IMG/VR virus record: IMGVR_UViG_2595698871_000001
Location: 109,443 to 173,442 of that record
From: a virus
Lineage: Duplodnaviria; Heunggongvirae; Uroviricota; Caudoviricetes
Direction: 5' to 3' (one strand)
Length of the DNA stretch: 64,000 nt
Under the pieces are notes generated by a model. The model had not been told where the DNA came from. It made no database searches and saw only the letters and a list, made by a program, of their open reading frames with translations. Of the stretch, positions 1 through 64,000 are shown piece by piece. Each line of letters starts with the position of its first letter. Position 1 is the first letter of the stretch. Made by a program: the position numbers and the translations under genes.

Positions 1-146
1 ACATCGCCGATCCCGTCAAGACCGCGACCGTGCCCGGCTTCGTCGAGCATGAGACCCACGTCGACGTCGGCGGCAACGTCTACGTGATGAACGAGGCCGG
101 CAAGACCATCGCCACCTGGACCCCGCCCTGCGGCGCGCCCAACTAG
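1..146 (+). CDS. 3' end of an unknown protein (partial, starts before the window)
   Basis: Frame-3 run with very high GC3 codons (...IADPVKTATVPGFVEHETHVDVGGNVYVMNEAGKTIATWTPPCGAPN*) ending at TAG 144-146; missing from the ORF track only because it is truncated. Confidence 0.45.
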   Translation, partial: IADPVKTATVPGFVEHETHVDVGGNVYVMNEAGKTIATWTPPCGAPN

Positions 147-382
147 GTCTTCTGCGCTTCCAGACCCGGATCGCCTTCCCAGGCGGCCGGGTCTTTCTGC
201 CAGCCCATCCGCTCCATGACCGCGTGGCAGTCGAGCGGCGCGCTGCCGTCCTTGGGCTCCTCGCCCAGGCAGAGGAACACGAACCGCTTGCCGGTGTTGG
301 CCTTGTAGCGGATGCGCAGGTTGCCGTCCTCCGAGACGATCTCGCACGACGTCATGTTCACGACTTCACCAGGGCGCATCAC
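143..382 (-). CDS. hypothetical protein (79 aa)
   Basis: ORF with good high-GC3 codon usage; GTG/ATG start at 382/379; shares a palindromic CTAG stop with the convergent plus-strand gene. Confidence 0.5.
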   Translation of the reverse strand: MMRPGEVVNMTSCEIVSEDGNLRIRYKANTGKRFVFLCLGEEPKDGSAPLDCHAVMERMGWQKDPAAWEGDPGLEAQKT

Positions 383-951
383 GCCGCCTCCTTAATTTCC
401 CGAGCGCGCTCGGTCCAGATCATCAGGTCGTAGTCGGCCGGGCTCATCCCGGCGGCGTCGGCAAGGCCCAGGAAGGCCTCTTCCAGGCGACGATAGACCT
501 TCGGGTTGCCCGGCGTCACCTTGGGCGCTTCCACCCCGTTCTGGGCCAGATGCGCGAGGATGTGGGTGTCCAGGGCCGACAGGCGCTGATCGGCGCGCGA
601 GTGCAGCAGGAAGAACCGGGCCGTCTTGGGGCCGACCCCGTGGATGGCCTCGAACTTCTCGACCGGATCGTGGCGCAGGTCCAGCCCCCAGGCGCTCTGG
701 GCAAAGCAGGCCTCCAGCCGGGCGTACTGCCCGATGCCGAACATCTCCATATAGGGCCGCAGCTTGTTCTCGAAGATCGCGCAGCGCAGCTTGCCGAACG
801 GCGTGGTCCCGACCATGGCGTGGAGCATCTGGTCGAGCTTGCGGGCCTGGATGTCGGCGGTCTTGCCCGCGACGATGCAGCAGAACAGCCACCACTCTTC
901 CAGTTCCGCGTCGGTGCGGTCGAACTTGGTCACGTCACGCGGGTCGATCAT
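379..951 (-). CDS. HhH-GPD family DNA glycosylase (endonuclease III-like)
   Basis: Helix-hairpin-helix motif IHGVGPKTARFFLL followed by ALDTHILAHL (EndoIII-like GVG.KTA ... DTHv.R pattern); start taken at the internal Met (MIDPRDV), since the upstream part of the ORF is R/P/A-rich shadow. Confidence 0.55.
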   Translation of the reverse strand: MIDPRDVTKFDRTDAELEEWWLFCCIVAGKTADIQARKLDQMLHAMVGTTPFGKLRCAIFENKLRPYMEMFGIGQYARLEACFAQSAWGLDLRHDPVEKFEAIHGVGPKTARFFLLHSRADQRLSALDTHILAHLAQNGVEAPKVTPGNPKVYRRLEEAFLGLADAAGMSPADYDLMIWTERAREIKEAA

Positions 952-955
952 TGGC

Positions 956-1411
956 TCACTTCTTGTACTTCTTGGCGTGCTGGCGGCCCTTCCAGGAGGC
1001 CTTGTAGCCACCGAGCTTGGTGAAGCCCGAACAGCAGGGCGATCCACAGGAGCAGCGGTCGTAAGCGTCCTCGACCAGCCCGCGCTTGTAGAGGGTGTGC
1101 ATGTGCGAGCCCTTGAACGGCTCGGGCGGGCGGCGCACCTGCTCGTCGGCGACCATCTCGATCAAGAGCCACTTGGGGCCGTCGATCTCGCACGCGCGGC
1201 AGGTGTGTTCGTCCTCGGCGGCGAACATCGCCTCGGTCTCGGCCTGCGAGCGCACCATGGCGGCGAACTCGTCGTCCGTGTACGCGCCAGTGATGTAGCG
1301 CTCGACGGTGACCGCCCTCTTCAGCGTCCGCCCGCAGGTCTTGCAGGCGCAGGTGTAGCCCACCGTGGCGCTGAAGAGGTCGACGTTGTCGGAGACAGCG
1401 TAGCCGGCCAT
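956..1411 (-). CDS. Cys-rich hypothetical protein (possible Zn-binding)
   Basis: Start at the internal Met (MAGYAV); several CxxC pairs (CACKTCG, CRACE, CSCGSPCC); the stop abuts the next gene. Confidence 0.5.
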   Translation of the reverse strand: MAGYAVSDNVDLFSATVGYTCACKTCGRTLKRAVTVERYITGAYTDDEFAAMVRSQAETEAMFAAEDEHTCRACEIDGPKWLLIEMVADEQVRRPPEPFKGSHMHTLYKRGLVEDAYDRCSCGSPCCSGFTKLGGYKASWKGRQHAKKYKK

Positions 1412-1413
1412 GA

Positions 1414-1863
1414 CTAGAGGTGCGGCGCCAGTTCGCGTTCCAGGCGGTCGAGTTCGCCGCGCTTGTGGAGTTCGGAGACGCGGTGCAGGGCGATGATCTT
1501 CTGCTCGATGTAGGTCATGGTCGCCGGCGCCCGCGTGGGCAGTTCCGACAGGCCCGTGCCGATCCCGTCGGACGGGTAGACCACGATGCCGCCCTTCTTG
1601 ACGTGCTCGAACAGCGGGCGGAAATCTTCGTCGATCGTCCGGCACTGGGCGTCGGTGGCGATCGGATCATCACCGAAGAAGTCGGTGGCGTGCATGCCCG
1701 GCGTGCGCTTGGTCGCCACACCGATGGCGTTGGGCTCGCCGCGCATGTGGCCGGCCTGCCCGCCCATCCCCTGGCGGATCATGTTGTCGCCGAAGACGTA
1801 GAGGACGTCGGGATTGCGGCGCAGGTCCTCGCGGAAAATGCGGTGCTGGTAGATGACGGGCAT
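1414..1863 (-). CDS. conserved hypothetical protein (FGDN..GxGGQA..RGEPNAxGVxTK motif)
   Basis: 149-aa ORF with good codon usage; motif suggests a Rossmann-like fold but the family is not recognised. Confidence 0.5.
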   Translation of the reverse strand: MPVIYQHRIFREDLRRNPDVLYVFGDNMIRQGMGGQAGHMRGEPNAIGVATKRTPGMHATDFFGDDPIATDAQCRTIDEDFRPLFEHVKKGGIVVYPSDGIGTGLSELPTRAPATMTYIEQKIIALHRVSELHKRGELDRLERELAPHL

Positions 1864-1888
1864 GGGGCGATCCTTCTGAAGTGGGAGA

Positions 1889-1908
1889 GGGGCCGGCGAA
1901 CCGGCCCC
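1889..1908. other. perfect 8-bp GC hairpin (GGGGCCGG cgaa CCGGCCCC) between rIIB and the downstream gene; no U-tract
   Basis: Inverted repeat read directly from the sequence; possible RNA-stability or processing element. Confidence 0.3.
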
Positions 1909-1923
1909 TCGGGGTGGGAGCGA

Positions 1924-3546
1924 TTACTTGTTGGCGAACGCCGCGACGTAGGCCTTGGCGTAGGCTTCCTTGTAGAGCGGGCCGACGTCGTCGTTGTTCT
2001 CGTCTTCGAGGTCGGTGAAGTTCGAGTAGTGCTCGCCCTTCTCGGCGTCGAGGTCGAACGTCTCGGCGTACTCGCCCTCCAGGCGCCCGTCGCGGTCGCC
2101 CGCCAGCTTGGCCCAGGCCGCGTAGTGGTGGACGAGGACCTCCTCGAACGCTTCCTCATAGAGGTACGAGTAGGTGCCCACGCCCTTGTCGGCGCTGGCG
2201 CTGTTGTCGAGCGCCGATTCAGCCACCACGTCCAGGCGCTCGCCTTCGGGGCCTTCGCCCTCGACGAGGTCGACCAGGGCCTGGAGGCGCACGCCTTCGT
2301 CGGTCTGGCTCATCGCCTGGGCGATCAGCTTCTCGGCGTCCTCGCGGCCCCAGGACTTGGCCATGGTCGTGGCCAGATCGTGGTCGACGGCGGCAAAGCC
2401 GTTGGCGTCGTAGGCGGGGGTCTCGTCGGTCGAGGCGGTCTCTTCGACCTTCTCGTCCGAGGCGTCGTCAGTGGCGGCGGCCGAGAAGCCGACGCCATAG
2501 CCCTTGACATAGCCCTCCGAGTACGCCTGCCGGGCCGAGTCGGGGCCGTCGGTGAGTTCGCCCGGCAGATCGAAAGACGCGTCGTACTCGTAGCCGTTGT
2601 CCTGGTCGGCCGCACCCGCCTTCAGGCCAGCGTCGTGGCCGATCTTGGCCCAGTCGGTCGCCTCGGCTTCGACCACCGCTTCGGGGGCCTCGGTGGTGAT
2701 CACGCCGTCGGCGGCCGTGGCGTCGGTCTCGATCTCGGGATCGACCTGGGCCTGGGCGTCAGCCTGGGCGGCCTTCTCCTCGGCGTAGCGGCGCTCGACG
2801 GCGGCGGTGAAGTAGTTGACCGCGTCGGCCTCGGGGATTTCGCCCAGGACCTTCATCTCGCAGCAGCGCAGCTTGGTGAGGTTGTAGTCGGTCGGGATCG
2901 CCGTGACGTCCTTGGGGTTGATCTCGACGATGATGATCTTGCCCCGGCCGCCGTGGAACGAGCGCAGGTAGTCGAACGAGCAGGCGTGCAGGCCGCGCGA
3001 ACAGGTCTGGTTGCGGTTCGGGTCACAGAGGTCGCGATCCATCGAGACCGTGCTGCCGATCTTGTACTCGACGGTGTGTGAGTGCAGGTCGAAGTAGTCC
3101 TCGCCCACGCGCTTGAAGGCATGGAACATGCCGTCCGGCGTCAGCGGGTTGCGACCCTTCTCCAGGAAGGCGTAGAGATCGGCGGCGATCGACTTGTCGG
3201 GGTTCTGGTCGACATTGGCGATGAAGTTGGTCAGCGGCTCCATGTCGAAGCCTTCCGCCAGCACGCGCTTGAAGGTGCCGGCCGCCACGTAGTCGACGAC
3301 CTTGCCGTCCAGGCGCAGGCGGTCGCGATCGTCCAGGATGACGCGGCCGAACGAGTGGGCCGCCACATAGGCCGCCACGTCGGCGATCAGCCGGATTTCG
3401 TCGATGTCCTGCGGGACCTTCTTGACGGCCTCTTCCAGCTTCTTGCCCTGCGACGAGCCGCGAGGGAAGGAGCGGTAGCGCCCGTCCAGGGTGATCGAGA
3501 TCGCGTCGACGGTGATCGTCACGGCGACCTTCGCTTGGGTAGTCAT
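1924..3546 (-). CDS. rIIB: rIIB-like protein with a long acidic C-terminal extension
   Basis: Core matches T4 rIIB from memory (NQTCSRGLHACSFDYLRSF...IPTDYNLTKLRCCEMKV vs T4 TQTCSRGLHVCSKSYIRHF...IPIDYNDAKMRTCQYEV); lies immediately downstream of the rIIA-like gene as in T4; the roughly 250-aa D/E/A-rich tail is absent from T4. Confidence 0.8.
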   Translation of the reverse strand: MTTQAKVAVTITVDAISITLDGRYRSFPRGSSQGKKLEEAVKKVPQDIDEIRLIADVAAYVAAHSFGRVILDDRDRLRLDGKVVDYVAAGTFKRVLAEGFDMEPLTNFIANVDQNPDKSIAADLYAFLEKGRNPLTPDGMFHAFKRVGEDYFDLHSHTVEYKIGSTVSMDRDLCDPNRNQTCSRGLHACSFDYLRSFHGGRGKIIIVEINPKDVTAIPTDYNLTKLRCCEMKVLGEIPEADAVNYFTAAVERRYAEEKAAQADAQAQVDPEIETDATAADGVITTEAPEAVVEAEATDWAKIGHDAGLKAGAADQDNGYEYDASFDLPGELTDGPDSARQAYSEGYVKGYGVGFSAAATDDASDEKVEETASTDETPAYDANGFAAVDHDLATTMAKSWGREDAEKLIAQAMSQTDEGVRLQALVDLVEGEGPEGERLDVVAESALDNSASADKGVGTYSYLYEEAFEEVLVHHYAAWAKLAGDRDGRLEGEYAETFDLDAEKGEHYSNFTDLEDENNDDVGPLYKEAYAKAYVAAFANK

Positions 3547-3567
3547 GGGAGACTCCTTGCTCGCGGC

Positions 3568-5691
3568 CTAGTAGCTGCCGAACTTCAGGGTGAGAGGGAT
3601 GGTGCGAATCAGCGCTTCCAGGGCCTTGGTGCAGGCGGTGACCTGCTCGGTCGAGGTCGCGTGGTTCGTGTTGTCGAGGAACTTGCGGATCGGGTGGTTG
3701 GACGTGGCGTTCAGCTTGGTATGACCCTCCTCGAACGTCTTGGTCAGTTCCGAGCGCGGCGGCGCCTTGAACTGCCCGTCCACCTCGTAGAGCGCCTTGA
3801 TGAAGGAGCGCTCGCGCTCGGTCCACTCGACGAGGCCGGCGGCCAGCAGCGGCTTGACCGCGCCGAAGTAGGCCGCGACCGACGACTTCATCCGCGTCAG
3901 GCGGTCGAAATCGGCCGGGCACTTCTCGATCGCCCGGTTGTAGAAGCCGTAGGCCGTCGACGAGGTCGACAGCTTCTGCACCGCCACCACGCAGTCATCC
4001 AGGCTGACCTTGTGCTTGGCCTGGATCGCCGCGTCGATCGCCTCGCGCATGGTCGGGACCTTGGCGTCCTCGACGTGCTTCTGGGCGGTGGGCGAGGCGA
4101 TGTAGATGTGCTTGATGCCGTACTTGTTGGCGACGACGAAGACGTCCTCGGCCTTCTTGCGGTACTGGTCCGACGACACCCAGGCCACGGTCCCGGCAGG
4201 GAAGGTCTCCACGCCGGTCACCGCCATCTGCTCGCCCGCGCGCTTGGCCAGGGCCAGACCCCGGATCGGCGGCACATAGGCGGGCGCGTCCTTGCTGACC
4301 TTGTCGCGGCGCGGGACCTCGCCCTTGAGCGTGGCCACGTCGATGTCCTCGAACTTGGCGGTCGGCAGGGCGCAGTTCCAGAAGGCCTTGTCCCGGTCGT
4401 AGCCGAGCATGAAGACCCCGTCCTTCAGGTTCTTGCTCTCCAGGTAGAGGCGCAGGATGCGCGCAAGGCGGCGCGTCTCGCTCTGGGAGAACTCGCGCTT
4501 GGTCGAGTCGTCGCGCGACGGGTCGAGCAGGTCGGAGATGTCGCGCAGGACCAGGAAGTGGGTTTCGGCCTTCTGGCTCAGGTCGAGCGTGTTCTCGATC
4601 CGGTAGCCCCAGCGCTCGCGGTGCTGGTCGAACGAGGCCTTGTAGAGGCAGGCCACGCCAGGGAAGGAGATCGTCGTGCTTTCCAGGCCCGTGGCCGGGT
4701 GCTTGGGCTTGCTGCTGATGAACGGCGGGCGCAGCTTGTTGTGGGTCGCGAAGAACTCGGTGACCGACTGGATGTCCTTGATCTTGACCCAGATCGCCGC
4801 CTCGACGTCTTGGCTGATCGTGCCGATGATGTCTTGCAGGGCCTTGACCGCTTCGGGCTTGTACTGGATTTCTTCCCGCGACGGGATGGGCTCGACCGTG
4901 CCCATCGGCACCGTGATCAGCCACTTGCGGCCGTTGTCGTGGGGCAGGCTCAGACCGCCCTTGGCGGCCAGCGGGTAGATGGCGCAGCCCTGGCGCACGT
5001 TCCACGTCGCCGGCAGGGCCGAGTTCTCGTAGGCGGCCCAGGTGCCGTCGGCGGCTTCGTACTGCGGCATGCCCAGCGGCTGGCCCAGGTCGATGTTGCT
5101 GTCGTACATGGGGATGAAGCCCATGGCGACGTTCTTGACGGCGCGCTCGAAGGAGGCGAAGTCGGTGGGGTTGACCGCGACGGTGACGCGCACGCCGGCC
5201 GGCTCGGAGCAGTCCTCGGTGCCCTGGAGCATGACGCGCGGCACGCCGCCCTTGCCGATCGCGGCGGTGTAGTGGCGCACGACGTCGCCGTCGTAGCAGG
5301 ACAGGGCGAATTGGGAGGTGTAGGCGAACGGGCTCTTGGAGCCCAGGCCGAAGGCGCCGGTGAGATCGTCGGTCTCGTCCTTGTCCGACTCGAACAGGGT
5401 CGAGTAGAGGTGCATGACCTTGGCGTGGTCCATGCCGGGGCCGTAGTCGCGCACGTAGAATTCGGGGCGCATTTCGCTGGGGACGTGGACGAAGAAGCTG
5501 CCGGGGTAGCCGGCGACGATATGGGCGTCCTGGGCGTTCGAGCAGATTTCCCGCACCAGCGAGCCGATCTTGTCCGAGTAGAGCCCGTCGATCAGCATCC
5601 GGAACGCTTTGCCAGACGCCTTGATCTTGAACTCTTGCTCCTCCTGAACGCCGATGGTTTCGAGGAAGACCGGTTCGGTTGCAAGCCGCAT
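3568..5691 (-). CDS. rIIA: rIIA-like protein (N-terminal GHKL/HATPase_c ATPase fold)
   Basis: GHKL boxes LVREICSNAQDA (N box), VRDYGPGMD (G1) and GAFGLGSKS (G2); about 700 aa; directly upstream of rIIB; start taken at ATG 5691 (tggag RBS); the ORF-track start at 5697 is a TTG. Confidence 0.8.
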   Translation of the reverse strand: MRLATEPVFLETIGVQEEQEFKIKASGKAFRMLIDGLYSDKIGSLVREICSNAQDAHIVAGYPGSFFVHVPSEMRPEFYVRDYGPGMDHAKVMHLYSTLFESDKDETDDLTGAFGLGSKSPFAYTSQFALSCYDGDVVRHYTAAIGKGGVPRVMLQGTEDCSEPAGVRVTVAVNPTDFASFERAVKNVAMGFIPMYDSNIDLGQPLGMPQYEAADGTWAAYENSALPATWNVRQGCAIYPLAAKGGLSLPHDNGRKWLITVPMGTVEPIPSREEIQYKPEAVKALQDIIGTISQDVEAAIWVKIKDIQSVTEFFATHNKLRPPFISSKPKHPATGLESTTISFPGVACLYKASFDQHRERWGYRIENTLDLSQKAETHFLVLRDISDLLDPSRDDSTKREFSQSETRRLARILRLYLESKNLKDGVFMLGYDRDKAFWNCALPTAKFEDIDVATLKGEVPRRDKVSKDAPAYVPPIRGLALAKRAGEQMAVTGVETFPAGTVAWVSSDQYRKKAEDVFVVANKYGIKHIYIASPTAQKHVEDAKVPTMREAIDAAIQAKHKVSLDDCVVAVQKLSTSSTAYGFYNRAIEKCPADFDRLTRMKSSVAAYFGAVKPLLAAGLVEWTERERSFIKALYEVDGQFKAPPRSELTKTFEEGHTKLNATSNHPIRKFLDNTNHATSTEQVTACTKALEALIRTIPLTLKFGSY

Positions 5692-5699
5692 TATCAACT

Positions 5700-5775
5700 C
5701 CAGAGGAGAGTGGTTAGGTGGATGTCGACGATCCTTCTATCCAGGGCATCCGGTTCTGTCAACACACTCGCTCCG
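5700..5775 (-). promoter_or_regulatory. consensus promoter/leader element driving rIIA-rIIB
   Basis: Reverse complement reads gagcgaGTGTGTTGACAGaaccggatgccctggaTAGAAGGatcgtcgac...ggag..ATG; TTGACA, 17 nt, TAGAAG. Confidence 0.55.
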
Positions 5776-5998
5776 GCTTTTTGGTCGTGAATCTTGACGT
5801 TCTCGCACGGGTCAGGCACAATTTTCTCATGTGGTCAATCCGCAACATCACGACCGAAGCCTCCCACTCGATTCGCACCTGCACCGCCAAGGACTACCCG
5901 TGGCCTGAGCGGGGGTCGGAGGGCTGCATTTGTCGCGACCCTGGCGCGCGCCGTGACCGGGATTTCATGCTGCTGATCGACCGCCATGGCGAGATTCA

Positions 5999-6424
5999 AT
6001 GGTACGCGAGGACGACATGCCCGATCCACGGCCCGAAGATCACGACGGTGGACGTCGAAACAAAATCCACGACCTGATCGTCGGCGACCCGCGCGAGGAC
6101 CCGCGCTACAATCGCAAGCTCAGCAACCGCGACAAGACCGCCTTCCTCTGCGGCGTCCTGCGCCACCCGGCCCAGGCGTTCGACCTGGACCTGCCGTTCC
6201 CGGTCGAGGACTGGGTCGCCTCGGACGACAACTCCCTGATCGTCGCGGGCCTCTACCTGTCGGACCTGCGGCTCCAGTTCTATGACGCCCTGGAGGTCAA
6301 GCCCGACGACGAGCACGGCTTCGTGCGCCAGGGCGAGGCCGAGTTCTGGCACCACGCCTTCAACGTCATGGTCGAGCGCCGCAGCCACGGCGTGCTGGTC
6401 TCCGACGGGCGCGTGCTCAATTGA
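5999..6424 (+). CDS. hypothetical protein (141 aa; alternative start at 6017)
   Basis: Strong high-GC3 codon usage; first gene of the plus-strand block after the divergent region; start ambiguous. Confidence 0.5.
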   Translation: MVREDDMPDPRPEDHDGGRRNKIHDLIVGDPREDPRYNRKLSNRDKTAFLCGVLRHPAQAFDLDLPFPVEDWVASDDNSLIVAGLYLSDLRLQFYDALEVKPDDEHGFVRQGEAEFWHHAFNVMVERRSHGVLVSDGRVLN

Positions 6425-6792
6425 CCCTGCTCTATGACGGCGCCCTGGAAGGCAACTGCGTCGGCCGCTTCGTGCGCGCCGGCCAGACCTTCGACGTCAT
6501 CCGCCCCGGCTACGACGCCCAAGGGGTCAAGCGCCAGACCTGGACCCAGATCATCCACGACGGCGTGCCGGTCTTCGAGGTCAAGGTCCGCACCGACCTC
6601 GACAACGTGATCGACCGCTTCGACGCGCTCTGGGAACGCCACATCGGCGATGACGACGACCTGCTGGCCCGCGCCCTGACCTCGGTCAAGCGCGAGCGGG
6701 CCTCCAAGTTCCGCGATGGCAAGGCCGGCGTCGCGCCCGCCCCGACCCTGGCCCATGACGAGCATCCCTACCCGCCGCATTATGTCGCATAA
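6421..6792 (+). CDS. hypothetical protein (123 aa)
   Basis: TTG start overlapping the upstream TGA (TTGA); good codon usage. Confidence 0.5.
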   Translation: MTLLYDGALEGNCVGRFVRAGQTFDVIRPGYDAQGVKRQTWTQIIHDGVPVFEVKVRTDLDNVIDRFDALWERHIGDDDDLLARALTSVKRERASKFRDGKAGVAPAPTLAHDEHPYPPHYVA

Positions 6793-6793
6793 T

Positions 6794-6866
6794 GTTGGCG
6801 TGAGACTGTTGACATCTCTGATTTTGTGACATAGAAGCCTCCTCGACGACAACGAAGGAGGCTTTC
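6794..6866 (+). promoter_or_regulatory. full-consensus promoter/leader element (GTTGGCGTGAGACTGTTGACAT-N17-TAGAAG-CTCGACGACAACGAAGGAGG)
   Basis: TTGACA at 6809-6814, TAGAAG at 6832-6837, CGACGACAACG at 6844-6854, GGAGG RBS, ATG at 6867. Confidence 0.6.
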
Positions 6867-7493
6867 ATGCCCAAGCGGATCAAAGGCAAGCGTATCGCCC
6901 TGCACCAAGCCAAGGTGCTGGACGCCCAAGAGTTCCAGATGGTTCTCGACCGCGCCGAGCAGGGTGACAACCCGCTGCGTGACCGCGTGCTCTTCAAGCT
7001 CTCCTTCTACTGCGGCATGCGTGTCGCCGAGATCGCCGGCCTGGAGTGGCGCAAGCACCTCCTGGACGCCAGCGGCCGGCTGCGCCCCGCCATCCACATC
7101 ACCCACGACATCGGCAAGAACGCCGTCGCCCGCCACGTCCCGATCGAGGCGTCGCTGGCGGCTGACCTGCGCGCCCTGCGCAAGGAACGCGGCGGCGATC
7201 GCTTCGTTGTCTACCCGCTGCGCGCCTCGATGCGCGGTGGTCCCGAGAAGACCGACGCCAACACCCTGGCTCAATACATGCGCCGCATGTACCGCGAGAT
7301 CGGGCTGGACGGCGCCTCGTCGCACTCGGGCCGCCGCACCTTCATCACCGATCTGGCGCGCAAGGCGAACATGTTCGACTGCTCGCTCCGGGACATCCAG
7401 GAGATGGTCGGGCACCGGCGGATCGAAACGACCGGGACCTATATCGAGACGAGCCCCCGCCAGGACCGGCTCGTCAACATGGTCCTGCGATAG
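6867..7493 (+). CDS. tyrosine recombinase (phage-integrase family), catalytic domain only
   Basis: Box [25 protein letters not shown]; [14 protein letters not shown] (H..R); box [22 protein letters not shown] (catalytic Tyr); only 208 aa, no N-terminal core-binding/SAM-like domain. Confidence 0.75.
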
Positions 7494-7502
7494 GGGGCGG
7501 CG

Positions 7503-7913
7503 ATGACCTTCATCTGCACCGAACTGGACAACGCCACCCCCGTCGACCTGGACGCGGCCGAGGCCCTCCTCGCCACGACCCCGCGCAAGCGCGCCAACTT
7601 CGCCAAGGCCAAGGGTGTCTGCCGCGAGTGCGGCGCGCCCAAGCACGAGCGCCGCCTGGGCGCGGACTTCTGCTCGGCCCGCTGCCGCTCGGACTTCCAC
7701 AACCGGGCCAAGATGGAAGGCGCCTCGATCGTCCACATCATCAAGCGCTGGCGCCGTTACCGCCGCCCCGGCGATTTCGCCCTGATGACCAAGATGGCTG
7801 ATGACCTGATCCGCATGGACAAGGCCCTGAAGCGCGACTTCTACCCCGATCCGCCGGCCACCGCCCACGCCAAGGTCGTCGCCACCAATATCGCCGGCCG
7901 CCGCCGCGCCTGA
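7503..7913 (+). CDS. hypothetical protein with a Cys4 zinc-ribbon (CRECG...CSARC)
   Basis: ORF with good codon usage; C-x2-C-x13-C-x3-C motif; basic C-terminus. Confidence 0.5.
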   Translation: MTFICTELDNATPVDLDAAEALLATTPRKRANFAKAKGVCRECGAPKHERRLGADFCSARCRSDFHNRAKMEGASIVHIIKRWRRYRRPGDFALMTKMADDLIRMDKALKRDFYPDPPATAHAKVVATNIAGRRRA

Positions 7914-7928
7914 AGTAAGGAGTACAGC

Positions 7929-8183
7929 TTGAACCAACCCACCGAGAAGCCCGTGTTCGCCACCGAGAGCGGCGGTTACCTTTTCCAGGTCTACGCCGCA
8001 CCGGCTGACCACGGCCGCGCCTACCTGGGCTTCTGCGACGGCGTCCTGAGCGTCAGCGGCGACACCGTCGATGTCACCCTGCGCGCCCTGGCCCGCAAGC
8101 ACGCCGAGCCCAAGCGCACGGCCCAGGTCATCGACTTCACCGCCGAAAAGCTCAAGCGCCTGGGCGCGGTGGTCGCGGCCTGA
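7929..8183 (+). CDS. hypothetical protein (84 aa)
   Basis: TTG start 8 nt after an AAGGAG RBS. Confidence 0.45.
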   Translation: MNQPTEKPVFATESGGYLFQVYAAPADHGRAYLGFCDGVLSVSGDTVDVTLRALARKHAEPKRTAQVIDFTAEKLKRLGAVVAA

Positions 8184-8572
8184 TGGCGTCTCCTGTCGAA
8201 GAGCGCCTGGACCCGACGATCCTGGCCCCGCTCATCTACCGCCACTTCTACAACGGTCCCGTCGGCGGCGCGGCCTTCCGCCTCGCGCGGATCATCCGCA
8301 ACCACGCCATGGGCCTGCCGATCCTGTCGTTCGCCGAGGTGCTCGACGAGTACCTGAACGCCAAGCTCGGACTCAATGACAGCGCCGACCCCGAGATCAG
8401 GGCGGAGAACGAGCGCACCCTCAAGACCGCCCGCGCGGCGTTCTGGAAGGCGCTCAACGGCATAGGCGATCCCGAGCACGTCGACGGACTGGTCCGCTAT
8501 GCCCAGGCCAAGAGCCTGAGCGAGTGCATCGCCGAGACCCTTGAAAAACGTCGTCCGCAACAACTGTCATGA
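8183..8572 (+). CDS. hypothetical protein (129 aa)
   Basis: ATG overlaps the upstream TGA; good codon usage. Confidence 0.5.
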   Translation: MASPVEERLDPTILAPLIYRHFYNGPVGGAAFRLARIIRNHAMGLPILSFAEVLDEYLNAKLGLNDSADPEIRAENERTLKTARAAFWKALNGIGDPEHVDGLVRYAQAKSLSECIAETLEKRRPQQLS

Positions 8573-8575
8573 ATC

Positions 8576-8639
8576 TTGACACCTGTCGGGAAAGGGGGCT
8601 AGATGACCCCCGCCTTTCACCCCCGTCCCGACAGGCTTC
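8576..8639 (+). promoter_or_regulatory. promoter (TTGACA-N17-CTAGAT) overlapped by a 10-bp inverted repeat (putative operator) upstream of the primase gene
   Basis: TTGACA 8576-8581, CTAGAT 8599-8604; inverted repeat CCTGTCGGGA (8582-8591) / TCCCGACAGG (8626-8635) flanking a GGGGG..CCCCC core. Confidence 0.4.
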
Positions 8640-11600
8640 ATGTCCGATCCCTTTGATTTCCTCGCCGCGCTGTTCGCGGCGCATGAAGGCCCGATCGCCT
8701 TCGAACACGACAACAAGACCGTCAAGACCCGCGAACCTGAGTTCGTCGAGGATCATGCCGGCGCCCTTTACGTCTCGCCGTCCACGCCGGACGGCCGCGT
8801 CGCCTTCGTGTTTGGTTCCGACCAGGACGTCGACCGCGACGCCTGGGAGTCGTTCCGCCTCAAGCCGACCGTGGTCCTCTACAAGGAGAAGACCGGCGAC
8901 ATGATCGTCGCCTGGGCCTTCGAGGAGACCCAGGAGCCCGACGACGTCCGCCGGCTGGCCGACGCCCTGGGCATGGCTGATCTGGAAGAGCCGATCCCGC
9001 TGCCGGGCACCAACGGCTGGACCTTGGTCCACGCCGAGGAGAGCGACTACTACAAGCTCGACGAGGTCGAACGCGTGTACGCGCCTGACCGCAAGGTCGG
9101 CTACCCCGACCCGCCCAAGAACCGGCAAAAAGATCGGCAATTTTCTGACACGGCTTCCTCGCAAGCCTCGGAAAAGGCTGGGAAAAAGGCTGCTTCGAAG
9201 ACCGGCAAGAAAACCGGCGCCGACGACCCGCCGTGGGACGAGGACCTCGGCGTTTATGCCGACGCCCAAATCAAGACCCGCTACGACGAGAGCGACCCGG
9301 CCCTGAGCCGCGAGATCATCGTCTCGGTCGGCGGCAACAGCAAGTCGATGAACTGGCAACCCAAGGCCATGCCCCTGGGCGCGTTCGTCGCGCAGTTCTG
9401 CCAGCACCGCGAGGGCGCCAAGGATGGCGTCTCCTTCGTCATGGGCGACATGGTGCCCGGCCAGCGCAAGAAGACGGCGGTCAAGGCCCTCTACGCGGTG
9501 GGCCTGGACGTCGACGTCGGCATGGCCTCCTCGGCGATCGACGCGGCGCTGAAGAAGTTCGGCCGCATGGCCGTGCGCTACACCACCCACTCGCACCTGA
9601 AGTCGGTCACGGACGTCAAGAAGGACGTGCTGATCAAGTGGTGCGAGCAGGAAGCCGACGGCGCCGACTACGAAGAGGACGAGGTCCTCCAGCGCTACTT
9701 CCTGGCCAAGGACCTGATGACGCCGGAGATCGCCAAGACGGTCGAGTTCAACGGCACCGAGCACAAGGATGGCGGCATCATGGTGAGCGTCAAGCACGCT
9801 CCCATCGCCAAGCACCGGATCATCGTGCCGCTCGCCGAGGCGTTCGACATCTCCAAGGTCGCCCCGACCCAGAAGGAGGCGATGGAAAAGTGGGCCAAGG
9901 TCCCGACCGCCCTGGCGGCGGAACTGGGCGTGCCGCTCGACAAGTCGTGCCTGGACCCCTCGCGCCTGTTCTATCTGCCGCGCCACGCCAAGGGCAAGCC
10001 GTTCGAGGTCAGCCTGTTCGGCGGCGACCTGTTCGACTGGAAGAGCCTGACGCTCGACGATCCGTTCGAGGCCGAGATCGCCAAGCTCTCCAAGGGCACC
10101 AGCAAGTCCAAGACCGCCGCCGGCCGTGACCTCGGCCGCTGGTCGATGAAGGCCGCCCACGGCTTCCAGGTCGTGCAGGTGATGGAGGAGCACTGCCCCG
10201 ACAAGCTGCGCCATCAGGTCTCGGCCGGCTACGAGATCGAGTGCCCGTTCGACGACCTGCACTCCAACGCCGGCGACACCGAGGACCGCGCCTGTCTGGC
10301 GGTCAATGCCGGCGACGGCCCTAGCGAGTGGTTCACCGTCCGCTGCCAGCACGAGTCCTGCCGCGAGTTCACCAACCTCGACATGCTGGGCAAGATGGTC
10401 GAGGACGGTTGGTTCGATCGCGCCTGCCTGGACGACGAGGACTACAACATCGTCGAGGCCGAGAACGCTCCCAACCCGGTGGCGGCCAAGCGCATCGAGA
10501 CCGAGGACAAGGCCAAGGAAGCCTACATGCAGGCGATCTTCGACCTGCCCGAGGTGGACTTCACCGACGACGACGTCGACAAGGTGGTGCGGACCTGCTG
10601 CGAGGCCGCCCTGGGGACCCTGGCCGAGAACAAGGCCAAGGACGCCCTCAAGGCGCGCCTGGGCGTCAACGGCACGGTCATCAACAAGATGTTCAAGGAC
10701 ATGAAGGCGGCCATCGCCCGTGACCAGAACACCGAGGGCAACATCAAGGACCCGCTGGGCCGCAGCGTCTTCTCCTACGCTGGCGAGTTCAACTTCGACG
10801 AGGCGTTCTCCTGCTGCTTCCGGGCGCTGCTGAACACCAACCGCGAGAAGGACCAGCCGATCTTCTCCTGCTTGCAGGACAAGCCGGTCCGGATGGCGAC
10901 GGACGTCGATGGGCGCCTGAAGTTCACCGAGATCGGGGCCTCGGCCGCGATGAACGCCGAACTGAACGAGCTTGTCACCTTCGTGCGCAAGAACGACCAG
11001 GGCACGGGTGTGCGCGGCCGGGTGCCTGACGACGTCGCCCGCCACGTCTACGAGAAGTGCTACACCCGTCTGCCCCGGACGCCCGAGATCATGTACACCC
11101 CGATCTATACGGCCGACGGTGACCTGATCCGCAAGCCGGGCTGGTATCAGAACCTGGACATCATGATGGCCGACATCGGCTTCCAGGTGCCCAAGGTCTT
11201 CAGCGACCCCACGCCCGAGGAGGTCCAGGAGGCCGTGCGCCTGCTGACCGACGACGTGCTGATCGACTTCCCGTTCCTGGACTACGACACCCAGGGCAAC
11301 GAGCGTCGCGAGCCGTCGCTGGCCAACGCCATGGCGATGTTGATCACCCCGTTCATGCGCCGCATGATCGATAGCTGCACCCCGGTGTTCTTCGTCTCCA
11401 AGCCCACGCCGGGCACGGGCGGCACGTTCCTGGGCATGGTGCCGATCATCCTCTTCGACGGGGAAGAGCCGGCCCCGATCCGCTATACCCAGAACGAGGA
11501 GGAGATGCAGAAGGCCCTCCTGGCGTCGCTGATGAATTCGAAGGCCTACCTGTTCTTCGATGACGTGAAGGAGTTTAACAACCGGGTGTTGCTGATGGCG

Positions 11601-12296
11601 ATCACCTCGCGTTATATTGGTGGCCGCGTCCTGGGCTCCTCGAAGAACATCGAGATGCCCAACAACTCGATCTGGATCGCCACGGGCAACAACCCGCTGA
11701 TCTCCTCGGAAATGGCCCGCCGGGTGGTCGACATCCGCCTCAACGCCAAGACCTCGGACATCCAGAAGCGCACCTATCGCCACCCCGACTACGTCCAGTG
11801 GCTGAAGGCCAACCGGGGCGAGATCGTCCACGCGATCCTGACCCTGATCGCCCACTGGATCAACTGCGGCATGCCCAAGTTCACGGCGCGCAAGCGTGCC
11901 TCGTTCGAGGACTGGTCCGAGAAGGTCGGCGGCGTGCTGATGTGCGCCAACATCGACGGCTTCCTGGACAACCGCCGCTCGGTGGCCGCCGACATGGACG
12001 AGGCCGCGATCAAGCAGTTCGTCCGCGACTGGCTGCTGAAGTGGGGCGAGAAGGCTCCGGTCAAGATCGCCGACCTGTGGAGCTACGCTTTCGACATGGA
12101 ACTCGACATCGTGTCGGGCGCCAACGACGACCAGAAGAAGGCCCGCTTCATGCGCATCCTTCCGACCCTGGACGGCCGGACGTTCAAGATGCCGCGCGGC
12201 GACTGCATGGTCCGCGCAGGCGCCGACGTCGACGGCAACGTCACCTATCATCTGGAGCGCTTGAGCGCGCCGGAGGAGGTCCTGGAGACTGCCTGA
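8640..12296 (+). CDS. large replication protein: AEP-superfamily primase-polymerase N-terminus, zinc-binding region, large C-terminal domain (1218 aa)
   Basis: AEP-like motifs VGLDVDVG (DxD), RYTTHSH (sxH), DKSCLDPSRLFYLPRHAKG (motif III-like); Cys/His cluster HCPDKL...ECPFDDLHS...RCQHESC; no Walker A found, so the C-terminal domain is not an obvious helicase. Confidence 0.55.
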   Translation: MSDPFDFLAALFAAHEGPIAFEHDNKTVKTREPEFVEDHAGALYVSPSTPDGRVAFVFGSDQDVDRDAWESFRLKPTVVLYKEKTGDMIVAWAFEETQEPDDVRRLADALGMADLEEPIPLPGTNGWTLVHAEESDYYKLDEVERVYAPDRKVGYPDPPKNRQKDRQFSDTASSQASEKAGKKAASKTGKKTGADDPPWDEDLGVYADAQIKTRYDESDPALSREIIVSVGGNSKSMNWQPKAMPLGAFVAQFCQHREGAKDGVSFVMGDMVPGQRKKTAVKALYAVGLDVDVGMASSAIDAALKKFGRMAVRYTTHSHLKSVTDVKKDVLIKWCEQEADGADYEEDEVLQRYFLAKDLMTPEIAKTVEFNGTEHKDGGIMVSVKHAPIAKHRIIVPLAEAFDISKVAPTQKEAMEKWAKVPTALAAELGVPLDKSCLDPSRLFYLPRHAKGKPFEVSLFGGDLFDWKSLTLDDPFEAEIAKLSKGTSKSKTAAGRDLGRWSMKAAHGFQVVQVMEEHCPDKLRHQVSAGYEIECPFDDLHSNAGDTEDRACLAVNAGDGPSEWFTVRCQHESCREFTNLDMLGKMVEDGWFDRACLDDEDYNIVEAENAPNPVAAKRIETEDKAKEAYMQAIFDLPEVDFTDDDVDKVVRTCCEAALGTLAENKAKDALKARLGVNGTVINKMFKDMKAAIARDQNTEGNIKDPLGRSVFSYAGEFNFDEAFSCCFRALLNTNREKDQPIFSCLQDKPVRMATDVDGRLKFTEIGASAAMNAELNELVTFVRKNDQGTGVRGRVPDDVARHVYEKCYTRLPRTPEIMYTPIYTADGDLIRKPGWYQNLDIMMADIGFQVPKVFSDPTPEEVQEAVRLLTDDVLIDFPFLDYDTQGNERREPSLANAMAMLITPFMRRMIDSCTPVFFVSKPTPGTGGTFLGMVPIILFDGEEPAPIRYTQNEEEMQKALLASLMNSKAYLFFDDVKEFNNRVLLMAITSRYIGGRVLGSSKNIEMPNNSIWIATGNNPLISSEMARRVVDIRLNAKTSDIQKRTYRHPDYVQWLKANRGEIVHAILTLIAHWINCGMPKFTARKRASFEDWSEKVGGVLMCANIDGFLDNRRSVAADMDEAAIKQFVRDWLLKWGEKAPVKIADLWSYAFDMELDIVSGANDDQKKARFMRILPTLDGRTFKMPRGDCMVRAGADVDGNVTYHLERLSAPEEVLETA

Positions 12297-12322
12297 CGGG
12301 GGTGAGTGCTCCAGGACTACGA

Positions 12323-12356
12323 GAAAGGCCCCAGGAGCGATCCTGGGGCCTTTTGA
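12323..12356. terminator. intrinsic terminator hairpin between convergent genes (GGCCCCAGGA gcga TCCTGGGGCC TTTT)
   Basis: Perfect 10-bp GC stem with a 4-nt loop; TTTT on the plus strand, TTTCTC on the minus strand. Confidence 0.6.
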
Positions 12357-12365
12357 GTTGTAGCC

Positions 12366-12755
12366 TTAGAGCCAGACGACCCGAGGCGGTTTGCCCCGCT
12401 CACGCACGATCCTGACGTCGCCGCTCGCGACGAGCTTGGCGAACATCTTGTCGAGCGAGGAGGTCTTGGTCTTGCCCTTCTGGGCGGCCTGGGCGCGCCG
12501 GCGCTGGCGGCGGTTCATCTGCCCTTCATCGGCGACGGCGTAATTGGTGCTGTCGGGCTCGGAGCCCCGGCCGTAGCTCATCTCGAACGAGGCCGACTGG
12601 AGTTCCTGGCGGGTGAGCTTGCCGCTGGTGATCGCTTGGTCCAGGACGGCGATCGCATCGGGCGGGTACTTGTCGCGGACGGCCTCCAGATAGGCCGCCT
12701 TCTCCTCGGGGGAGAGGGCCTCGGCCGGGTCGAGAGTGGAGGGGTGAGGCGTCAT
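12366..12755 (-). CDS. hypothetical protein (129 aa)
   Basis: ORF with good codon usage; tggag RBS; convergent with the primase gene. Confidence 0.5.
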   Translation of the reverse strand: MTPHPSTLDPAEALSPEEKAAYLEAVRDKYPPDAIAVLDQAITSGKLTRQELQSASFEMSYGRGSEPDSTNYAVADEGQMNRRQRRRAQAAQKGKTKTSSLDKMFAKLVASGDVRIVRERGKPPRVVWL

Positions 12756-12804
12756 GAAAATCTCCAGAGGCGGGAATGTCGCCCTTCATGACACGCCCGG
12801 CAGT

Positions 12805-12870
12805 AGACGTAAAGTGTTGACAGACGACACTCGATCCCGGTATGTGATCCTTGTACGGTAAGGGAAACCG
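12805..12870 (+). promoter_or_regulatory. promoter-like element (aaaGTGTTGACAGacgacac...)
   Basis: TTGACA 12817-12822 with a weaker -10 (gtatgt); drives the plus-strand regulator cassette. Confidence 0.35.
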
Positions 12871-13470
12871 ATGAACGACGACGATTTGGACTGGCAGGAC
12901 GGCGAGCTTTCGCCGGCCCGCGCTCCGGTCACGACCAAGGACATCGCCGATGTCGCCCAGGCTCCGGCCGGCGGGCGGATGGCGGCGATGCGTGAAGCGG
13001 GTGATGCGCATCGGCGCGACTTCCTGCTCCTGCGCGGTCCGCTGGGCGTGGTCCGTCTGTCGCTCGCGCACGTTCCGGCGCTGCACGCTCTTTGGCGAGT
13101 CTGGTCGCGCAAGCGCACGGCCCAGACCGCCGATCCTGGCGCCAGTCTTGCAGAGATCGGCGAGGAGATGAATTTGCCGGCGGCCTCGGTGCGTCCGATG
13201 GTCGTCAGCCTGCTCAAGAACCGACTCATCCGGACGCGGCGCAGCCACCACGGATGGCAAGGGGTGCGGGCGACCTACTACCCGTCGGCGATCGCCGTCC
13301 AGGCCCTGGCCTTGGCGGAGGTCCTCGGTCCGGGGCATGCGGTTCAGGTGGGGCGCAACGCCTCGGCCTGGGCCAATCGCAGCCTGACCGAACCCGGCAA
13401 CCTGTTCCAACACGCCGCCTTGTTGCGCGGCGGGGCTCCCCTCGGGGCCTCCGAGACGGAGTATTCATGA
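12871..13470 (+). CDS. hypothetical protein, possible winged-helix (MarR-like) DNA-binding protein
   Basis: Segment SLAEIGEEMNLPAASVRPMVVSLLKNRLIRTRRS resembles a MarR-type recognition helix and wing; weak. Confidence 0.45.
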   Translation: MNDDDLDWQDGELSPARAPVTTKDIADVAQAPAGGRMAAMREAGDAHRRDFLLLRGPLGVVRLSLAHVPALHALWRVWSRKRTAQTADPGASLAEIGEEMNLPAASVRPMVVSLLKNRLIRTRRSHHGWQGVRATYYPSAIAVQALALAEVLGPGHAVQVGRNASAWANRSLTEPGNLFQHAALLRGGAPLGASETEYS

Positions 13471-13471
13471 G

Positions 13472-13888
13472 ATGCCTCAACGCCAAAAAGACGTCCAAGC
13501 CCAAGCCGACAAGCCCGCTGGGGCTCAGGGAGGCGCGCAGCCTGGAAGTTCTCAAGGCGAGGCCGCCCAGGCTGCGCAGCTTCTGAGCCCCGAGGCGATC
13601 GGTCAGATCGGCGAAGCGCTCGGCGGCCGGACCCATTGGCAGGCCTCGATCGCCCGCCGCGTCGGCGTCTCCAAGTCGCAGATCACCCGCTACCTCAACG
13701 GCGATCGCACGCCCAACACCGCGCTGGGCGACAGCTATCTCGAACTGATGCTCGACAACCTCGCCGAGCTTTCGGACCTGCTCTCGACGCCCGGCCTGCC
13801 CCAGGCTGACGGTGCCGACGTCGCCGAAGCCCAGCGCCACATCCATCACGCCGTGCGCCTCCTGCGCGACAAAGTTCTCTACGCCTGA
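13472..13888 (+). CDS. HTH (XRE-like) DNA-binding protein
   Basis: ASIARRVGVSKSQITRYLNGDRTPN is a helix-turn-helix signature; the N-terminus is low-complexity A/Q/G-rich, so the start is uncertain. Confidence 0.5.
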   Translation: MPQRQKDVQAQADKPAGAQGGAQPGSSQGEAAQAAQLLSPEAIGQIGEALGGRTHWQASIARRVGVSKSQITRYLNGDRTPNTALGDSYLELMLDNLAELSDLLSTPGLPQADGADVAEAQRHIHHAVRLLRDKVLYA

Positions 13889-13896
13889 AGGACCCC

Positions 13897-14358
13897 ATGA
13901 CGACCCTGATCGAACAACTCCGCAACGACGCCCTGGCCGCGCGCAAGGCCGCCATCAAGAAGGAAGCCGGCGGTGAGCACGCCGCGCTCCTGGCCTCGGT
14001 GGCGTCCGACGCCACCATGATCGGCAAGAACGACCGCGCCGCGCCCGGCCGCGAACCGACCGACGACGAGACCGCCAAGGTCGTGAAGAAGTACATCGCC
14101 GGCCTGGAGACCTCGATCGAGGCCGCCCGGAGCGAGGAGGAGCGCTCGCGCTTCATCGTCGAGAAGCGGCGCCTGGAGGGCTTCCTGCCGCAGATGCTCG
14201 ACGGCGGTCACCTGACCGACGCCATCCACGTGACCCTGGCCAAGCTGGGCGTCGATCGCGACGTCAAGAGCACCAAGGCGGTGGTCGCCGATCTGCAAGA
14301 GACCTACCCCGGTCAGATTGACCCGGCGGCCGTCTCGCGCTACCTTCGCAACGTCTGA
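13897..14358 (+). CDS. GatB/YqeY-domain protein
   Basis: Collinear with B. subtilis YqeY from memory: L.EQL..D...A.K..........D.E...V.KKY..........EE...F.VE..RLEGFLPQML....L. Confidence 0.65.
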   Translation: MTTLIEQLRNDALAARKAAIKKEAGGEHAALLASVASDATMIGKNDRAAPGREPTDDETAKVVKKYIAGLETSIEAARSEEERSRFIVEKRRLEGFLPQMLDGGHLTDAIHVTLAKLGVDRDVKSTKAVVADLQETYPGQIDPAAVSRYLRNV

Positions 14359-14385
14359 TCCCAGACGAAATCCCAACCAGAACTC

Positions 14386-14419
14386 AAAAGGCCCCGGAGC
14401 GATCCGGGGCCTTTTCTTC
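14386..14419. terminator. bidirectional intrinsic terminator (AAAA GGCCCCGGA gcga TCCGGGGCC TTTTCTTC)
   Basis: 9-bp GC stem with the same gcga loop as the 12.3-kb terminator; T-tracts on both strands; convergent gene ends. Confidence 0.65.
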
Positions 14420-14427
14420 GTCCAGGT

Positions 14428-14748
14428 CTACCGGCGCTGCGCCGGCGGATCGCCATAGATGACGGGGTAGTGGGCGCGCACGTCAGGCGGCGTGAAGTCG
14501 CCCCCGTCCTTGACGCACTCGCGCGCCCGCATGACGGTGTGGTCGTAGAGGGTCAGAAGCTCCTCGCGCGTCAGCGCCATCAGGGCGTTGGTGAACCAGA
14601 CGCGCTGGGAGCCGTGGACCTCGGTCGGCTCGTAAGGCAGCGGCGCGGTCAAGAACACCTGATGCGCGCGGTTCTCACGCCAGTTGGCGATCTTGAGCGC
14701 CCGCTGGAGGAGGCCCATGGGGTTGACGTCTTCGTTAGGCGGCTTCAT
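14428..14748 (-). CDS. hypothetical protein (106 aa)
   Basis: Start at the internal Met (MKPPNEDV) with an aagagga RBS; upstream ORF extension is shadow. Confidence 0.5.
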   Translation of the reverse strand: MKPPNEDVNPMGLLQRALKIANWRENRAHQVFLTAPLPYEPTEVHGSQRVWFTNALMALTREELLTLYDHTVMRARECVKDGGDFTPPDVRAHYPVIYGDPPAQRR

Positions 14749-15808
14749 CGTCGGTGTCCTCTTGCTTGGCCAGCCAGTCGGCGTAGAGCGCCTCCAGGAC
14801 CTTGACGCGGGCGCCGTCCATGTCGGACGGATCACGCAGGCCCTCGAACACCCCGTGGCGCGGCAGGTCGTAGTCGCCGGCCAGGGCGTAGCTCATCTTG
14901 ACGAACTGACCCACCGGCGGGTTGACGAAGTAGTCGGCCTTGGTCTTGTCGTTGAGGCCCGAGGCGATCCGCGCCACCTTGCCCGGCCATTCGGGGAAGA
15001 TCACCAGCAGCTTGCCGGCGCGGCCCTTGGCGGCCTTGTTCGCCTTGTGGGTCGAGCGCTTGGTGTAGCCGCGCTCGTCGAGCGTCGCCTCGTTGTTGTT
15101 GGCGAACTCCTCCTCGACGCCGATGCAGACGCCCTCCAGGTCGGCCTTGTCCTTGGCCTTGACGTTGTAGCCCTCCAGGACCGTCGAGCGGCCGGGCTTG
15201 TAGGGGCCGTCGATCGCGCAGAAGATCAGGCCCTCGTCCTCGTTCTCCAGCGCCTCCAGGTACATGGCCAGCGCCTCCTCGGCGTTGCGAAGCAGGCGCT
15301 GCTCCAGGACCACTACCCACGACGGCAGGGACAGTTCCAGGGCCTTGAGCGCGGCGAGGCGCTCGGCCTTGCCGCCCGGCGCCAGGAAGTGCTCGAAGAC
15401 ATAGTAGCGGATGTCGGGCTCGCCCTCATGGGTCATCACCGCCGAGGTCGAGCCCCGGAAGTTCAGCTTGCCATCGGTCAGGATGCCGATCTCGCCGTCC
15501 AGGCCGTGCGGCAGCGTCGACAGCAGCTTGCGCACGTGCAGGTTCGGGATGTACTTCAGCGACCGGGTGATGCCGTGGCCGATCGTGTCGCGCTCGTTGG
15601 TCACCCAGCCGGCCTCGGTGTGGGTGATCGCCGCCTCGATCCTGTCGGGATGCACCGGCGAGACGCTGGCCCGGACCCCGTCCTTTTTGAAGGACCCGTA
15701 GCAGGGGAACGTGATCCGCGTGGCGAACTCGCTGGGCTTGACCGAGTCGGTGTCGGCTAGGGCGATACGGAAGCGCTTGTAAAGCTTGGGCTTCTTGATC
15801 TTGCTCAT
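14735..15808 (-). CDS. ATP-dependent DNA (or RNA) ligase, KxDG nucleotidyltransferase family
   Basis: Motif I SFKKDGVRAS (KxDGxR), LDGEIGIL (III), EGLIFCAIDGPYKPGRS (IV), KAKDKADLEGVCIG (V); 357 aa; gagggga RBS. Confidence 0.7.
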   Translation of the reverse strand: MSKIKKPKLYKRFRIALADTDSVKPSEFATRITFPCYGSFKKDGVRASVSPVHPDRIEAAITHTEAGWVTNERDTIGHGITRSLKYIPNLHVRKLLSTLPHGLDGEIGILTDGKLNFRGSTSAVMTHEGEPDIRYYVFEHFLAPGGKAERLAALKALELSLPSWVVVLEQRLLRNAEEALAMYLEALENEDEGLIFCAIDGPYKPGRSTVLEGYNVKAKDKADLEGVCIGVEEEFANNNEATLDERGYTKRSTHKANKAAKGRAGKLLVIFPEWPGKVARIASGLNDKTKADYFVNPPVGQFVKMSYALAGDYDLPRHGVFEGLRDPSDMDGARVKVLEALYADWLAKQEDTDDEAA

Positions 15809-16266
15809 CTCAATTTCCCCTCGATCAACTTGAGGCCGGGCTGGTCCCGGTCCATCTGGTAGACGGTGTAGCGATCGCCGTCGAACTCGACGCTGTAGAC
15901 CCGGATGCCGGCGTTGAGGCACTGCATCCACATGTCGCGCGTGCCCGGCCCGCCGGGAAACGCCACGCAGACGTCGGGCTGGCTGGTCTCACGCATGCGG
16001 GTGTTGCGCCGCTTGGGCGCATCGTCGCCCTCGCCGTCGAGCGCCGGGTCGACCTTGTAGACCTCGGTGGCGAACCCCCACTTCGCGGCCCAGGCGCGGC
16101 AGAGCCGGTCATAGCCCACCGCGTCGCCGTCGACCCAGATCATGTCGCGCGGCCAGCGCAGCGCCGAGACCAGGGCGGACAGCACAAGGGTGGGCGCGAT
16201 CTCGACGACGCCGACCCGGCCGCCGCAGACCACCGCGACGAAAGGACGTTCAGCTTCAGGCGTCAT
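15805..16266 (-). CDS. hypothetical protein, possible SLOG/LOG-like Rossmann domain
   Basis: VAVVCGGRVGV...VCVAFPGGPGTRDM resembles the GGxGT motif of LOG/YspA-type domains; start at the internal Met (MTPEAERPF) overlapping the upstream stop. Confidence 0.45.
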   Translation of the reverse strand: MTPEAERPFVAVVCGGRVGVVEIAPTLVLSALVSALRWPRDMIWVDGDAVGYDRLCRAWAAKWGFATEVYKVDPALDGEGDDAPKRRNTRMRETSQPDVCVAFPGGPGTRDMWMQCLNAGIRVYSVEFDGDRYTVYQMDRDQPGLKLIEGKLR

Positions 16267-18169
16267 CGAAGATGTCCGGGTTGAGGATTTCGGGTTCCAT
16301 GTCGATGAACGAGCCGTCGAGCTTACCCGAGCGCACGCCCGGCGTCGGTGCCTCATAGCGCGGGTTGAGCAGGTCCATCTCCAGGCGGTGGCGCTGGTAT
16401 TCGTTATGCGAGTTGTACCTGTACTTGTTGTGGTACATCTTGGACGCGTGTTCCATGGTCTCCTCGGGCGGCGCGTAGCTGCGCCCCCGCCTGCCGCCGC
16501 CGTAGTCGTAGTGCGGGCTGCGGAAGTTGCCGCCGAACTCGCGGTCCGACAACGCCGCCTGCTGCTGCAACCGGTCGCGGAACTTGCCGTAGCGCGCCGT
16601 CACGGCCGCGTGGTAGAGGCCCACGTCCGCCAGGAGCTTGATCAAGGGCTTGAACGACTTCTGCCCGTCGGAGAACTCCGTCACCGCGTCGACGAAGGCC
16701 TGGGCCGCCTTGACGGCCCTGGGCGAGCCGCCCAGCCAGGACAGAATTTGACCGCCCTCGACGTCGTAGCAGGAGCCGTTGATCGCCCAGCCGCGCTCGG
16801 CCTCGTCCCAGGTCCACTGCGCGTTGTGCATCAGGGCCAGGACACCGAACGGATCGTAGCGATCCTTGCCGTCGCGCAGGACCCCAAAGCCGAACTTGGT
16901 CTTGGCCATCAGCCCCGTCCATTCGGCCATGATGCCGGCATCCACCGACATCTGCTGGAGCAGCTTCTGGAGGTAGCGCACGTTCGCCGGCACGTCGGTG
17001 CTGGTGCTGTCGCGCACGATCGTGCCTTGGAACGTCGTCCACGCCTCCAGGGTGCAGAACCGCTGGTGCAGCGGCTGGCGATCGTATTCCTGGCGCACGT
17101 TGTCAAGCTGCGCGAACTCGTCGAACGCGCCATAGCCGCCGTAACGGTCCCGGCGCCGATAGTACATGTCGCCGCCGACCTTCATGATCGGCATGTCGGC
17201 GTGGGCTTCGAAGATGTTGCCCAGGTCGTAGTAGCCGTCGTAGTCCCTGGTCTTTTCCAGTTCAGCGTCGGGGATCGCCCACAGGCCCGTCCACTCGCCG
17301 TCCGGACCCCAGAGGAAGAGGTTGGCCATCGGCCCCATCTCCTCCACCGTCGGGGTCCGCTCGGGCAGATAGGGCGCGAAGTGGTGGGCGTTCTTGTGGA
17401 TGAACTCACGCACGTGGACTTCGTAGCGGTCGCTCGCGCGCCCGTGACGGCCATACATATCGTGATGGATCGAAGACATCTTGGTGTCCATGTACTTGAG
17501 GGGCGAGGCGGCCAGCCAGCGCATCATGTCTTTTTGATAGGGGCGCAGCGACAGGGCTTGATGGTCACGCATGATCTCGGCGGCGGTCTTGCCCTGCGCC
17601 TTGTGGCTGGTGACGGGGAAGCCGTAGAGCTTGTCGACCATCTCCTTGAGCCGCGACTTGCCCGCCTGACGCGGGGCGACGTGTACCGTGCGGCAGAGGT
17701 TGTCGAACTTGGCGTCCAAGGGAGCAGGCCAGGGGGACGGCCAGGGCGCGTCGAACGCGGTGACGTCCTGCAACATGGCCGCCTCGTCGATGAGCCACGT
17801 GTTGTTCAGGGTGTCGTGCCCGAAGAACCGGTGAATCGTGCTGCCGGTCTTGCTGGCCGGGTCGATGCCGTAATGGACCTTGAACGGCCCCAGGGTGGCG
17901 TCCTCGATCTTGCGCTGCATCTCCTTGAGCCGCTCTTCGATCGACGGTAGGTCCGAGGCCTGCTCCAGGACCTTGATCTCCAGCGGGAACACGCTGTCCT
18001 TCCAATCGGGCTTGGCCTGGGTCGTCTTGGCGACCTTCAGCGTGTCCGCCAGCTTCTGGATCGACTTGGCCGCCTTGCCGGTCGGCGCCGGCACGAAGAA
18101 GCTGGAGGGCGCGGGCGGCTCCTTGAACAGGCTGAAGACGTCGGCCGGCGGGGCGCTGACCTGCTTCAT
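16256..18169 (-). CDS. large hypothetical protein (about 637 aa; W/Y/H/R-rich; unknown function)
   Basis: Long ORF with good codon usage; start set at M58 so it does not overlap the upstream gene; no recognised motifs. Confidence 0.55.
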   Translation of the reverse strand: MKQVSAPPADVFSLFKEPPAPSSFFVPAPTGKAAKSIQKLADTLKVAKTTQAKPDWKDSVFPLEIKVLEQASDLPSIEERLKEMQRKIEDATLGPFKVHYGIDPASKTGSTIHRFFGHDTLNNTWLIDEAAMLQDVTAFDAPWPSPWPAPLDAKFDNLCRTVHVAPRQAGKSRLKEMVDKLYGFPVTSHKAQGKTAAEIMRDHQALSLRPYQKDMMRWLAASPLKYMDTKMSSIHHDMYGRHGRASDRYEVHVREFIHKNAHHFAPYLPERTPTVEEMGPMANLFLWGPDGEWTGLWAIPDAELEKTRDYDGYYDLGNIFEAHADMPIMKVGGDMYYRRRDRYGGYGAFDEFAQLDNVRQEYDRQPLHQRFCTLEAWTTFQGTIVRDSTSTDVPANVRYLQKLLQQMSVDAGIMAEWTGLMAKTKFGFGVLRDGKDRYDPFGVLALMHNAQWTWDEAERGWAINGSCYDVEGGQILSWLGGSPRAVKAAQAFVDAVTEFSDGQKSFKPLIKLLADVGLYHAAVTARYGKFRDRLQQQAALSDREFGGNFRSPHYDYGGGRRGRSYAPPEETMEHASKMYHNKYRYNSHNEYQRHRLEMDLLNPRYEAPTPGVRSGKLDGSFIDMEPEILNPDIFDDA

Positions 18170-18179
18170 CAGCGCCGCG

Positions 18180-18812
18180 CTAGGCGCCCCTAAGAGGCTC
18201 GAAAGGCTGCTCGCTGGGGATGTAGAGGGGGTGGCGAGGATGCCCGCCTTTGGACTTGCCGAGGCACTTGACTTCGACCCCGGTGATTTCGGCTTGCTGG
18301 ACCGCGCCATAGTCTTGATCCTTGAACTCCCCATGGACACCCCAGCCGGCGATGACGTCGGCCTTGGCGGTGACAGCGTACTCGAAAGCGTGTTGCAGGA
18401 AACGGGCGTTGAGTGGCCCGATCGGGTCGGGCGCGGCCTTCATGATCGCGGGCGACTTTGACCGGAAGGCGAAGAGGTTGACCACGATGATCCCGCCGTA
18501 GTCGTCGCGGCGCGCAAAGCCCATGCAGCGCCGGATGGTGTTGTCGTCGACTTGCGCGGTGGCGGTAGACGGATTGAGCATCATGAAGATCAGCAGCGGC
18601 TTGCTCGGGTCCCAGACCCGCATCAGCATGTAGCGGAAGGTCTCGCAGTCCGAGAGGATCGCGGCCTTGATCACGCCGTCCTCGATCACCACGTCGCCAT
18701 AGACGCCGGTGATCTCCGGATCGTCGATCGACAGTTCGGCGGTCCCGTCCTCCAGGACCCGCAGGAAGTCGCCCCAGGAGGGCGCGCTCAGTTGTGCGGT
18801 GATCGTCGTCAT
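18180..18812 (-). CDS. DUF1643-family protein
   Basis: LLIFMMLNPSTATAQVDDNTIRRCMGFA...GGIIVVNLFAFRSKSP...VIAGWGVHG matches remembered DUF1643 blocks (LNPS...DDpT.rrc...NLfa.R...aWG); start could be M10 (18821) or M13 (18812). Confidence 0.55.
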   Translation of the reverse strand: MTTITAQLSAPSWGDFLRVLEDGTAELSIDDPEITGVYGDVVIEDGVIKAAILSDCETFRYMLMRVWDPSKPLLIFMMLNPSTATAQVDDNTIRRCMGFARRDDYGGIIVVNLFAFRSKSPAIMKAAPDPIGPLNARFLQHAFEYAVTAKADVIAGWGVHGEFKDQDYGAVQQAEITGVEVKCLGKSKGGHPRHPLYIPSEQPFEPLRGA

Positions 18813-18859
18813 TCCTGACATTTGCCCCGAGACGGCCGGCTTTGTCAACGCTTGGAATC

Positions 18860-18890
18860 AAAAGGGCCGCCCCGCAGGACGGCCCTTTCT
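18860..18890. terminator. GC hairpin (AGGGCCG ccccgcagga CGGCCCT) flanked by A-tract/T-tract; probable terminator
   Basis: 7-bp stem; TTTTGATT on the minus strand; followed within 10 nt on the minus strand by a TTGACA-like box upstream of the DUF1643 gene. Confidence 0.45.
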
Positions 18891-19090
18891 CGACCTTACC
18901 AGACTTCGCCGAGTATGCACGTCCGCCTGGACGTCGACCGCCTCGGAGTCTGGTCTTGTAGCGCCTCTAACGCTTGCCCCTCCGCACCCCGATCAAGGAA
19001 ACCAGAAATCGGGTCGGATGGTCTAATGGGCGGCAGGTGATCGCTGGCGGTCTCTTCCGTGTAGGGCCTCCTACCACTTGCGGCTCTGTT

Positions 19091-19369
19091 CTAGGATCGC
19101 GGCGCTACGTCGTCAACCTCAAGCAGGGCCTTTTGAGCCAGGGCGCGGTTGTACTCCAGGAGCTTGCGAAGAGCCTTGCGGTCTCCTTCAGCCATGGCGT
19201 AGAGCCGCACCACGTCGTCGAAGTCGAACTCGTTGACGAGGTCGCGTAGGTCCTGGTCCATCCTGTCGATGGTCCGAAACAGGCGCTCGCGGTACTGGCG
19301 GCGCTCACGCTGGCGGCGGCGGGCGACGAGGGTGCCGATCCGCTGCCGCACGCGACGATGGCGCAGCAT
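19091..19369 (-). CDS. hypothetical protein (92 aa, Arg-rich N-terminus)
   Basis: ORF with good codon usage; ATG overlaps the upstream TGA. Confidence 0.5.
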   Translation of the reverse strand: MLRHRRVRQRIGTLVARRRQRERRQYRERLFRTIDRMDQDLRDLVNEFDFDDVVRLYAMAEGDRKALRKLLEYNRALAQKALLEVDDVAPRS

Positions 19370-19881
19370 CAGAGCGGCTTAGGCGCGTGCCAGTCCTCGC
19401 GGTCGTCGGCATAGAGCACCGACGCCAGCGGCCCGGTCCCGATGTCGCACTTGGCGGCGATCCCCACCGCCTGGGCGGCCGTGGCGCCCATGTGAAGCGC
19501 TCCCAGGGCCGACCACGTACCCGAGCCGAAGGCGTAGAAGGGCGCGCGCATCACATAGGCCGGCGCGCCGCTCTCGAACCGCAGGCAGGAGCCATCGGGG
19601 AGGATGACGTAACCGTTGGTCTCCTTGTCGGGCTTCTCGGGGCGGCCCATGTCGCAGTACGGCCCCTTGCCGCCATCCGCCAGCCACTCATCGAACTTCT
19701 CGGACTTGACCCAGTCGAGGAAGATTTGGACGTAGGACGACTCGCCCGCCGCACCGAAGAGCAGCGTGCCGCCCGGCCCGGTGCGCTTGCCGATCTTGGG
19801 AACGTCCCCGCAGGGGGTCCACAGGTCCAGCACCCGCGCATCGGCGGCCAGGGCGCCGTCTCGATAGACGATACACGTCAT
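19369..19881 (-). CDS. HslV/proteasome-beta-like Ntn-hydrolase peptidase
   Basis: Met-Thr-Cys N-terminus (nucleophile at position 2); YAFGSGTWSALGALHMGATAAQAV resembles the GSG...A.GA block of HslV/proteasome beta subunits; 170 aa; aggag RBS. Confidence 0.5.
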   Translation of the reverse strand: MTCIVYRDGALAADARVLDLWTPCGDVPKIGKRTGPGGTLLFGAAGESSYVQIFLDWVKSEKFDEWLADGGKGPYCDMGRPEKPDKETNGYVILPDGSCLRFESGAPAYVMRAPFYAFGSGTWSALGALHMGATAAQAVGIAAKCDIGTGPLASVLYADDREDWHAPKPL

Positions 19882-19912
19882 ACGTCCAAACTCCTACTGA
19901 TGTCTTCTAGGT

Positions 19913-20602
19913 TTAGCGCGGTGCGCGCGGCAGGCGGGCGGCGGCCGGGTTCTTCAGCGAGCCGGTGGTCGGCCCGGCTTGGCGAGCGCCGGCCTTGGGG
20001 TTGAAGCCCTCGGGCAGGAGCGGCGTGCGGGACTTGCCCGAAGCGGCGGCGCGCTCCTTGACGAGGTCGTCACCCCCTTCGCTCTGGACCTTGGCGTCGG
20101 AGACCAGCTTGTCGCGGCGCTTGGAGGGCGCGACGTTGTTGGACTGGACGGTGCCGTCCGAGCCGGCCGCGATCTGGCGCGTCGTCAGGTCGACGACCGC
20201 GTTGACCAGCGCCGACAGCATCGCCTTTTCGGCGCTGACCGAGGCTGCGGTCGAGGCGCCCGTGAACCCGGTCTCCTCACCCTTCGCCTTGCCGCTGACG
20301 CGCACGGTGATCTGCTTGGTCTTCTTGTTCTTCAGGAAGCCCGAGACCTCTTCGCGCGTCGAGACGTCGACCCGCGCGCCCGGCGCGATGTGCTCCAGCA
20401 GCGCCAGGGCGGCGTGATAGCTGCTGGTGAAATTGAGCGCGCCCTTGTAGCCGCTCGGGACGGCGATGGTCTTCTCGATCGTTTGATCGATGACCGTCGT
20501 GGCCAGATAGGTGGGCTCAGGATCGCGCAGGTAGGTGTCGACCTGCTCCTTCACGGCCCGCAGGCGGTTGATGTCGATTGAAAGGGCGCGGGTGGCGACC
20601 AT
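19913..20602 (-). CDS. hypothetical protein (229 aa)
   Basis: Real frame starts at the internal Met (MVATRAL) with an aggag RBS; the N-terminal 180 aa of the ORF-track entry is R/S/T-rich off-frame shadow. Confidence 0.5.
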   Translation of the reverse strand: MVATRALSIDINRLRAVKEQVDTYLRDPEPTYLATTVIDQTIEKTIAVPSGYKGALNFTSSYHAALALLEHIAPGARVDVSTREEVSGFLKNKKTKQITVRVSGKAKGEETGFTGASTAASVSAEKAMLSALVNAVVDLTTRQIAAGSDGTVQSNNVAPSKRRDKLVSDAKVQSEGGDDLVKERAAASGKSRTPLLPEGFNPKAGARQAGPTTGSLKNPAAARLPRAPR

Positions 20603-20612
20603 GGGACTGCTC

Positions 20613-21164
20613 CTATTCCTGTTCATCGATCGCCTGGGCGACCTGGGTGCTGCTGTAGCGGTAGTTGTTCCAGTGGTCGCTCGTGGCGTAGCGACCCTTG
20701 CGCTTGAGGCTGACCTCGACTTCCGGCGAGACCAAGCCCATCTTCTCTCCGGCCGCGATGAGGTCGAAGAACTTCTGCTGCCAGGGCGGCGGCATCTCCT
20801 GGAGGGACATGCGCGGCAGGGTGAACCACGCCATCCGCCCCAGGCCGAAGAAGCGATCGACCGGTGCGTAGGGCATGGGCATGTCCCCGGCATAATGGAC
20901 GACCCGCCCGTCGCTCTCCTTGACCGAGTGCGTGTACGCGGCAATCCTGGCGCGCTCGTAGGCCTCGTCTTCCGCCTGCCGGATAAGCAGGGCGCGGATG
21001 TCCTCGGGACAGCCCTGGAAGAACGCCTCATCCTTGGGGGTGAGGCAGTCGGCCAGGGCCGCCTTGAGCGCGCTGCGCATCTCATCGAGCGCCTGGGCCG
21101 CGTCCTCGTCCCGATCGGGATGGAAGTCGTCGGCGATCTCAGCGATGCGGTCACGCAGGTTCAT
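20613..21164 (-). CDS. hypothetical protein (183 aa)
   Basis: Start at the internal Met (MNLRDRIAEI) forming an ATGA overlap with the upstream gene. Confidence 0.5.
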   Translation of the reverse strand: MNLRDRIAEIADDFHPDRDEDAAQALDEMRSALKAALADCLTPKDEAFFQGCPEDIRALLIRQAEDEAYERARIAAYTHSVKESDGRVVHYAGDMPMPYAPVDRFFGLGRMAWFTLPRMSLQEMPPPWQQKFFDLIAAGEKMGLVSPEVEVSLKRKGRYATSDHWNNYRYSSTQVAQAIDEQE

Positions 21165-21622
21165 TGGCAGACCTTCACGGGGTCGACGGCCGCGACCGGC
21201 GACATGTAGGTGTCGGGGTCCCAGGCGCCGGGGACGTTGCCGCCCTCGATGTACTGGTAGTCCGGCGACGGCGGCCTCATCGAGCCGCCGTTGCTGGCGA
21301 CCTTGCCCGGATTGGGATAGGCCGATAGCCACAGGCGCCCGTCGGTGCCGCGCAGGACAAATTGCCCGCTCTGGCGGCAGACCTTGGCGATCTGCATCCG
21401 CCATGCGTAGTTGAGCTTGCGCTTCTTGGCGGCCTCGTCGCGCAGCCACTGCTCATGGCCCATCCGCGCCCACCGAGCCCTCTTGGCGACGAGGGCCTTG
21501 TGCTCGGGCGACCAGCGCAGGTTCTGCTCCTCGTCGAACGACACCGACACCGTCACCAGCAAGAGGAGGACCAGGACACCAAGCACCGGGAGCCAGAAGA
21601 GCGGATCACGCAGGCGAGACAT
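21161..21622 (-). CDS. membrane-anchored hypothetical protein (N-terminal TM helix)
   Basis: LFWLPVLGVLVLLLLVTVSV hydrophobic segment; ATGA overlap with nadV. Confidence 0.5.
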   Translation of the reverse strand: MSRLRDPLFWLPVLGVLVLLLLVTVSVSFDEEQNLRWSPEHKALVAKRARWARMGHEQWLRDEAAKKRKLNYAWRMQIAKVCRQSGQFVLRGTDGRLWLSAYPNPGKVASNGGSMRPPSPDYQYIEGGNVPGAWDPDTYMSPVAAVDPVKVCQ

Positions 21623-23079
21623 CAGGCGGGCTCGTCGACGAAGGCGTAGTCGCCGGTGTCGTAGCCGGCCGCCACGCGCTCGCGGACTTGATCCAGGGTC
21701 GTCGGCTCCAGCACCTTGCCGGTGTTGAAGACCTCGTCGAGCAGGTCGTGCTCAACCACGTCGCCTTCGTGGACCGTGATGGTCTCGAAGCCGCCATGCT
21801 CGTTGGTCACGAGCGCCAGCTTGCCCTTCTTGGACACCTTGCCCGGATCGGTGATCGGGTCCTTGAAGATGTCGACCCACTCGCCGTTGATCTCCTGGGC
21901 CGACGACTTCATCGCCCACTTGTTGGTGTCGCGGTCGAGGTCGCCCGTCGCCAGACCACCGCCGGCCGCCGTCATGATGCTGTCGGGCGCGATGCCCAGG
22001 TCCCGGCCCAGGTAGAACGGGTCCATGTGGGTGTGCTCGTTCATGCCGTCGCCCTGGAGGACCTTGACGTTCATGTTGATGACGTCCAGGCCCTTGCTGT
22101 TGCGCTGGGTGCCGAACCCGTCCGCCAGGGTCTTGAGGACCGGCGGGATCACCTCGCCCAGGCGCCCGCTGTCGGGGCGGCAGACGATGGTCAGGTTCTT
22201 GTTGGCGATCAGGTCCTTGTACTTCACGAGCTTCTTGGCGAACTCGAAGATGTTCCAGGTGTCGCCGACCAGCGAGACGATCGAGCCCACCGGCGCGCGC
22301 GTCAGGCAGTGCAGGATGTACTCGTCGTCGTTGTCGCGCCCGAACGAGCACGAGATCGAGTGCTCGGTGGCCAGCACCGAATAGGCCGACATCTCGCTGA
22401 AGTAGTTGATGTTCGCCGCGCGCACGCCGGGCACGTTGTCCGAGCCCTGGAAGTGGAAGAGGTGAGCGATGCCGGCCAGGACCGAATGGTCATAGCCCAT
22501 GGTGCCGCGCGAGGAGAAGTCCAGGAAGGCGAACGGCGACATCGGGGTGTCGCTGGTCAGTTCCCAGAAAATCTTGATCGACTGGGCGATCTTGTTGACG
22601 CGGGCGGCGATCGTCGAGGCCGTCCAGACATCGCGCAGGATCATGGTCTCGAAGTACGAGGTCAGCCAGGGCAGGCGCGGGTCGAGGTTCTCGACGCTGA
22701 TCAGCGCGTTCTTGACCGGGATCATCATGCCCTCGGGCACGGCCTTGATCCGCAGCGGCAGGTAGCCGCCGTACTCGTTCAGGATGATCTCCCAGCCGTC
22801 ACGGTTGAACGGCAGGCCATGGGCCGGCACGAACGCGGCCATCTCTTCGATGTCGGCGCGGGTGATCGGCTTGCAGAGCTTCTGGAAGAGCAGGCGCTGG
22901 AACGCGGCCAGCATCACCTTGGGGTAACGCCCGCCCCGGCTCTCGATGTAGCTGTAGACGGTGGTGCAGCCGTCGCGATAGAGCACCCAGTGACCCAGCT
23001 TGTAGCTGTCGGTGTCGGCGATCAGGTTGTAGGTCTCGACGGGGGCGACCCCGTCCCAGTTGGCGATGTCGAAGGCCAT
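21622..23079 (-). CDS. nadV: nicotinamide phosphoribosyltransferase (NadV/NAMPT)
   Basis: N-terminal YNLIADTDSYKLGHW (DSYK signature); about 485 aa, typical for NAMPT; aagggga RBS. Confidence 0.85.
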   Translation of the reverse strand: MAFDIANWDGVAPVETYNLIADTDSYKLGHWVLYRDGCTTVYSYIESRGGRYPKVMLAAFQRLLFQKLCKPITRADIEEMAAFVPAHGLPFNRDGWEIILNEYGGYLPLRIKAVPEGMMIPVKNALISVENLDPRLPWLTSYFETMILRDVWTASTIAARVNKIAQSIKIFWELTSDTPMSPFAFLDFSSRGTMGYDHSVLAGIAHLFHFQGSDNVPGVRAANINYFSEMSAYSVLATEHSISCSFGRDNDDEYILHCLTRAPVGSIVSLVGDTWNIFEFAKKLVKYKDLIANKNLTIVCRPDSGRLGEVIPPVLKTLADGFGTQRNSKGLDVINMNVKVLQGDGMNEHTHMDPFYLGRDLGIAPDSIMTAAGGGLATGDLDRDTNKWAMKSSAQEINGEWVDIFKDPITDPGKVSKKGKLALVTNEHGGFETITVHEGDVVEHDLLDEVFNTGKVLEPTTLDQVRERVAAGYDTGDYAFVDEPA

Positions 23080-23090
23080 GAGGTTCCCCT

Positions 23091-24329
23091 TTAAGCGTTG
23101 AGGCTAAGCATGCGGTCCACGATGAAGGCGTGGTCCTCGAAGGTGTTGGACGGGTCGATCTCGGAGATCGGGTCCCAGTCGGCGGCGGCGGCGTCGTCGT
23201 GCCCCTTGACCACCGGCAGGCTCAGGCCCAGAGCCGGCGGCGGGATGACGAAGTGGTAGGCGGTCGAGATGATGTGGGCGCGCCGCGAGCGGTGCGGATC
23301 GTCGAAGACCTGAGGCTCGCCCACCAGGAAGCGGCGAAGCTCCTCCATGGCCTTGAGCACGTAGCCCGGCGCGGCCGGCGGACGCAGGCCCAGCTTCTCG
23401 GCCTGCTTGCAGGCGGCGAGCCAGTGGACGAAGTTGTAGTAGTCGCGCTCGGAGATGAACAGCGCGGTCTCTTCGATGATCTCGCGCAGGCAGTTGGCCA
23501 GCAGCGAGGAGCCCGCGTTGACGAAGCCGCCGGGCAGGGCCTTCATGCCCAGGCCCTCGGCGCCGCCGCGCTCGATCCGCAGGATGTGGCCGGCGCACTC
23601 GACGACGCCGTCGACGGCCAGGAACGGACCCGGCCCCCAGCGCTCGCGGTAGGCGTCCTCGGCCTTCTTCTGGGCGAGCAGGTAGGCGTAGACCTGCTTG
23701 TCGCGGAACCGCTCCAGGAAGTCGATGGTGCTCGGGTAGAGCAGATCGCTCCAGGCGTAGCCCCGGTCGCTCCAGGAAGTGTCGCGGAAGTTGACCCCGC
23801 CAGCGAAATAGGCTTGGCGCAGGGCCGTGGCGTTGACGCCGTTGTCCTCGACCGGCGTGTAGGGCCACTGCGGGAACCACGTCAGGTATTCGCTGGTGGC
23901 GTCGCGGACGTTGCCGATCAGGGTGACGCGCGGGCGCAGGACCTTGGTGGCGTTCTTGACGTGCTGCTGGACCTGGGCGATCCACTCGTTCTTGCCGAAC
24001 GGGCCGGTGTCGTTGAGCGCGATGACCTCGGTGTTGGAGATGTGCTCCAGGACGCGGGCGCCGGTGACCTCGACATCGACGTACTCGCCGCTGAAGTCGG
24101 CCGCGATCTCCTCGGCGGCCAGATCACTGATCCCGTCCAGGATCATCGCCTTGCGCTCCTCGAACAGGAACGGGTTGCGGGTGTCGCGGGCGAGGTTGGC
24201 CGAGCCGATGAACCAGAGGACCTTGCGGGCCTTCTTGCGCGCGGCCTGATACAGGCGGAAGTGGCCGAGCTTGGTCGGCATTTGCGCCCGCGTGATCAGC
24301 ACCGCGATGTCGTACTCGAAATCCACCAT
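23091..24329 (-). CDS. natV: bifunctional NMN adenylyltransferase / Nudix hydrolase (NatV-like)
   Basis: N-terminal nucleotidyltransferase motif DIAVLITRAQMPTKLGH ((H/T)xGH-like); C-terminal Nudix box GGFVNAGSSLLANCLREIIEETAL (Gx5Ex7REUxEExGU); ATG 24329 overlaps the upstream TGA. Confidence 0.8.
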   Translation of the reverse strand: MVDFEYDIAVLITRAQMPTKLGHFRLYQAARKKARKVLWFIGSANLARDTRNPFLFEERKAMILDGISDLAAEEIAADFSGEYVDVEVTGARVLEHISNTEVIALNDTGPFGKNEWIAQVQQHVKNATKVLRPRVTLIGNVRDATSEYLTWFPQWPYTPVEDNGVNATALRQAYFAGGVNFRDTSWSDRGYAWSDLLYPSTIDFLERFRDKQVYAYLLAQKKAEDAYRERWGPGPFLAVDGVVECAGHILRIERGGAEGLGMKALPGGFVNAGSSLLANCLREIIEETALFISERDYYNFVHWLAACKQAEKLGLRPPAAPGYVLKAMEELRRFLVGEPQVFDDPHRSRRAHIISTAYHFVIPPPALGLSLPVVKGHDDAAAADWDPISEIDPSNTFEDHAFIVDRMLSLNA

Positions 24330-24754
24330 CACCTCCTAAAGGCCGGGCGGATGCGCCGGGCCGGCTTGTTCTCGGTCAATTCCCGCCCGCTGAAGGACGG
24401 GAAGGAAAGCTCGCTGATGCCGTTCTGCCGTATGGCGAACTGGCGCTTCTTGGTGTCGATCCCGTCCAGGTGCGTGCTGCGCCGCCGCTCGATCAGTTCG
24501 AGGTCGACGACGTCGCCAAACACCTTGCCGTGGAAAATCTGCCGCCGCGCCCAGGTGATGGCCGATCCCAGGTGCTCGAACGCCCTGGTCTTCTCGGCCT
24601 CCTGGAGGCTGGCGCCGTCGTGGAAGGACGGGTCCACCCACGACAGCTTGATTTCCCGCGCCGGGAGCGTCTTCACCAGGACGTTGATGGCCTCGTGCCC
24701 GTAGCGCTGGGCGAAGTCGCCCACGTCGTAGCTTTCGATGTCCAGCACCATCAT
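24329..24754 (-). CDS. hypothetical protein (about 141 aa)
   Basis: Start taken at ATG 24754 because the upstream GTG lies inside the promoter -10; ATGA overlap with natV. Confidence 0.45.
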   Translation of the reverse strand: MMVLDIESYDVGDFAQRYGHEAINVLVKTLPAREIKLSWVDPSFHDGASLQEAEKTRAFEHLGSAITWARRQIFHGKVFGDVVDLELIERRRSTHLDGIDTKKRQFAIRQNGISELSFPSFSGRELTENKPARRIRPAFRR

Positions 24755-24779
24755 GGTGATCGGCTTGGTCGTTAGGGAC

Positions 24780-24815
24780 GACACTATCGATTTCCCTCCG
24801 GCTTTGTCAACGCTT
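24780..24815 (-). promoter_or_regulatory. promoter-like element (gcgTTGACAaagccggagggaaatcgATAGTG)
   Basis: TTGACA (reverse complement of 24806-24811) and a -10-like ATAGTG 17 nt downstream; lies between the PTH2 stop and the next gene. Confidence 0.4.
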
Positions 24816-25291
24816 TAACGCAGGAGCTTCAGCGACGAGGGGGCGTGGTATTTGAACGCCGCCTCGGTGATCGGCCCGATCCCCACGAAGGTCACGGTCG
24901 GCTTCTCGAAGACGGTGCGCCCGGCGTCGACGACCAGGGTCGCGCCGGCATACTCCCGGAAGCGCTCGTAGAGGGCTTCCAGTTCTTCGTTGGTGCCGGT
25001 GTGGAGCGCGATCTTCGCCGCCGACTGCGAGTAGCGGTACTGGCGCGCGGTCTTGGGGAAGCGCTCCATGGCGTCCCACCACGCATGCAGGTAGGCGTGG
25101 CCAGCCTGGGCGGAGAGCTTGCCGATGTTGAGGGACTTGTCCTCGGGCTTGCGGCTGCGCTTGGCCACGGTCATCGCGTCGAGCGCTTCCTGGCTGACGA
25201 TGGCGTAGAGGCGCAGTTCAGCCTTGGACTTGCCGGCGAAGCACGCCATCACGAGGTCCCAGGCGTGCAACCAGCTTTCGAAGAATTTCAT
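24815..25291 (-). CDS. peptidyl-tRNA hydrolase, PTH2 (archaeal/eukaryotic) type
   Basis: GKLSAQAGHA (cf. GKVAAQCSHA of human PTRH2) and LVVDAGRTVFEKPTVTFVGIGP (cf. [21 protein letters not shown]); C-terminal SLKLL. Confidence 0.7.
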   Translation of the reverse strand: MKFFESWLHAWDLVMACFAGKSKAELRLYAIVSQEALDAMTVAKRSRKPEDKSLNIGKLSAQAGHAYLHAWWDAMERFPKTARQYRYSQSAAKIALHTGTNEELEALYERFREYAGATLVVDAGRTVFEKPTVTFVGIGPITEAAFKYHAPSSLKLLR

Positions 25292-25731
25292 GCCCGCAAG
25301 GCCCTTTCGTAGTGGTCCTCCAGCGCGATGGCCGCGTCGAAGGCGATGTCGATGAGGTCCTCGTTGATGATGACCTCGCAGGATCGGTGGAGGCTGATCA
25401 ACGCCAGGGGCTCGTAGGCCTTGTTGAGCGTCGACAGCGTCTTGATGTTCAGGGCCAGTCGATCGAGCAGCTTGACGCCGTAGACCTCAGGTCCGAACGG
25501 GTGCTTCTGCGCGTAGAGCCGCTTCTTGACCTTCGGAAAGGTCTCCCAGTCCTTGACGTGCAGGTCGGACATCAGGTCGGCGGTCTGCTCGATCAGGGTC
25601 ACATAGCGCATCAGCTTGCGGAGCCGGACCTGGATGTCGTCGGACTTGGCCGTCGGCGGAGGATCGCGACAATCCTCCGCCTCATGGGCCGCCAGCATCC
25701 GCGCTCGAAAGAGGACGTCGGCGATCGGCAC
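25288..25731 (-). CDS. hypothetical protein (147 aa)
   Basis: GTG start; ATGA overlap with PTH2. Confidence 0.5.
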   Translation of the reverse strand: MPIADVLFRARMLAAHEAEDCRDPPPTAKSDDIQVRLRKLMRYVTLIEQTADLMSDLHVKDWETFPKVKKRLYAQKHPFGPEVYGVKLLDRLALNIKTLSTLNKAYEPLALISLHRSCEVIINEDLIDIAFDAAIALEDHYERALRA

Positions 25732-25734
25732 CGA

Positions 25735-26172
25735 TTAGGCCTCGGGCGTCGGGGCTTCGGCTTCCGGCTCGGCGGCGGCGGTGGTCTTGGCCTTGCCTTT
25801 GCTGCCCGACGACGGCGAGGCCTGCGCTTCGTCAGCCGCCGGCGCGGCGGCCGGGGTCTCGACCAGAACCGGCTCGGCGTCGGCCGGCACGTCGACCGCA
25901 GCGTAGTCGGCCTCGAACGCGGCCGGCTTCAGGATCAGCAGTTCGTAGTCGTCGCCGCGCGGGATGCGCACGATGAAGTCGTCCTGGGTCGCCGAGGCGA
26001 TCTGGCCGTTGATCGGGACCAGCAGCTTGCCGACGGCATCCTTGCCGACAGCCATGGTGCCCATGGCGGTGTAGGCGGTGTGCTGCGTCAGCCACTCGGG
26101 CAGGTCTTCCAGGCGCTGGAAGGTGTATTGGACCGCATCCACGGTCACGGGCAGACGAGTGTACTTGCTCAA
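25735..26172 (-). CDS. hypothetical protein (145 aa; A/P/E-rich C-terminus)
   Basis: TTG start 8 nt after an aggag RBS. Confidence 0.5.
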   Translation of the reverse strand: MSKYTRLPVTVDAVQYTFQRLEDLPEWLTQHTAYTAMGTMAVGKDAVGKLLVPINGQIASATQDDFIVRIPRGDDYELLILKPAAFEADYAAVDVPADAEPVLVETPAAAPAADEAQASPSSGSKGKAKTTAAAEPEAEAPTPEA

Positions 26173-26181
26173 GGATAGCTC

Positions 26182-26766
26182 CTACTGGGGCTGGGCCGGC
26201 GCCGGGATGGCGAAGGCAAGGGAGTCTTCGACCAGGGCCAAGAGGTCGGTGACCAGCTTGGGATTGAGGTCGTCTTGGGTCAGGGCGGCGGCGACGGCGT
26301 TGATCCGCGACCACGTGAAGTCCTCGGTCAGGCCGAGATTGTGGAGGCGCAGCAGGGTCTCGCCGTGGATCGCCACGACGCCGGAAAGCTCGCGCAGGGT
26401 GCGCAGGGTCAGAGGCCGCTCGGAGAGCATCTTGATCGCGCTGCCCGAGGGCGCCAGGAGCAGGCGCATCCAGTCGCCGGCGGGATCGTCGGCCCGGCGC
26501 AGGTCCGGATGGTCCAGGGTCGCGCCCCAGATCACCGCGTGGGCTTTCGCTGCCAGCGACTGGCGGCGCTTGGCGATGGCCTCGGCTTCCTTGGCTTCGC
26601 GCTGGGCCGCCAGGAAGGTGGCGATGATCACCGAGGGGAAGATCGCCACCAGGAAGAAGGCGAGGCGGTCGGTCCAGACCGCGTGCGGCGTGACCACGTT
26701 CATGCCCGTGCCGATCAGCACCGTCGGGTAGATCAGCCCGCCGTGGCGGTGGATGAAGCGGATCAT
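26182..26766 (-). CDS. membrane protein (2 TM), hypothetical
   Basis: Hydrophobic segments LIYPTVLIGTGMNVV and LAFFLVAIFPSVIIATFLAA; ggagg RBS. Confidence 0.5.
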   Translation of the reverse strand: MIRFIHRHGGLIYPTVLIGTGMNVVTPHAVWTDRLAFFLVAIFPSVIIATFLAAQREAKEAEAIAKRRQSLAAKAHAVIWGATLDHPDLRRADDPAGDWMRLLLAPSGSAIKMLSERPLTLRTLRELSGVVAIHGETLLRLHNLGLTEDFTWSRINAVAAALTQDDLNPKLVTDLLALVEDSLAFAIPAPAQPQ

Positions 26767-26769
26767 GAA

Positions 26770-26840
26770 AAGGGCCTCCGGCGTTGTCGTCGAAGGCCCT
26801 TCTAGCGAGTCGGTGTCAGGCTGTCAACACTTGTCAGCCA
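26770..26840 (-). promoter_or_regulatory. consensus promoter/leader element
   Basis: Reverse complement reads GTGTTGACAGcc..(17)..CTAGAAGGGCcttCGACGACAACGccGGAGGcc..ATG. Confidence 0.55.
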
Positions 26841-27442
26841 GCGTCTTCCACCAGCCGCGCGATCCGCTCGAAGCCCAGTTCCAGGCGGCCCCAGAAGGCA
26901 CCGGGCACGTGCGGCTTGACGACCTCGGTGAAGCGGGCGCGCTCCTTCAGGTACATCTTGGCCATGCCCAGATGCGGTGCGTTCGTCGCCGGGTCCTTGA
27001 TCGAGGCCTCGACGTTGGCGATCCGATCGGCCAGCTTCAGGATGCAGGCCTCGGGGTGCTCGCCCAGCTTGCGGTAGATGTCCTCGTTGCGGGCCTTGCG
27101 GTTGGGGCCGATGCCCGACACCGCCCAGACCAGCGCCGCGACGCGCTCGCCGAACTTGTCCTCAACCATCTGCCGGCGGGCCTCGGGCGTCATGTCGAGG
27201 TGGGTGTCCTCGATCACGTCGTGCAGTTTGGCCGCCGCCGTCCAGGTGAAGCCCGCATAGCCGTAGTCGTCCAGGATGCGCTCGACCTTCTGGAGGTGGT
27301 AGAGGTAGGGCTGGCCGGCGTACTGCTGCTCGCCGTGCGCGGCGATGGCGAACTTCGTCGGGTCCTCCTGCTGGTAGGTGCCGGGGGCGTCCTCCATCAG
27401 GCTGGCCAGTTGATCGGGATCGGACAGGGGCGTGTCGGTCAT
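26834..27442 (-). CDS. small alarmone hydrolase (SpoT/RelA-type HD domain, Mesh1-like (p)ppGpp hydrolase)
   Basis: FAIAAHGEQQYAGQPYLYHLQKV...AAKLHDVIEDT...ILKLADRIANV matches the HD hydrolase signature (H...HD....D, KLADRLHNM) of RelA/SpoT and SAH enzymes. Confidence 0.75.
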   Translation of the reverse strand: MTDTPLSDPDQLASLMEDAPGTYQQEDPTKFAIAAHGEQQYAGQPYLYHLQKVERILDDYGYAGFTWTAAAKLHDVIEDTHLDMTPEARRQMVEDKFGERVAALVWAVSGIGPNRKARNEDIYRKLGEHPEACILKLADRIANVEASIKDPATNAPHLGMAKMYLKERARFTEVVKPHVPGAFWGRLELGFERIARLVEDAG

Positions 27443-27846
27443 GACGTTTTCTCGGGGATCAGGGTGAAGACCTCCACCCCCTCGTCGATGCGCATGTGGT
27501 GCGTCGGCGGGTGGGCGGGGTTGTAGCGGATGTAGCCGGCGAGGCCGCCGTCGATCATCGCGCCGCCGCGCTCCTGGTAGTCGTGGCGGAAGCGCGAGAC
27601 CAGGAACGAGCCGTCGGCGAGCTTGATGGCCGAGAACACCGCCTCGCGGATCGAGGCCGCCGAGGTGATGTAGATGCCGTCCTTGAGCGGGTGGATGAAG
27701 AGGCCAAAGTAGTTGTCGTGGCCCTGCGAGCGATCCGGCGTCTCGGTGTAGAAGACGTAGAACGGCCCCTCCCGATCCGGGAGGTCGTAGTAGCCCACGT
27801 ACTTGGCGTTGTAGTGCTCTTCGGCGGCTTTGATGTTGATGCCCAT
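27439..27846 (-). CDS. hypothetical protein (135 aa)
   Basis: Start at the internal Met (MGINIKAAE); overlaps the neighbouring genes' stops. Confidence 0.5.
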   Translation of the reverse strand: MGINIKAAEEHYNAKYVGYYDLPDREGPFYVFYTETPDRSQGHDNYFGLFIHPLKDGIYITSAASIREAVFSAIKLADGSFLVSRFRHDYQERGGAMIDGGLAGYIRYNPAHPPTHHMRIDEGVEVFTLIPEKTS

Positions 27847-28346
27847 CAGGCGACCCTCAAGAATTCGCCCCAGGCGGGGGCGGCGTATTTCAGGTAGGCC
27901 TCGTGCGCGGCCTCCGGCGTAGTATAGCGCCCCAGGAAGCGATAGACACCATGAATGGTGATCTGGGCCTGGAACGGCTTGCTCTTGCACCGGCACTTGG
28001 TCACGCCCTTGGGCAGGGCGCCGATCGGGCGGCGGTTGACGAGGTTCTGCGACCGCGTCGCCTTCCGGAGGTTCTTGATCCGGTTGTTGCGGCGGTTGCA
28101 GTCCTCGTGGTCGACGTCATGGTCGGGAACGACCCCGTGGTGGAGCGCCCAGGCCAGCTTGTGGGCGGCGATCTGGATGCGGCGGCCCTCGAAAGGAACC
28201 TTGATCACCCGGTAGCCGTCCTGGTTGACCGTGCCCAGGCGCTTGCGGGTCTTGGAGCCCCGCAGGTAGATGGCGCCGGACGAGGCCTCGTAGCGATAGC
28301 GCGCCCTGAGGTACTCGACCGGGATGACGTACTCTGCCCCCGACAT
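27846..28346 (-). CDS. HNH homing endonuclease with AP2-like DNA-binding domain
   Basis: HNH motif VDHEDCNRRNNRIKNLRKATRSQN; downstream AP2-like segment FQAQITIHGVYRFLGRYTTPEAAHEAYLKYA. Confidence 0.7.
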   Translation of the reverse strand: MSGAEYVIPVEYLRARYRYEASSGAIYLRGSKTRKRLGTVNQDGYRVIKVPFEGRRIQIAAHKLAWALHHGVVPDHDVDHEDCNRRNNRIKNLRKATRSQNLVNRRPIGALPKGVTKCRCKSKPFQAQITIHGVYRFLGRYTTPEAAHEAYLKYAAPAWGEFLRVA

Positions 28347-28350
28347 GGGA

Positions 28351-28590
28351 TCAATCCTTCTTGGCGTACCGCTTGAAGAGGAGGTAGAAGCCGTAGGCGA
28401 CCAGGACCCCGAGCCAGCAGAACCACAGGATCGCCGCCTGCCCCAGGGTCATGAAGAAGAACCCGATCTTCCAGTCGTCGTTGAACCGGTTCTCCCGGTT
28501 CTCCCAGACCTTGGGGTAGTCGATGGCGTAGCGGTAGCCGATCCGGGCCAGCGCGATCAGGCCGCCCAGGATGAAATAGATGTCCTGCAT
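28351..28590 (-). CDS. small membrane protein (2 TM)
   Basis: IYFILGGLIALARIGY and IGFFFMTLGQAAILWFCWLGVLVAYGFYLLF. Confidence 0.5.
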   Translation of the reverse strand: MQDIYFILGGLIALARIGYRYAIDYPKVWENRENRFNDDWKIGFFFMTLGQAAILWFCWLGVLVAYGFYLLFKRYAKKD

Positions 28591-28597
28591 GGCGGAC

Positions 28598-28873
28598 CTA
28601 CTTCGTGGAGGCGTTGTCGACGGCGTCGACGGCCTTCTCCGCCAGGGCGCCCAGCTTCTTGCGGACGAAGAAGAACACGCCGGCCCAGAAGCCCAGGAAC
28701 AGCGCCAGCGGCCAGATCAGGCCGATGATGATCCCGGCGATGCCGAAGAAGAAGCAGTAGACGCCGATGCCTTCGTAGTTGGTGATCCCCAGCTTGCGGA
28801 ACACCGCCGGGAAGACGGTCGCGGCGGCGGCCCAGACGCCGGCGCAGATGAAGAGCGCGGTGAGGAAATACAT
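28598..28873 (-). CDS. small membrane protein (2-3 TM)
   Basis: Highly hydrophobic 91-aa ORF. Confidence 0.5.
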   Translation of the reverse strand: MYFLTALFICAGVWAAAATVFPAVFRKLGITNYEGIGVYCFFFGIAGIIIGLIWPLALFLGFWAGVFFFVRKKLGALAEKAVDAVDNASTK

Positions 28874-29175
28874 CAGGTCGGTTCCTTTTCGAGCCCGTGG
28901 TCGGGGTCGTACTTGACGAGGATGCCGTCTTCGTTCCGGTGCTCCATCAGGGGCAGGCCGGAGACGAACTGCGGCACGAAGAGGTCGCGGCGCGGCTGCT
29001 GGAGCCAGATGAGGCCGGTCTCGGCCACCTGCGCGCGCTCGGCCGGCGAAAGCTCCCAGCAGGAGATCACGCCCTCGGGGCCGGTGTAGGTGTGCAGCGG
29101 GATGACCGAGTCCTCGTTGCCCGGCGCCGGGTTCCAGACCTTGTTGGAGCCGGCGAAGTTACGCGGCGTGGCCAT
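28873..29175 (-). CDS. hypothetical protein (100 aa)
   Basis: ORF with good codon usage; ATGA overlap. Confidence 0.5.
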   Translation of the reverse strand: MATPRNFAGSNKVWNPAPGNEDSVIPLHTYTGPEGVISCWELSPAERAQVAETGLIWLQQPRRDLFVPQFVSGLPLMEHRNEDGILVKYDPDHGLEKEPT

Positions 29176-29407
29176 GCTTGGACCCCTTGTTGACGAAGAA
29201 CCAGATCGCCAGCGCGATCAGGAAGCCGGGCACGGCCAGGGGCCATGCGAAGGTGACGCCCAGGAAGACGAAGACGCCCAGGAAGACCGCACCGACCGCG
29301 TCGGAGAGCTTGAGCACCCCGTCCTTGGTCTCGTGCTTGATCGCCCAGAAGAGCGCGCCCAGGCCGGCGATCACGCCGACGATGAGAGAGAAGAGGATGT
29401 ACTTCAA
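29159..29407 (-). CDS. small membrane protein (2-3 TM)
   Basis: Hydrophobic 82-aa ORF; TTG start overlapping the mazG stop. Confidence 0.5.
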   Translation of the reverse strand: MKYILFSLIVGVIAGLGALFWAIKHETKDGVLKLSDAVGAVFLGVFVFLGVTFAWPLAVPGFLIALAIWFFVNKGSKHGHAA

Positions 29408-29787
29408 AGCAAGCCCGCCGCCTGCTTGGCGGCCTCCTTGGCGCGGACCTTGTCATGCGACAGGCTCTTCACGCGGTTGATCTCGTCGGCCTCGCAGCCG
29501 TCGGCGCTGATGCCGAGGTTCTCGCAGAGGGTGTAGAGCGACAGGAGCAACCCGCCGACCTCCTCCTTGACCTCGCCGACCGGGCGCCCGTAGGTCCAGT
29601 GGGCCTGCCGGATCACGTCCTCCAAGGTCAGGCCCTGGGTCTGGACGAGTTCCATGCACTCCTCCAGCGTCCGGAAGGCCTGGATGCGGCGGTTGAAGAC
29701 GCGGCCCGTCAGGACCTCCTCAACCCACTTCCAGCACCATGTCTGGCGCTTGGCCCGGTGCTCGTGGCAGGCGTCCACCTCGGTCAC
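29404..29787 (-). CDS. mazG: MazG-like nucleotide pyrophosphohydrolase (all-alpha NTP-PPase)
   Basis: EEVGGLLLSLYTLCENLGISADGCEADEINRVKS fits the MazG E..E...E/D helix pattern; GTG start overlapping the upstream TGA (GTGA); the upstream part of the ORF-track entry is an off-frame shadow of rtcB. Confidence 0.5.
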   Translation of the reverse strand: MTEVDACHEHRAKRQTWCWKWVEEVLTGRVFNRRIQAFRTLEECMELVQTQGLTLEDVIRQAHWTYGRPVGEVKEEVGGLLLSLYTLCENLGISADGCEADEINRVKSLSHDKVRAKEAAKQAAGLL

Positions 29788-29933
29788 GATTTGGTCCACT
29801 TGAACAGGCTCCAGAACGATTGGCGGGTATCGCGTGACCAGCGCCAGGGGCGGATCACCAGGATCGAGGCGATGACGGCGACGATCGCGTAGATCGTCGC
29901 CGCCCGCCCCAGGACGTCCAGGAAGGCCGTCAT
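29784..29933 (-). CDS. small membrane protein (49 aa), tentative
   Basis: ATG 3 nt after the rtcB stop; MTAFLDVLGRAATIYAIVAVIASILVIRPW...; below the ORF-track length cut-off. Confidence 0.35.
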   Translation of the reverse strand: MTAFLDVLGRAATIYAIVAVIASILVIRPWRWSRDTRQSFWSLFKWTKS

Positions 29934-29936
29934 CGA

Positions 29937-31169
29937 CTAGCCCTTCACGCAGAGGACTTGCTTCAGGGTGTGGACGATGTCCACGAGGTCCTTCTGCGCC
30001 TCCATGACCGCGTCGATGTCCTTGTAGGCCATCGGGATTTCGTCGATCACGCCGATGTCCTTGCGGCACTCGACGCCTTCGGTCGCCTTGATCTGGTCTT
30101 CCAGCGTGAAGGCGGCCTTGGCGGCGGTGCGCGACATGGTCCGCCCCGCGCCGTGCGAGCACGAGCAGAACGAGTCGGCGTTGCCCTTGCCGCGCACGAT
30201 GTAGGACTTGGCCCCCATCGAGCCGGGGATGATGCCGAACTGGTCCTTCTGAGCCGACACCGCGCCCTTGCGGGTCACGAAGACCCACTCGTCGAAGTGG
30301 AACTCCTTCTGGACGTAGTTGTGGTGGCAGTTCACCGCTTCCTTGTCCGTCTTGAAGGGCGGCAGGCCCGAGGCGCGCATGGCGTCCAGGACCCGGATCA
30401 TCATCATCTCGCGGTTGATCCGCGCGAAGTCCTGACCCCAGGCGACGGCTTCCACGTAGTCGTAGAATTCCGGCTCGCCTTCCGACAGCCACGCGAGGTC
30501 CTTGTCGAGCGGCTTCTGACCGTCCCGACGCAGCATCATCTCCTTGGCCTTCTCGATGAAGATACGGCCGATGGTGTTGCCGACGCCGCGCGAGCCCGAG
30601 TGGAGCATCACCCAGACGCGCTGGTCCTCGTCGAGGCAGACCTCGATGAAGTGGTTGCCGCCGCCCAGCGTGCCCAGTTGGACGACGCTGTTGGCGTTCT
30701 TGAGGGTCTTGTACTTGTCGCAGAGCTTCTCGAACCGGGCTTCCAGGCCCGAGTCGACCCACTTGCGCATGATCGAGTTCGGGATGCCGCTACGCCCGTT
30801 CCAGCCGCCCGACGGACCCGGCCCGCCGTGCGGGACGGCGTGCTCGATCAGCGAGCGCAGCTTGGCGAGGCTGTCGGGCAGGTCCGAGGCCTTCAGCGAG
30901 GTGCGCACGGCCATCATGCCGCAGCCGATGTCCACGCCCACGGCCGCCGGGATGATGGCGCCCTTGGTCGGGATCACCGAGCCCACGGTCGAGCCGATGC
31001 CCATGTGGACGTCCGGCATCAGGGCCACATGCGAGTGGATGAACGGCAGGGCGGCGAGGTTGTGCGCCTGCACCTGGGCGGGCTGCTCGAAGGTCACACC
31101 CCGGACCCAGGCCTTGATCACCCCGCCGTTCCAGCCGGTGATCTCTTCGTATTGGGTCTCGGCGGTCAT
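29937..31169 (-). CDS. rtcB: RtcB RNA 3'-phosphate/2',3'-cyclic-phosphate – 5'-OH ligase
   Basis: Hallmark blocks GGGNHFIE, HSGSRGVGN, CHHNY, SCSHGAGR; 410 aa; gaggag RBS. Confidence 0.9.
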   Translation of the reverse strand: MTAETQYEEITGWNGGVIKAWVRGVTFEQPAQVQAHNLAALPFIHSHVALMPDVHMGIGSTVGSVIPTKGAIIPAAVGVDIGCGMMAVRTSLKASDLPDSLAKLRSLIEHAVPHGGPGPSGGWNGRSGIPNSIMRKWVDSGLEARFEKLCDKYKTLKNANSVVQLGTLGGGNHFIEVCLDEDQRVWVMLHSGSRGVGNTIGRIFIEKAKEMMLRRDGQKPLDKDLAWLSEGEPEFYDYVEAVAWGQDFARINREMMMIRVLDAMRASGLPPFKTDKEAVNCHHNYVQKEFHFDEWVFVTRKGAVSAQKDQFGIIPGSMGAKSYIVRGKGNADSFCSCSHGAGRTMSRTAAKAAFTLEDQIKATEGVECRKDIGVIDEIPMAYKDIDAVMEAQKDLVDIVHTLKQVLCVKG

Positions 31170-31179
31170 GTGCTCCTCG

Positions 31180-31245
31180 CTGCCGTTGTCGTGATTTACG
31201 ACTTTTGACCACGCCCTTCGTCGTCTGTCAACACACCTTCGATCG
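31180..31245 (-). promoter_or_regulatory. promoter/leader element upstream of rtcB, embedded in the 3' end of a small upstream ORF
   Basis: Reverse complement reads GTGTTGACAGacgacgaagggcgtggTCAAAAGtcgtaaatcaCGACAACGgcagcGAGGAGcacATG. Confidence 0.5.
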
Positions 31246-31375
31246 CCTCGATCTGAGATTCGGCCAGAAAACGGATCGCCGCGTCGTCGGCCCCGCAGCG
31301 CCCGATGATCTGGTCGAGGACCTCCAGGGTGTCCTCCAGCATGCTGCGGTAGGTGTTCTCGCGCGGGGTGCTCAT
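31196..31375 (-). CDS. small hypothetical protein (59 aa), tentative
   Basis: MSTPRENTYRSMLEDTLEVLDQIIGRCG...; ATGA-coupled to the upstream small ORF; acceptable codon usage. Confidence 0.35.
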   Translation of the reverse strand: MSTPRENTYRSMLEDTLEVLDQIIGRCGADDAAIRFLAESQIEAIEGVLTDDEGRGQKS

Positions 31376-31476
31376 GGGATCGCTTTCAGCACTTGGATGA
31401 GGGCCGCCCAGAGCGCCAGATCGGCGAGGACGGCGAGGAAGAGTTCATAGTTCAAACGGGCGCCCTTGTGGGTCAT
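31372..31476 (-). CDS. small hydrophobic peptide (34 aa), tentative
   Basis: Strong gggagg RBS 5 nt upstream of the ATG; MTHKGARLNYELFLAVLADLALWAALIQVLKAIP. Confidence 0.35.
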   Translation of the reverse strand: MTHKGARLNYELFLAVLADLALWAALIQVLKAIP

Positions 31477-31492
31477 CGCTGCCTCCCTGAAA

Positions 31493-31529
31493 CGAAAAAC
31501 GCCGGCGAGTAGGTCCCGCCGGCGTTTCC
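31493..31529 (-). terminator. intrinsic terminator (CGCCGGCG agtaggtcc CGCCGGCG) with TTTTTC on the minus strand
   Basis: 8-bp GC stem followed on the minus strand by TTTTTCGTTTC; immediately downstream of the SPFH gene stop. Confidence 0.6.
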
Positions 31530-31556
31530 GTAGTCCAAATCTAGGCCGTCAGGCCG

Positions 31557-32387
31557 TTAGTTCACCTTGACGAAGGGCACCGCCCCGCCGGTCGTGGTCG
31601 GCAGGCGGCCGTCCCACTTCTCGATCGCCTTCAGTTCGACGATCTGCGGGCTGGCCGCGATCGACGCCGCCAGCAGGCGGTTCGATTCGGCTTGACCACG
31701 GGCTTGCTCGATCGCGGCGTTGGCTTCAGCCTTGGCGACCTCGACGCGGGCGGTGGCCGCCACGGTGTCGGCGTCAGCCTTGGTCTTGGCCTGGATCGAG
31801 TCGAGGATCACCTGCGGGTAGCGGATGTTGCCGATCCAGTCGAGTTGGCTGATCGTCACGCCCTCCTTGGCCCACTTGTGCTGGACCGTGGCGAGGGCCT
31901 TCTGGATCACCTGCTGGCGACCGCCCTTGTAGAGGTACTCGACCGACACCAGTTCGGTTTCGCGGGCGATGGCCGAGCGCACGTCGTTGCGGATCGGGCC
32001 TTCGAACAGTTGGTCGAACGACAGCCGGTACTTCTTGTAGAGCGCCGGCGCCGCCGCCGAGTCGACGCGCATGACGAGTTGGACGTCGGCGGTCATCGGC
32101 AGGGCGTTGTTGTCCGAGAACGTGACTTCTTCGTTCTCGCCGCCGCGCTCATCACGTTCGCGGGTGTAGGTGTAGGTGCGTTGGATCGCCGGGTAGTCGA
32201 CGATCTTCTCGCCGAAGCTGTTGAAGTGCATGCCCGAGGACAGCGGGGCGGGATCGACACCCGAGCCGCCAACGGTGCGAATCTTCACGCCGATATTGCC
32301 GGGCTCGACGGTGTGCCAGCCGCAGGCCGACATGGTCGCCGCCATGCCCATCAGGGCCACGGCAGTCAAAAGAGACTTGATCTTCAA
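31557..32387 (-). CDS. SPFH/Band-7 (prohibitin/stomatin-like) lipoprotein
   Basis: Signal peptide plus lipobox (LLTAVALMGMAATMSAC); SPFH-like central domain followed by an A/E/Q-rich coiled-coil tail; TTG start with gaggag RBS. Confidence 0.55.
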   Translation of the reverse strand: MKIKSLLTAVALMGMAATMSACGWHTVEPGNIGVKIRTVGGSGVDPAPLSSGMHFNSFGEKIVDYPAIQRTYTYTRERDERGGENEEVTFSDNNALPMTADVQLVMRVDSAAAPALYKKYRLSFDQLFEGPIRNDVRSAIARETELVSVEYLYKGGRQQVIQKALATVQHKWAKEGVTISQLDWIGNIRYPQVILDSIQAKTKADADTVAATARVEVAKAEANAAIEQARGQAESNRLLAASIAASPQIVELKAIEKWDGRLPTTTGGAVPFVKVN

Positions 32388-32391
32388 GGGG

Positions 32392-32727
32392 TTACTCCTC
32401 GTCTTGTTTCGGGGATTTGTGGAACGCTTTTGCGATGTCGCTCAGGAGCTTGATCGCGAACATGAGGACGGTCGGCATCCCGATCAGCAGGATCGCGAAG
32501 GCGGCGAACGTCGAGCCGAAGACGTGGGCCTCGGTCAGGGTCCAGGCGAAAGCCATGTAGACCAGGATGCCGGCCATGATCACGATCATCGGGTAGATCG
32601 CCAGCCGGTAGAAAAGGCCGGGGAGGCGCTTGTCCCGCAGCGCCGCGCTGGGACCGCCAAGGGCCGAGACCAGGAAGGCGACCATCAGGACGAAGTAGAG
32701 AGGGAAGAGAGGAAAGAAGAGCCTCAC
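32392..32727 (-). CDS. membrane protein (3 TM), possible partner of the SPFH protein
   Basis: GTG start overlapping the upstream stop (GTGA); hydrophobic segments LFFPLFPLYFVLMVAFLV, IYPMIVIMAGILVYMAFAW, AAFAILLIGMPTVLMFAI. Confidence 0.45.
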   Translation of the reverse strand: MRLFFPLFPLYFVLMVAFLVSALGGPSAALRDKRLPGLFYRLAIYPMIVIMAGILVYMAFAWTLTEAHVFGSTFAAFAILLIGMPTVLMFAIKLLSDIAKAFHKSPKQDEE

Positions 32728-33416
32728 GAGGTGGGACCTTTCAGAATGGCGTCGATCCGCGCGAGGAGGTCCCCGCAATCGACGCCGCCAGCTTTGAAAG
32801 CCAAGGAGACCTCCGACAGCAGGTCGGTCTTCTTGACGGTCGCGATGGCGACCTGTTCCTCGATCGCCTCGACGATCGCGGTGACGAGCACCTCCTGGCG
32901 AACCCGCCAGCAGCCGTCGGCGCCCGAGTAGAACCACGTGCCGATGATGTTGTCGGAGCGGCTGTTGTCGGCGATCTTGCGCGCGGCGTGGTAGGGACCT
33001 TCGTCGCGGCCGATGTGCGCGCCCGCCGACAGGATGTCGATGATGTCCCGGCGGATGCCGTGCCACATGTCAGGCAGGATGCCCGAGGCCCTGTAGGCGT
33101 CGGCGTTGTCCAGGACGATCAGGAGGCGGCGCACGCGCTCGTCGGTGATCGGGCGGCTTTCGGTGATGCGCCGCTCGGCCCACTCCACCCGCGTCAGAGG
33201 AACCACCGCGCTCGGCGCGCCGGCCCGCAGAAGGCGCTTGGCGACGTCGTTCTCGTAGGACTCGTACTCGCGGCAGCGACCCTCCAGGCGGCGGATCGTC
33301 GCCCGCAGATCGACGGCTTCCTTGGCGTAGTCGTCCAGGGCCTCGTTAGCCTCGGCGAGCTTGCGCTCCAGGTCGGCGATCTTCAGCGCGCCATCGGCGT
33401 CCTCAAGAGGGTGCAT
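32724..33416 (-). CDS. hypothetical protein (230 aa)
   Basis: Start at the internal Met (MHPLEDADG) with a TGATG overlap; upstream ORF portion is shadow. Confidence 0.5.
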   Translation of the reverse strand: MHPLEDADGALKIADLERKLAEANEALDDYAKEAVDLRATIRRLEGRCREYESYENDVAKRLLRAGAPSAVVPLTRVEWAERRITESRPITDERVRRLLIVLDNADAYRASGILPDMWHGIRRDIIDILSAGAHIGRDEGPYHAARKIADNSRSDNIIGTWFYSGADGCWRVRQEVLVTAIVEAIEEQVAIATVKKTDLLSEVSLAFKAGGVDCGDLLARIDAILKGPTS

Positions 33417-33700
33417 CAGCCCGCGAGCCCCCGCTGCTTCAAGGCGACGATCTGCTCGATCTCCTTGAGGATGTGCTCCGACAGGCGGTCGGTGCGCTCC
33501 TTGATGCCGGCCGGGACGCCGATCTTGCACTGGCCGATCTCATGCAGGCGGTCGGAGACGGCCTTCAGATCGATCAGGGTGTCGCGGATCAGCACGTCGG
33601 CGAGGCTCAGGGCCTCGGACTGGAGCGCGGCGATGCGCTGGGCGGTGGTGATCTCGGTGGTCGCCGGCACGACGGCGAGCTTGGTCTGGGAAGCGGTCAA
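33416..33700 (-). CDS. hypothetical protein (94 aa)
   Basis: TTG start 8 nt after an aaggag RBS; first gene after the promoter. Confidence 0.5.
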   Translation of the reverse strand: MTASQTKLAVVPATTEITTAQRIAALQSEALSLADVLIRDTLIDLKAVSDRLHEIGQCKIGVPAGIKERTDRLSEHILKEIEQIVALKQRGLAG

Positions 33701-33775
33701 ATCGGGTCTCCTTGTTGTCGTCGGGCGTGACTTCTAGCCGGCGTCCGTGGGGCTGTCAACACTTTCGCTCACGGG
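33701..33775 (-). promoter_or_regulatory. consensus promoter/leader element (its -35 lies inside the last codons of the upstream gene, and its -10 CTAGAAG contains that gene's TAG stop)
   Basis: Reverse complement reads aaGTGTTGACAGccccacggacgccggCTAGAAGtcacgccCGACGACAACaAGGAGacccgatTTG. Confidence 0.55.
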
Positions 33776-34291
33776 CGCGGCGCCATAGTGCGCGACCAGC
33801 ACCAGCCGCGCGCCGCAGGCCACGAGCGAGCCCTGGGCGTTGTAGATCAGGCGCCCGGCTTCCTGGCCGTTGGCGTCGAGGATGGCGGCGGCGTGGGCGT
33901 AGGTCGGCTTGCCGCCCTTGCCCTTCTGGATGCGGATCGGCGGGGCGTTGGTCTGGTGCTTGGTGTTGCGGTCGATGACCTGCCGGTTGACGTTGAGCAC
34001 GATCATGCCGCGCTCGATCTTCGGCAGCGGGGCGGGCTCCTCGGGCGGCAGCGGCATCCAGCCGATGACGTCGTCGATGGTGTAGGCGTCGCGCCCGGCC
34101 ATCTTCCAGCAGATGTACGGGTCGTCATCCTCGTCGATCTGCCAGTCGACCAGTTGTGCCGTGTACATGCGGCCGTGCTGGGTCTTCACCAGCACCCAGT
34201 CGGACGCCTTCGCACCCCAGGGGTCCTCTTGCTTGATCTCGGGCGGATCGGCGTGAGGATGGCGCCACAGGGGCCAGGACGGGTTGTTCAT
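33734..34291 (-). CDS. hypothetical protein (185 aa)
   Basis: Start at the internal Met (MNNPSWPLW) with a ggagga RBS. Confidence 0.5.
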   Translation of the reverse strand: MNNPSWPLWRHPHADPPEIKQEDPWGAKASDWVLVKTQHGRMYTAQLVDWQIDEDDDPYICWKMAGRDAYTIDDVIGWMPLPPEEPAPLPKIERGMIVLNVNRQVIDRNTKHQTNAPPIRIQKGKGGKPTYAHAAAILDANGQEAGRLIYNAQGSLVACGARLVLVAHYGAAPVSESVDSPTDAG

Positions 34292-34299
34292 GGGTCCTC

Positions 34300-35199
34300 C
34301 TACCAGCCGAACTTGGTGGCGCAGACCGGGCCGATGCCGGCGTCGATCGAGGCGTGATTGGTCAGTTCCCGGCCGCAGCACGAGCAGGAGCCGGTGCGCT
34401 GGCCATAGGCGATGGCGGCGGCGTGCGGATCGGCCGCCAGGGCGAGGATTTCGGCTTCCTGCTCGGCGGTGCAGTCGCGCACCTTGAGGAACTTGCCGTT
34501 CATCACCTTGCCCATGTACACGCCCTCGACGGTGCGCACGTAGATGGCGCCGGCGTTGGTGCTATCCATGGCGGCGGGCTTGAACTTGTAGCCGGCCAGC
34601 CGCAGGGTGATGTTCTTCAGGCCCGAGCCCTTGGCGTGGAAGAAGGCTTCTTCCAGCTTGGCGAGCGAGATGGCGGGCGCGGCGGCTTCGCGGGCGACCC
34701 GCTCGGCTTCGCGTTGGATCGCGCGCTTCTTGTCCTCGGCCGCCAGCCGCTGGACGGTGGCAAGCTGCTTCTCCGACAGGTGACCGTATTGCTCGACGGC
34801 CTGGAGCATCTTGTGGGCGAAGTCAAAGCGCGGGGCGGTCTTGACCATCCACGCCATCTCCTCGGCGTGCGTCAGCTTCCAAGCAGCGCGCTGGGCTTGG
34901 AGATCGGCCACGGCCTGGGCCTTCTTCTTGTCGGCGTTGGCGCGGCGGCGGGCGCGTTCCTCGGGCGAGGTCTTGCGCACGAACTTGCCCTTGCCCTTGC
35001 AGACGAAGCACTGGCGGCCGTACTGCGACATGCCGCGATACGTGCCCGTGCCCCGGCACTTGGGGCAGAGTTCGATCCACTCGGCCGGCGGCGGGGTCTC
35101 GTCGACGAAATCGACGCCCGCTTCCATGGGCTCACCCGGCTGGGTTTCCCGGACCACCGGCTCGGTGATCAGTTCATCCATGTCAGCGAAAAGGTCCAC
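34300..35199 (-). CDS. hypothetical protein with a zinc ribbon (CPKCRG...CFVCKG) and a second C-terminal Cys cluster
   Basis: GTG start with ggaga RBS; CPKCRGTGTY...QCFVCKGKG; C-terminal SCSCCGRE...CATK. Confidence 0.5.
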   Translation of the reverse strand: MDLFADMDELITEPVVRETQPGEPMEAGVDFVDETPPPAEWIELCPKCRGTGTYRGMSQYGRQCFVCKGKGKFVRKTSPEERARRRANADKKKAQAVADLQAQRAAWKLTHAEEMAWMVKTAPRFDFAHKMLQAVEQYGHLSEKQLATVQRLAAEDKKRAIQREAERVAREAAAPAISLAKLEEAFFHAKGSGLKNITLRLAGYKFKPAAMDSTNAGAIYVRTVEGVYMGKVMNGKFLKVRDCTAEQEAEILALAADPHAAAIAYGQRTGSCSCCGRELTNHASIDAGIGPVCATKFGW

Positions 35200-35280
35200 G
35201 GCGGGTCTCCATCAGCAGGTGATGGAGCCCTTCTAGGCCCTCTCGACCTAGCCTGTCAACACTCTCGCGCCAACAAAATG
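35200..35280 (-). promoter_or_regulatory. consensus promoter/leader element
   Basis: Reverse complement reads ttGTTGGCGCGAGAGTGTTGACAGGctaggtcgagagggcCTAGAAGGGCtccatcacctgctgatGGAGAcccgcGTG. Confidence 0.55.
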
Positions 35281-35284
35281 TCGG

Positions 35285-35452
35285 CTAGTCCTCGCCGGCC
35301 GCCGGCGGATCGTCTGGTCCCTCGTCCGGTCCAGCCTCTTCCCAGGCTCTGGCCCATTCGGGGCTCCGCAGCAGCGGCAGGTTACGCCAACCTGGACCGT
35401 AGCGATCATCCATGATCTTCGTCGCGCGGCTGGTTTGAGTGCCTTCACGCAT
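35285..35452 (-). CDS. small hypothetical protein (55 aa), tentative
   Basis: ATG overlapping the upstream stop (ATGCGTGA); lower GC3 than the neighbours; its 3' end runs into the promoter element. Confidence 0.3.
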   Translation of the reverse strand: MREGTQTSRATKIMDDRYGPGWRNLPLLRSPEWARAWEEAGPDEGPDDPPAAGED

Positions 35453-35678
35453 CAGCCTGCACCTTCTCGGCGGGCGGGACGACGATGGTTAGATCGTCGA
35501 TGTCCCATCGCCCGAACAAAGGACGCCCGGCGTCACGAATAAGCTGACAGGCGACGGTCTTGGCGATCCTCACGCGAATGGGCGCACGATCCTCTGCGTA
35601 GTTAGGGTCAAGGCAGGCATAGACGATCCTCGCGTACCGAATGTCGGGGCCAGTGACTTCGTTGCTGAAGGTCGTCAT
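35445..35678 (-). CDS. hypothetical protein (77 aa)
   Basis: Start at the internal Met (MTTFSNEV) with a TGATG overlap. Confidence 0.45.
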   Translation of the reverse strand: MTTFSNEVTGPDIRYARIVYACLDPNYAEDRAPIRVRIAKTVACQLIRDAGRPLFGRWDIDDLTIVVPPAEKVQADA

Positions 35679-35992
35679 CAGCTTTGCTCGGCCTCTTCCA
35701 GGATCAGGGTGTACATGTCGCGCGGATCGCCGCACGGGATGATGTCGACGATCACGCAGGTCCGGATGCGCTCGCTCTGGGTCAGGTAGATGACGAAGTC
35801 GCCCAGGCGCGGCCCCTGGCAGTGGACCATCACGCTGATGCGCTCGATCACCAGGGGCTTGCGGAACCAGCCCCGCTTGACCAAGCGCGGCTTGGCGACG
35901 CTGAACGTGCTGGAGTGCATGGCGTGACCCCAGCCCTGTTTGCCGGGGCGGAAGTCGAAGGTCCGGGGACCGTTATTAAGGCGCAGGAGCAT
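35678..35992 (-). CDS. hypothetical protein (104 aa)
   Basis: ORF with a gcaggag RBS. Confidence 0.5.
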   Translation of the reverse strand: MLLRLNNGPRTFDFRPGKQGWGHAMHSSTFSVAKPRLVKRGWFRKPLVIERISVMVHCQGPRLGDFVIYLTQSERIRTCVIVDIIPCGDPRDMYTLILEEAEQS

Positions 35993-36206
35993 GGCGACCC
36001 TTTTCGGCTAGGACGCGGCGCTCCAGGCGGCCGTGCCCGATGAAGGCGATAATGTCTTTGCCCCGGACGCGCTTGGGCATGTAGCCGCCAAAACGCCGCT
36101 GGAGCGGGATGCGCCGGTACTTGGGATCGAACAGCCCGACCCAGCGGCGCGCCCTGGGGTTCTCGCGCGGCAGGATCACCGACAGGACATAGGGTGAGAA
36201 GTTCAT
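35976..36206 (-). CDS. hypothetical protein (76 aa, basic)
   Basis: ATGA overlap with the upstream gene; 17-nt overlap with the downstream gene. Confidence 0.45.
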   Translation of the reverse strand: MNFSPYVLSVILPRENPRARRWVGLFDPKYRRIPLQRRFGGYMPKRVRGKDIIAFIGHGRLERRVLAEKGRHAPAP

Positions 36207-36445
36207 GTCGTGATCGTCGAGAGGACGTAGGTCGCCTCGGCCCGGCCGTAGTCGTCGGGGCCGATCAGCATCAGTTGCGACGGCTGGTCGAGGTCGACGT
36301 CACGCCAGACCACCTTGCCCTTGCGGCCGGTGACCGACGGATCGTGCGGCAGGTCAGCGATCAGCCGCAGGGCGGCGGTGGCGATCTGGTGGGCCTCATA
36401 GGAGCCCGGTTCGATGTGGTCGGCGAGGGTGAGCTTGACGAGCAT
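36203..36445 (-). CDS. hypothetical protein (80 aa)
   Basis: aggag RBS. Confidence 0.5.
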   Translation of the reverse strand: MLVKLTLADHIEPGSYEAHQIATAALRLIADLPHDPSVTGRKGKVVWRDVDLDQPSQLMLIGPDDYGRAEATYVLSTITT

Positions 36446-36457
36446 CTTGGCTCCTTT

Positions 36458-36985
36458 CTATCCGTGAAGAGAGGTCTTCAGGTGGGCGCGGCCCTGGTGG
36501 TACATCCGCATCGCGCGCTTCTCGGTCTTGCAGGGACCAAACCAGAGCAGGTCCCCCGGCCGCCGGGCGGCGATCCCATACTGCCGCATGGGCTCTTCCA
36601 CGTAGTCGACGCCAGCCAAGATGCTGATCACCTCGTAGGGGCTTTCGCCCGCTTCGATCTGCGCGTCGTCCACGCCGACGTAAAACGAGACGTCCTTGCC
36701 GAACATCCCGCCGGTGACCCTGGCATGTCGCCAGGACGTCCAGAACCACCCGCGCCGCAACTCCAGGCCGCAAACGATACCCAGGTCGGCTTCCTGCGGC
36801 TCACCGTCGGGCCAGGACCCAAGCACCGACGCCTGGAAAGCCGAGTCAGGATGGGACTCCGCCTTGACGAGGCCGGTGGCGATCCGCTTGGCGTCGTCCT
36901 CGTCGACCGCCGTGACCTCGATCTCGGTGACGAGGGCCTGGGTGACCTTGATCAGGAAGGTCTCAGCCACGCAGGCGCGCCTCAT
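36458..36985 (-). CDS. hypothetical protein (175 aa)
   Basis: ORF with good codon usage. Confidence 0.5.
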   Translation of the reverse strand: MRRACVAETFLIKVTQALVTEIEVTAVDEDDAKRIATGLVKAESHPDSAFQASVLGSWPDGEPQEADLGIVCGLELRRGWFWTSWRHARVTGGMFGKDVSFYVGVDDAQIEAGESPYEVISILAGVDYVEEPMRQYGIAARRPGDLLWFGPCKTEKRAMRMYHQGRAHLKTSLHG

Positions 36986-37649
36986 GGAACGCGTTCGCGC
37001 CCACCGCCGCCGCCAGTTCCGACTTGATCTGGTCGACGTCGGCCTTCAATTCCTTGAAGTAGGGCGTGTCGGCGAGCAGGTCCTGCATCTTCCACAGGCC
37101 CGCATAGGCCCGCTGGACGTAGCCGGTCAGATCATCCTCGACCACGCGCACGATGTCGTGGAACTTGACCGGGACGTAGGCGTCGACGTCGCAGAGGTAA
37201 GCGACATCGTGGGCTTCGATAATCCGCACGCCGCCCGAGGCGAGGTTCTTGACGACCTGGGGGACGTGCTCGCAGTGGCTGACCGTGCGGATCGAGCCGC
37301 GCGGGGCCTTGGGCGGATTGTGCGTCACCAGGACGACCTTGTCGCCCGGCTGGAACTCCCAGCGGACCTCGGGATCGTTCAGGTGGTCGTCGATCATCTT
37401 GCGGATCGTCGCCAGCGAGCGATGGCTGTAGCAGTCGCCGTGGAGGCAGTAGTGGATGATCTTCCACTCCTTGTCGGTGGGCGAGGGGATTTCCTTGCCC
37501 TCGCCGTCGCGGCCATGGAAGTAGGCCGCCGACTCCAGACGATGGATGGCCTCGATGTCGCGGTCGTCGTCGGTCTCGATCGTGTCGAGCAGGTTGATCA
37601 CCTTCATCAGGCTGTAGGTGATCGGACGAGTGTAGGGGCGCTTGATCAC
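36963..37649 (-). CDS. hypothetical protein (228 aa; His/Cys-rich, possible metal-dependent enzyme)
   Basis: GTG start overlapping the upstream TGA (GTGA) with a ggagaag RBS; the N-terminal 170 aa of the ORF-track entry is off-frame shadow; IHYCLHGDCYSHRS, VLVTHNPP. Confidence 0.5.
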   Translation of the reverse strand: MIKRPYTRPITYSLMKVINLLDTIETDDDRDIEAIHRLESAAYFHGRDGEGKEIPSPTDKEWKIIHYCLHGDCYSHRSLATIRKMIDDHLNDPEVRWEFQPGDKVVLVTHNPPKAPRGSIRTVSHCEHVPQVVKNLASGGVRIIEAHDVAYLCDVDAYVPVKFHDIVRVVEDDLTGYVQRAYAGLWKMQDLLADTPYFKELKADVDQIKSELAAAVGANAFHEARLRG

Positions 37650-38542
37650 AGGTGCTTCTCCAGGCCCAGGTCGTCGATCACCGCCTGGGCGATGGCTTCG
37701 AGGTTGAAGTGGCCGTCGAGGATCGCATCGCGCATGTCGTCGGCGTCGACCCAGTTGGAGGCGCCCTGGTAGGCGGTGCTCTCGGCGGCCTCGATCGCGC
37801 GCTTGAGGGCGTCGGCCAGGATCACCGCCGGGGTGCGCTTGACCTTGGCCTTCTTGACCTTCCAGTGGAGGTCCTGGATGCGCACGACGCGGCGCGCGCC
37901 GTCGTCGATGTCCTTGAAGGCGCCGGCCTCGACCAGCCGCGCGACGGTGGCGTCGGTGAAGTGGGCGTTGGCCTCGTTCACCGGGAACGTGGTCCAGCAG
38001 TCGGTGCCCAGTTGGGTCAGGGTGCCCGACGACGTGGCGCGCGCGGCGTGGATGGCGTGGTATTCGTCGGCGAGCATGAACTGCTCGTAGCCGGGGCCGC
38101 TCAGGGTGCCAACGTCGTTGAGCACCGCGACATAGCAGTTCTCGCCGTTCCAGGACTGCGACGAGTAGCACTTCTGGAGCGTGTAGGTCTTGCCGACCGT
38201 GAAGCTCTCGCTGCCGCCCACATAGACGGCCTGGGCGTTCTGGGGGAACGGCCAGCGATAGTGCTCATTGTCGGGATCGAAGGCTTCCAGGGCCTTGGTG
38301 ATGTCCTCGCGCTTGACCTCGTCGGCCGTGAAGCGCTTGTACTTGCCCTCGGCGTCGCGGCCGTGGAACAGGTCCTGAATCGCGCGCACGATGTCGTACT
38401 CGAACGGCCAGATCGAGCCGCCCCGGTAGTCACTGACCAGCTTGTCGAACATCGCCACCGAGCCGCCGGCCGCTTCGAGCGCCAGCAGGTCACGGATGAT
38501 GTCGGCCGGCTCGCGGGCGTAGGCGTAGGGTTGACGGACCAT
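37646..38542 (-). CDS. hypothetical protein (298 aa)
   Basis: ORF with good codon usage; TGATG overlap upstream. Confidence 0.5.
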   Translation of the reverse strand: MVRQPYAYAREPADIIRDLLALEAAGGSVAMFDKLVSDYRGGSIWPFEYDIVRAIQDLFHGRDAEGKYKRFTADEVKREDITKALEAFDPDNEHYRWPFPQNAQAVYVGGSESFTVGKTYTLQKCYSSQSWNGENCYVAVLNDVGTLSGPGYEQFMLADEYHAIHAARATSSGTLTQLGTDCWTTFPVNEANAHFTDATVARLVEAGAFKDIDDGARRVVRIQDLHWKVKKAKVKRTPAVILADALKRAIEAAESTAYQGASNWVDADDMRDAILDGHFNLEAIAQAVIDDLGLEKHL

Positions 38543-38907
38543 CAGGCCGACACCTTCGCCAGTTGCTTTTCCAGTTCGGCGCGCAGTTCGGCGTCGGTCA
38601 GACCCAGGCGCTCTTTCATGAACGCCACGGCGTCGGCCGGGTTGTCGAAGGAGCGGGTGTCCGCATCGGTGCTGTCGCGCAGGCCACGCACCTCGGTCAC
38701 GCCCCAGAAGGTCGCCCAGGCGCTCGCGACGACGGCCGCCAGCGCTACGAAGAACGCGCCGCCAAACTGGTGAGCGTCAGCGCGCTCGATCAGTTCGGCG
38801 CCGGCGAAGGACACGGCGATGAGTGACACCGAGGCCAGATGCAGCATGGCGCTCTTGCGCGTGTAGGTCGGGGTCACCTTGAGGGTGAACTTGTCGCTGG
38901 TCTCCAA
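38542..38907 (-). CDS. membrane protein (2 TM), hypothetical
   Basis: TTG start with agaggag RBS; MLHLASVSLIAVSFAGA and FFVALAAVVASAWATFWGV. Confidence 0.5.
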   Translation of the reverse strand: METSDKFTLKVTPTYTRKSAMLHLASVSLIAVSFAGAELIERADAHQFGGAFFVALAAVVASAWATFWGVTEVRGLRDSTDADTRSFDNPADAVAFMKERLGLTDAELRAELEKQLAKVSA

Positions 38908-38990
38908 GAGAGGTCTCCTCTGTCGTTGTCGTCGAGGGGCTTATAGGCGGAGGTCAGTGACCTGTCAACACTCTCACGCCAACTTTACGC
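38908..38990 (-). promoter_or_regulatory. full-consensus promoter/leader element
   Basis: Reverse complement reads aaaGTTGGCGTGAGAGTGTTGACAGGtcactgacctccgccTATAAGcccCTCGACGACAACGACAGAGGAGacctctcTTG. Confidence 0.6.
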
Positions 38991-40386
38991 CGACCGAGGC
39001 TGCGACCTTGGTGAGGGACTCGCGCTGGGCCTTGATGCGTTTGTCGAAGGCGTCGAGCGTCGACATCATCTCGGCCTCCAGCTTGTCCAGCGCCGCCCAC
39101 TGCTCGACGACCGCCTTGGCGGCCTTGTCCTGGGCCTCGTTGCGTTCTGGGCCGTAGACCCGCTCGCGCAGTTCGGCGATCCAGGCGCGCGGCAGGCCCA
39201 GTTCCTTGGAGACCTTCTCGTCGGTCATGTCGCCGCCATAGCACTGGCGGTTGGTATCGTAGTGGGTGTCCAGGGCTTCGAGGATACGGCGGTTCTCGGC
39301 CGGCGTCGCCGCGCGCGGCGGCTCGGCGGACTGGGGCAGGGTCTTGGCGGCGGCTGGGGGCATGGCGATCTCCGGAATAGGGGTTTCGATATGGGTTTCG
39401 ATGGTGGTCGGATTGTTCTTCTTGGCCAGCCGCGTCTTGGCGGCGGCCTTCTGGCGCTCGGAGCGTTCTTCCTGGGTCATGGCGGCCCAGTAGGCGCGCG
39501 GGCCGCGCCCCTTCTTTTCACGCTGCTCGGCGATCTTGGCTTCCCGCTTGGCCTTGCGCGTGGCGTGGCCCTTCTTGGCGAGTTCCGACCGTTGCTCGGG
39601 CGTCAGGGATTCGTGGTGGGCGCGCAGATGCGCCCCATCGAAGAGCTTGCGCCGATCGACCTTGGCGTCGACGCCTTGTTCCTTGCTCACGATGGCGTAG
39701 GCCTCCTCGAAAATGGGATTGAGGAACTTGTCGGACGCGTAGTGGACGATCTCCTCGGGCAGCACGTCATCCTGGGTGCTCAGTTCCTGGATCACCCGGC
39801 GGATCGACGCCAGGAGAGGAGCCGTGGGCGCTTCAAGTCCACACTCGCGGAAGAACTTGCCGGCGTAATTCGTGAGGACGACCTTGATCCGCTGCTCGCG
39901 CGGGTAGCCGCCCGTCGTCTTGCGGATGGCGCCCCGGACGATCCTGTCGGCCGTGTCGGGATCGATCTCCGCCACGGTGGCCAGCATCTTGCCCACGGCC
40001 TCGTCTTCGAGGACGAAGTCACCCGCCTCGCGCGGGTCGATCATCTCGATCGGCTTGATCGCGTTGGACACGACCTGGATCGCCGTGTCGATGGCGATGT
40101 CGTCGCGGTCGGCGACCGGGGCGGAGTCCTGCTTGGCGCGGCCGTGGCAGGACGGGCAGGTGTCCTTGTTGCGGTTGGCGCCGACGGCCCAGCCCCGCTT
40201 ACGGAATATCTTCGAGGCCAGTTCCGCCGGGATGTGCGGGCTGCGCGTCGTCACCGGGACGGCGTCATCGCGGTCGCACTTGCGGCAGACGGCCACGACG
40301 TGGTTCTGGCGCTTGTTGGGGTCGGTGGCCAGGGGACGCATCTCGACCCGGAACGACTCGCGCGTGGCAAGTTTGGTCGTGCTCAT
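38974..40386 (-). CDS. hypothetical protein with an N-terminal Cys4 treble-clef (CRKC...CPSCHG) and a long K/R/E-rich region; possible nucleic-acid-binding regulator
   Basis: C-x2-C-x34-C-x2-C; central ARKAKREAKIAEQREKKGRGPRAYWAAMTQEERSERQKAAAKTRLAKK; start at M15. Confidence 0.5.
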   Translation of the reverse strand: MSTTKLATRESFRVEMRPLATDPNKRQNHVVAVCRKCDRDDAVPVTTRSPHIPAELASKIFRKRGWAVGANRNKDTCPSCHGRAKQDSAPVADRDDIAIDTAIQVVSNAIKPIEMIDPREAGDFVLEDEAVGKMLATVAEIDPDTADRIVRGAIRKTTGGYPREQRIKVVLTNYAGKFFRECGLEAPTAPLLASIRRVIQELSTQDDVLPEEIVHYASDKFLNPIFEEAYAIVSKEQGVDAKVDRRKLFDGAHLRAHHESLTPEQRSELAKKGHATRKAKREAKIAEQREKKGRGPRAYWAAMTQEERSERQKAAAKTRLAKKNNPTTIETHIETPIPEIAMPPAAAKTLPQSAEPPRAATPAENRRILEALDTHYDTNRQCYGGDMTDEKVSKELGLPRAWIAELRERVYGPERNEAQDKAAKAVVEQWAALDKLEAEMMSTLDAFDKRIKAQRESLTKVAASVGVKLA

Positions 40387-40715
40387 TTCTTGCCCCTCGG
40401 ACGATTGTTCTCGAACCACGCGTGCCACTCAGCCTTGGTCATCCAGGGCTGGGTGCGGTGGGCGTTGTAGAGGGCAAGGCCCTCCTCGGTGACGGTGTAG
40501 AACTTCGAGCCGCGCTCCATGTGTGGCATGCGCTGCTCGGACTTGGCGAGACCACGCTTTTCGAGCTTGGCCAGGGTCGCCGAATGGTGCGAGCCGTTCG
40601 AGCCGCCGACATCCATGGTGCGGTGTCGGCGGATCGGCTCATCGCGGAAGGATGGGATCAGGCACCCCAGGACCTCCCAGTCGCGGTCGGTCAGTGGGGA
40701 CAGGCGTCGGGTCAT
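40383..40715 (-). CDS. winged-helix DNA-binding protein (MarR/PadR-like), tentative
   Basis: WEVLGCLIPSFRDEPIRRHRTMDVGGSNGSHHSATLAKLEKRGLAKS...FYTVTEEGLALY fits an HTH-plus-wing layout; start at the internal Met with a tggaga RBS. Confidence 0.45.
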   Translation of the reverse strand: MTRRLSPLTDRDWEVLGCLIPSFRDEPIRRHRTMDVGGSNGSHHSATLAKLEKRGLAKSEQRMPHMERGSKFYTVTEEGLALYNAHRTQPWMTKAEWHAWFENNRPRGKK

Positions 40716-40795
40716 CGCGGTCTCCAGATTGTCGTCGTCTCGACATCTAAGAGGCTTTTCCGAGCCTGTCAACACAATCACGCCAGCGATTGGGG
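40716..40795 (-). promoter_or_regulatory. consensus promoter/leader element
   Basis: Reverse complement reads ccaatcGCTGGCGTGATTGTGTTGACAGGctcggaaaagcctCTTAGATgtCGAGACGACGACAAtcTGGAGAccgcgATG. Confidence 0.5.
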
Positions 40796-40830
40796 ATTGA
40801 CCAGAGCGATGAGCACAAGTCCCGAGAGGT

Positions 40831-41190
40831 TCATCGGTCTTCTCCGTGTTCAGCCTCGGCGAGGCGCTGGATGTAGGCGCGCATGCCCGCGCTGGACGCA
40901 TAGCGCCACGTCCAGGGGACCTGCTCGGGCCGGGCGCCGTTGAAGCGGCAGAGCCAGAGGAAGGCCTCCTCGGTGTGCGGGTAGTTCTCAGCGTCGGCCG
41001 AAAAGCCGGTCATGCGAAAGCATGCCGCGACCTGGGCCGGCGTCAGGTTCGGGTCGCGCACGGCCTTGAGCTTGACCTTCACCTCCTCGGGAGGCGGTGG
41101 TGGTGGCGGCTCGACCTCGTAGCCGGCCTTGCGCAGGAGCTTGATCGCGGCGGCGATCTCAGGCGTCGGCTTCATGGGCGCGGCTTCCAT
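40831..41190 (-). CDS. hypothetical protein (about 119 aa; proline-rich linker PPPPPPPEE)
   Basis: Start at the internal Met; the upstream ORF extension is R-rich shadow. Confidence 0.45.
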   Translation of the reverse strand: MEAAPMKPTPEIAAAIKLLRKAGYEVEPPPPPPPEEVKVKLKAVRDPNLTPAQVAACFRMTGFSADAENYPHTEEAFLWLCRFNGARPEQVPWTWRYASSAGMRAYIQRLAEAEHGEDR

Positions 41191-41417
41191 TCCCCGCACG
41201 AGACGTTCATGTGAACCTGGGGGAACTCCGCCCAGCCGATGTGATCGGGCTCGCGGTCGCCGTGGAAGCTGCCGCCCGACCGAGCGCCATGGTAGCGGGA
41301 CGGCTTGACCTTGATCGACGGCGGATAGCGCCGGCATTGACCGTGGCGCTCAACCTCGCGGGTGTCCTTGAAGAACCGGCAGTTGGCACAGCGCTCCTCG
41401 TCCTCGTTCTGGCTCAT
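41172..41417 (-). CDS. small zinc-finger protein (81 aa)
   Basis: Real frame is only the C-terminal 81 aa of the ORF-track entry; CANCRFF...HGQCRRY plus HxxxC; ATGA overlap. Confidence 0.45.
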   Translation of the reverse strand: MSQNEDEERCANCRFFKDTREVERHGQCRRYPPSIKVKPSRYHGARSGGSFHGDREPDHIGWAEFPQVHMNVSCGEWKPRP

Positions 41418-41941
41418 AGGATGTAGGCTCCGCCGTCGGCGCTCTCGCAGCGCTGATCGTGGAAGGCGTCCATGCCTACGCGGTAGACCTCGCAGATCGT
41501 GGGCCGCGTATGCGGCTCGTCCCAGGGCCGAATCAGGCCGTTCAGCGCCAGTTCGAAACCCTGGACCTGACCGTAGCGGGTGAAGACCGCGCCAAACGGC
41601 ACGTGCAGCGGATGCACGAGGATCATCTTGACCAGATCGAAGGTCTTGACGTCCTCGGGCATGTAGCCGTCCTGGCAGAGCACCGCCAGTTCGCAGGCCA
41701 CGCGCGTGCGCCGGCCGTAGACGTTGTCGATCTCCTCGCCGGTCAGGAACCGGTCGTCGAAGATCGGCGTCGTCCGGTCGGTCTTCTCCAGGAAGGCCAG
41801 TTGCTTCTCCGCCCACTGCCCCGCGCTCATGTAGGGCTGGTACAGGCAGGTCGCGACGATGCCGTACTTGACGCTCTTGTCGTAGAGCGTGTAGCGGCGG
41901 CCGGCGTGGTCGCGCTCGATCCAGATGGCGGGGCGCTTCAT
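41414..41941 (-). CDS. hypothetical protein (175 aa)
   Basis: Start at the internal Met (MKRPAIWIER). Confidence 0.5.
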   Translation of the reverse strand: MKRPAIWIERDHAGRRYTLYDKSVKYGIVATCLYQPYMSAGQWAEKQLAFLEKTDRTTPIFDDRFLTGEEIDNVYGRRTRVACELAVLCQDGYMPEDVKTFDLVKMILVHPLHVPFGAVFTRYGQVQGFELALNGLIRPWDEPHTRPTICEVYRVGMDAFHDQRCESADGGAYIL

Positions 41942-42246
41942 CGACGGACCACCGGCATGGTCTGGATCGAAAAATCGACGTGCTTGTGGTTGCAGTTGCC
42001 GGCGCCCGGCTGAATAGCATCCAGGGCGTCGCAAGTCCCGCGCTCCCAAGCGTCGCGCGCGGCGTAGACTTCCGAGGGCTTGGCCGAGGGGTCCACGCTG
42101 GGCATCTGGTAGCGGCGGGAGATCACGCTGTTCAGCTTGGTGGCGACGTCCTCGGCGTGCGCCAAGTCGGCGAACGCGGTGAGGTTGGTGACGCCGCCGG
42201 CGTCGTAGTCGCGGTCATCCATGACCAGAATGTAGACGGTGTCCAC
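41938..42246 (-). CDS. hypothetical protein (102 aa)
   Basis: GTG start 5 nt after a ggagg RBS. Confidence 0.5.
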   Translation of the reverse strand: MDTVYILVMDDRDYDAGGVTNLTAFADLAHAEDVATKLNSVISRRYQMPSVDPSAKPSEVYAARDAWERGTCDALDAIQPGAGNCNHKHVDFSIQTMPVVRR

Positions 42247-42320
42247 GTGGGCCTCCTTCGTTGTCGTCGGAGGCCTTCCTAGACTGGCGCGAGTGTGTTG
42301 TCAACAGCCCGAGGCCGACG
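42247..42320 (-). promoter_or_regulatory. consensus promoter/leader element
   Basis: Reverse complement reads cTGTTGACAAcacactcgcgccagtCTAGGAAGGCCTCCGACGACAACGAAGGAGGcccacGTG. Confidence 0.5.
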
Positions 42321-42524
42321 GAACTTCTCCATCAGCGCGGTGCGCTCGGCCGGCGTCATCTTGCGCTCCCAGCAGGCGTACTCGTCCTCGAACCGCGTAT
42401 GCTCGGCCCGGATGATCACGCCGTCGGGCGTGAGCCCCGACGCGTAGGGAGCCTTCATGCAGTGCCCCAGCGACTGTCCCACCCAGGGGTGCCAGAGCCG
42501 GCAGGTTCCGCACGACTGGGTCAC
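42279..42524 (-). CDS. small zinc-finger protein (81 aa); its 3' end contains the next promoter's -35
   Basis: CGTCRLWHPW...C..; ORF with good codon usage. Confidence 0.45.
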   Translation of the reverse strand: MTQSCGTCRLWHPWVGQSLGHCMKAPYASGLTPDGVIIRAEHTRFEDEYACWERKMTPAERTALMEKFRRPRAVDNTLAPV

Positions 42525-42763
42525 GCCGCCGCGACCGCCGCCATGATCACCAGGATGACCAGCCCCACCGTCACCACCGCGACTGCCGGGCAGAGGATCA
42601 GTGACAGGAAGAAGGTCAGGGTCGGGTGGTCGAGGAAGAAGTAGTCGAGGTAGGCTGGCGGATGCGGCTGGTCATAGAGATAGCCGGCCGTGAAGCCGAG
42701 GATCACCACGCCGCAGGCATAGGCGGCGATGTACCAGAGGGCGTATTTGACCGCGTTGGGCAT
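42521..42763 (-). CDS. membrane protein (2-3 TM)
   Basis: Hydrophobic 80-aa ORF. Confidence 0.5.
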   Translation of the reverse strand: MPNAVKYALWYIAAYACGVVILGFTAGYLYDQPHPPAYLDYFFLDHPTLTFFLSLILCPAVAVVTVGLVILVIMAAVAAA

Positions 42764-42948
42764 CAGAGGAACTTCTCACCGTTGTGGCAGGCGATGCCCA
42801 CCCGCGCGACGATCGCCGCGAAGTAGACCAGCAGAAGGAAAGTCTGGGACTCGATGGCGAAGCCCAGAACCCGCATGACATGCAGGGCCGAGATCGGAAC
42901 GACGAGGACGGAGACGATGATCATTAGAAGCGAGATCAGCATTTTCAT
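42763..42948 (-). CDS. small membrane protein (61 aa)
   Basis: Only the C-terminal 61 aa of the ORF-track entry is hydrophobic and codon-typical: MKMLISLLMIIVSVLVVPISALHVMRVLGFAIESQTFLLLVYFAAIVARVG. Confidence 0.45.
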   Translation of the reverse strand: MKMLISLLMIIVSVLVVPISALHVMRVLGFAIESQTFLLLVYFAAIVARVGIACHNGEKFL

Positions 42949-43271
42949 CGATCGGACCTTTGACTTTCCAGGTAGTTTATGCGTCCGCGCAGCGACGAGA
43001 TCGTGTTCTTCAGGTCCTCGATCTCCCTGGCGTGGCGCTTGTCGGCGTCTTCGGTCTCGCGCTTGTGGCGATCGCGCGTCTGACGCAACTCGGTGTCCAA
43101 CGGGTTGGGGATCACGTCGTGACCCATCGCCTGACCGTAGTTCTCGGCCGAGGTCTCGATCCCCTGGGCGATGCCAACGCGCTGCTCCTCGGTGAGCCCG
43201 TCCCAGACGTCCCAAAGGCCCTCGCCGTCGAAGGCTAGGTCCAGGCTGTCGCGCCAGTAGCTATTCGACAT
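42945..43271 (-). CDS. hypothetical protein (108 aa; coiled-coil C-terminus)
   Basis: ORF with good codon usage. Confidence 0.5.
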   Translation of the reverse strand: MSNSYWRDSLDLAFDGEGLWDVWDGLTEEQRVGIAQGIETSAENYGQAMGHDVIPNPLDTELRQTRDRHKRETEDADKRHAREIEDLKNTISSLRGRINYLESQRSDR

Positions 43272-43626
43272 CGACGTTCAGGTCCCGCTTGAGCGCCGTC
43301 GCGCAGTCGCTGCCGTGGGAGATCAGATCGCCAGAGCGCACCAGCATGGCGACGGTGGCGTCGCTGATGCGCACGCCCCGGTGCCCGATCGGGAACCAGT
43401 CACCATCGTGATCCTTGAGCAGGCCGTGGTCGCGCACCGCCCAGGACAGCGCCTGCGCCGCGCGCTGGGCGGCGGCCGTGGCGCTCTCGGCCATCTGGTG
43501 CAGGTCCTCGGGCGAGAAGCAGTTCAGCAGCTTCTCGCGCATGCCCTCGCGGTCCTCGGCCGGCGGCTTGATGAAGAACTCCAGCAGCAGGTCGACGTGG
43601 TGCTCGGGCGAATTGGTCTTCGTCAT
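43261..43626 (-). CDS. hypothetical protein (121 aa)
   Basis: ORF with good codon usage. Confidence 0.5.
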   Translation of the reverse strand: MTKTNSPEHHVDLLLEFFIKPPAEDREGMREKLLNCFSPEDLHQMAESATAAAQRAAQALSWAVRDHGLLKDHDGDWFPIGHRGVRISDATVAMLVRSGDLISHGSDCATALKRDLNVDVE

Positions 43627-43901
43627 CAGGCCCTCTGCTTGGTCACGGCGGCGTACACGACGTCGATCATCATGCCCAGGGTCGTGTCCTGGTCGGGGAA
43701 GTCCTCGGGAAGTTCGATGAAGAACTCCTCCTCCAGCGACATCGCCAGATCGACAAAGTCGAGGCTGTCGAACCGCAGGTCCGGACCGAGACGCAGGTCC
43801 TTGTGGTAGTCGTCCAGAACGATGGGCGTCTCGCTCATCATGTGCGCGAATTCGTACACCGCGATCTGGACTTCACTCCACGTGACTTTTGTATCGGCCA
43901 A
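43626..43901 (-). CDS. acyl carrier protein-like protein
   Basis: LGPDLRFDSLDFVDLAMSLEEEFFIELPEDFPD aligns with E. coli ACP [29 protein letters not shown], including the phosphopantetheine-site Ser of DSLD; TTG start with aagggga RBS. Confidence 0.65.
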   Translation of the reverse strand: MADTKVTWSEVQIAVYEFAHMMSETPIVLDDYHKDLRLGPDLRFDSLDFVDLAMSLEEEFFIELPEDFPDQDTTLGMMIDVVYAAVTKQRA

Positions 43902-43980
43902 GGACTTCCCCTTCTGCTGCTGCCCGGCGCTTCTAGCGAAGCTTCACCAGGACGTCAACACTCTAACGCCAGACCCAACT
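43902..43980 (-). promoter_or_regulatory. consensus promoter/leader element (TTGACG variant)
   Basis: Reverse complement reads gttgggtCTGGCGTTAGAGTGTTGACGtcctggtgaagcttcgCTAGAAGcgccgggcagcagcagAAGGGGAagtccTTG. Confidence 0.55.
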
Positions 43981-44628
43981 CAAGCTGAGCACGATGTCGT
44001 GGTCCTCGTAGGCGGCGCTGCGTCCGGTGATCAGCTTGATCCCCCGCAGCGGCCCCAGCCGCCAAAGCTGGACCTCCTTACGCTCATGGCGCCCCGGCAC
44101 ATGCTCCAGCAGTTCGCGGCGCTTGATCGCGATATGCTTTTGCTCGCGGTGGACGACCAGGGCGATCTTGCACGTCGGGCTCTTGCCAAACCACCGGCGC
44201 CAGTAGCCGGGCGTGTCGAGGTTGTCGAACAAGCGCGCCACGCGCTTGCTGACCGGGCGCAGCCCCGCGACCTGCCGGCGCACGTTGAGCGGCGGGAAGG
44301 TGCAGGGCGGCCAGACGTCGAGCAGGCTCTGGCGCAGGCGGCGAAACTCCCAGGCCAACATGGCATTGTCCTTGGAGTTGTTGCACGCCACGCACGCCGC
44401 CGCGACATTGCTGTCGTGGTTCGAGCCGCCCTCGGCCTTGGCCTCCAGGTGTTCGATCGTGACCTCGTCCGGCTCCAGGTTGCCGGCTTTCTTACCGACG
44501 CGCCGGCGATATTTCATCTGCCCCGTGCAGTAGGTGCAGAGGCCGCCCGACTCCAGGAAGAGCCGTTGCCGGCGGTTTGGGGCCGCTGGCGGGAGGGGAT
44601 CGTAGACGATGACGTCAGAGGACGACAT
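43963..44628 (-). CDS. HNH endonuclease
   Basis: CTYCTGQM...TIEHLEAKAEGGSNHDSNVAAACVACNNSK: two Cys pairs flanking a His-Asn-His core. Confidence 0.7.
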   Translation of the reverse strand: MSSSDVIVYDPLPPAAPNRRQRLFLESGGLCTYCTGQMKYRRRVGKKAGNLEPDEVTIEHLEAKAEGGSNHDSNVAAACVACNNSKDNAMLAWEFRRLRQSLLDVWPPCTFPPLNVRRQVAGLRPVSKRVARLFDNLDTPGYWRRWFGKSPTCKIALVVHREQKHIAIKRRELLEHVPGRHERKEVQLWRLGPLRGIKLITGRSAAYEDHDIVLSLSWVWR

Positions 44629-45055
44629 AGCCGTCCTCGCCGTTCTCGAACGCGAGATCAGCGAAGCGCAGGTTCTCCAGGGCGACGTTGAACGCCTCCT
44701 CCGACCCGCCGACCTTGGCCCAGATCGCCCGGCGAGCGATCACGGTGGTGAAGAGGTTGGGCGAGCGGCCCTGGCGGACCTCGTCGGCCGCCAGATCGAC
44801 GAGCACGCGGTAGGCCGCGCCCGTCACGGTTTGGCGGCTGCGCACGTCCACGAGACCCAGGCCCCGCAGGGTGTCCAGGTAGGCGCTCAGGTCTTTGACC
44901 GTGACGCCGGCCGTCAGGGCGAAGGTCGTCGGGTTGGTGTCGAGCACCTTCAGCGACTCGGCGCGGCGCAGGACCACCTCCTCGCGGGCCTCGATCGCCA
45001 GTTGCTCGTCCGACTTCTTCTCGGCTTGTTTGATCTTGCGCAGGGGGTTCAGCAT
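44615..45055 (-). CDS. hypothetical protein (146 aa)
   Basis: Start at the internal Met (MLNPLRKIKQ); the upstream part is shadow. Confidence 0.45.
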   Translation of the reverse strand: MLNPLRKIKQAEKKSDEQLAIEAREEVVLRRAESLKVLDTNPTTFALTAGVTVKDLSAYLDTLRGLGLVDVRSRQTVTGAAYRVLVDLAADEVRQGRSPNLFTTVIARRAIWAKVGGSEEAFNVALENLRFADLAFENGEDGYVVL

Positions 45056-45063
45056 GGGGTCTC

Positions 45064-45456
45064 CTAGTAGAGGACGCTCCAAGACGTCTGGGTCTTGGCG
45101 TAGGCGGATGGGGTGATGTAGCCGCGATCCTTGAGATCGTCGATCAGGGCGAGGGTCGTCGGCAGGAACGCTTCTTCGCTCAGGGGCTCTTGGCCCGGCT
45201 CGCAGTGGTTGCGCGCCCACCAGTAGAGGCGGTGGTTGAGCCGCAGCGTCGTGCGCTCGAACGCCCGGCGCGGGTTGATCTCGTTGGCCAGGATGTGCAT
45301 GAGCCAGCCCGCCAGGGTATAGCGCGAGGAATTGCCGACCGGGTCGCGATAGAAGCCCGCCTGCTTGAGCGCCTCGAACTCGGCCTGGAACTCCGGCAGG
45401 AACCGCACGAGGCGGCCGAACGGCTCATGGAAGACGACGATCTGCCGATCATTCAT
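45064..45456 (-). CDS. hypothetical protein (130 aa)
   Basis: ORF with good codon usage. Confidence 0.5.
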   Translation of the reverse strand: MNDRQIVVFHEPFGRLVRFLPEFQAEFEALKQAGFYRDPVGNSSRYTLAGWLMHILANEINPRRAFERTTLRLNHRLYWWARNHCEPGQEPLSEEAFLPTTLALIDDLKDRGYITPSAYAKTQTSWSVLY

Positions 45457-45814
45457 CGGCCTGATACCCCAGGTACGGGCGCAGGTTGGCCAGATCGTCC
45501 TCCTCCAGGCGGATGGACGTGAGCTTCGAGCACCGGGCGTTCTCGGCCATCTTGGTGTAGCGGCTGGCGAGGTTCCAGTAGGTCCTCGCGTGGTCCCACC
45601 AACGATAGTTGTTATCGAGGACCTTCTCGGCTTCCTCGCGGGTCACCGGCCGGCGCTGGAAGAGCCACCACGGCGCGACGCTGGTGGTCTCGACCTTCAT
45701 GATCTTGGCGATCGTCTCCTCGCGGATGGCGTCGCCCTGGGCCTCGAAATCCTCGGCGCCCTTGGTGGCGGCCTCGATCAAGACGAGGCGGTCGACTTCG
45801 GCGCTCATGCTCAC
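45449..45814 (-). CDS. hypothetical protein (121 aa)
   Basis: ORF with good codon usage. Confidence 0.5.
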   Translation of the reverse strand: MSMSAEVDRLVLIEAATKGAEDFEAQGDAIREETIAKIMKVETTSVAPWWLFQRRPVTREEAEKVLDNNYRWWDHARTYWNLASRYTKMAENARCSKLTSIRLEEDDLANLRPYLGYQADE

Positions 45815-46080
45815 TTCAGCTTCTCCCCGACATAGACCTCCAGGAAACGCGTTTGCGTTTCGGGGTCCTGGAACATCCAGATGGCGTACTTGGTGCGCGG
45901 GAACGGCTGGCGGAAGAACTCCACCCCGCCCAGCGTCTGCTTGGCGATCGGGGGCGTCGGCGCCGCCAGCGGCGTCTTGACCACAAACGGGTAGCGTTCG
46001 AGGTGCTTAATCACCGCCATGGAGCAGTCGCGCTCGCGCGTCGTCTTCTCGGGCAGGTCGCGGGTCCAGGTCGTAGTCAA
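45811..46080 (-). CDS. hypothetical protein (89 aa)
   Basis: ATGA overlap. Confidence 0.5.
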   Translation of the reverse strand: MTTTWTRDLPEKTTRERDCSMAVIKHLERYPFVVKTPLAAPTPPIAKQTLGGVEFFRQPFPRTKYAIWMFQDPETQTRFLEVYVGEKLK

Positions 46081-46229
46081 AGGGCCTTCTCCGAGGCACG
46101 GGCGATGATCGCCACCAAGAGGATGGAAAAGAGGGCGGCCGTGATCATCGGCGGCTGGCGGTTGTAGCCGTCGACGAAGCCTTGGATCACGCCGACCAGC
46201 ATGGCGGCGCCGTAAGCGGACCAGAATTT
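46077..46229 (-). CDS. small membrane peptide (about 50 aa), tentative
   Basis: TTG/ATG start coupled to the upstream stop; hydrophobic ...AAMLVGVIQGF...MITAALFSILLVAIIARA. Confidence 0.3.
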   Translation of the reverse strand, partial: KFWSAYGAAMLVGVIQGFVDGYNRQPPMITAALFSILLVAIIARASEKAL

Positions 46230-46801
46230 CAAGCCGTGATCTCCTCGAAGCGGCCGTCCATGAACTCGGCCTCGCGCCGGCCCCAGACCTGCCCGCCGCC
46301 GTCGATGTAGCTCAGCAGGGTCTCGTCGTCCTGGATCGGGGTCTCGCACTGGATGCGGATGGTCCCCACCACGGCATAATCGGAGCCCCGCTTCTTGTGG
46401 CGGAACCGGCGCATGCCGCGCGGCAGTTCGGCCAGGAAGGCTTTCAGGGCGTCGGCCATCTTGGCGACGCCATGCGGGAAGTGCGAGCCCGGCCCCCGAA
46501 CCCATTGATAGACCGTCGCCAGGGCAAAGCGCCCGGCGGCGATCTCGCCGGTCGGGTCCTTGCGGAGCCGATCGGGCGCGTGATCTTCGAGGTAGTTGGT
46601 CCCCAGGAGCGCCATCATGTGGGCCTCGTCGACCGTGGTCGGAACCCTCAGGAAACCCTCGGGCGTCGCGCCGTCGAGCGCTTTGATCGCGCCCAGCAGG
46701 ACCGCCGCCTTTTCCGTATGCCACTCACGCCCGCCCGGCTCGGGCGAGTGTGCGGCATGATAGAGGTGGTAGTCCATGATTTCGTGCAGGGCTTCGCTCA
46801 T
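46229..46801 (-). CDS. hypothetical protein (190 aa)
   Basis: ggaagg RBS; first gene after the promoter. Confidence 0.5.
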   Translation of the reverse strand: MSEALHEIMDYHLYHAAHSPEPGGREWHTEKAAVLLGAIKALDGATPEGFLRVPTTVDEAHMMALLGTNYLEDHAPDRLRKDPTGEIAAGRFALATVYQWVRGPGSHFPHGVAKMADALKAFLAELPRGMRRFRHKKRGSDYAVVGTIRIQCETPIQDDETLLSYIDGGGQVWGRREAEFMDGRFEEITA

Positions 46802-46875
46802 CGGGTCCTTCCGTTGTCGTCGGCCGTGACTTTAGAGGGTCACGGCTGAGCCTGTCAACACATCAAGTCAGGGCT
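46802..46875 (-). promoter_or_regulatory. consensus promoter/leader element
   Basis: Reverse complement reads GTGTTGACAGGctcagccgtgaccCTCTAAAGtcacggcCGACGACAACGGAAGGAcccgATG. Confidence 0.55.
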
Positions 46876-47387
46876 TCGAGCCCGCGATGATAAAAGAGCC
46901 GGCGGCCGTTGAAGAACAGCCGGACCCGGAACTTGTCGCCCAGCTTGCCGATGTCGAGCGAGAAGCCCAGCAGGCCCAGGCTGACATAGGCGTGGTTCTC
47001 GCGTCGACCACGCATCATCGGCACGTCGTTCATGCCGCCGATCGCCAGCCGGATCAGCCAGCGCCAGCCCAGGTCGAAGCGCTTGAAGCCCTGCCAGGAG
47101 ATCGAGCGCCAGATGAAGCCGCCGCCCAGGAAGGATGCCTCGGCATCGAGGTTCCAGCCGCCGGCCAGGGGATCGCCCCGGCGACGGTATTGCAGCCGGC
47201 CCAGCGCTGACTTGAAGTCGAACTGCGGCAGACGCGCCAGCAGAGCGAACCAGAGCCGGGCGCCGATGAAGAGGAACGGATGGATCAGGCAGGCGTAGAG
47301 CAGCACCACCAGGAAGATCAGGGCGTGGTAGTAGTTGATCCAGACGGCGCCGAGAAAGGCGCCCAACTTGGGCGTGTCGTTGGTCAC
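46863..47387 (-). CDS. membrane protein (3-4 TM), hypothetical
   Basis: AFLGAVWINYYHALIFLVVLLYACLIHPFLFIGARLWFALLA. Confidence 0.5.
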   Translation of the reverse strand: MTNDTPKLGAFLGAVWINYYHALIFLVVLLYACLIHPFLFIGARLWFALLARLPQFDFKSALGRLQYRRRGDPLAGGWNLDAEASFLGGGFIWRSISWQGFKRFDLGWRWLIRLAIGGMNDVPMMRGRRENHAYVSLGLLGFSLDIGKLGDKFRVRLFFNGRRLFYHRGLEALT

Positions 47388-48028
47388 GTGCGGTCCCCCT
47401 CGGCGAAATCACCGGCGCGGCCGATGATCGGATAGAACGTGTACATCTCGCCCGGCCGGTCCCTGGCTTCCCGGCTGATCACCGGCAGGTCCGGGGCGTA
47501 GCGGGCAAACCACGCGGCCTTGCGCTCGGCCCAGGCTTGTGGGTCCTCGTCGTGGTCCCAGCCAAACACCCCGCGCCCGTTCTCCTTGCCCTTGCGGATC
47601 GAGGAGAGCATCTGGTTCATGCCGATGTAGCGGCAGTAGGCCTCCGGCGCCGCGCCGTGCTGCGTCGGGCGCCCGTTGTTGTGGTGATCGACGAAGGCCA
47701 GATCGTTCTTGGACAGGTCCTGCTCGATCCAGCCACGACCGTCCTTGACGAACGGATCGACCAGCTTGGTGATCTCGCGATAGACGTCGATCCCGACGAA
47801 GGCCGCATAGCCATCCGACAGGCTCAGTTCGGGGTTGACCCCGTCCCGGAGGGTGATCATGTAGGCGCAGCCCTCGGCAATGGTCTTGCCTTCGAGGAGT
47901 GCGGCATAGCGCATGCAGATGTCGCCCCAGGCCTTGGCGGACAGGACGTCCCAGGCGGTGCGCTGCATCCGATCGCGGCGGTAGTAGGCCTGGGCGGCTT
48001 CGCGCAGGTGATCAGAAAACGTGGTCAT
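47384..48028 (-). CDS. hypothetical protein (214 aa)
   Basis: ORF with good codon usage. Confidence 0.5.
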   Translation of the reverse strand: MTTFSDHLREAAQAYYRRDRMQRTAWDVLSAKAWGDICMRYAALLEGKTIAEGCAYMITLRDGVNPELSLSDGYAAFVGIDVYREITKLVDPFVKDGRGWIEQDLSKNDLAFVDHHNNGRPTQHGAAPEAYCRYIGMNQMLSSIRKGKENGRGVFGWDHDEDPQAWAERKAAWFARYAPDLPVISREARDRPGEMYTFYPIIGRAGDFAEGDRT

Positions 48029-48037
48029 GAGCCCTCC

Positions 48038-48661
48038 CTAGTTTCGAAGGAACAGAAGGATGTCGCGGGCCTTGTCTTCCTTGGCGAAGCGGCCCTTGAT
48101 CGTCTTGGCGGCGGCGGCCTGCTTGAGCAGCTTGGCCGCCTGCATGAGCTTGTCGGCCTCCTCCAGGAGCCTGGACGACTGCCCCGTGTCCCCGATCAGC
48201 GCTTGCTCGTCGATGACCTCGCCCGTGCGAATGTCGATGATCCGGAACTTCGTGGGGAAGCCCGTGGAATCGACCGGATCGGCGTGAACGAGATAGTTCA
48301 GCGTCGCCTTGGCGGTCGCCAAGTCCACGAACCCGGAATGATCGGTCCAGGCCTTGCCTTTCCGGTTGTAGCCCTCGCCGCCATAGCTTTCGACGGCGTA
48401 GATCGGGAGCGGACCACCGTCCTCGGTGGCCTGTTGGCCTGCCATGTGCGCGGGATGGACCACGAGCCCGGTGCGGATGTCGACGACCCGCCAGGACCCT
48501 TCCAGGTCCTTGCCGACGTAGTGGTCGACGTCCAGGGCCGCGTCCGTCACGTCATCGAAAGTCGAATGAAGCTTCCACGTCCGGGCCGCGTCGGGAAGGG
48601 TTTCGCGGCCACGCGGCAGGGGATAGAACCCCTGGAGCCAGAACGGATCGTGCGACGGCAT
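48038..48661 (-). CDS. hypothetical protein (207 aa)
   Basis: ORF with good codon usage. Confidence 0.5.
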   Translation of the reverse strand: MPSHDPFWLQGFYPLPRGRETLPDAARTWKLHSTFDDVTDAALDVDHYVGKDLEGSWRVVDIRTGLVVHPAHMAGQQATEDGGPLPIYAVESYGGEGYNRKGKAWTDHSGFVDLATAKATLNYLVHADPVDSTGFPTKFRIIDIRTGEVIDEQALIGDTGQSSRLLEEADKLMQAAKLLKQAAAAKTIKGRFAKEDKARDILLFLRN

Positions 48662-48951
48662 CAGTGGCCCTTCGCCGGGCGCTTGAAGCGGCCGTTCTCG
48701 TCGTAGCTGTCGACGCTGGCGCCGGGCGTGTCCCAGCCGAACATCGAGCCGAACTCCATGGCCGAAGCCTGGGCGGGCGTCACGCCCATGCGCTTGTTCA
48801 GGCTGGCGACGATTTCCGCGCCCTGGGGACCGTAGTTGGGATTGTAGTAGCCGGTCTCGCCACGCTTGACGATCACGGTTTCGCCCGTGGTCGACAGGAC
48901 CACATAGGCGGTCTCAGGCAGGGCGGCGAGGTTGGTTTCGAGCAGGGACAT
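48661..48951 (-). CDS. hypothetical protein (96 aa)
   Basis: ggaggc RBS; first gene after the promoter. Confidence 0.5.
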   Translation of the reverse strand: MSLLETNLAALPETAYVVLSTTGETVIVKRGETGYYNPNYGPQGAEIVASLNKRMGVTPAQASAMEFGSMFGWDTPGASVDSYDENGRFKRPAKGH

Positions 48952-49025
48952 CGGGGCCTCCTTGGTTGTCGTCGACGCTCCCTATAGACCCGGTCTGTCA
49001 GCCTGTCAACACTCGACAGCCAAGT
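48952..49025 (-). promoter_or_regulatory. consensus promoter/leader element with a duplicated CTGTCAG half-site
   Basis: Reverse complement reads GGCTGTCGAGTGTTGACAGGCTGACAGaccgggtCTATAGGgagcGTCGACGACAACcAAGGAGGccccgATG. Confidence 0.55.
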
Positions 49026-49323
49026 AACGATTCCGCTGGGGCTCGTAGGGTAGATCGTTGGCGACCGCCATCAGCCAGCCGGCGTGACAGCGCTTGGGCG
49101 CGCAGTGGCAGACGAGGTGGAAGCCCTTGAGATTAGCCTTCACCCAGGCGATGAACTGCGCATCGTCCCGCCTGTGGGCGATGTACCGGTCGATCACCTG
49201 ATCGCGAGTTCCGTCGACGCCGATCCGGAACTCGTTGCCCGCCGGCGTCCCCCGGCCGACGTACTTGGACATCGGCGGGAGGTGGCCTGGGAAATCGCTT
49301 CGGCTCAGGACTTGGAGGATCAC
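49006..49323 (-). CDS. DUF4326-like protein (tentative)
   Basis: YVGRGTPAGNEF...GFHLVCHCAPKRCHAGWL resembles the remembered DUF4326 motifs (YIGR..WGNPF ... LvCwCaP..CHa); GTG start overlapping the HAD-gene stop (GTGA); an alternative ATG at 49272 (MSKYV) lacks an RBS. Confidence 0.45.
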   Translation of the reverse strand: MILQVLSRSDFPGHLPPMSKYVGRGTPAGNEFRIGVDGTRDQVIDRYIAHRRDDAQFIAWVKANLKGFHLVCHCAPKRCHAGWLMAVANDLPYEPQRNRYLAVEC

Positions 49324-49955
49324 GCCGCCTTGCTCTCCACGTATTCGGCCAGCCGCGCGATCGTGTCCTGGGCCGAGGTGTGGTAGATCGCAAAGCCGCC
49401 CGCGTCGATCCAGGCGTTGCAGTTGGCCGTGCGGTCGTCGATCAGGATTTGGTGGTCCGAGTGCTTGCGGTGCATGAACAACTGCTTGCGCGAGGAGGTC
49501 GTGCAGATGAAGCGCTCGTCGGGGATGCGCCGGCGCGGGGTGACGTAACCATCGCGATCGTTCATGCCATAGGGGACCTTGAAGACCTCCGCCAGCAGCG
49601 TCTCCTCGATCCAGCGGCGTTTGGCATAAGCCGCGCCCTGGAAGAACGGTGCCGTCAGGTAGTCGTCCTCGCTGGCGCCGAACTTCGGCGAGGCCGTCAG
49701 GATGATCGGTTCGGCCTCGGCGACGGCCTTGTAGAGATCGACGGCGCCCGGCATGAACGGCAGGGTCTCGAAGAAGGTCGTACCCTTGATGACGTCGTAC
49801 ATGCCCTGCTTCCACAGGTTCGCCTCGTCGTCCATCGCGTGGCTCGACTGGTTGAACAGCGGATCGGGCTTGAAGCCCAGGCGGCGGATGCCCTCGTCGA
49901 AATCGGCGAGGACGCCGTCCATGTCGAGGTAGATGGCGTAGTTCTTCAGGTCCAT
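49320..49955 (-). CDS. HAD-superfamily 5'(3')-deoxyribonucleotidase-like hydrolase
   Basis: N-terminal IYLDMDGVLADF is HAD motif I (DxDGxL), typical of NT5C-type nucleotidases. Confidence 0.6.
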   Translation of the reverse strand: MDLKNYAIYLDMDGVLADFDEGIRRLGFKPDPLFNQSSHAMDDEANLWKQGMYDVIKGTTFFETLPFMPGAVDLYKAVAEAEPIILTASPKFGASEDDYLTAPFFQGAAYAKRRWIEETLLAEVFKVPYGMNDRDGYVTPRRRIPDERFICTTSSRKQLFMHRKHSDHQILIDDRTANCNAWIDAGGFAIYHTSAQDTIARLAEYVESKAA

Positions 49956-49957
49956 GG

Positions 49958-50323
49958 TCAGTTACACTCCCGCAGTTCGCCCAGGCCGCCGATCTGGACG
50001 TCGCACTCTGCCAGGGCCTGCTCGCGCCGCTCGCACATGCCGATCAGGTCTTCGATGCAGTCGACCAGCATGCCCACCCCATCATAGAGGTCGATCTCCT
50101 GGTCCTCGGTCAGGGTCCCGCCCACCTCGGCGATGTTGCCGATGGCGCGGAACTTGGCCAGCTTGCCGCCCGGTTCCAGCAGCGCCTTGAACGCGGCGAG
50201 GTTGGGGCTGGGCACCTGGGCGCCGGCCGTGACGAAGCCCGACAGCCGCGAGGCCACCCGCGCCATAGCCTCGTCGCGCAGGTCCCCGACCGGGCCTTTG
50301 ATGGTCATGTTGACGACTTCCAT
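49958..50323 (-). CDS. hypothetical protein (121 aa)
   Basis: ORF with good codon usage. Confidence 0.5.
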   Translation of the reverse strand: MEVVNMTIKGPVGDLRDEAMARVASRLSGFVTAGAQVPSPNLAAFKALLEPGGKLAKFRAIGNIAEVGGTLTEDQEIDLYDGVGMLVDCIEDLIGMCERREQALAECDVQIGGLGELRECN

Positions 50324-50325
50324 GT

Positions 50326-50523
50326 CTACTCCGGAAATTGGGCGTGCAGGCTCATGGCGATGCGCGCCAGTTCATAGGCGGTCTTGGTTTCCAACTCAGC
50401 GGTCGGCGTGCGCGCGATCTTGAGTTGGTCGCTCATCATGTGGATGGCGTGGATGATGTCGCTCTTGCGCCGCTTCTCGTAGTAGCGGTGCGAGACGGTG
50501 GCGCGGACCTCGACGATCGCCAC
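50326..50523 (-). CDS. hypothetical protein (65 aa)
   Basis: Short ORF in an operon context. Confidence 0.4.
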   Translation of the reverse strand: MAIVEVRATVSHRYYEKRRKSDIIHAIHMMSDQLKIARTPTAELETKTAYELARIAMSLHAQFPE

Positions 50524-50910
50524 CTAGTCCCCCAGGCCCTGCATGGCGTTGTCGCGGCTGTCCTCGGCGTCGGGCCGCACCGCCAGTTCCGCCAAGAGGT
50601 CGACGTCGAGGTGGCGGTTGTAGATCGCCGCGCCCCGGTACTTGAAGAGTTCGCTGGCCTCATGCAGTAGAGCCCGCTCCACCGCCGCCCAGGCCGTCTG
50701 CACGATCTCGGTGTCGGTGGCGTAGTAGGAGAGCTTCCACTTGCGGCCCTTCCAGGCCTCGGGCTCGCCCGTGACGGTGTTGACGCCGTCCTTGCACGAG
50801 ACCTGGAGCCAGACTTCCGCATGGCTCGTGTTCAGCAGGAACTCAAAGCCCGGATAGCTGATCTTGGCGACGACGTCGCGGATCGACTGAGGGGTGCGCA
50901 TGTTCGCCAT
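50524..50910 (-). CDS. hypothetical protein (128 aa)
   Basis: ORF with good codon usage. Confidence 0.5.
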   Translation of the reverse strand: MANMRTPQSIRDVVAKISYPGFEFLLNTSHAEVWLQVSCKDGVNTVTGEPEAWKGRKWKLSYYATDTEIVQTAWAAVERALLHEASELFKYRGAAIYNRHLDVDLLAELAVRPDAEDSRDNAMQGLGD

Positions 50911-51374
50911 CAGGGCCTCGACTTGATCAGCTTCTTCTTCTTGCGGCGCGGCGAGGAGAAGCGCAGAGGGTTGATCATCATGTCCGTGTACACGGCTTCC
51001 GGCGGCGGGTCGGGGAGGTCGACCGGGCGCTCCAGGCTGAAGCCGTCCAAGTCGAGGTCGTAGATCGACAGGCGCTCGCTGTAGCCATAGCGGTTGTTGG
51101 CGAAGGTGATCCCGACATCGCCCATCGACGAGACCATGATCACCCGGCAGGCCTTGCCGCCCTTGCGGCCGTAGAGGGCCGGCATGAAGCCCGCCTCCTC
51201 GATCGCCAGGGTCTCGGTGGCGTTGCCGGCGTTGAGCGCCAGGAAGCCCCGGACGATGGCCGGCAGCTTGTAGTCGCAGATCGCCCGGCTGTTGCTGGCC
51301 TCGTAGGGCATGCCGATCTTGCCTTCGATCACCGCGCCCAGGATTTCGGCGTCCGACATCGTCTCAGCGGTCAT
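50910..51374 (-). CDS. hypothetical protein (154 aa; K-rich C-terminus)
   Basis: Start at the internal Met (MTAETMSDAEIL); the upstream ORF part is A/S/P-rich shadow. Confidence 0.45.
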   Translation of the reverse strand: MTAETMSDAEILGAVIEGKIGMPYEASNSRAICDYKLPAIVRGFLALNAGNATETLAIEEAGFMPALYGRKGGKACRVIMVSSMGDVGITFANNRYGYSERLSIYDLDLDGFSLERPVDLPDPPPEAVYTDMMINPLRFSSPRRKKKKLIKSRP

Positions 51375-51621
51375 AGGTGATCCTGTAGGGCAGGCCGCCG
51401 ACGCAAATCTTGCCCCGGAGCCCGCTGGCGGTGGTGAAGGAAAAGCCCTGGCGACCTTTGGTCCCGGCGCAGCCGAACCAGCGGCGATGGAAGCTGACGA
51501 TCTGCGAGCCGGTGTCACGCTCGACAAGCCGCCGGGCGTGGTTGCCTTCCCAGCCGAGCGCCATCATCCCGATCGTCAGGAAGAAAACGCCCAGCGCGAA
51601 CGTAGCCCAGACGGACCTCAC
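51364..51621 (-). CDS. small membrane-anchored protein (85 aa)
   Basis: VWATFALGVFFLTIGMMALGW TM segment. Confidence 0.4.
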   Translation of the reverse strand: MRSVWATFALGVFFLTIGMMALGWEGNHARRLVERDTGSQIVSFHRRWFGCAGTKGRQGFSFTTASGLRGKICVGGLPYRITYDR

Positions 51622-51998
51622 GCGGCGACGAACCCGGCGATCACGTCGGCGACGACGCGGCGCTTCTCGACCGGCATGCTGGCCAGGGCCAGGATCGTGC
51701 CGGCGCCGATCTGGGCGACGGCGCTTTCCAGGTCGGCGCGACCGTCGGTCATGAAGGTCGGATCATCGACCGGCGGGTAGAAGCTCTCGATCGGCTGCTT
51801 GAGGAAGCGCGCGGCGTCGTAGAGCTTCGAGGACGAGATGCGGTTGTCGCCGCGCTCGTACTTCTGGACCTGCTGGAACGTGATGCCCAGGGCGTTGGCC
51901 AGATCGCCTTGCGAATAGCCGGCGGCCTTGCGGGTGTTGCGCAGCTTCTGACCGACGTACTTGTCGACCGGGTGCGGGGTCTTGTCTTCGTCAGCCAT
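51618..51998 (-). CDS. XRE-family (Cro/C1-type) HTH transcriptional regulator
   Basis: VGQKLRNTRKAAGYSQGDLANALGITFQQVQKYERGDNRISSSKLYDAARFL is a textbook XRE HTH; start at the internal Met (MADEDKTP). Confidence 0.65.
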   Translation of the reverse strand: MADEDKTPHPVDKYVGQKLRNTRKAAGYSQGDLANALGITFQQVQKYERGDNRISSSKLYDAARFLKQPIESFYPPVDDPTFMTDGRADLESAVAQIGAGTILALASMPVEKRRVVADVIAGFVAA

Positions 51999-52974
51999 TG
52001 GCGGCTTCCTCCTTCTTTTGTTGGCGGGCCTTGCGGCGGTGCGTGTAGGTCGCGCGCAGGGCCTGGGTGGTGTCGTCGTGCGCGCCCAGGTCAATCCCAT
52101 CGGGCGCGACGACGCTGTTCTTCAGGCCGAACCGATAGCCCTCGGCCTCCAGTTCGTAGAGCGCCTGCTCTTCGTGCATCTGGGCGAGGTGGCGGTAGTA
52201 TTCCGCCAGGGCCAGTTCGTAGTCGCCCAGGAAGAGCCGCGCATTGCGCTCGGTCCCGGCGACCTCGGCGCGGAAGGTGAGCAGGAACCGACCAGGGCCG
52301 ACATGCGTCAGCTTGTAGCCGGTCTCGGCCAGGACCTCCTCGACGGTCTTGACGACCTCGTAGATGTGGAAGGTCCACACCGACTCGATGTGGGTGTCGT
52401 GGTAGAGGTACTCGTGCTCGGGCTTCTGCTCGCCGATATAGGGACCCCACTTGTGGTAGCGCCAGCCGCCGCGATCGGGCTGGTGCTCGCGGCGCACCTC
52501 GACCATCGAGATGAAGTAGTTGGTGTCCGGATCGTCGATCAGGTCCGGGATCAGCGCCAGCAGTTGCTCGGGGCCGTCACAGACGCCGTAGCTGTCGATG
52601 GGTTCGGCGATGCGCTTGTAGCCCTCGGCCACCGGCGGCAGGTCCTCGTTGTCCAGGTCGCCGACGACCTCGATCTTGTACTTGTCGTGCAGGAGCTTGA
52701 TGCGCGCCTCGCGGCGCTCGCCATCGGCCTTGATCCAGGCGCGAAACGCAGCGGTGCGCTCCTCCTCGGTCTGGCCGGCCTTGTACTCAGGCCCCCAGCG
52801 GCCCCACTTGTCCTCGATCTTCTCGACGATCTCGTACTCGGGGTTCCAGGAGCCCAGCGCGAAGACGCCCTGGGCCAGCCGCTTGGGAAAGCCCGAGCGC
52901 TTGTTGCTCTCGGCGATCATGCGGGCGATGGGATCGACGGCCGAGGCCGGGCGCGGGGTGATGTCGTAGAGCAT
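51991..52974 (-). CDS. hypothetical protein (327 aa)
   Basis: ORF with good codon usage. Confidence 0.5.
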   Translation of the reverse strand: MLYDITPRPASAVDPIARMIAESNKRSGFPKRLAQGVFALGSWNPEYEIVEKIEDKWGRWGPEYKAGQTEEERTAAFRAWIKADGERREARIKLLHDKYKIEVVGDLDNEDLPPVAEGYKRIAEPIDSYGVCDGPEQLLALIPDLIDDPDTNYFISMVEVRREHQPDRGGWRYHKWGPYIGEQKPEHEYLYHDTHIESVWTFHIYEVVKTVEEVLAETGYKLTHVGPGRFLLTFRAEVAGTERNARLFLGDYELALAEYYRHLAQMHEEQALYELEAEGYRFGLKNSVVAPDGIDLGAHDDTTQALRATYTHRRKARQQKKEEAANG

Positions 52975-53273
52975 CAGGCGGCGCCCTGGGCGATTTCGTA
53001 GACGATCTTGGAGATGCCGCCCAGGTCCACGGTGAAGCGGTCCTCCGAGCCGTCGAAGATGTACTTCCCGACGCAGCCGATCGGCAGCATCTTGCCGTTG
53101 TCCAGGTAGATGGCGTGCGGGGTGGCCTCGACCACGCCCCGGATCGCGCCCTGCTCCTCGGTCGGCGCCATGTCGACGAAGGTGTCCTTCGCGCCCTTGA
53201 TGCGGACCACCGCCACGCGCAGACGCGCGCCGGGCTGGTTGAGCTTGGTGATCAGGTCTTGAACGGTCTGCAC
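52974..53273 (-). CDS. hypothetical protein (99 aa)
   Basis: GTG start 6 nt after an agaggag RBS; first gene after the promoter. Confidence 0.5.
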   Translation of the reverse strand: MQTVQDLITKLNQPGARLRVAVVRIKGAKDTFVDMAPTEEQGAIRGVVEATPHAIYLDNGKMLPIGCVGKYIFDGSEDRFTVDLGGISKIVYEIAQGAA

Positions 53274-53345
53274 GGGAACTCCTCTATGTCGTCGTCTCGA
53301 CCCTTCTAGGTGGAGGTTACCGTTCTGTCAACACACAACCGCCAA
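53274..53345 (-). promoter_or_regulatory. consensus promoter/leader element
   Basis: Reverse complement reads cctcGTTGGCGGTTGTGTGTTGACAGaacggtaacctccacCTAGAAGGGtCGAGACGACGACAtAGAGGAGttcccGTG. Confidence 0.55.
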
Positions 53346-53350
53346 CGAGG

Positions 53351-53383
53351 CAAAAAGAAACCGCCGACCCGAAGGCCGGCGGT
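53351..53383 (-). terminator. intrinsic terminator (CCGCCGACC cgaa GGCCGGCGG; TTTCTTTTTG on the minus strand)
   Basis: 9-bp stem with one mismatch; T-rich tract on the minus strand only; between the stop of the 620-aa gene and the next promoter. Confidence 0.55.
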
Positions 53384-53404
53384 TGGGAGGTGTGGGCTCG
53401 GGAA

Positions 53405-55267
53405 CTAGACGTCGAGGATGAAGAAGCGCTCGCTGGACGCCGGACCTTGGACCTCGACGATGAAGCCCGACTCCAGCAGCGCCTCGATCGCCTTGCCGGT
53501 GTGGTAGAGCGACAGGTCGGACGCTTCGCTGATCCGGGTCAGCGAGAAGCCGACGTTCTGACCAACCTTGAGGTCTTGCAGCGACAGTTCGTTCAGGGTG
53601 GTGATCACCACGCCGGCCGGGGCCAGTTCATAGGCGCCCTCGAAGTCGCGGTCTTCCGACAGACGCACGAGGCCTTCCTGCTCGATGTTGTCGAGCAGCG
53701 AGGCCAGGAACTCGGGATCGACGAAGCCGACGTGGCTGCGGATTTCGCTCAAGTAGGCCGGGCCGTCGACGTCGACGGCGTTGAGGACCGCCAGCAGGGC
53801 GATGCCCGGCATGACCGCCACGACCTGCTCGGCCTTCTCCTCCTCGGAGAGGTCGGTCGGCACGCCCCTGCCGTTCGACAGAGGCACGATGGCTTCGTCC
53901 GGATGCAGGAGGATAAAGTCCTTGATCGCCCGCAGCGCCGCCAGGAAATGGTCCTTGGGGATTTCGTCGAGCTTGAAGGTGATGCGATCGTCGATGCCCA
54001 TGGGATAGATCGCCCGCAGATTGGCGACGATGTCCTCGGGCCACGCGGCGAGCACCGTGTCCCAGAGAACCTTGGGCATCTGGAAGGCCCCGAAAGACAG
54101 GAACTGGTCGGGGGTGGCGGCTTCGACCGCCGCGATGGACTCGTCGATGCTGGCGGGCGTGTAGCCGCCCACGACGCCGTTTTGCGTCGCGTGGAGCACC
54201 TCGGCGGCTTCCTCGGCGCTCAGCCCCGTGATGACCTTCTCCACCCCCTCCTCGGGCTCCTGGAGCGGCTCCAGGGTCTTGAGGCGATCGCTCAGGCCCT
54301 GGATCGACTCGTAGGCGTCGGCCGTGTCCACGGTGAGCTTCAGGGTCAGGCGCTCGGGGCGGGCGCTGAACTCCTCGCCCGTGATGGTGTAGACGCCCTC
54401 GCGCTCCAGGATTTCCAGGTTCAGGAAGCGGCCGGACTGGTTGAGCGTCATGAAGCGCTCGAAGAGCGTGCTTTCGACGTACTCCTGGTTGAAGATGCCC
54501 TTGTCGAGCGCGAACAGCAGTTCGCTGCTGGAGAGGGTCTGCTCGCCCATGCCGGAGACCTCCTCGGGCTGGTCCTTCGTGAACCTCAGGCCCGGCCCGG
54601 TGGTCTCGGTTTCTTGAGGGATGATGGGGTCTTCGATCACGGGGGCTTTCTCCTTGAAAACGATGGAGGTCAGTTCGCTCAGCGAGACCGACCAGTTGGT
54701 GTCGACCTGGGCGGCGTAGCGGCCCGACATGGGGTTCCATGCGACCTTGCCGATCTCGCCGCTGACCATCTTGTCCTCCCATGCCGAGCGGAACATCACG
54801 TCGGCGCCGCCGAAGTAGTCCGTCAGGTGGCCTGCGAAGGTCTCGATGTCCTCGCGGGACGCCGGGCGAACCTCGCGCAGCGGGTAGGAGTGATGGACGC
54901 CGGGGCGCGCGTCCTCGATCTCGACGAAGATCGGGCCGTGGTCGGTGTGGAAGCGCTCGGTGTAGCCGATCATCTCGCCTTGCGGGGTCATGACCATCAC
55001 CGGCAGGGCCGAGAACTTGTGGTTCAGGCGGTCCACGTAGTCACTGGGATAGGCGGTGGTGGTGTAGATGAGGTTGTCGCCCCGGCGCACGCCGCTGTAG
55101 TCGACGACGCAGAGCGGCGTGGCCACCGCACCGCTCGGGAAGCGCGGCCGATCAACGAACACTTGCCCGTCCGCCACCGGCGGGGAGACGCCGTGAACGT
55201 AGGGGACCACCTCGCTGTAGGTGGCGATCCAGGCGGGCTTGACCCGGTCAAGGAAGGTTTCGGTCAA
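53405..55267 (-). CDS. large hypothetical protein (620 aa)
   Basis: Long ORF with good codon usage; no recognised motifs. Confidence 0.55.
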   Translation of the reverse strand: MTETFLDRVKPAWIATYSEVVPYVHGVSPPVADGQVFVDRPRFPSGAVATPLCVVDYSGVRRGDNLIYTTTAYPSDYVDRLNHKFSALPVMVMTPQGEMIGYTERFHTDHGPIFVEIEDARPGVHHSYPLREVRPASREDIETFAGHLTDYFGGADVMFRSAWEDKMVSGEIGKVAWNPMSGRYAAQVDTNWSVSLSELTSIVFKEKAPVIEDPIIPQETETTGPGLRFTKDQPEEVSGMGEQTLSSSELLFALDKGIFNQEYVESTLFERFMTLNQSGRFLNLEILEREGVYTITGEEFSARPERLTLKLTVDTADAYESIQGLSDRLKTLEPLQEPEEGVEKVITGLSAEEAAEVLHATQNGVVGGYTPASIDESIAAVEAATPDQFLSFGAFQMPKVLWDTVLAAWPEDIVANLRAIYPMGIDDRITFKLDEIPKDHFLAALRAIKDFILLHPDEAIVPLSNGRGVPTDLSEEEKAEQVVAVMPGIALLAVLNAVDVDGPAYLSEIRSHVGFVDPEFLASLLDNIEQEGLVRLSEDRDFEGAYELAPAGVVITTLNELSLQDLKVGQNVGFSLTRISEASDLSLYHTGKAIEALLESGFIVEVQGPASSERFFILDV

Positions 55268-55276
55268 GGCGGTCCC

Positions 55277-55741
55277 CTATTCGTTTGGAATGACGGACGC
55301 CGGGGCGTCCAGGTCGAAATTCTCGCCCTCATCGGTGAGGGCGAAGGTGGCGTAGCCGTCAGGGCTCTTGACCATGGTCAGCAGCTTGATCAGGCCGTGC
55401 TTCTCCAGCGCCTGGGCGGCGGGATAGTCGGCGTGCTTGTAGAAGACGTTGAGTTGCCCGCCTAGGCCCAGGATGCGCACGCTGCGCAGCAGCATGGCCT
55501 CCTGCTCGCTCAGCCCCAGCGCGCCCTTGACCCGCACGCGGGCGAGATGGACGTCGATCACGTGCGTCTGGCCCTGATGCTCGAACTCGATGATCGCCAG
55601 CGGGCCGAACGATCCGTTGGTCACCGCCAGGATGACGCCCTCGAACTCGGTCGTTTTCCGCGCCGTGATGGGCACATAGTAGTCGAAGAAGACCGTCTTG
55701 CCCTTCATCACGTGGTGGGCCTGGGGCGCAACCGTGCTCAT
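55277..55741 (-). CDS. hypothetical protein (154 aa)
   Basis: ORF with good codon usage. Confidence 0.5.
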   Translation of the reverse strand: MSTVAPQAHHVMKGKTVFFDYYVPITARKTTEFEGVILAVTNGSFGPLAIIEFEHQGQTHVIDVHLARVRVKGALGLSEQEAMLLRSVRILGLGGQLNVFYKHADYPAAQALEKHGLIKLLTMVKSPDGYATFALTDEGENFDLDAPASVIPNE

Positions 55742-55989
55742 GCCGTGGGGTCCTTCTTGCGGGCGGTGTAGTGGAACTCGTCGTGCATGCGCCCGTCCAG
55801 GGTGACCTTGTAGCCGGGACCCAGTTCAGCCAGGATGCGCGCCTCGATCTCGGAGAAGTCGATGTTGGCCATTGCGCGCTCGGCCGCCGCCGCCTGCTCC
55901 AGGAAGCTGCTCCTGATCTTGGCGCCGGCCTCGGTGCGGATCGGGATGTTCTGGATGGGCGGCTCGGACTTGGACAGACGCTCGCTCAT
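55738..55989 (-). CDS. hypothetical protein (83 aa)
   Basis: Real frame is only the C-terminal 83 aa (MSERLSKSEP...) of the ORF-track entry; TGATG overlap with gcrA. Confidence 0.45.
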   Translation of the reverse strand: MSERLSKSEPPIQNIPIRTEAGAKIRSSFLEQAAAAERAMANIDFSEIEARILAELGPGYKVTLDGRMHDEFHYTARKKDPTA

Positions 55990-56537
55990 CAGGCCCTCTT
56001 GATCTTGCCGACGTGCGAGGGGCGCGTGGCGGCCTTGTAGACGAACGGGCGATAGGCCACGCGGTGGTGCTCGATGCAGTAGACGCCCTGCTCGGTGCGG
56101 CACCCGCAATGGCCGAAGTTCTGGTCGGTCGGATCGCCGTAGGGCCAGCGGCACATGCCGCGCGTCAGCTTCAGCGTCGGGACCACGGTCTCGGGGCGCA
56201 CCGGGATCGGCGCCTGACCCTCGGGGACCAGTTCGATCTTCGGCTTCGACGGCTTCTCGGCCTTGGGCTTGGTGACCTTCTTGGGCTTGGCGACCTTGAC
56301 CTTCTTGATCTGGATGCCGTAGCCGCGCGTCTTCTTGCGGCGCTCCTGGAGCGGCAGGACCTTCTCGCCCAGTTCGCCCTTCTGGCGCAGGCGATCGCCC
56401 ATGCCGCAGACGGCGCTCTTGCTGCGCGGCTCGCTCAGCATTTCCCCGATCTGCTTGGTCCCGACAGGCTCTGCCCAGAGCTTCTTCAGCAGGGCGATGT
56501 CCTCGGCCAGCCAATCCGACTTACGCTTCTTCACCAC
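55989..56537 (-). CDS. gcrA: GcrA-like cell-cycle regulator homologue
   Basis: N-terminal W...DIALLKKLW... and C-terminal CRWPYGDPTDQNFGHCGCRTEQGVYCIEHHRVAYRP match remembered GcrA features (LKKLW...; CkWPiGdP...FCG...YC..H..VAY); GTG start with aggag RBS. Confidence 0.75.
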   Translation of the reverse strand: MVKKRKSDWLAEDIALLKKLWAEPVGTKQIGEMLSEPRSKSAVCGMGDRLRQKGELGEKVLPLQERRKKTRGYGIQIKKVKVAKPKKVTKPKAEKPSKPKIELVPEGQAPIPVRPETVVPTLKLTRGMCRWPYGDPTDQNFGHCGCRTEQGVYCIEHHRVAYRPFVYKAATRPSHVGKIKRA

Positions 56538-56545
56538 CTTGTACG

Positions 56546-56731
56546 CTACTCCTGTTCTGCTTTGGCGGGACGCCGGCTTCTGGACTGACGCGGGACGAAC
56601 ACCAGGGCGACGGTCGAGCCGCCGGTGTACTTGGTGCGGCGGCTATAGAGCCAACCGCCCTCGATTTCCAGGCGCTCGGTCACCTGACCATCGCCCTCGT
56701 CGATCTTTTCCCATTTCGTCTTCTTGGCCAT
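56546..56731 (-). CDS. small hypothetical protein (61 aa)
   Basis: gaggag RBS; first gene of the minus-strand operon. Confidence 0.4.
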   Translation of the reverse strand: MAKKTKWEKIDEGDGQVTERLEIEGGWLYSRRTKYTGGSTVALVFVPRQSRSRRPAKAEQE

Positions 56732-56868
56732 GACGCTCCTCGATTTTCGCCGGCACCCTAGAGGAGCGCCGATGTGTTGACAAGCGCCAAATGGCTCTGG
56801 CTGGCGAGTGTTGACAAGGCGGCGGTGGTCCCTTAGAAGGGCGGCGACGACAACGAAAGGAGGCGCTG
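56732..56868. promoter_or_regulatory. divergent promoter hub: minus-facing element plus two tandem plus-facing GTGTTGACAAG boxes, then CTTAGAAGG, CGACGACAACG and AAGGAGG
   Basis: Plus strand: TTGACA at 56776-56781 and 56811-56816, TAGAAG at 56834-56839, CGACGACAACG at 56845-56855, ATG at 56869; minus side: cctctaggg-like -10 at 56756-56764 and a gaggag RBS. Confidence 0.5.
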
Positions 56869-57168
56869 ATGCGCTACGTTCTGGAGTACATGGACTGCGA
56901 CGACCAGATCGTCCAGGTCGACTTCGAAGCCCCCACCCGCGCCTCGGCGATCGCCAAGGCCAAGCGCCTCTTCGTGAAGGCGGTCGAGGCCAGCGGCCGG
57001 TCGATCTTCACCGGCTACATGTTCGAGGACCACTCGATCACCATGAAGGTGAAGCTGGTCCCGTTCGGCACCCTGAGCCGCTACCTGGGCCTGGGCAAGG
57101 TCACCGCCGCCAACATCTCGTTCGACGACCGCGACGCCAAGATCGCCCGCCAGGACATGGCCGCATGA
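56869..57168 (+). CDS. hypothetical protein (99 aa)
   Basis: First plus-strand gene after the hub; good codon usage. Confidence 0.5.
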   Translation: MRYVLEYMDCDDQIVQVDFEAPTRASAIAKAKRLFVKAVEASGRSIFTGYMFEDHSITMKVKLVPFGTLSRYLGLGKVTAANISFDDRDAKIARQDMAA

Positions 57169-57377
57169 TCCGGATCGAGGACGTTCAGCCCGGCTTCATC
57201 TATCGCGGGGGCAAGAGCGGCGCGCTGCGCCAAGTGGTCAGCTACGGCGCCAATGAGAGCTTCGTCTGCTGGGCCAACCCGCACGATCGCCTGCCCTATG
57301 GCGGCTTCCTGAACACCACCTGCACCAGCCGGGCGTCGTTCGCTCGCTGGGCCGACAAGATCGAGGAAGAGGTTTGA
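57165..57377 (+). CDS. hypothetical protein (70 aa)
   Basis: ATGA overlap; the upstream part of the ORF-track entry is shadow. Confidence 0.45.
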   Translation: MIRIEDVQPGFIYRGGKSGALRQVVSYGANESFVCWANPHDRLPYGGFLNTTCTSRASFARWADKIEEEV

Positions 57378-57658
57378 TCACCACCTTCCTGCGCTGCACC
57401 CATCGCGACGAGGCCGGCCGCCGTTACCTGGAGTTCCGCGAGCCCGGCCTCGTCCAGCGCCTCTATGTCCGCAAGCCGCAGACCGAATGGGAAGAAGGCT
57501 TCCCGATCATCCTGGAGGATTTCTACAACGGCTCCTCCGGCGGCAAGACCCTTTTCCGCGCCGGCAAGACCCAGGGCCTGGGGATCAGCGCGTTCTTCCG
57601 CGCCTACCCCGAGGTCTTCACCCTGATCGTTCTGCCCCAGGAGCTTCTCGATGCGTAG
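57374..57658 (+). CDS. hypothetical protein (94 aa)
   Basis: TTG start overlapping the upstream TGA. Confidence 0.45.
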   Translation: MITTFLRCTHRDEAGRRYLEFREPGLVQRLYVRKPQTEWEEGFPIILEDFYNGSSGGKTLFRAGKTQGLGISAFFRAYPEVFTLIVLPQELLDA

Positions 57659-57914
57659 GAAGAAACGCCCGGACCTGCCCGTCACCGTCGCCGACCTCAA
57701 GGCGTTCCTGGACAAGTTCCCGGACGACATGAAGGTCGGCATCCGCAGCGGCGGTGGTCGCTTCACCGGCTTCACTGAGGTCGAGGTGTACAACCTCACC
57801 ACCTATGGCTCGGCGAGCGATCGCCTGACCATGGAGACCTCGCGCGGGGCCACCATCTTCAAAGGCTACAAGGGCAAGATTTCCGCGCCCTTCGACGCCC
57901 TCATTTTCGACTAG
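57651..57914 (+). CDS. hypothetical protein (87 aa)
   Basis: ATG overlapping the upstream TAG (ATGCGTAG). Confidence 0.45.
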   Translation: MRRKKRPDLPVTVADLKAFLDKFPDDMKVGIRSGGGRFTGFTEVEVYNLTTYGSASDRLTMETSRGATIFKGYKGKISAPFDALIFD

Positions 57915-57922
57915 GAGGGACC

Positions 57923-58177
57923 ATGAGCAACCGCGTTTGGATCGAACTGGAAAAGCCCAAGACGGCCGAGGAGGGCAAGGCGCGCGCCGCGCTGCTCTGC
58001 AAGATGCTCGCCCGCCTGGGCGTCGAGTACGGCCGCTATCCCGCCGTCTTCTGGAGCGAGCGCGACGGCAACTACGCCTTCACCCTCGACGGCGCCGGCA
58101 GCTACGCCGTCTGCGAGGGGGCCGACCCCGGTCACTGGTACAACCTGGACTACATCGTCGAGGCGTTCGAGGCGTGA
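57923..58177 (+). CDS. hypothetical protein (84 aa)
   Basis: taggagg RBS 5 nt upstream of the ATG. Confidence 0.5.
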   Translation: MSNRVWIELEKPKTAEEGKARAALLCKMLARLGVEYGRYPAVFWSERDGNYAFTLDGAGSYAVCEGADPGHWYNLDYIVEAFEA

Positions 58178-58572
58178 CCCAGGACACCTTCCCGCCGATC
58201 CGCCCCCGCGACGCCAGGGACGAGGAAGTCCATGGCTTCGTCGTCCGCTACGGCTGGTTCTGGAACGTGACCCTGCTCAACGGCACGATCCTGGCCTTCG
58301 ATCCCGACGACGTCGACCCCTGCCGCTACGGCGTCACCGACAAGGACGCCTTCCGCAACCTCGCCGGCCCGGTCGAGACCATCGTCTCCTACGAGTGCGT
58401 CCAGGGCTGGCACGCCAAGGCCAAGCACCTGTCGGGCTGGACCGAGAAGCATGACGACCGGCTCGATGCCCTGCGCACGGCCTACCGGCGCCTGGAGGAG
58501 CAGCGCGAACGCAACAGCCGGGCGCTCGAAGAGCACGGCGGCATCTTCCAGTTCCTGGAGAAGCAGGACTGA
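58174..58572 (+). CDS. hypothetical protein (132 aa)
   Basis: GTG start overlapping the upstream TGA; the upstream part of the ORF-track entry is shadow. Confidence 0.45.
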   Translation: MTQDTFPPIRPRDARDEEVHGFVVRYGWFWNVTLLNGTILAFDPDDVDPCRYGVTDKDAFRNLAGPVETIVSYECVQGWHAKAKHLSGWTEKHDDRLDALRTAYRRLEEQRERNSRALEEHGGIFQFLEKQD

Positions 58573-58573
58573 C

Positions 58574-58762
58574 GTGACCAACGAGGAGATCACCTTCGCG
58601 GGCCTGATCAAGGCCATGGAGGACGCCCGCCGCGAAGCCCGCGCGGTGGGCGATCTCCTCAAGTCCGCCGAGATCGACGGCTGGTTCAAGGAGCACGCCC
58701 GGATCATCCGGGTGATCCGCGACAAGGCCGAGGCCGAAGAATTCGACAATCCGTTGGCGTGA
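58574..58762 (+). CDS. small hypothetical protein (62 aa), tentative
   Basis: GTG start 2 nt after the upstream stop; its stop lies inside the next promoter element. Confidence 0.35.
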   Translation: MTNEEITFAGLIKAMEDARREARAVGDLLKSAEIDGWFKEHARIIRVIRDKAEAEEFDNPLA

Positions 58763-58826
58763 GAGTGTTGACAGCCTCGCCGCGCCCGGCTACAAGCCTC
58801 CTCGACGACAACGCAAGGAGCCTGTC
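58750..58826 (+). promoter_or_regulatory. full-consensus promoter/leader element
   Basis: GTTGGCGTGAGAGTGTTGACAGcc..CTACAAG..CTCGACGACAACGcAAGGAGcctgtcTTG; TTGACA at 58768-58773. Confidence 0.6.
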
Positions 58827-59990
58827 TTGACCGATTTCCCGATCATCCGCGCCGCCATTGAAGGCCGCCGCGCCGCTGGTTTCGACACCGTCCTGGCCAA
58901 CGCCGACGCCTTCGCTGCCGAGGGCGTGCTGATCAAGGCCGAGTTCGAGGACATCAAGGGCGTCTTCAGCCGCTGCCTCTCCGACGCCTGGGAAGTCGTG
59001 CGCAAGCGCCACTTCTTCATCGACCACGCCCTGCGCTCCAAGGAAGTCGAGGACCTCTTCTGGAGCTTCTCGATCCCCTATCCGCACGTCATGCCGGGCT
59101 TCCTGAAGAAGACCCTGGCGGCCAAGAACATCCCGGCCAACGTCCGCGAAGACCTCGTGGCCCTGTTCAACGAGGGCATCGCCCTCAACGACAAGCTGGT
59201 GGCACTCAAGCCTCTGATCGGCAAGCGCGCGCCCAAGAAGACCAAGGTCGAGATCGAGCGCGAGGGCAAGGAACGCACCTGCCAAATCTGCGGTCGCGGC
59301 ATCCTGGCCGAGGGCGGCATCATCGCCCACCACGGCTACACCCGCCCCTACGAGGGCTGGCAGACCGCCTCCTGCTCTGGCGCCCGCGAGGTTCCGTTCG
59401 AACTGAGCCGCGACGAACTGGGCAAAGAGATCGCCGCCCTGAAGGCGTGGCGCGTGCGCAAGGTGAACGAGCGCGCGGCGATCGAAGCCGAGACCGTCAA
59501 GCTGATCCTGAAGTATCAGGTCTCCGAGCAGGACCCGCGCAAGGCGCAGGGCTTCAAGCTGACCGTCGATCGCCAGATCGAAGTCACCCGCGACACCTTC
59601 GAGGCCCTGAAGGTCTCCACGCCCGAGGCCTTCTCGGGCAAGTACAACCCCCGCAAGGAGGGCAAGTACACCTACGAGGCCCTGACCTTCGACGGCCTGA
59701 AAGAGCAGGCCCTGGGCATGGTCGACATCGAGATCGGCCGCCTGGACAACGACATCCTGCGCCAGCAGGCCCGCTATGACGCCTGGAGCCAGAAGGCGAT
59801 CTTCGCCAAGGGCCGCTATTGGTTCATCGGTGATGAGGTCAAGACCGCCGACGGCGCGGTGGGCAGCATCAAGGGCTTCTACCAGCACTATCCGCCGCAG
59901 CCGGGCGACGTCGCGGGCGGCGTGCGTCTCGGGGCCGAGACCAGCGGTTTCGTCTCCTGGAACGTCGAGAGCCTGGAGCCGGTGGCCTGA
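58827..59990 (+). CDS. hypothetical protein (387 aa; central CxxC...HH zinc-binding patch)
   Basis: TTG start 8 nt after the aaggag RBS; ERTCQICGRGILAEGGIIAHHGYTRP. Confidence 0.55.
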   Translation: MTDFPIIRAAIEGRRAAGFDTVLANADAFAAEGVLIKAEFEDIKGVFSRCLSDAWEVVRKRHFFIDHALRSKEVEDLFWSFSIPYPHVMPGFLKKTLAAKNIPANVREDLVALFNEGIALNDKLVALKPLIGKRAPKKTKVEIEREGKERTCQICGRGILAEGGIIAHHGYTRPYEGWQTASCSGAREVPFELSRDELGKEIAALKAWRVRKVNERAAIEAETVKLILKYQVSEQDPRKAQGFKLTVDRQIEVTRDTFEALKVSTPEAFSGKYNPRKEGKYTYEALTFDGLKEQALGMVDIEIGRLDNDILRQQARYDAWSQKAIFAKGRYWFIGDEVKTADGAVGSIKGFYQHYPPQPGDVAGGVRLGAETSGFVSWNVESLEPVA

Positions 59991-60391
59991 TGCGCTTCGT
60001 CTCCCCGAACCAACCCTACTGCCGCTGCTGCGGCAAGCCGATCAAGAAGTTCACGCTCCGGCACTCGTTTGGCAAGAGCGAGTACAAGGACCATGGCTGG
60101 TCGATCTCGCGCACCGAGAAACCGATGTCCAAGGAGGAACTCCAGCGCGCGGTCAACGGCCGGATCATCTCGTTCACCTGGGATCACAACACGACCTATG
60201 ACGCCAACTACGAGCCGGTTCGCACGAAGACCTTCATCGGCGAGGCCAACGTCTGGGACGGCGAGACCTACGAGGCGCAGTTCTTCTGCACCATGCGGTG
60301 CGCCGCCGCGTTCGGGGAGATGGCCGCCCGTGAATATCCCGGCCTCCACACCCAGACCTACGCTGACGCCATGAAAAAGAGGGAGGGCTAA
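59990..60391 (+). CDS. hypothetical zinc-ribbon protein (133 aa)
   Basis: ATGA overlap; PYCRCCGKP...FFCTMRC. Confidence 0.5.
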   Translation: MRFVSPNQPYCRCCGKPIKKFTLRHSFGKSEYKDHGWSISRTEKPMSKEELQRAVNGRIISFTWDHNTTYDANYEPVRTKTFIGEANVWDGETYEAQFFCTMRCAAAFGEMAAREYPGLHTQTYADAMKKREG

Positions 60392-61113
60392 TGTCCGACG
60401 AGATCAGGAAGACCCACGAAGCCTTCGGCGTGATCGGCTACAGCCACACCCAGGGCGACACCGATCTGGTCGGCGTCGACTACGCCCAGGGGCACTACGT
60501 GTCCCTGACGATCAAGACGGCGATCGCCTACGAGGGCGAGACGCATGATCGCTTCCACGGCGACAAGTACATCTGCAAGGTGTCGATGAGCGAGGTCCAG
60601 TGGGCCTCCTTCATCGCCAACCCCAACCGGGGCGACGGCGTGCCCTGCACCTTGCAGTTCTACCGTGACCCGCTGACCGGCGAGCCCAAGCAGCCCAAGT
60701 ACATGCGCGAGCGCCTGACCCGCATCGACCGCACCCGCGAGGCCGTCACCGCGCGCGCCAAGGGCCTGTCGACCAAGGTCAAGGAGGCCCAGGCCGAACT
60801 CCAGCGGCTGATGGACGGCGGCCCGATCAAGAAGGGCGACCTCAAAGCGCTCAAGGACCTGCTCTACTTCGCCAACCAGGACATGGACATGAACCTGGGC
60901 TACTTCGTCGAGCGGGTCGAGGAGACCATCGACAAGGCGGTGGTCGACGCCAAGGCCCAGGTCGACGCCCACGTCGACTTCGTGGTCCGGGAACTGGGCG
61001 TGCGCGCCCTGGGCTCGCGGCTGCAAGCGGCGATCGACGCGGGCCATGAGCCGGGCGCGGTCGGCCAAGCCCTGCTCGACGCGATAGCCCCGCCCCAGGA
61101 GCCGCCGACGTGA
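60391..61113 (+). CDS. hypothetical protein (240 aa)
   Basis: ATG overlapping the upstream TAA; good codon usage. Confidence 0.5.
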   Translation: MSDEIRKTHEAFGVIGYSHTQGDTDLVGVDYAQGHYVSLTIKTAIAYEGETHDRFHGDKYICKVSMSEVQWASFIANPNRGDGVPCTLQFYRDPLTGEPKQPKYMRERLTRIDRTREAVTARAKGLSTKVKEAQAELQRLMDGGPIKKGDLKALKDLLYFANQDMDMNLGYFVERVEETIDKAVVDAKAQVDAHVDFVVRELGVRALGSRLQAAIDAGHEPGAVGQALLDAIAPPQEPPT

Positions 61114-61352
61114 GGACGCCCCGCTTCCTGAACCGCTGGCGCGACCGCGACCTCGCCGAGGAGAAGGCCTTCCAGACCAAGGGTCTGGCCTTCGCCCACG
61201 CCGCGCGCATCGCCGCTCGCCTGGGCGAGATCGTCCGCGTCGAGCACCAGGAACCCATCAGCCAAGCCTCCCCGAATTGGGCGGTGGTCGAGAAGTGGAC
61301 CTTCCACCCCGACGGCCGCCTGACCCGTGACCTCAAGAAGGAAATCCAATGA
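61110..61352 (+). CDS. hypothetical protein (80 aa)
   Basis: GTG start overlapping the upstream TGA. Confidence 0.45.
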   Translation: MRTPRFLNRWRDRDLAEEKAFQTKGLAFAHAARIAARLGEIVRVEHQEPISQASPNWAVVEKWTFHPDGRLTRDLKKEIQ

Positions 61353-61843
61353 CCCGCAGCACCTCCGACATCCTCGCCCGCATCAAGTCCCTGGAGAACG
61401 ACACGTCCGACTTCTTCGGCTTCCAGACGGGCGACCTCGTCTGCTACCTGCCGTTCGCCGACGCCAAGCCCTGGCTGAACGAGAACGCCACGGCCGAGGC
61501 CTGGGCGCCCAGCGTCAACACGCCCGAGGCGATCAAGTCGACCATCCACGACTACATGGCGTTCGCCTGGGACAAGGCCAACAACTGCCGGGGCCTGTCG
61601 GCCGGCCGCTCGCTCGACCACATGAAGGCGTGGCTCTGGCTTTACGGCGCCGACGAGGCCTGGGTCGAGGCCCTGCGCCTGGACAACTACACCATGTACG
61701 GTAAGCCCCAGCTTCGCGCGATCTGCGAGCACTTCGGCTGGGACTGGACGGCCTGGGACGACGGCTGCTGGACCAACAACGAGGGTGCGAGCGGCTCCAG
61801 CCCGGACGAGGTCGAGCGCGTCGGCGTGCTGGCTGACGCCTAG
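61349..61843 (+). CDS. hypothetical protein (164 aa, Trp-rich)
   Basis: ATGA overlap; good codon usage. Confidence 0.5.
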   Translation: MTRSTSDILARIKSLENDTSDFFGFQTGDLVCYLPFADAKPWLNENATAEAWAPSVNTPEAIKSTIHDYMAFAWDKANNCRGLSAGRSLDHMKAWLWLYGADEAWVEALRLDNYTMYGKPQLRAICEHFGWDWTAWDDGCWTNNEGASGSSPDEVERVGVLADA

Positions 61844-61914
61844 TTGGCGTTAGAGTGTTGACAGCCGTCAGGGCCTCCTCTATACCCACCCTCGACGACA
61901 ACGAGGAGGCCCCG
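61844..61914 (+). promoter_or_regulatory. full-consensus promoter/leader element
   Basis: GTTGGCGTTAGAGTGTTGACAGcc..CTATACC..CTCGACGACAACGAGGAGGccccgATG; TTGACA at 61859-61864. Confidence 0.6.
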
Positions 61915-63663
61915 ATGACTGCCGAGACCATGACCCTGAGCTTCCGTATCGAAGGCGCCGCCCTGGTGGAGCGCGCCCGCGACCGGGTCATCGAAGGCGC
62001 CTGGGAGCATGGCCTGCGCATCCTCGTCGAGGGTCTGCACGGCATGACCTACGAGATCGCCATCGACATCCTGATGGGCAAGTACACCCTGGGCGGCTGG
62101 TCCTCGGACCCCGAGGGCGTCTACCTCACCGAGCAAGACCCCGAGGACGAGACCTTCAAGCGCTACAAGGAGACGTTCGACTTCCAGTTCGCCGGCGTCT
62201 TCAAGGACGAGACGGGCCGCATCATGCGCCCCTACGCCATCGTCGACAGCTACGGCAAGAAGGACTTCGACTCCAAGTACCGCTACGACCACGCCCGCGC
62301 GCGCGGCTCGGACGAGTTCCTGTCGCGCCCGGTGCGCTACCACGACATCCTGGGCAAGGACCCGATCGACTGGGCCTACCGCGCCCTGCATTACGCCAAC
62401 CTGCCCCAGCAGGACATCGTCAAGCGGGTCAAGAACCCTGGCGACTACCACGGCTCGATCCAGGAGATGGTCGCGCTGTTCGAGGTCATCCACGACTACC
62501 CCAAGCTCCTGCTGCCCTACGTCACCAACAGCGCCCAGGAGGCCGTCGACAAAGCGACCGCCGCCGGCCGCCGGCTGGAGAAGCGCGGGTACGTCCACGA
62601 GTATGGGCTGAACGATCCTCAGGCCGAGTTCCACGCCGTGACGACCACGGCGATCGACAACCTGCCGCCCCAGTGGGTGATCGAGAACCCCGCCTATGAG
62701 CCCCCGGCGCCGGTCAAGGCCCTGGAGGACTTCAAGCAGGGCGTCGCGAGCGCCCCTGATGAGGTCTCGGCGATGAACCGGATGATCGTCAAGGAGGTCA
62801 ACGCCGGCACGAGCATGTCGACCGCCATCGCCCTGGCCCGCGCCAAGATGGCGCTGATGGGCGGCATGGCCGAGGACCCTGAAGAGCGCATGTCGGCGAT
62901 TAACGCCCACTTGGCGGCGGAGGCCGAGCGCGCCGAAGGCAAGTCCAACGAGACCTACCGCAAGGCGATCCAGGAGCAGGCCGCCGGCGACTACTTCGAT
63001 CTCGTGTACACGGGTAAGGGTGGCGAGGAGGTGACCCTGAAGGTCCCGACCGCGCCGTTCGAGAAGTGGTGCCTGTGGCGCACCGCCGGCGCTCACCTCG
63101 CCAAGCCGTGGAAGCGCGTCACCTATTCGGGTCTGAAGTGCTTCGGCGACGACCCCTATCACACCGACTGGGTCATCGGCGCGGGCCTGGAGCCCGAGGA
63201 TTGGCCGACCCGCAGCGACGACCCGCTGCACAAGGCCGCCTGGGACAAGCGCTTCGAGGTCGCCCAGAGCAAGATGGGCGGCAATCTGGTGGTCCTGCTG
63301 GGCACGGGCTTCGTGACCGGCAAGATCAAGCACCTCAAGCCGGGCGAGACCCTGGAGCGGGGGCAGATCGGCGTGATCCGCAACGCTGGCCCCGACTACG
63401 TCCAGGCCGCCGTCAGCGCGATCGACAACAACGCCGCCCTGATCACCGAGAACGGCGGCAACGTCGCCCACCTCGTCACCGAGTTCCGGGACAAGCCGCT
63501 GCGTCTGGTGCGCATCGCCGACGCCCGCAAGATTTTCAAGGACGGCATGGAGGTCGACCTCGACCTGGATAAGGCATGGCGCCGTATCTACGAAGGCTCG
63601 CGCGGTCCCGCGCCGGGCGACCTCTACCTGCCGCCGGAATGGGAGATTCAAGATGACGCATGA
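61915..63663 (+). CDS. large protein with a C-terminal PEP-utilizing-enzyme mobile (swivel phospho-His) domain
   Basis: C-terminus GQIGVIRNAGPDYVQAAVSAIDNNAALITENGGNVAHLVTEFRDKPLRLVRIADARKIFKDGMEVDLD follows the PEP-utilizer pattern (G..A..Grarv....ILV...tdP....GGrTSHaAIvARElgiPaVvG....dG..v.vD); the N-terminal 450 aa has no recognised family; start at ATG 61915 after a gaggagg RBS. Confidence 0.55.
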   Translation: MTAETMTLSFRIEGAALVERARDRVIEGAWEHGLRILVEGLHGMTYEIAIDILMGKYTLGGWSSDPEGVYLTEQDPEDETFKRYKETFDFQFAGVFKDETGRIMRPYAIVDSYGKKDFDSKYRYDHARARGSDEFLSRPVRYHDILGKDPIDWAYRALHYANLPQQDIVKRVKNPGDYHGSIQEMVALFEVIHDYPKLLLPYVTNSAQEAVDKATAAGRRLEKRGYVHEYGLNDPQAEFHAVTTTAIDNLPPQWVIENPAYEPPAPVKALEDFKQGVASAPDEVSAMNRMIVKEVNAGTSMSTAIALARAKMALMGGMAEDPEERMSAINAHLAAEAERAEGKSNETYRKAIQEQAAGDYFDLVYTGKGGEEVTLKVPTAPFEKWCLWRTAGAHLAKPWKRVTYSGLKCFGDDPYHTDWVIGAGLEPEDWPTRSDDPLHKAAWDKRFEVAQSKMGGNLVVLLGTGFVTGKIKHLKPGETLERGQIGVIRNAGPDYVQAAVSAIDNNAALITENGGNVAHLVTEFRDKPLRLVRIADARKIFKDGMEVDLDLDKAWRRIYEGSRGPAPGDLYLPPEWEIQDDA

Positions 63664-63949
63664 ACTGATTATGGTCCAGGTGGGTGGGCAAGCCCATTCG
63701 CACTTCTCGATCGAGACGCGCGAGGCCGAGGTGCCGGGCGGAAAGCTCTACATCACCACGGCGCATGCCGGCGAGAACTGCGAGGCCATATCGGTCGCCC
63801 AGACCTTCGTGCCGACGCCGCCGCCGTCTAAGGTCGTGACCATCCCCGACGAGGTGCTGCGCGACCTGATGAGCCGCAAGGACGTCGCCAGCGGGCGCTC
63901 GCTGCTCAAGAAGTGGCTGTTCGCCCACGGCCTGGAGCTTGAGGCCTGA
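63653..63949 (+). CDS. hypothetical protein (98 aa)
   Basis: ATG overlapping the upstream stop by 11 nt (alternative ATG at 63671). Confidence 0.45.
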   Translation: MTHELIMVQVGGQAHSHFSIETREAEVPGGKLYITTAHAGENCEAISVAQTFVPTPPPSKVVTIPDEVLRDLMSRKDVASGRSLLKKWLFAHGLELEA

Positions 63950-64000
63950 TGCCGCTCTTCAGCTTCAAGGCCACGGTCACCTACCACGACGACGTCGTGA
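63949..64000 (+). CDS. 5' end of an unknown protein (partial, runs off window end)
   Basis: ATGA overlap with the previous gene; MPLFSFKATVTYHDDVV... Confidence 0.4.
   Translation, partial: MPLFSFKATVTYHDDVV

Follow-up and report, generated by a model that had tools for sequence, protein, structure and literature searches.

Does the giant phage from which this DNA derives encode its own route from nicotinamide to NAD+, and is that route likely to act against host defenses that deplete NAD+? The window (the whole stretch of 64,000 nucleotides that was analyzed) matches at 100% identity CcrRogue (JX100814/NC_019408), a phiCbK-like giant siphophage of Caulobacter. An earlier note had placed at positions 21622–24329 a NadV–NatV salvage pair, i.e., a nicotinamide phosphoribosyltransferase (NAMPT) and a bifunctional NMN adenylyltransferase (NMNAT)/Nudix protein, and had read it as a counter to NAD+-depleting defense. 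Two minus-strand open reading frames indeed occupy this interval, and both are already annotated in the GenBank/RefSeq entry of CcrRogue:

21622..23079, minus strand: nadV, NAMPT, 485 residues (CcrRogue gp159/D869_gp273)
23091..24326, minus strand: natV, bifunctional NadM–Nudix-type NMN adenylyltransferase/Nudix hydrolase, 411 residues (gp160/D869_gp272)

Two details of that proposal need adjustment. The start codon of natV is most likely the GTG at 24326 rather than the ATG at 24329, because the GTG is preceded at 5 nt by an AGGAGG sequence, this codon was chosen in every annotation of a relative, and the L007 homolog begins MDFEFD. Furthermore, the two genes are adjacent as claimed, but not in the order nadV then natV: on the coding strand natV precedes nadV, across an 11-nt spacer that contains an AGGGGA Shine–Dalgarno sequence. 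This adjacency is present in every phiCbK-like phage examined, and in three divergent metagenomic phage contigs natV (encoding proteins 45 to 63% identical to CcrRogue NatV) is found directly upstream of nadV with a gap of 8 to 13 nt. Conserved adjacency in divergent phages, profiles, solved structures and a structure model all bear out the pair as NAMPT plus NMNAT/Nudix.

Profile searches against Pfam, NCBIfam and PHROG, as the earlier note had suggested, support both the NAMPT and the NadM–Nudix assignments. In NadV, NAMPT_N (PF18127) matches residues 18 to 111 (2.9e-20) and NAPRTase (PF04095) matches residues 183 to 453 (4.8e-24), and this order of NAMPT_N followed by a type II PRTase (NAPRTase) barrel is the architecture of NAMPT. 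The protein scores 426.6 bits on NCBIfam NF006629 (PRK09198), above the equivalog cut-off of 405 and spanning model positions 5 to 463 of 465; it matches PHROG 448 at 9.9e-142, and its closest solved relative is a bacterial NAMPT, PDB 7yqo (E = 2e-94). The DSYK signature reported for this protein is present as TDSYK at residues 23 to 27. All catalytic and specificity positions that were checked are kept, i.e., D24, Y26, F188, R191, D214 and H240, as are R301, D303, D344, G373/G374 and R383. We take these to be equivalent to D16, Y18, F193, R196, D219, H247, R311, D313, D354, G383/G384 and R392 of human NAMPT, in which D219 governs nicotinamide specificity and H247 autophosphorylation; the numbering was self-consistent in the comparison. 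The prediction that NadV is a nicotinamide phosphoribosyltransferase is well supported.

NatV is more divergent. Its best NCBIfam match is NF003786 (2.4e-64, 217.7 bits, below the equivalog cut-off of 397), and it falls below cut-off in all seven PRK05379 models; as judged from its sequence, NatV is a divergent subfamily member of NadM–Nudix and not an equivalog. PHROG 395 matches across the full length (3.4e-76). An AlphaFold model (pLDDT 94.7, pTM 0.90) shows a two-domain fold, an N-terminal Rossmann-like nucleotidyltransferase followed by a C-terminal Nudix domain, and the top Foldseek matches to this model are 2r5w and 2qjo (E ~1e-30, target-normalized TM 0.86–0.89, ~415 columns). The bacterial NadM–Nudix proteins, i.e., Synechocystis slr0787 (PDB 2qjo) and its Francisella tularensis counterpart (PDB 2qjt/2r5w), which are partnered with a bacterial NadV, are thus alike in fold over their full length, and NatV keeps the family-invariant positions. 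Sequence identity is only 27 to 28%, however, and the ~70 extra residues of NatV are distributed over two insertions, which is why the sequence alignment to 2qjo (6.7e-40) is split into three pieces. The model strongly supports the prediction that NatV is a full-length, though divergent, NMN adenylyltransferase/Nudix protein, with the following parts:

23643..24326, minus strand: N-terminal NMNAT domain (HIGH-superfamily nucleotidyltransferase), residues 1 to 228, from the 2qjo alignment
24027..24131, minus strand: hypervariable helical insertion in the NMNAT domain, residues ~66 to 100, without counterpart in bacterial NadM
23094..23642, minus strand: C-terminal Nudix hydrolase domain, residues 229 to 411 (Pfam NUDIX, 3.5e-5; 2qjo alignment)

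The NMNAT domain aligns with 2qjo residues 6 to 65 and 85 to 175, the alignment being interrupted between NatV residues 66 and 112, where the model places helices at residues 55 to 77 and 85 to 97. The second, lineage-specific helical insertion lies in the Nudix domain at residues ~292 to 335 (model helices 293 to 311 and 321 to 331).

The surroundings of the pair bear on how it may be expressed and on the company it keeps:

24783..24810, minus strand: promoter-like site TTGACA-N16-GATAGT upstream of gp161–natV–nadV, a candidate transcription start from a promoter scan
24329..24784, minus strand: gp161, conserved protein directly upstream of natV (PHROG 12373, unknown function)
24815..25291, minus strand: PTH2 (PF01981, 2e-14)
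26834..27442, minus strand: HD_4/SpoT-hydrolase-like protein (profile match)
29937..31169, minus strand: RtcB (PF01139, 5e-123)

The promoter-like pattern occurs three times in the window versus 0.5 expected by chance, always between genes and pointing in the direction of the gene that follows, and the −35 hexamer and TAGTGTCG are kept in CcrBL10, RBC8, Karma and Ccr5. A terminator scan returned nine sites versus 8.6 in shuffled controls, i.e., no excess. The stop codon of gp161 lies 2 nt ahead of the natV start; the true start of gp161 is probably M11, at 24754, because P0122 and Karma gp166 begin at the equivalent of M11. Partial gp161 homologs are found upstream of natV in L007 and L008, and a word-indexed search recovered only two close homologs. 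Searches of Pfam and NCBIfam with gp161 gave no match, including to a suspected NADAR, Macro or other ADPr-processing domain, and its structure model (pLDDT 49) is unusable. The RtcB and PTH2 genes are located, as described earlier, in the same 42-kb minus-strand run as natV and nadV, and so is the gene of the HD_4/SpoT-hydrolase-like protein. This shared strand had been taken to reinforce an anti-defense region, but it is mere association in a run of mainly hypothetical proteins. Gill et al. 2012, on phiCbK genomics, discuss neither these genes nor the promoters.

We consider it likely, on sequence and by analogy, that NAD+ salvage by two enzymes, as in NARP2, is encoded at this locus; the pathway, probably co-expressed, would blunt NAD+-depleting defense and aid phage metabolism as well. 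NadV would convert nicotinamide and host-made PRPP to NMN, stimulated by ATP via the conserved phospho-histidine H240, and the N-terminal domain of NatV would then convert NMN and ATP to NAD+. The Nudix domain would most likely hydrolyze ADP-ribose to AMP and ribose-5-phosphate; the latter is a PRPP precursor, so the nicotinamide and the ADP-ribose that an NADase produces could each be recycled. The genes gp161–natV–nadV–gp158 and onward probably form one unit transcribed from the conserved promoter-like site at 24810–24783. We infer both the enzymatic activities and this co-transcription. By keeping NAD+ available during infection, the pathway could blunt abortive infection by Thoeris, DSR, SIR2–HerA and SEFIR and could support phage metabolism.

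The counter-defense role is proposed here by analogy with the homologs in the Vibrio phage KVP40, whose biochemistry later papers credit to Lee et al. 2017. KVP40 Nampt and Nmnat produce NAD+ and abolish Thoeris and DSR2 defense (Osterman et al. 2024, bioRxiv 10.1101/2024.02.11.579819), and it is for the KVP40 genes only that NARP2 counter-defense has been demonstrated (bioRxiv 10.1101/2024.02.11.579819). CcrRogue resembles KVP40 in having both families (NadV/Nampt and NatV/Nmnat–Nudix), a two-domain NatV and no Adps, in the predicted chemistry from nicotinamide and PRPP through NMN to NAD+, and in a Nampt of the same "Nmnat-associated" clade; indeed, Table S2 of that study labels CcrRogue Nampt JX100814_00182 "Nmnat-associated" (NARP2) (Osterman et al. 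2024, bioRxiv 10.1101/2024.02.11.579819). The phage genome thus holds the combination by which NARP2 is recognized, a Nampt of this clade and an adjacent Nmnat homolog, and the interpretation offered by the earlier note coincides with the published one (Osterman et al. 2024). The differences from KVP40-like phages are nonetheless considerable: identity is low (~25% for NatV of phi-pp2 and ~33% for NadV of VH7D), the 411-residue CcrRogue NatV carries the two lineage-specific helical insertions, TKLGH replaces HxGH in it and Ser the first Nudix-box Glu, and CcrRogue is a siphophage of an alphaproteobacterial host.

Two other NAD+ reconstitution pathways share part of this logic. NARP1 (Adps plus Namat; Osterman et al. 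2024) also rebuilds NAD+ after NADase action, and its Namat is homologous to NadV/Nampt; it differs in that it requires the Prs-like Adps and proceeds via ADPR-PP, whereas CcrRogue Nampt belongs to the other clade. A search of the complete 223.7-kb CcrRogue genome with five Adps sequences, by tblastn and in the form of an HMM, revealed no Adps/Prs homolog (best E = 0.83 and 4.5, respectively), and the CcrRogue annotation lists no Adps; PRPP must therefore be supplied by the host, and NARP1 is ruled out. NARP3 (a PnuC-like transporter plus a NadR-like RNK–NMNAT; Sci Adv 2026, PMC13464706) likewise ends in a HIGH-superfamily NMNAT step and follows the same counter-defense logic, but its starting material is nicotinamide riboside taken up by the cell, a kinase takes the place of the Nudix domain and no NAMPT is involved (PMC13464706). 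The CcrRogue annotation contains neither PnuC nor NadR.

An identical biochemistry could have been selected for metabolism, as "pyridine nucleotide scavenging," rather than for counter-defense, and we judge this unlikely. The pair would then boost and recycle the pyridine-nucleotide pool so that a 220-kb genome can be replicated in a host that is oligotrophic and grows slowly, for instance, by sustaining NAD(P)H-dependent nucleotide synthesis or by re-adenylating NMN set free when the NAD+-dependent ligase of the host acts. NARP2 raises NAD+ even in cells without a defense system (bioRxiv 10.1101/2024.02.11.579819), and a general metabolic role is therefore possible and selection need not have been for counter-defense; according to the papers that cite it, earlier work on KVP40 also read the pathway metabolically. 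The large nucleotide-metabolism set of CcrRogue (ribonucleotide reductase, thymidylate synthase, dNMP kinase and dUTPase) and the occurrence of the nadV/natV pair mainly in large phages fit the same view. On the other hand, natV and nadV lie outside the nucleotide-metabolism module, amid RNA-repair and alarmone-hydrolase-type genes, the CcrRogue annotation contains no ADP-ribosyltransferase or other NAD+ consumer, and the phage DNA ligase is of the ATP type and not NAD+-dependent. A salvage driven by an NAD+-dependent phage ligase was rejected on this last point, from a DNA_ligase_OB_2 match and an RBC8 ortholog annotated as "ATP-dependent DNA ligase." The metabolic and counter-defense roles are compatible and not mutually exclusive.

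Two motifs of NatV depart from consensus and, like its NCBIfam scores below cut-off, weigh against its part in the proposed salvage pathway:

24261..24275, minus strand: noncanonical ATP-binding motif T18-K19-L20-G21-H22 (canonical H/T-x-G-H), from alignments to relatives
23460..23528, minus strand: Nudix box G267-x5-S273-x7-R281-E282-I-I-E285-E286-T-A-L, from an alignment to relatives

The nucleotidyltransferase domain had been recognized correctly from an N-terminal (H/T)xGH, but the motif is one residue longer: the Gly and the second His are kept, T or K stands at the first position, and one residue is inserted. The first position is His in 103 of the 118 relatives that have the N terminus, and the insertion is confined to the phiCbK-like clade (three of 118); in L007, the sister lineage, the motif is T-K-G-H and thus canonical. 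The Arg and Gln that precede this loop are kept (R13, Q15), as is the second nucleotidyltransferase motif (S/N-x-T-x-x-R; N165-A-T167-A-L-R170 here), and in an alignment of 82 sequences R13 and R170 are family-invariant and Q15, G21, H22 and T167 nearly so. The C-terminal Nudix box had also been placed correctly, and its catalytic REUxEE core is intact (E282 and E286 family-invariant, R281 and E285 nearly invariant in the same alignment), yet the first consensus Glu, found in 105 of 118 relatives, is Ser273, and the final consensus Gly is Ala. The bacterial NadM–Nudix proteins carry H-x-G-H and G-x5-E in their canonical forms.

These departures coincide with rapid evolution. NatV evolves about fourfold faster than NadV; its amino acid identity to the L007 homolog is 64.6% versus 88.6% for NadV. 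Between phages whose flanking DNA is 100% identical, natV has been exchanged as a whole allele (87% amino acid identity). At the hypervariable NMNAT insertion, DNA identity between Rogue and RBC8 falls to 64.7% over 24000–24149 with flanks at 100%. In phages that are nearly identical elsewhere, natV thus stands out as an island of recombination/divergence. In most comparisons dN/dS is below 1 for nadV, natV and each NatV domain, indicative of purifying selection. The lineage-specific hypervariable surface helices, the unique T-x-x-G-H motif and degenerate Nudix box, and the fast evolution and whole-allele swapping prompt the speculation, which we hold to be quite improbable, that phiCbK-like NatV sits at the host–phage interface rather than being a plain housekeeping-type NMNAT. 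If so, a host factor might sense, inhibit or target NatV, or its substrate range might be shifted, and NatV would be an arms-race component and not a passive metabolic enzyme.

The same peculiarities could mean that the adenylyltransferase of phiCbK-like NatV is lost or changed and that the main activity left to the protein is that of a Nudix pyrophosphatase, with ADP-ribose or immune signals or toxins derived from ADPR as substrates and NadV just feeding NMN to host enzymes; we regard this as very improbable. The rarity of T-K-L-G-H and the rate of NatV evolution would be consistent with such a change, replacement of the first His by Ala or Asp abolished activity in a related adenylyltransferase, the FAD synthetase of C. 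ammoniagenes, and a role of phage Nudix domains in processing derivatives of ADPr has been proposed by Iyer et al. However, NatV retains the second His, which is critical for catalysis, together with the Gly, R13, Q15 and the T167/R170 motif. According to the literature, T-x-G-H occurs naturally as a form of the nucleotidyltransferase motif, and the roles of the two motif His residues vary among NadD-type enzymes; the L007 lineage is canonical. Furthermore, the NMNAT domain is modeled at pLDDT 93 to 98, its dN/dS (0.09–0.57) is not above that of the Nudix domain, and the Nudix box is itself slightly degenerate. A pseudogene or decaying domain is rejected, because every relative has intact open reading frames, dN/dS stays below 1 except in the two insertions, and the model is confident.

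The NARP2-type salvage pair proposed here is thus correct as an annotation but adds no new biology: both genes were already annotated, the pathway was already catalogued for CcrRogue, and the NARP2 principle is published. If the pathway is active, a giant Caulobacter phage would retain NAD+ under host starvation of this cofactor, which is among the commonest strategies of abortive infection. The phiCbK-like phages and C. crescentus offer a tractable alphaproteobacterial model for NARP2 in its native host, and the same model suits the oddities of NatV, i.e., its altered ATP-binding motif, hypervariable insertion and allele swapping.

The 4.5 kb around the natV–nadV pair are 100% identical to the genome of the phiCbK-like siphophage CcrRogue (JX100814/NC_019408; 223.7 kb), and the region harboring the pair is common to 42 Caulobacter and Brevundimonas phage records. 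Window coordinates correspond to the record coordinate minus 109442. The earlier note had described two adjacent minus-strand ORFs in this interval, nadV directly followed by natV. Both ORFs and their adjacency stand, but the order does not, as natV comes first on the coding strand and nadV follows after an 11-nt spacer containing AGGGGA:

23091..24326, minus strand: natV (gp160), ORF of 411 aa
21622..23079, minus strand: nadV (gp159), ORF of 485 aa

The start of natV is best placed at GTG 24326, because AGGAGG lies 5 nt upstream of this codon versus only 2 nt for ATG 24329, the same GTG is chosen by all annotators of relatives, and the homolog in the metagenomic phage contig L007 (about 63–65% identical) begins MDFEFD. 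Existing labels vary: GenBank lists nadV as "putative nicotinate phosphoribosyltransferase" and natV as "putative NUDIX hydrolase domain protein," RefSeq lists "nicotinamide phosphoribosyl transferase" and "cytidyltransferase," respectively, and in sister phages natV is labeled "bifunctional NMN adenylyltransferase/nudix hydrolase."

On all sequence criteria at hand, NadV qualifies as a genuine NAMPT. Profile searches match NadV to Pfam NAMPT_N and NAPRTase, to NCBIfam NF006629 at 426.6 bits, which exceeds the equivalog cut-off of 405 bits, and to PHROG 448 at about 1e-141; the closest solved structure is the bacterial NAMPT 7yqo (2e-94; human NAMPT, ~1e-65). In a global alignment with human NAMPT, whose residue numbering is self-consistent, NadV keeps all residues checked (D16/Y18, F193, R196, D219, H247, R311, D313, D354, G383/G384, and R392). 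Of these, Asp219 determines nicotinamide specificity, His247 is the autophosphorylated residue, and D16/Y18 lie within the DSYK signature. The profile matches and the retained D16/Y18 bear out the original proposal of a NAMPT with a DSYK signature.

The companion protein is NadM-Nudix by searches, yet divergent. NatV matches NCBIfam NF003786 at 2.4e-64, along with six sibling models, while remaining under all NCBIfam equivalog cut-offs (217.7 versus 397 bits); it also matches PHROG 395 over its full length and the PDB entries 2qjo (6.7e-40) and 2qjt (8.7e-28). Two insertions in NatV, at about residues 66–111 and 292–335, divide the alignment with 2qjo into three segments; a high-confidence AlphaFold model, for which 82 sequences were aligned, shows both insertions as helical (pLDDT 94.7, pTM 0.90). 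The top Foldseek matches of this model are three NadM-Nudix crystal structures, aligned over the full length (E ~1e-30, target-normalised TM 0.86–0.89), and isolated Nudix and archaeal NMNAT structures rank far lower; membership in NadM-Nudix, as judged from the predicted fold, is therefore secure, in line with the NMNAT plus Nudix architecture first proposed.

The arrangement is conserved well beyond CcrRogue. In every phiCbK-like phage examined, and in three unrelated metagenomic contigs whose proteins are 45–63% (NatV, up to 65%) and 52–89% (NadV) identical to those of CcrRogue, natV lies immediately upstream of nadV; in the contigs, 8–13 nt separate the two genes. NatV diverges faster than NadV, consistently across comparisons of CcrRogue with the related phage Karma (79% versus 87% amino acid identity) and with the contigs L007 (65% versus 89%) and L008 (51% versus 67%). 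Pairwise Nei–Gojobori dN/dS is 0–0.41 for nadV and 0.11–0.61 for natV, and the values for the two natV insertions (0.16–1.39) near or surpass 1.

Comparison of CcrRogue with its relative RBC8 reveals natV to be an island of divergence. Over the initial 21.6 kb of the window, only four positions distinguish the two genomes, against 10 in nadV and 142 in the 1.24-kb natV. Of the 633 differences counted over 49 kb, natV contributes 22%; the lowest-identity piece of natV (24000–24149, 64.7%) encodes the NatV helical insertion. Two alleles sharing 87% amino acid identity are found, one of the Rogue/BL64 type and one of the RBC8/RBC63 type. With a dN/dS of 0.31 between them, natV looks to have been replaced by a divergent functional allele via recombination. 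As this is one event, and as a second hot spot lies at 46501–46800, the divergence may be ordinary phage mosaicism. That second stretch (record 155943–156242, hypothetical gp222) has 101 differences in 300 nt and is another mosaic patch; no other stretch within the window's initial 49 kb is more divergent than natV.

Upstream of natV, we find a conserved ORF, a promoter-like site detected by promoter scan, and a PTH2-like gene:

24329–24784, minus strand: gp161, conserved 151-aa ORF abutting natV
24783–24810, minus strand: promoter-like TTGACA-N16-GATAGT, within the 30 nt that separate PTH2 from gp161
24815–25291, minus strand: PTH2-like ORF (PF01981, 2e-14)

The −35 hexamer and TAGTGTCG of this site are kept in CcrBL10, RBC8, Karma, and Ccr5, which span two phage genera, and the site is a reasonable candidate for the start of a gp161-natV-nadV-gp158... 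unit, which would have its 5′ end near 24776; the phiCbK orthologs would be expected to be expressed early. The GTG annotated as the first codon of gp161 overlaps with the −10 element of the site; the true start of gp161 is probably Met11 (24754), where its homologs gp166 of Karma and P0122 from a metagenomic contig also begin. Neither a family nor a fold could be assigned to gp161 by profile searches or AlphaFold (pLDDT 49). Three copies of the pattern TTGACA-N18-TAG(T/A) are present in the window versus 0.5 expected, at 24783–24810 (minus), 8576–8603 (plus), and 35232–35259 (minus); all of them lie between genes, in the orientation of the gene that follows, and are candidate phage promoters read by a host sigma-70-type polymerase. 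The PTH2-like ORF varies in annotated start between records (145 to 158 aa).

The pair had been placed in one minus-strand run with RtcB and PTH2 genes, and this run is indeed found at record 123870–166173, otherwise encoding mostly hypothetical proteins. Two further members of the run are:

26834–27442, minus strand: HD_4/SpoT-hydrolase-like protein (HD_4, 9e-9; TIGR00691 positions 4–120)
15805–16266, minus strand: gp151 (D869_gp281), 153 aa, annotated "GTP-binding domain"

The former fits a small alarmone hydrolase, since its similarity to RelA/SpoT is confined to the N-terminal hydrolase part. The latter gives a weak match to a YAcAr/YpsA-related SLOG domain (PF10686, E = 7e-5, below cut-off) and adjoins a DNA ligase gene (14735–15808, minus), as does its L008 counterpart, which has the same weak match. 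Because viral YpsA-like SLOG domains are proposed to process ADPr-derived immune signals, gp151 may be a further NAD+/ADPr-related gene of the nadV strand run. Downstream of nadV in the same gene string lies gp155 (19369–19881, minus; 170 aa), which matches PHROG 1040, "peptidase HslV family" (9e-41), and no Pfam family. The PTH2, HD_4, RtcB, and SLOG-like neighbors fit, by association only, what Iyer et al. describe as "counter-conflict" gene sets.

The signature motifs of NatV depart from the initial description as (H/T)xGH and a Nudix box, although the Gly, the second His, and the REIIEE core are retained. The ATP-binding loop reads R13-A-Q15-M-P-T18-K-L-G21-H22, versus R-F-Q-P-F-H-x-G-H in canonical NadM. 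Of the 118 relatives that include the N-terminus, 103 carry the first His, nine have Gln in its place, and three have Thr, and Lys or Arg at this position is limited to phiCbK-like proteins. The motif takes the canonical form T-K-G-H in the sister lineage L007, so the Caulobacter phage NatV seems to have gained a one-residue insertion inside a T-x-G-H motif. In NadD, the second His has been shown to be critical, with 0.62% of activity remaining in H19A, and in the related FAD synthetase of C. ammoniagenes replacement of either His by Ala or Asp abolishes activity; NatV should thus not simply be assumed to be active. In the Nudix box, the first consensus Glu, present in 105 of the 118 relatives, is replaced by Ser.

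The pair itself is already known: in Table S2 of Osterman et al. (2024), the CcrRogue Nampt (JX100814_00182) carries the label "Nmnat-associated," as do its orthologs from phiCbK and CcrSC; Iyer et al. (2021, 2022) describe a NadV–NadM pair in jumbo phages, and a paper on a CbK-like Erythrobacter phage notes the same two genes. To our knowledge, the T-x-x-G-H motif, the Nudix-box Glu-to-Ser change, and the natV divergence island go undescribed in the literature consulted. The pair belongs to NARP2, the published Nampt plus Nmnat pathway of NAD+ reconstitution. No Adps/Prs homolog is found in the CcrRogue genome, whose annotation also lists neither PnuC nor NadR nor an ADP-ribosyltransferase; PRPP therefore has to be supplied by the host, and the pathway resembles NARP2 and neither NARP1 nor NARP3. 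The DNA ligase of CcrRogue is of the ATP type.

In the best-supported model, with all catalytic steps drawn from homology, NadV would convert nicotinamide and host PRPP to NMN, the N-terminal domain of NatV would adenylate NMN to NAD+, and its Nudix domain would split ADP-ribose into AMP and ribose-5-phosphate as input for PRPP synthesis, so that both NADase products would be recycled. The main alternative is a purely metabolic role, which is not exclusive of counter-defense. The homologs from Vibrio phage KVP40 make NAD+ in vitro, abolish Thoeris and DSR2 defense when co-expressed with these systems in B. subtilis, restore NAD+ in infected cells, and raise NAD+ even without a defense system, at a metabolic cost (Osterman et al., 2024). 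A "Nudix-only" NatV, prompted by the altered ATP-binding motif, is a minor alternative. Overall, the earlier observation is upheld with small corrections, and so is its interpretation of natV–nadV as an NAD+ salvage pair, which, by analogy with the KVP40 homologs, would likely counter NAD+-depleting defense.

Follow-up and report, generated by a model that had tools for sequence, protein, structure and literature searches.

A divergent PTH2-family protein, predicted to act as a peptidyl-tRNA hydrolase, encoded by Caulobacter phage CcrRogue

Peptidyl-tRNA hydrolases (Pth) act on released peptidyl-tRNA and not on peptidyl-tRNA that is ribosome-bound. The archaeal Pth2 enzymes reportedly hydrolyse diacetyl-Lys-tRNA and complement an E. 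coli pth(ts) strain, and residues K18, D86 and T90 of the S. solfataricus enzyme are said to be required for catalysis. The human member of the family, PTRH2/Bit1, has an N-terminal extension that serves as a mitochondrial targeting and anchor segment, and it has a second, non-enzymatic role. Phages with an archaeo-eukaryotic PTH2 in place of the bacterial Pth1 have been described for RaK2 (2013), for the cluster C mycobacteriophages (2018) and for jumbo phages generally (Iyer et al. 2021), and PTH2-fold proteins are named peptidyl-tRNA hydrolase in RaK2, Myrna, Atu_ph07, VH7D, Klosneuvirus, Pithovirus and fowlpox virus; no activity data for any phage Pth2 were found in the literature searched. 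We describe here the PTH2 gene of Caulobacter phage CcrRogue, gp162. The identification of its product as a PTH2 protein is correct and already known, and it is ordinary because gp162 has been annotated since 2012 and phage PTH2 genes are already in print. The new elements are minor ones, namely a corrected start codon, nearest cellular relatives that are alphaproteobacterial rather than archaeal, and a defined family of phage promoters.

The window analysed is a 64,000-nucleotide stretch of phage DNA, within which positions 23000-27000 are 100% identical to CcrRogue (JX100814 / NC_019408); subtracting 109442 from a position in the CcrRogue record gives the window position. A preliminary description had placed a PTH2-type gene here, and both its coordinates and the two motif strings it quoted are exact: translation of the open reading frame yields a 158-residue product with GKLSAQAGHA at residues 57-66 and VVDAGRTVFEKPTVTFVGIGP at residues 120-140 (Table 1). 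The 2012 deposit (JX100814) names gp162 "putative peptidyl-tRNA hydrolase" and the phiCbK record JX163858 names the orthologue "peptidyl-tRNA hydrolase PTH2 family protein"; the gene is left undiscussed in the main text of the CcrRogue genome paper (PMC3556154). As judged from sequence comparisons, gp162 is a real gene rather than a chance open reading frame, because homologues are present in 40 phage records and 84 database clusters and the gene is under purifying selection, with pairwise dN/dS values of 0.09-0.38 against four relatives. The same values make it extremely improbable that gp162 is a decaying or functionless passenger; no aligned relative has a broken frame or a lost start codon, phages of Caulobacter and Brevundimonas that are only distantly related still carry the gene, and these conservation data effectively refute a loss of function.

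Table 1. Positions, in window coordinates, of gp162, its predicted functional elements and its neighbours.
Feature	Position	Strand	Description
PTH2-type peptidyl-tRNA hydrolase gene (CcrRogue gp162; activity predicted)	24815..25291	-	158 codons + stop; ATG at 25291, TAA ending at 24815
Codons 2-19, N-terminal helix added to PTH2 core	25235..25288	-	AF2 helix, pLDDT 93-96
Codons 40-54, insert (TVAKRSRKPEDKSL) between strand 1 and GK motif	25130..25174	-	AF2, alignment gap
Codon K58, equivalent to K18 of S. solfataricus Pth2	25118..25120	-	invariant in 33 sequences; 1xty alignment
Codons D122-A-G-R-T126, equivalent to D86-A-G-K-T90 of S. solfataricus Pth2	24914..24928	-	D122 and T126 invariant; 1xty alignment
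gp165, gp164, gp163	25288..26766	-	gp165 26182-26766; gp164 25735-26172; gp163 25288-25731; tight array upstream of PTH2
Canonical phage promoter (predicted) upstream of gp165	26783..26828	-	GTTGACA, 17 nt, TAGAAG, 6 nt, CGACGACAAC box, GGAGG, ATG at 26766
Degenerate promoter-like site after PTH2 stop	24781..24811	-	in 30-nt gap; GTTGACA, 18 nt, TAGTGT; consensus scan 10/12
Downstream genes	21622..24784	-	gp161 24329-24784; NadM-type NMN adenylyltransferase/Nudix 23091-24332; NAMPT 21622-23079
gp166, HD_4 / RelA-SpoT hydrolase-domain-only protein, small-alarmone-hydrolase-like	26834..27442	-	PF13328, 35.6 bits
gp175, RtcB RNA ligase	29937..31169	-	PF01139, 412 bits; 4.6 kb upstream of PTH2

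The deposited coding sequence begins at M15 (window 25249) and specifies 144 aa in both JX100814 and NC_019408, and the deposited gene model of phiCbK gp165 also begins at its 15th codon. A start at M1, an ATG 42 nt further upstream (window 25249-25291, minus strand) and the one adopted in the preliminary description, is nonetheless better supported by the alignment of five phages (CcrRogue, CcrBL10, BL57, phiCbK and one metagenomic relative). The M1 codon and its ATGA overlap with the gp163 stop codon are unchanged in all five, codon 15 is variable (BL57 has Leu there, the metagenomic phage Ala), and the N-terminal helix specified by the upstream codons is kept at the protein level in relatives with only ~55% identity; it is for these reasons that we prefer M1. 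The preference is based on start-codon conservation and not on the dN/dS of codons 1-14, which is 0.32-0.65 over few sites.

The preliminary description had suggested a search with the Pfam PTH2 profile (PF01981), and gp162 matches it with 54.1 bits, well over the gathering score of 23 (E 2e-14, profile positions 12-106 of 115). This is the sole Pfam match at E up to 1, and there is no match to the Pth1 profile. Among the PHROGs, residues 15-156 align with positions 1-142 of the 143 in phrog_11824 ("hydrolase"; E 2.4e-90), and phrog_1866, a second PTH2-like family, is matched more weakly. When a profile built from 33 relatives was compared with the PDB, it matched seven distinct sequences, all of them Pth2/Bit1 (E 3e-20 to 1.5e-12). 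The AF2 model obtained from the 33-sequence alignment has a mean pLDDT of 92.9, and its core of four strands and four helices corresponds to the published description of the Pth2 fold. All 14 top Foldseek matches of this model in the PDB are Pth2-family structures, the first 13 with a probability of 1.00. When normalised to the target, the TM-score is 0.75-0.85 for the 13 crystal-structure chains, and the NMR model 1rzw gives 0.47. The assignment to the PTH2 type that had been made from the sequence is thus borne out by profile matches to both Pfam and the PDB, by the model and by Foldseek.

Fifteen positions are invariant across the 33 sequences (G57, K58, Q62, G64, H65, A66, Y85, K93, D122, T126, T132, T134, G137, G139 and P140), and in a pairwise alignment with the 1xty sequence K58, D122 and T126 fall on the S. 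solfataricus residues K18, D86 and T90. We conclude from the alignments and the model that gp162 is a PTH2-family protein with a predicted Pth2 fold and conserved active-site positions. The archaeal enzymes of M. jannaschii (MJ0051, 2zv3), S. solfataricus (1xty) and P. horikoshii (1wn2) have in common with it the Pfam family, the four-strand, four-helix fold (TM-scores to the target of 0.80-0.85) and the GK...AQxxHA and DAGxT...GIGP motifs. They differ from gp162 in several respects: identity of the phage protein to archaeal and human Pth2 is only 21-25%, its score is below the equivalog level, its core is extended by an N-terminal helix and an insert of 12-15 residues, and it is encoded by a phage whose bacterial host has Pth1.

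The equivalog scores are well short of what is required for archaeal Pth2 in NCBIfam (49.1 against a cut-off of 126 bits for NF003314 and 46.4 against 82 bits for TIGR00283), and by NCBI's standard these profile scores make gp162 a member of a divergent PTH2 subfamily and not an equivalog of archaeal Pth2. The same function is therefore not guaranteed, and we considered whether gp162 is a PTH2-fold protein that acts on another substrate, such as a different tRNA ester, or that binds in a non-catalytic, regulatory manner through its helix and insert. Besides the sub-threshold scores, the subfamily has invariant features of its own (HAWWDA and Y85) and the phage proteins have clade-specific additions, and the second role of PTRH2/Bit1 offers a precedent within the family. 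We nonetheless find this reading very unlikely, since all of the motif positions common to characterised Pth2 enzymes are retained and the additions lie outside the conserved core. The added helix is seen in the phiCbK-like clade only and is missing from the other aligned relatives, and the first 14 codons of the gene are left out of the deposited model. The insert is poorly modelled (mean pLDDT of 67 for the block 41-50) and corresponds to a gap in all relatives that are not phiCbK-like. Human PTRH2/Bit1 (1q7s; profile E 4e-14) resembles gp162 in family and fold and in having an N-terminal extension on the core, but in gp162 the extension is a short helix in contrast to the targeting and anchor segment of the human protein.

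All 40 phage records in which tblastn finds the subfamily are of phages infecting Caulobacter, Brevundimonas or Sinorhizobium, and every phiCbK-like phage retains the gene, as do Bertelyvirus and the Brevundimonas jumbo phages. With an E-value limit of 1e-3 an exhaustive profile search recovered 3946 cluster representatives; a limit of 1e-10 left 709 and one of 1e-30 only 53, which indicates a small subfamily inside a large family. None of the longer PTH2 relatives examined for fusions has an informative additional domain. The other viral PTH2 proteins (RaK2 ORF188, Myrna and cluster C, Atu_ph07, the jumbo phages of Iyer et al. 2021, and Klosneuvirus) have the fold and annotation in common with gp162 but belong to separate subfamilies (phrog_1866 as against phrog_11824), with 13-24% identity in structural alignment.

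The nearest cellular relatives are not archaeal: they are encoded on the chromosomes of Asticcacaulis and further Alphaproteobacteria and have 44-48% identity to the phage protein. Because these relatives lie in the host's own bacterial order, the sequence relationships indicate that "archaeal/eukaryotic-type" is the name of the family and not the origin of gp162. The alphaproteobacterial proteins (from Asticcacaulis, Hyphomonadaceae, Niveispirillum and Sphingomonadales) belong to the gp162 subfamily and have its QAGHAYLHAWWDA motif, but unlike gp162 they are cellular, occur in a housekeeping context and are without the N-terminal helix or the insert. In three Asticcacaulis species the chromosomal PTH2 gene, whose product is 48% identical to the phage protein, is found in the order recF-gyrB-PTH2-araC. 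The homologue is at about positions 4001-4423 of the loci examined, right after recF-gyrB and before an AraC/GyrI-like regulator, and in this bacterial genus a Pth2-type gene has a stable place beside core replication genes.

In the phage, gp162 follows a tight array of three genes, with intergenic gaps of 9, 3 and -4 nt along gp165-gp164-gp163-PTH2. The organisation of the sequence suggests that the promoter at 26828 is the probable start of a unit composed of these four genes. For gp161 and gp163-gp165 nothing was matched in Pfam, NCBIfam, PADLOC or PDB sequences, their PHROGs are of unknown function, and homologue searches returned near-identical phage proteins only; an AF2 model of gp163, from a two-sequence alignment, has a pLDDT of 55, which is too low to support a search by fold. 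The preliminary description had PTH2 ending an operon immediately before a promoter, and this stands only in part. To call PTH2 the last gene ahead of a promoter is reasonable, as there is a promoter-like site in the gap that follows, in which GTTGACA and TAG.TG are kept in CcrRogue, CcrBL10, BL57 and phiCbK and the spacer diverges, but it agrees with the promoter family described below at only 3 of 6 positions of the -10 and 6 of 10 of the box, and in CcrRogue it overlaps the GGAGGG Shine-Dalgarno of gp161 and, with its -10, the GTG start of that gene. Because PTH2 and gp161 have no predicted terminator between them, and because the downstream site is degenerate and overlaps the gp161 start in this manner, transcription is likely to read through from PTH2 to gp161 and the NAD genes, and PTH2 may not be the end of the operon.

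We think it probable, with some reservation, that gp162 is a catalytically competent Pth2-type esterase, a second hydrolase beside the host Pth1 that recycles tRNA; the conserved motif positions and the model point in this direction. The gene would probably be transcribed from the promoter at 26828 as the fourth of gp165-gp164-gp163-gp162, and its translation would probably be coupled to that of gp163 through the ATGA overlap. The predicted enzyme would bind the acceptor end of a peptidyl-tRNA dropped by the ribosome, or of an N-blocked aminoacyl-tRNA, and hydrolyse the ester linkage with the 3′ adenosine so as to release a reusable tRNA. In infected Caulobacter it would be a non-orthologous hydrolase alongside host Pth1, with the host tRNAs and the 23 phage tRNAs thereby kept available under heavy phage translation. 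The Pth1 gene of Caulobacter NA1000, CCNA_00517, adjoins the L25 gene; its product has the reaction and substrates that are predicted for gp162, in the same infected cell, and is unrelated to it in sequence and fold. According to one supplementary table (PMC10688885, S3 Table), the CCNA_00517 mRNA stays within a 1.3-fold change throughout a time course of phiCbK infection, and since host Pth1 is present and its mRNA little changed, the phage enzyme would act beside the host enzyme and replace no lost one. That infected Caulobacter needs extra Pth is an assumption of the tRNA-recycling reading, and we note that Pth activity matters for phage lambda (Garcia-Villegas 1991, as reported in a paper citing it). 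If phage Pth2 enzymes are active, they show that the growth of a phage can be limited by tRNA recycling from dropped-off peptidyl-tRNA, and to a degree at which large phages carry an enzyme of their own for it.

All 23 phage tRNAs are counted as genes in CcrRogue. An additional ARAGORN call, a tRNA-Ala(TGC) at 39888-39961 on the plus strand, is a probable false positive, because it lies inside the gp192 coding sequence on the opposite strand and there is no Rfam tRNA at gathering score; the CcrRogue genome paper reports no tRNA-Ala in Rogue. We also note that gp148 (13897-14358, plus strand), deposited as 'tRNA amidotransferase domain protein', has a sub-threshold YqeY-like match only (24.4 against 27 bits).

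Profile matches identify the NadM-Nudix and NAMPT genes downstream of PTH2 and the HD_4 hydrolase-only gp166 and RtcB gp175 upstream, so that the NAD-salvage genes and the nearby RtcB and SAH genes of the preliminary description are all found; an HNH endonuclease gene is also upstream. Nampt and Nmnat together constitute the NARP2 NAD-reconstitution pathway. The 202-residue gp166 matches TIGR00691 at positions 4-120 of 687 only, and from this domain content it is taken to be small-alarmone-hydrolase-like with no synthetase; the names 'GTP pyrophosphokinase' and '(p)ppGpp synthetase I' are given to it in several phage records. A metagenomic phiCbK-like contig with a 54% identical PTH2 keeps the order HNH, HD_4, PTH2, NadM, NAMPT, DUF1643 with extra genes inserted. 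The PTH2 neighbours are unrelated in CcrSC, in Brevundimonas phage Kikimora, in Sinorhizobium phage Phosso and in two metagenomic jumbo-phage contigs, and co-location of PTH2 with NAMPT and NMNAT is not conserved across these unrelated phages. Because the gene order is limited to phiCbK-like genomes, the linkage reflects inherited synteny and is not evidence of a functional module.

This limited linkage bears on the suggestion that gp162 is directed against host defences, either stripping from tRNA the N-acetyl-aminoacyl groups put there by GNAT toxins of the TacT/AtaT/ItaT type or clearing the products of translation arrest, and so disarming abortive-infection modules. Such a role is plausible in its biochemistry. 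The literature records that bacterial Pth reverses TacT acetylation of aminoacyl-tRNA and that a phage SAH takes the toxSAS modification off tRNA 3′ ends, and an SAH-like HD_4 protein and a NAMPT and NadM pair equivalent to NARP2, whose counter-defence functions are known or likely, are encoded in the same co-directional array as gp162. We regard such a role as unlikely, however, since host Pth1 already has this activity, the linkage to NAD salvage and SAH is confined to phiCbK-like phages and lost in CcrSC, Kikimora and Phosso, and the stable gyrB-adjacent chromosomal gene of the same subfamily in Asticcacaulis fits housekeeping better. Within the literature searched, GNAT toxins, anti-phage defence and Pth are not brought together in any paper, and none was found that tests a phage Pth as an anti-defence protein or proposes a counter-defence role for a phage Pth2; the PADLOC defence profiles match neither PTH2 nor five of its neighbours. 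Reversal of toxin acylation of tRNA by a phage Pth2 would be a new kind of counter-defence, although neither this role nor tRNA recycling is new as a hypothesis about phage PTH2 generally. A broader version, in which the RtcB-HD_4-Pth2-NAD-salvage array forms an island acting around the tRNA acceptor end and NAD, with Pth2 stripping N-acetyl or blocking acyl groups, SAH removing 3′ pyrophosphates and RtcB resealing cut tRNAs, is distinctly unlikely; were it true, phage Pth2 would represent a new class of anti-defence enzyme.

RtcB is encoded on the same strand as PTH2, and a response to tRNA damage has been proposed in print for jumbo-phage PTH2 (Iyer et al. 2021): after an anticodon nuclease cuts a tRNA on the ribosome, Pth2 removes the peptide and RtcB reseals the tRNA, with the ribosome freed. 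We consider this explanation of gp162 to be quite unlikely as well. RtcB lies about a dozen genes away from PTH2, the intervening stretch includes at least one canonical promoter, that at 26828, the Pth substrate is the released and not the ribosome-bound peptidyl-tRNA, and in the other phages examined PTH2 is without conserved RNA-repair neighbours.

The promoter at 26828 is a perfect copy within a family on which the main text of the CcrRogue genome paper is silent. There are 19 copies of GTTGACA in the window compared with 4.3 expected, a count reached in 0 of 100 shuffles, and GACGACAA occurs 13 times compared with 2.1 expected. About 13 sites have one architecture, in which GTTGACA is followed after 17 nt by a TAGAAG-like hexamer, then after 5-8 nt by CGACGACAAC, a Shine-Dalgarno and a start codon, the last of these 58-63 nt from the first G of GTTGACA. 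The family sites, given as the G of GTTGACA, are on the minus strand at 5763, 26828, 31232, 33760, 35260, 38969, 40773, 42305, 46859, 49010 and 53332 and on the plus strand at 6808, 56810, 58767 and 61857, with the consensus tGTTGACAg, 17 nt and a TAGAAG-like -10, and with GGAGG ahead of the start codon; many have TTGGCGTGAGAGT just upstream. The CGACGACAAC box is strongly conserved at or just past the expected transcription start, is not explained by sigma-70 rules, and may be a regulatory or 5′-UTR element. Two copies of GTTGACA on the plus strand, at 56776 and 56810, are 34 nt apart with the full canonical architecture in the second only, and this pair may represent a tandem or a vestigial promoter.

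The degenerate site after PTH2 has counterparts with a different relationship to gp161. In phiCbK and BL57 the -10-like TAGTGT or TAGATG is followed after 6-8 nt by an in-frame ATG, the fourth or fifth codon of the gp161 homologue (region corresponding to window 24754-24811, minus strand), a spacing which suggests that the mRNA of the homologue is leaderless in these two phages. In CcrRogue and CcrBL10 that ATG is lost (CTA or GTA) and there is instead a strong GGAGGG before the upstream GTG, and from these sequences the mode of gp161 expression may have changed between lineages. A variant promoter at 18812-18849 on the minus strand (GCGTTGACAAAGCCGG, with a -10 of CAAATG) has the same first 16 bases as the site after PTH2 and stops 6 nt short of the ATG that opens the DUF1643 gene (18180-18812), an arrangement which suggests that the transcript of this gene is also leaderless.
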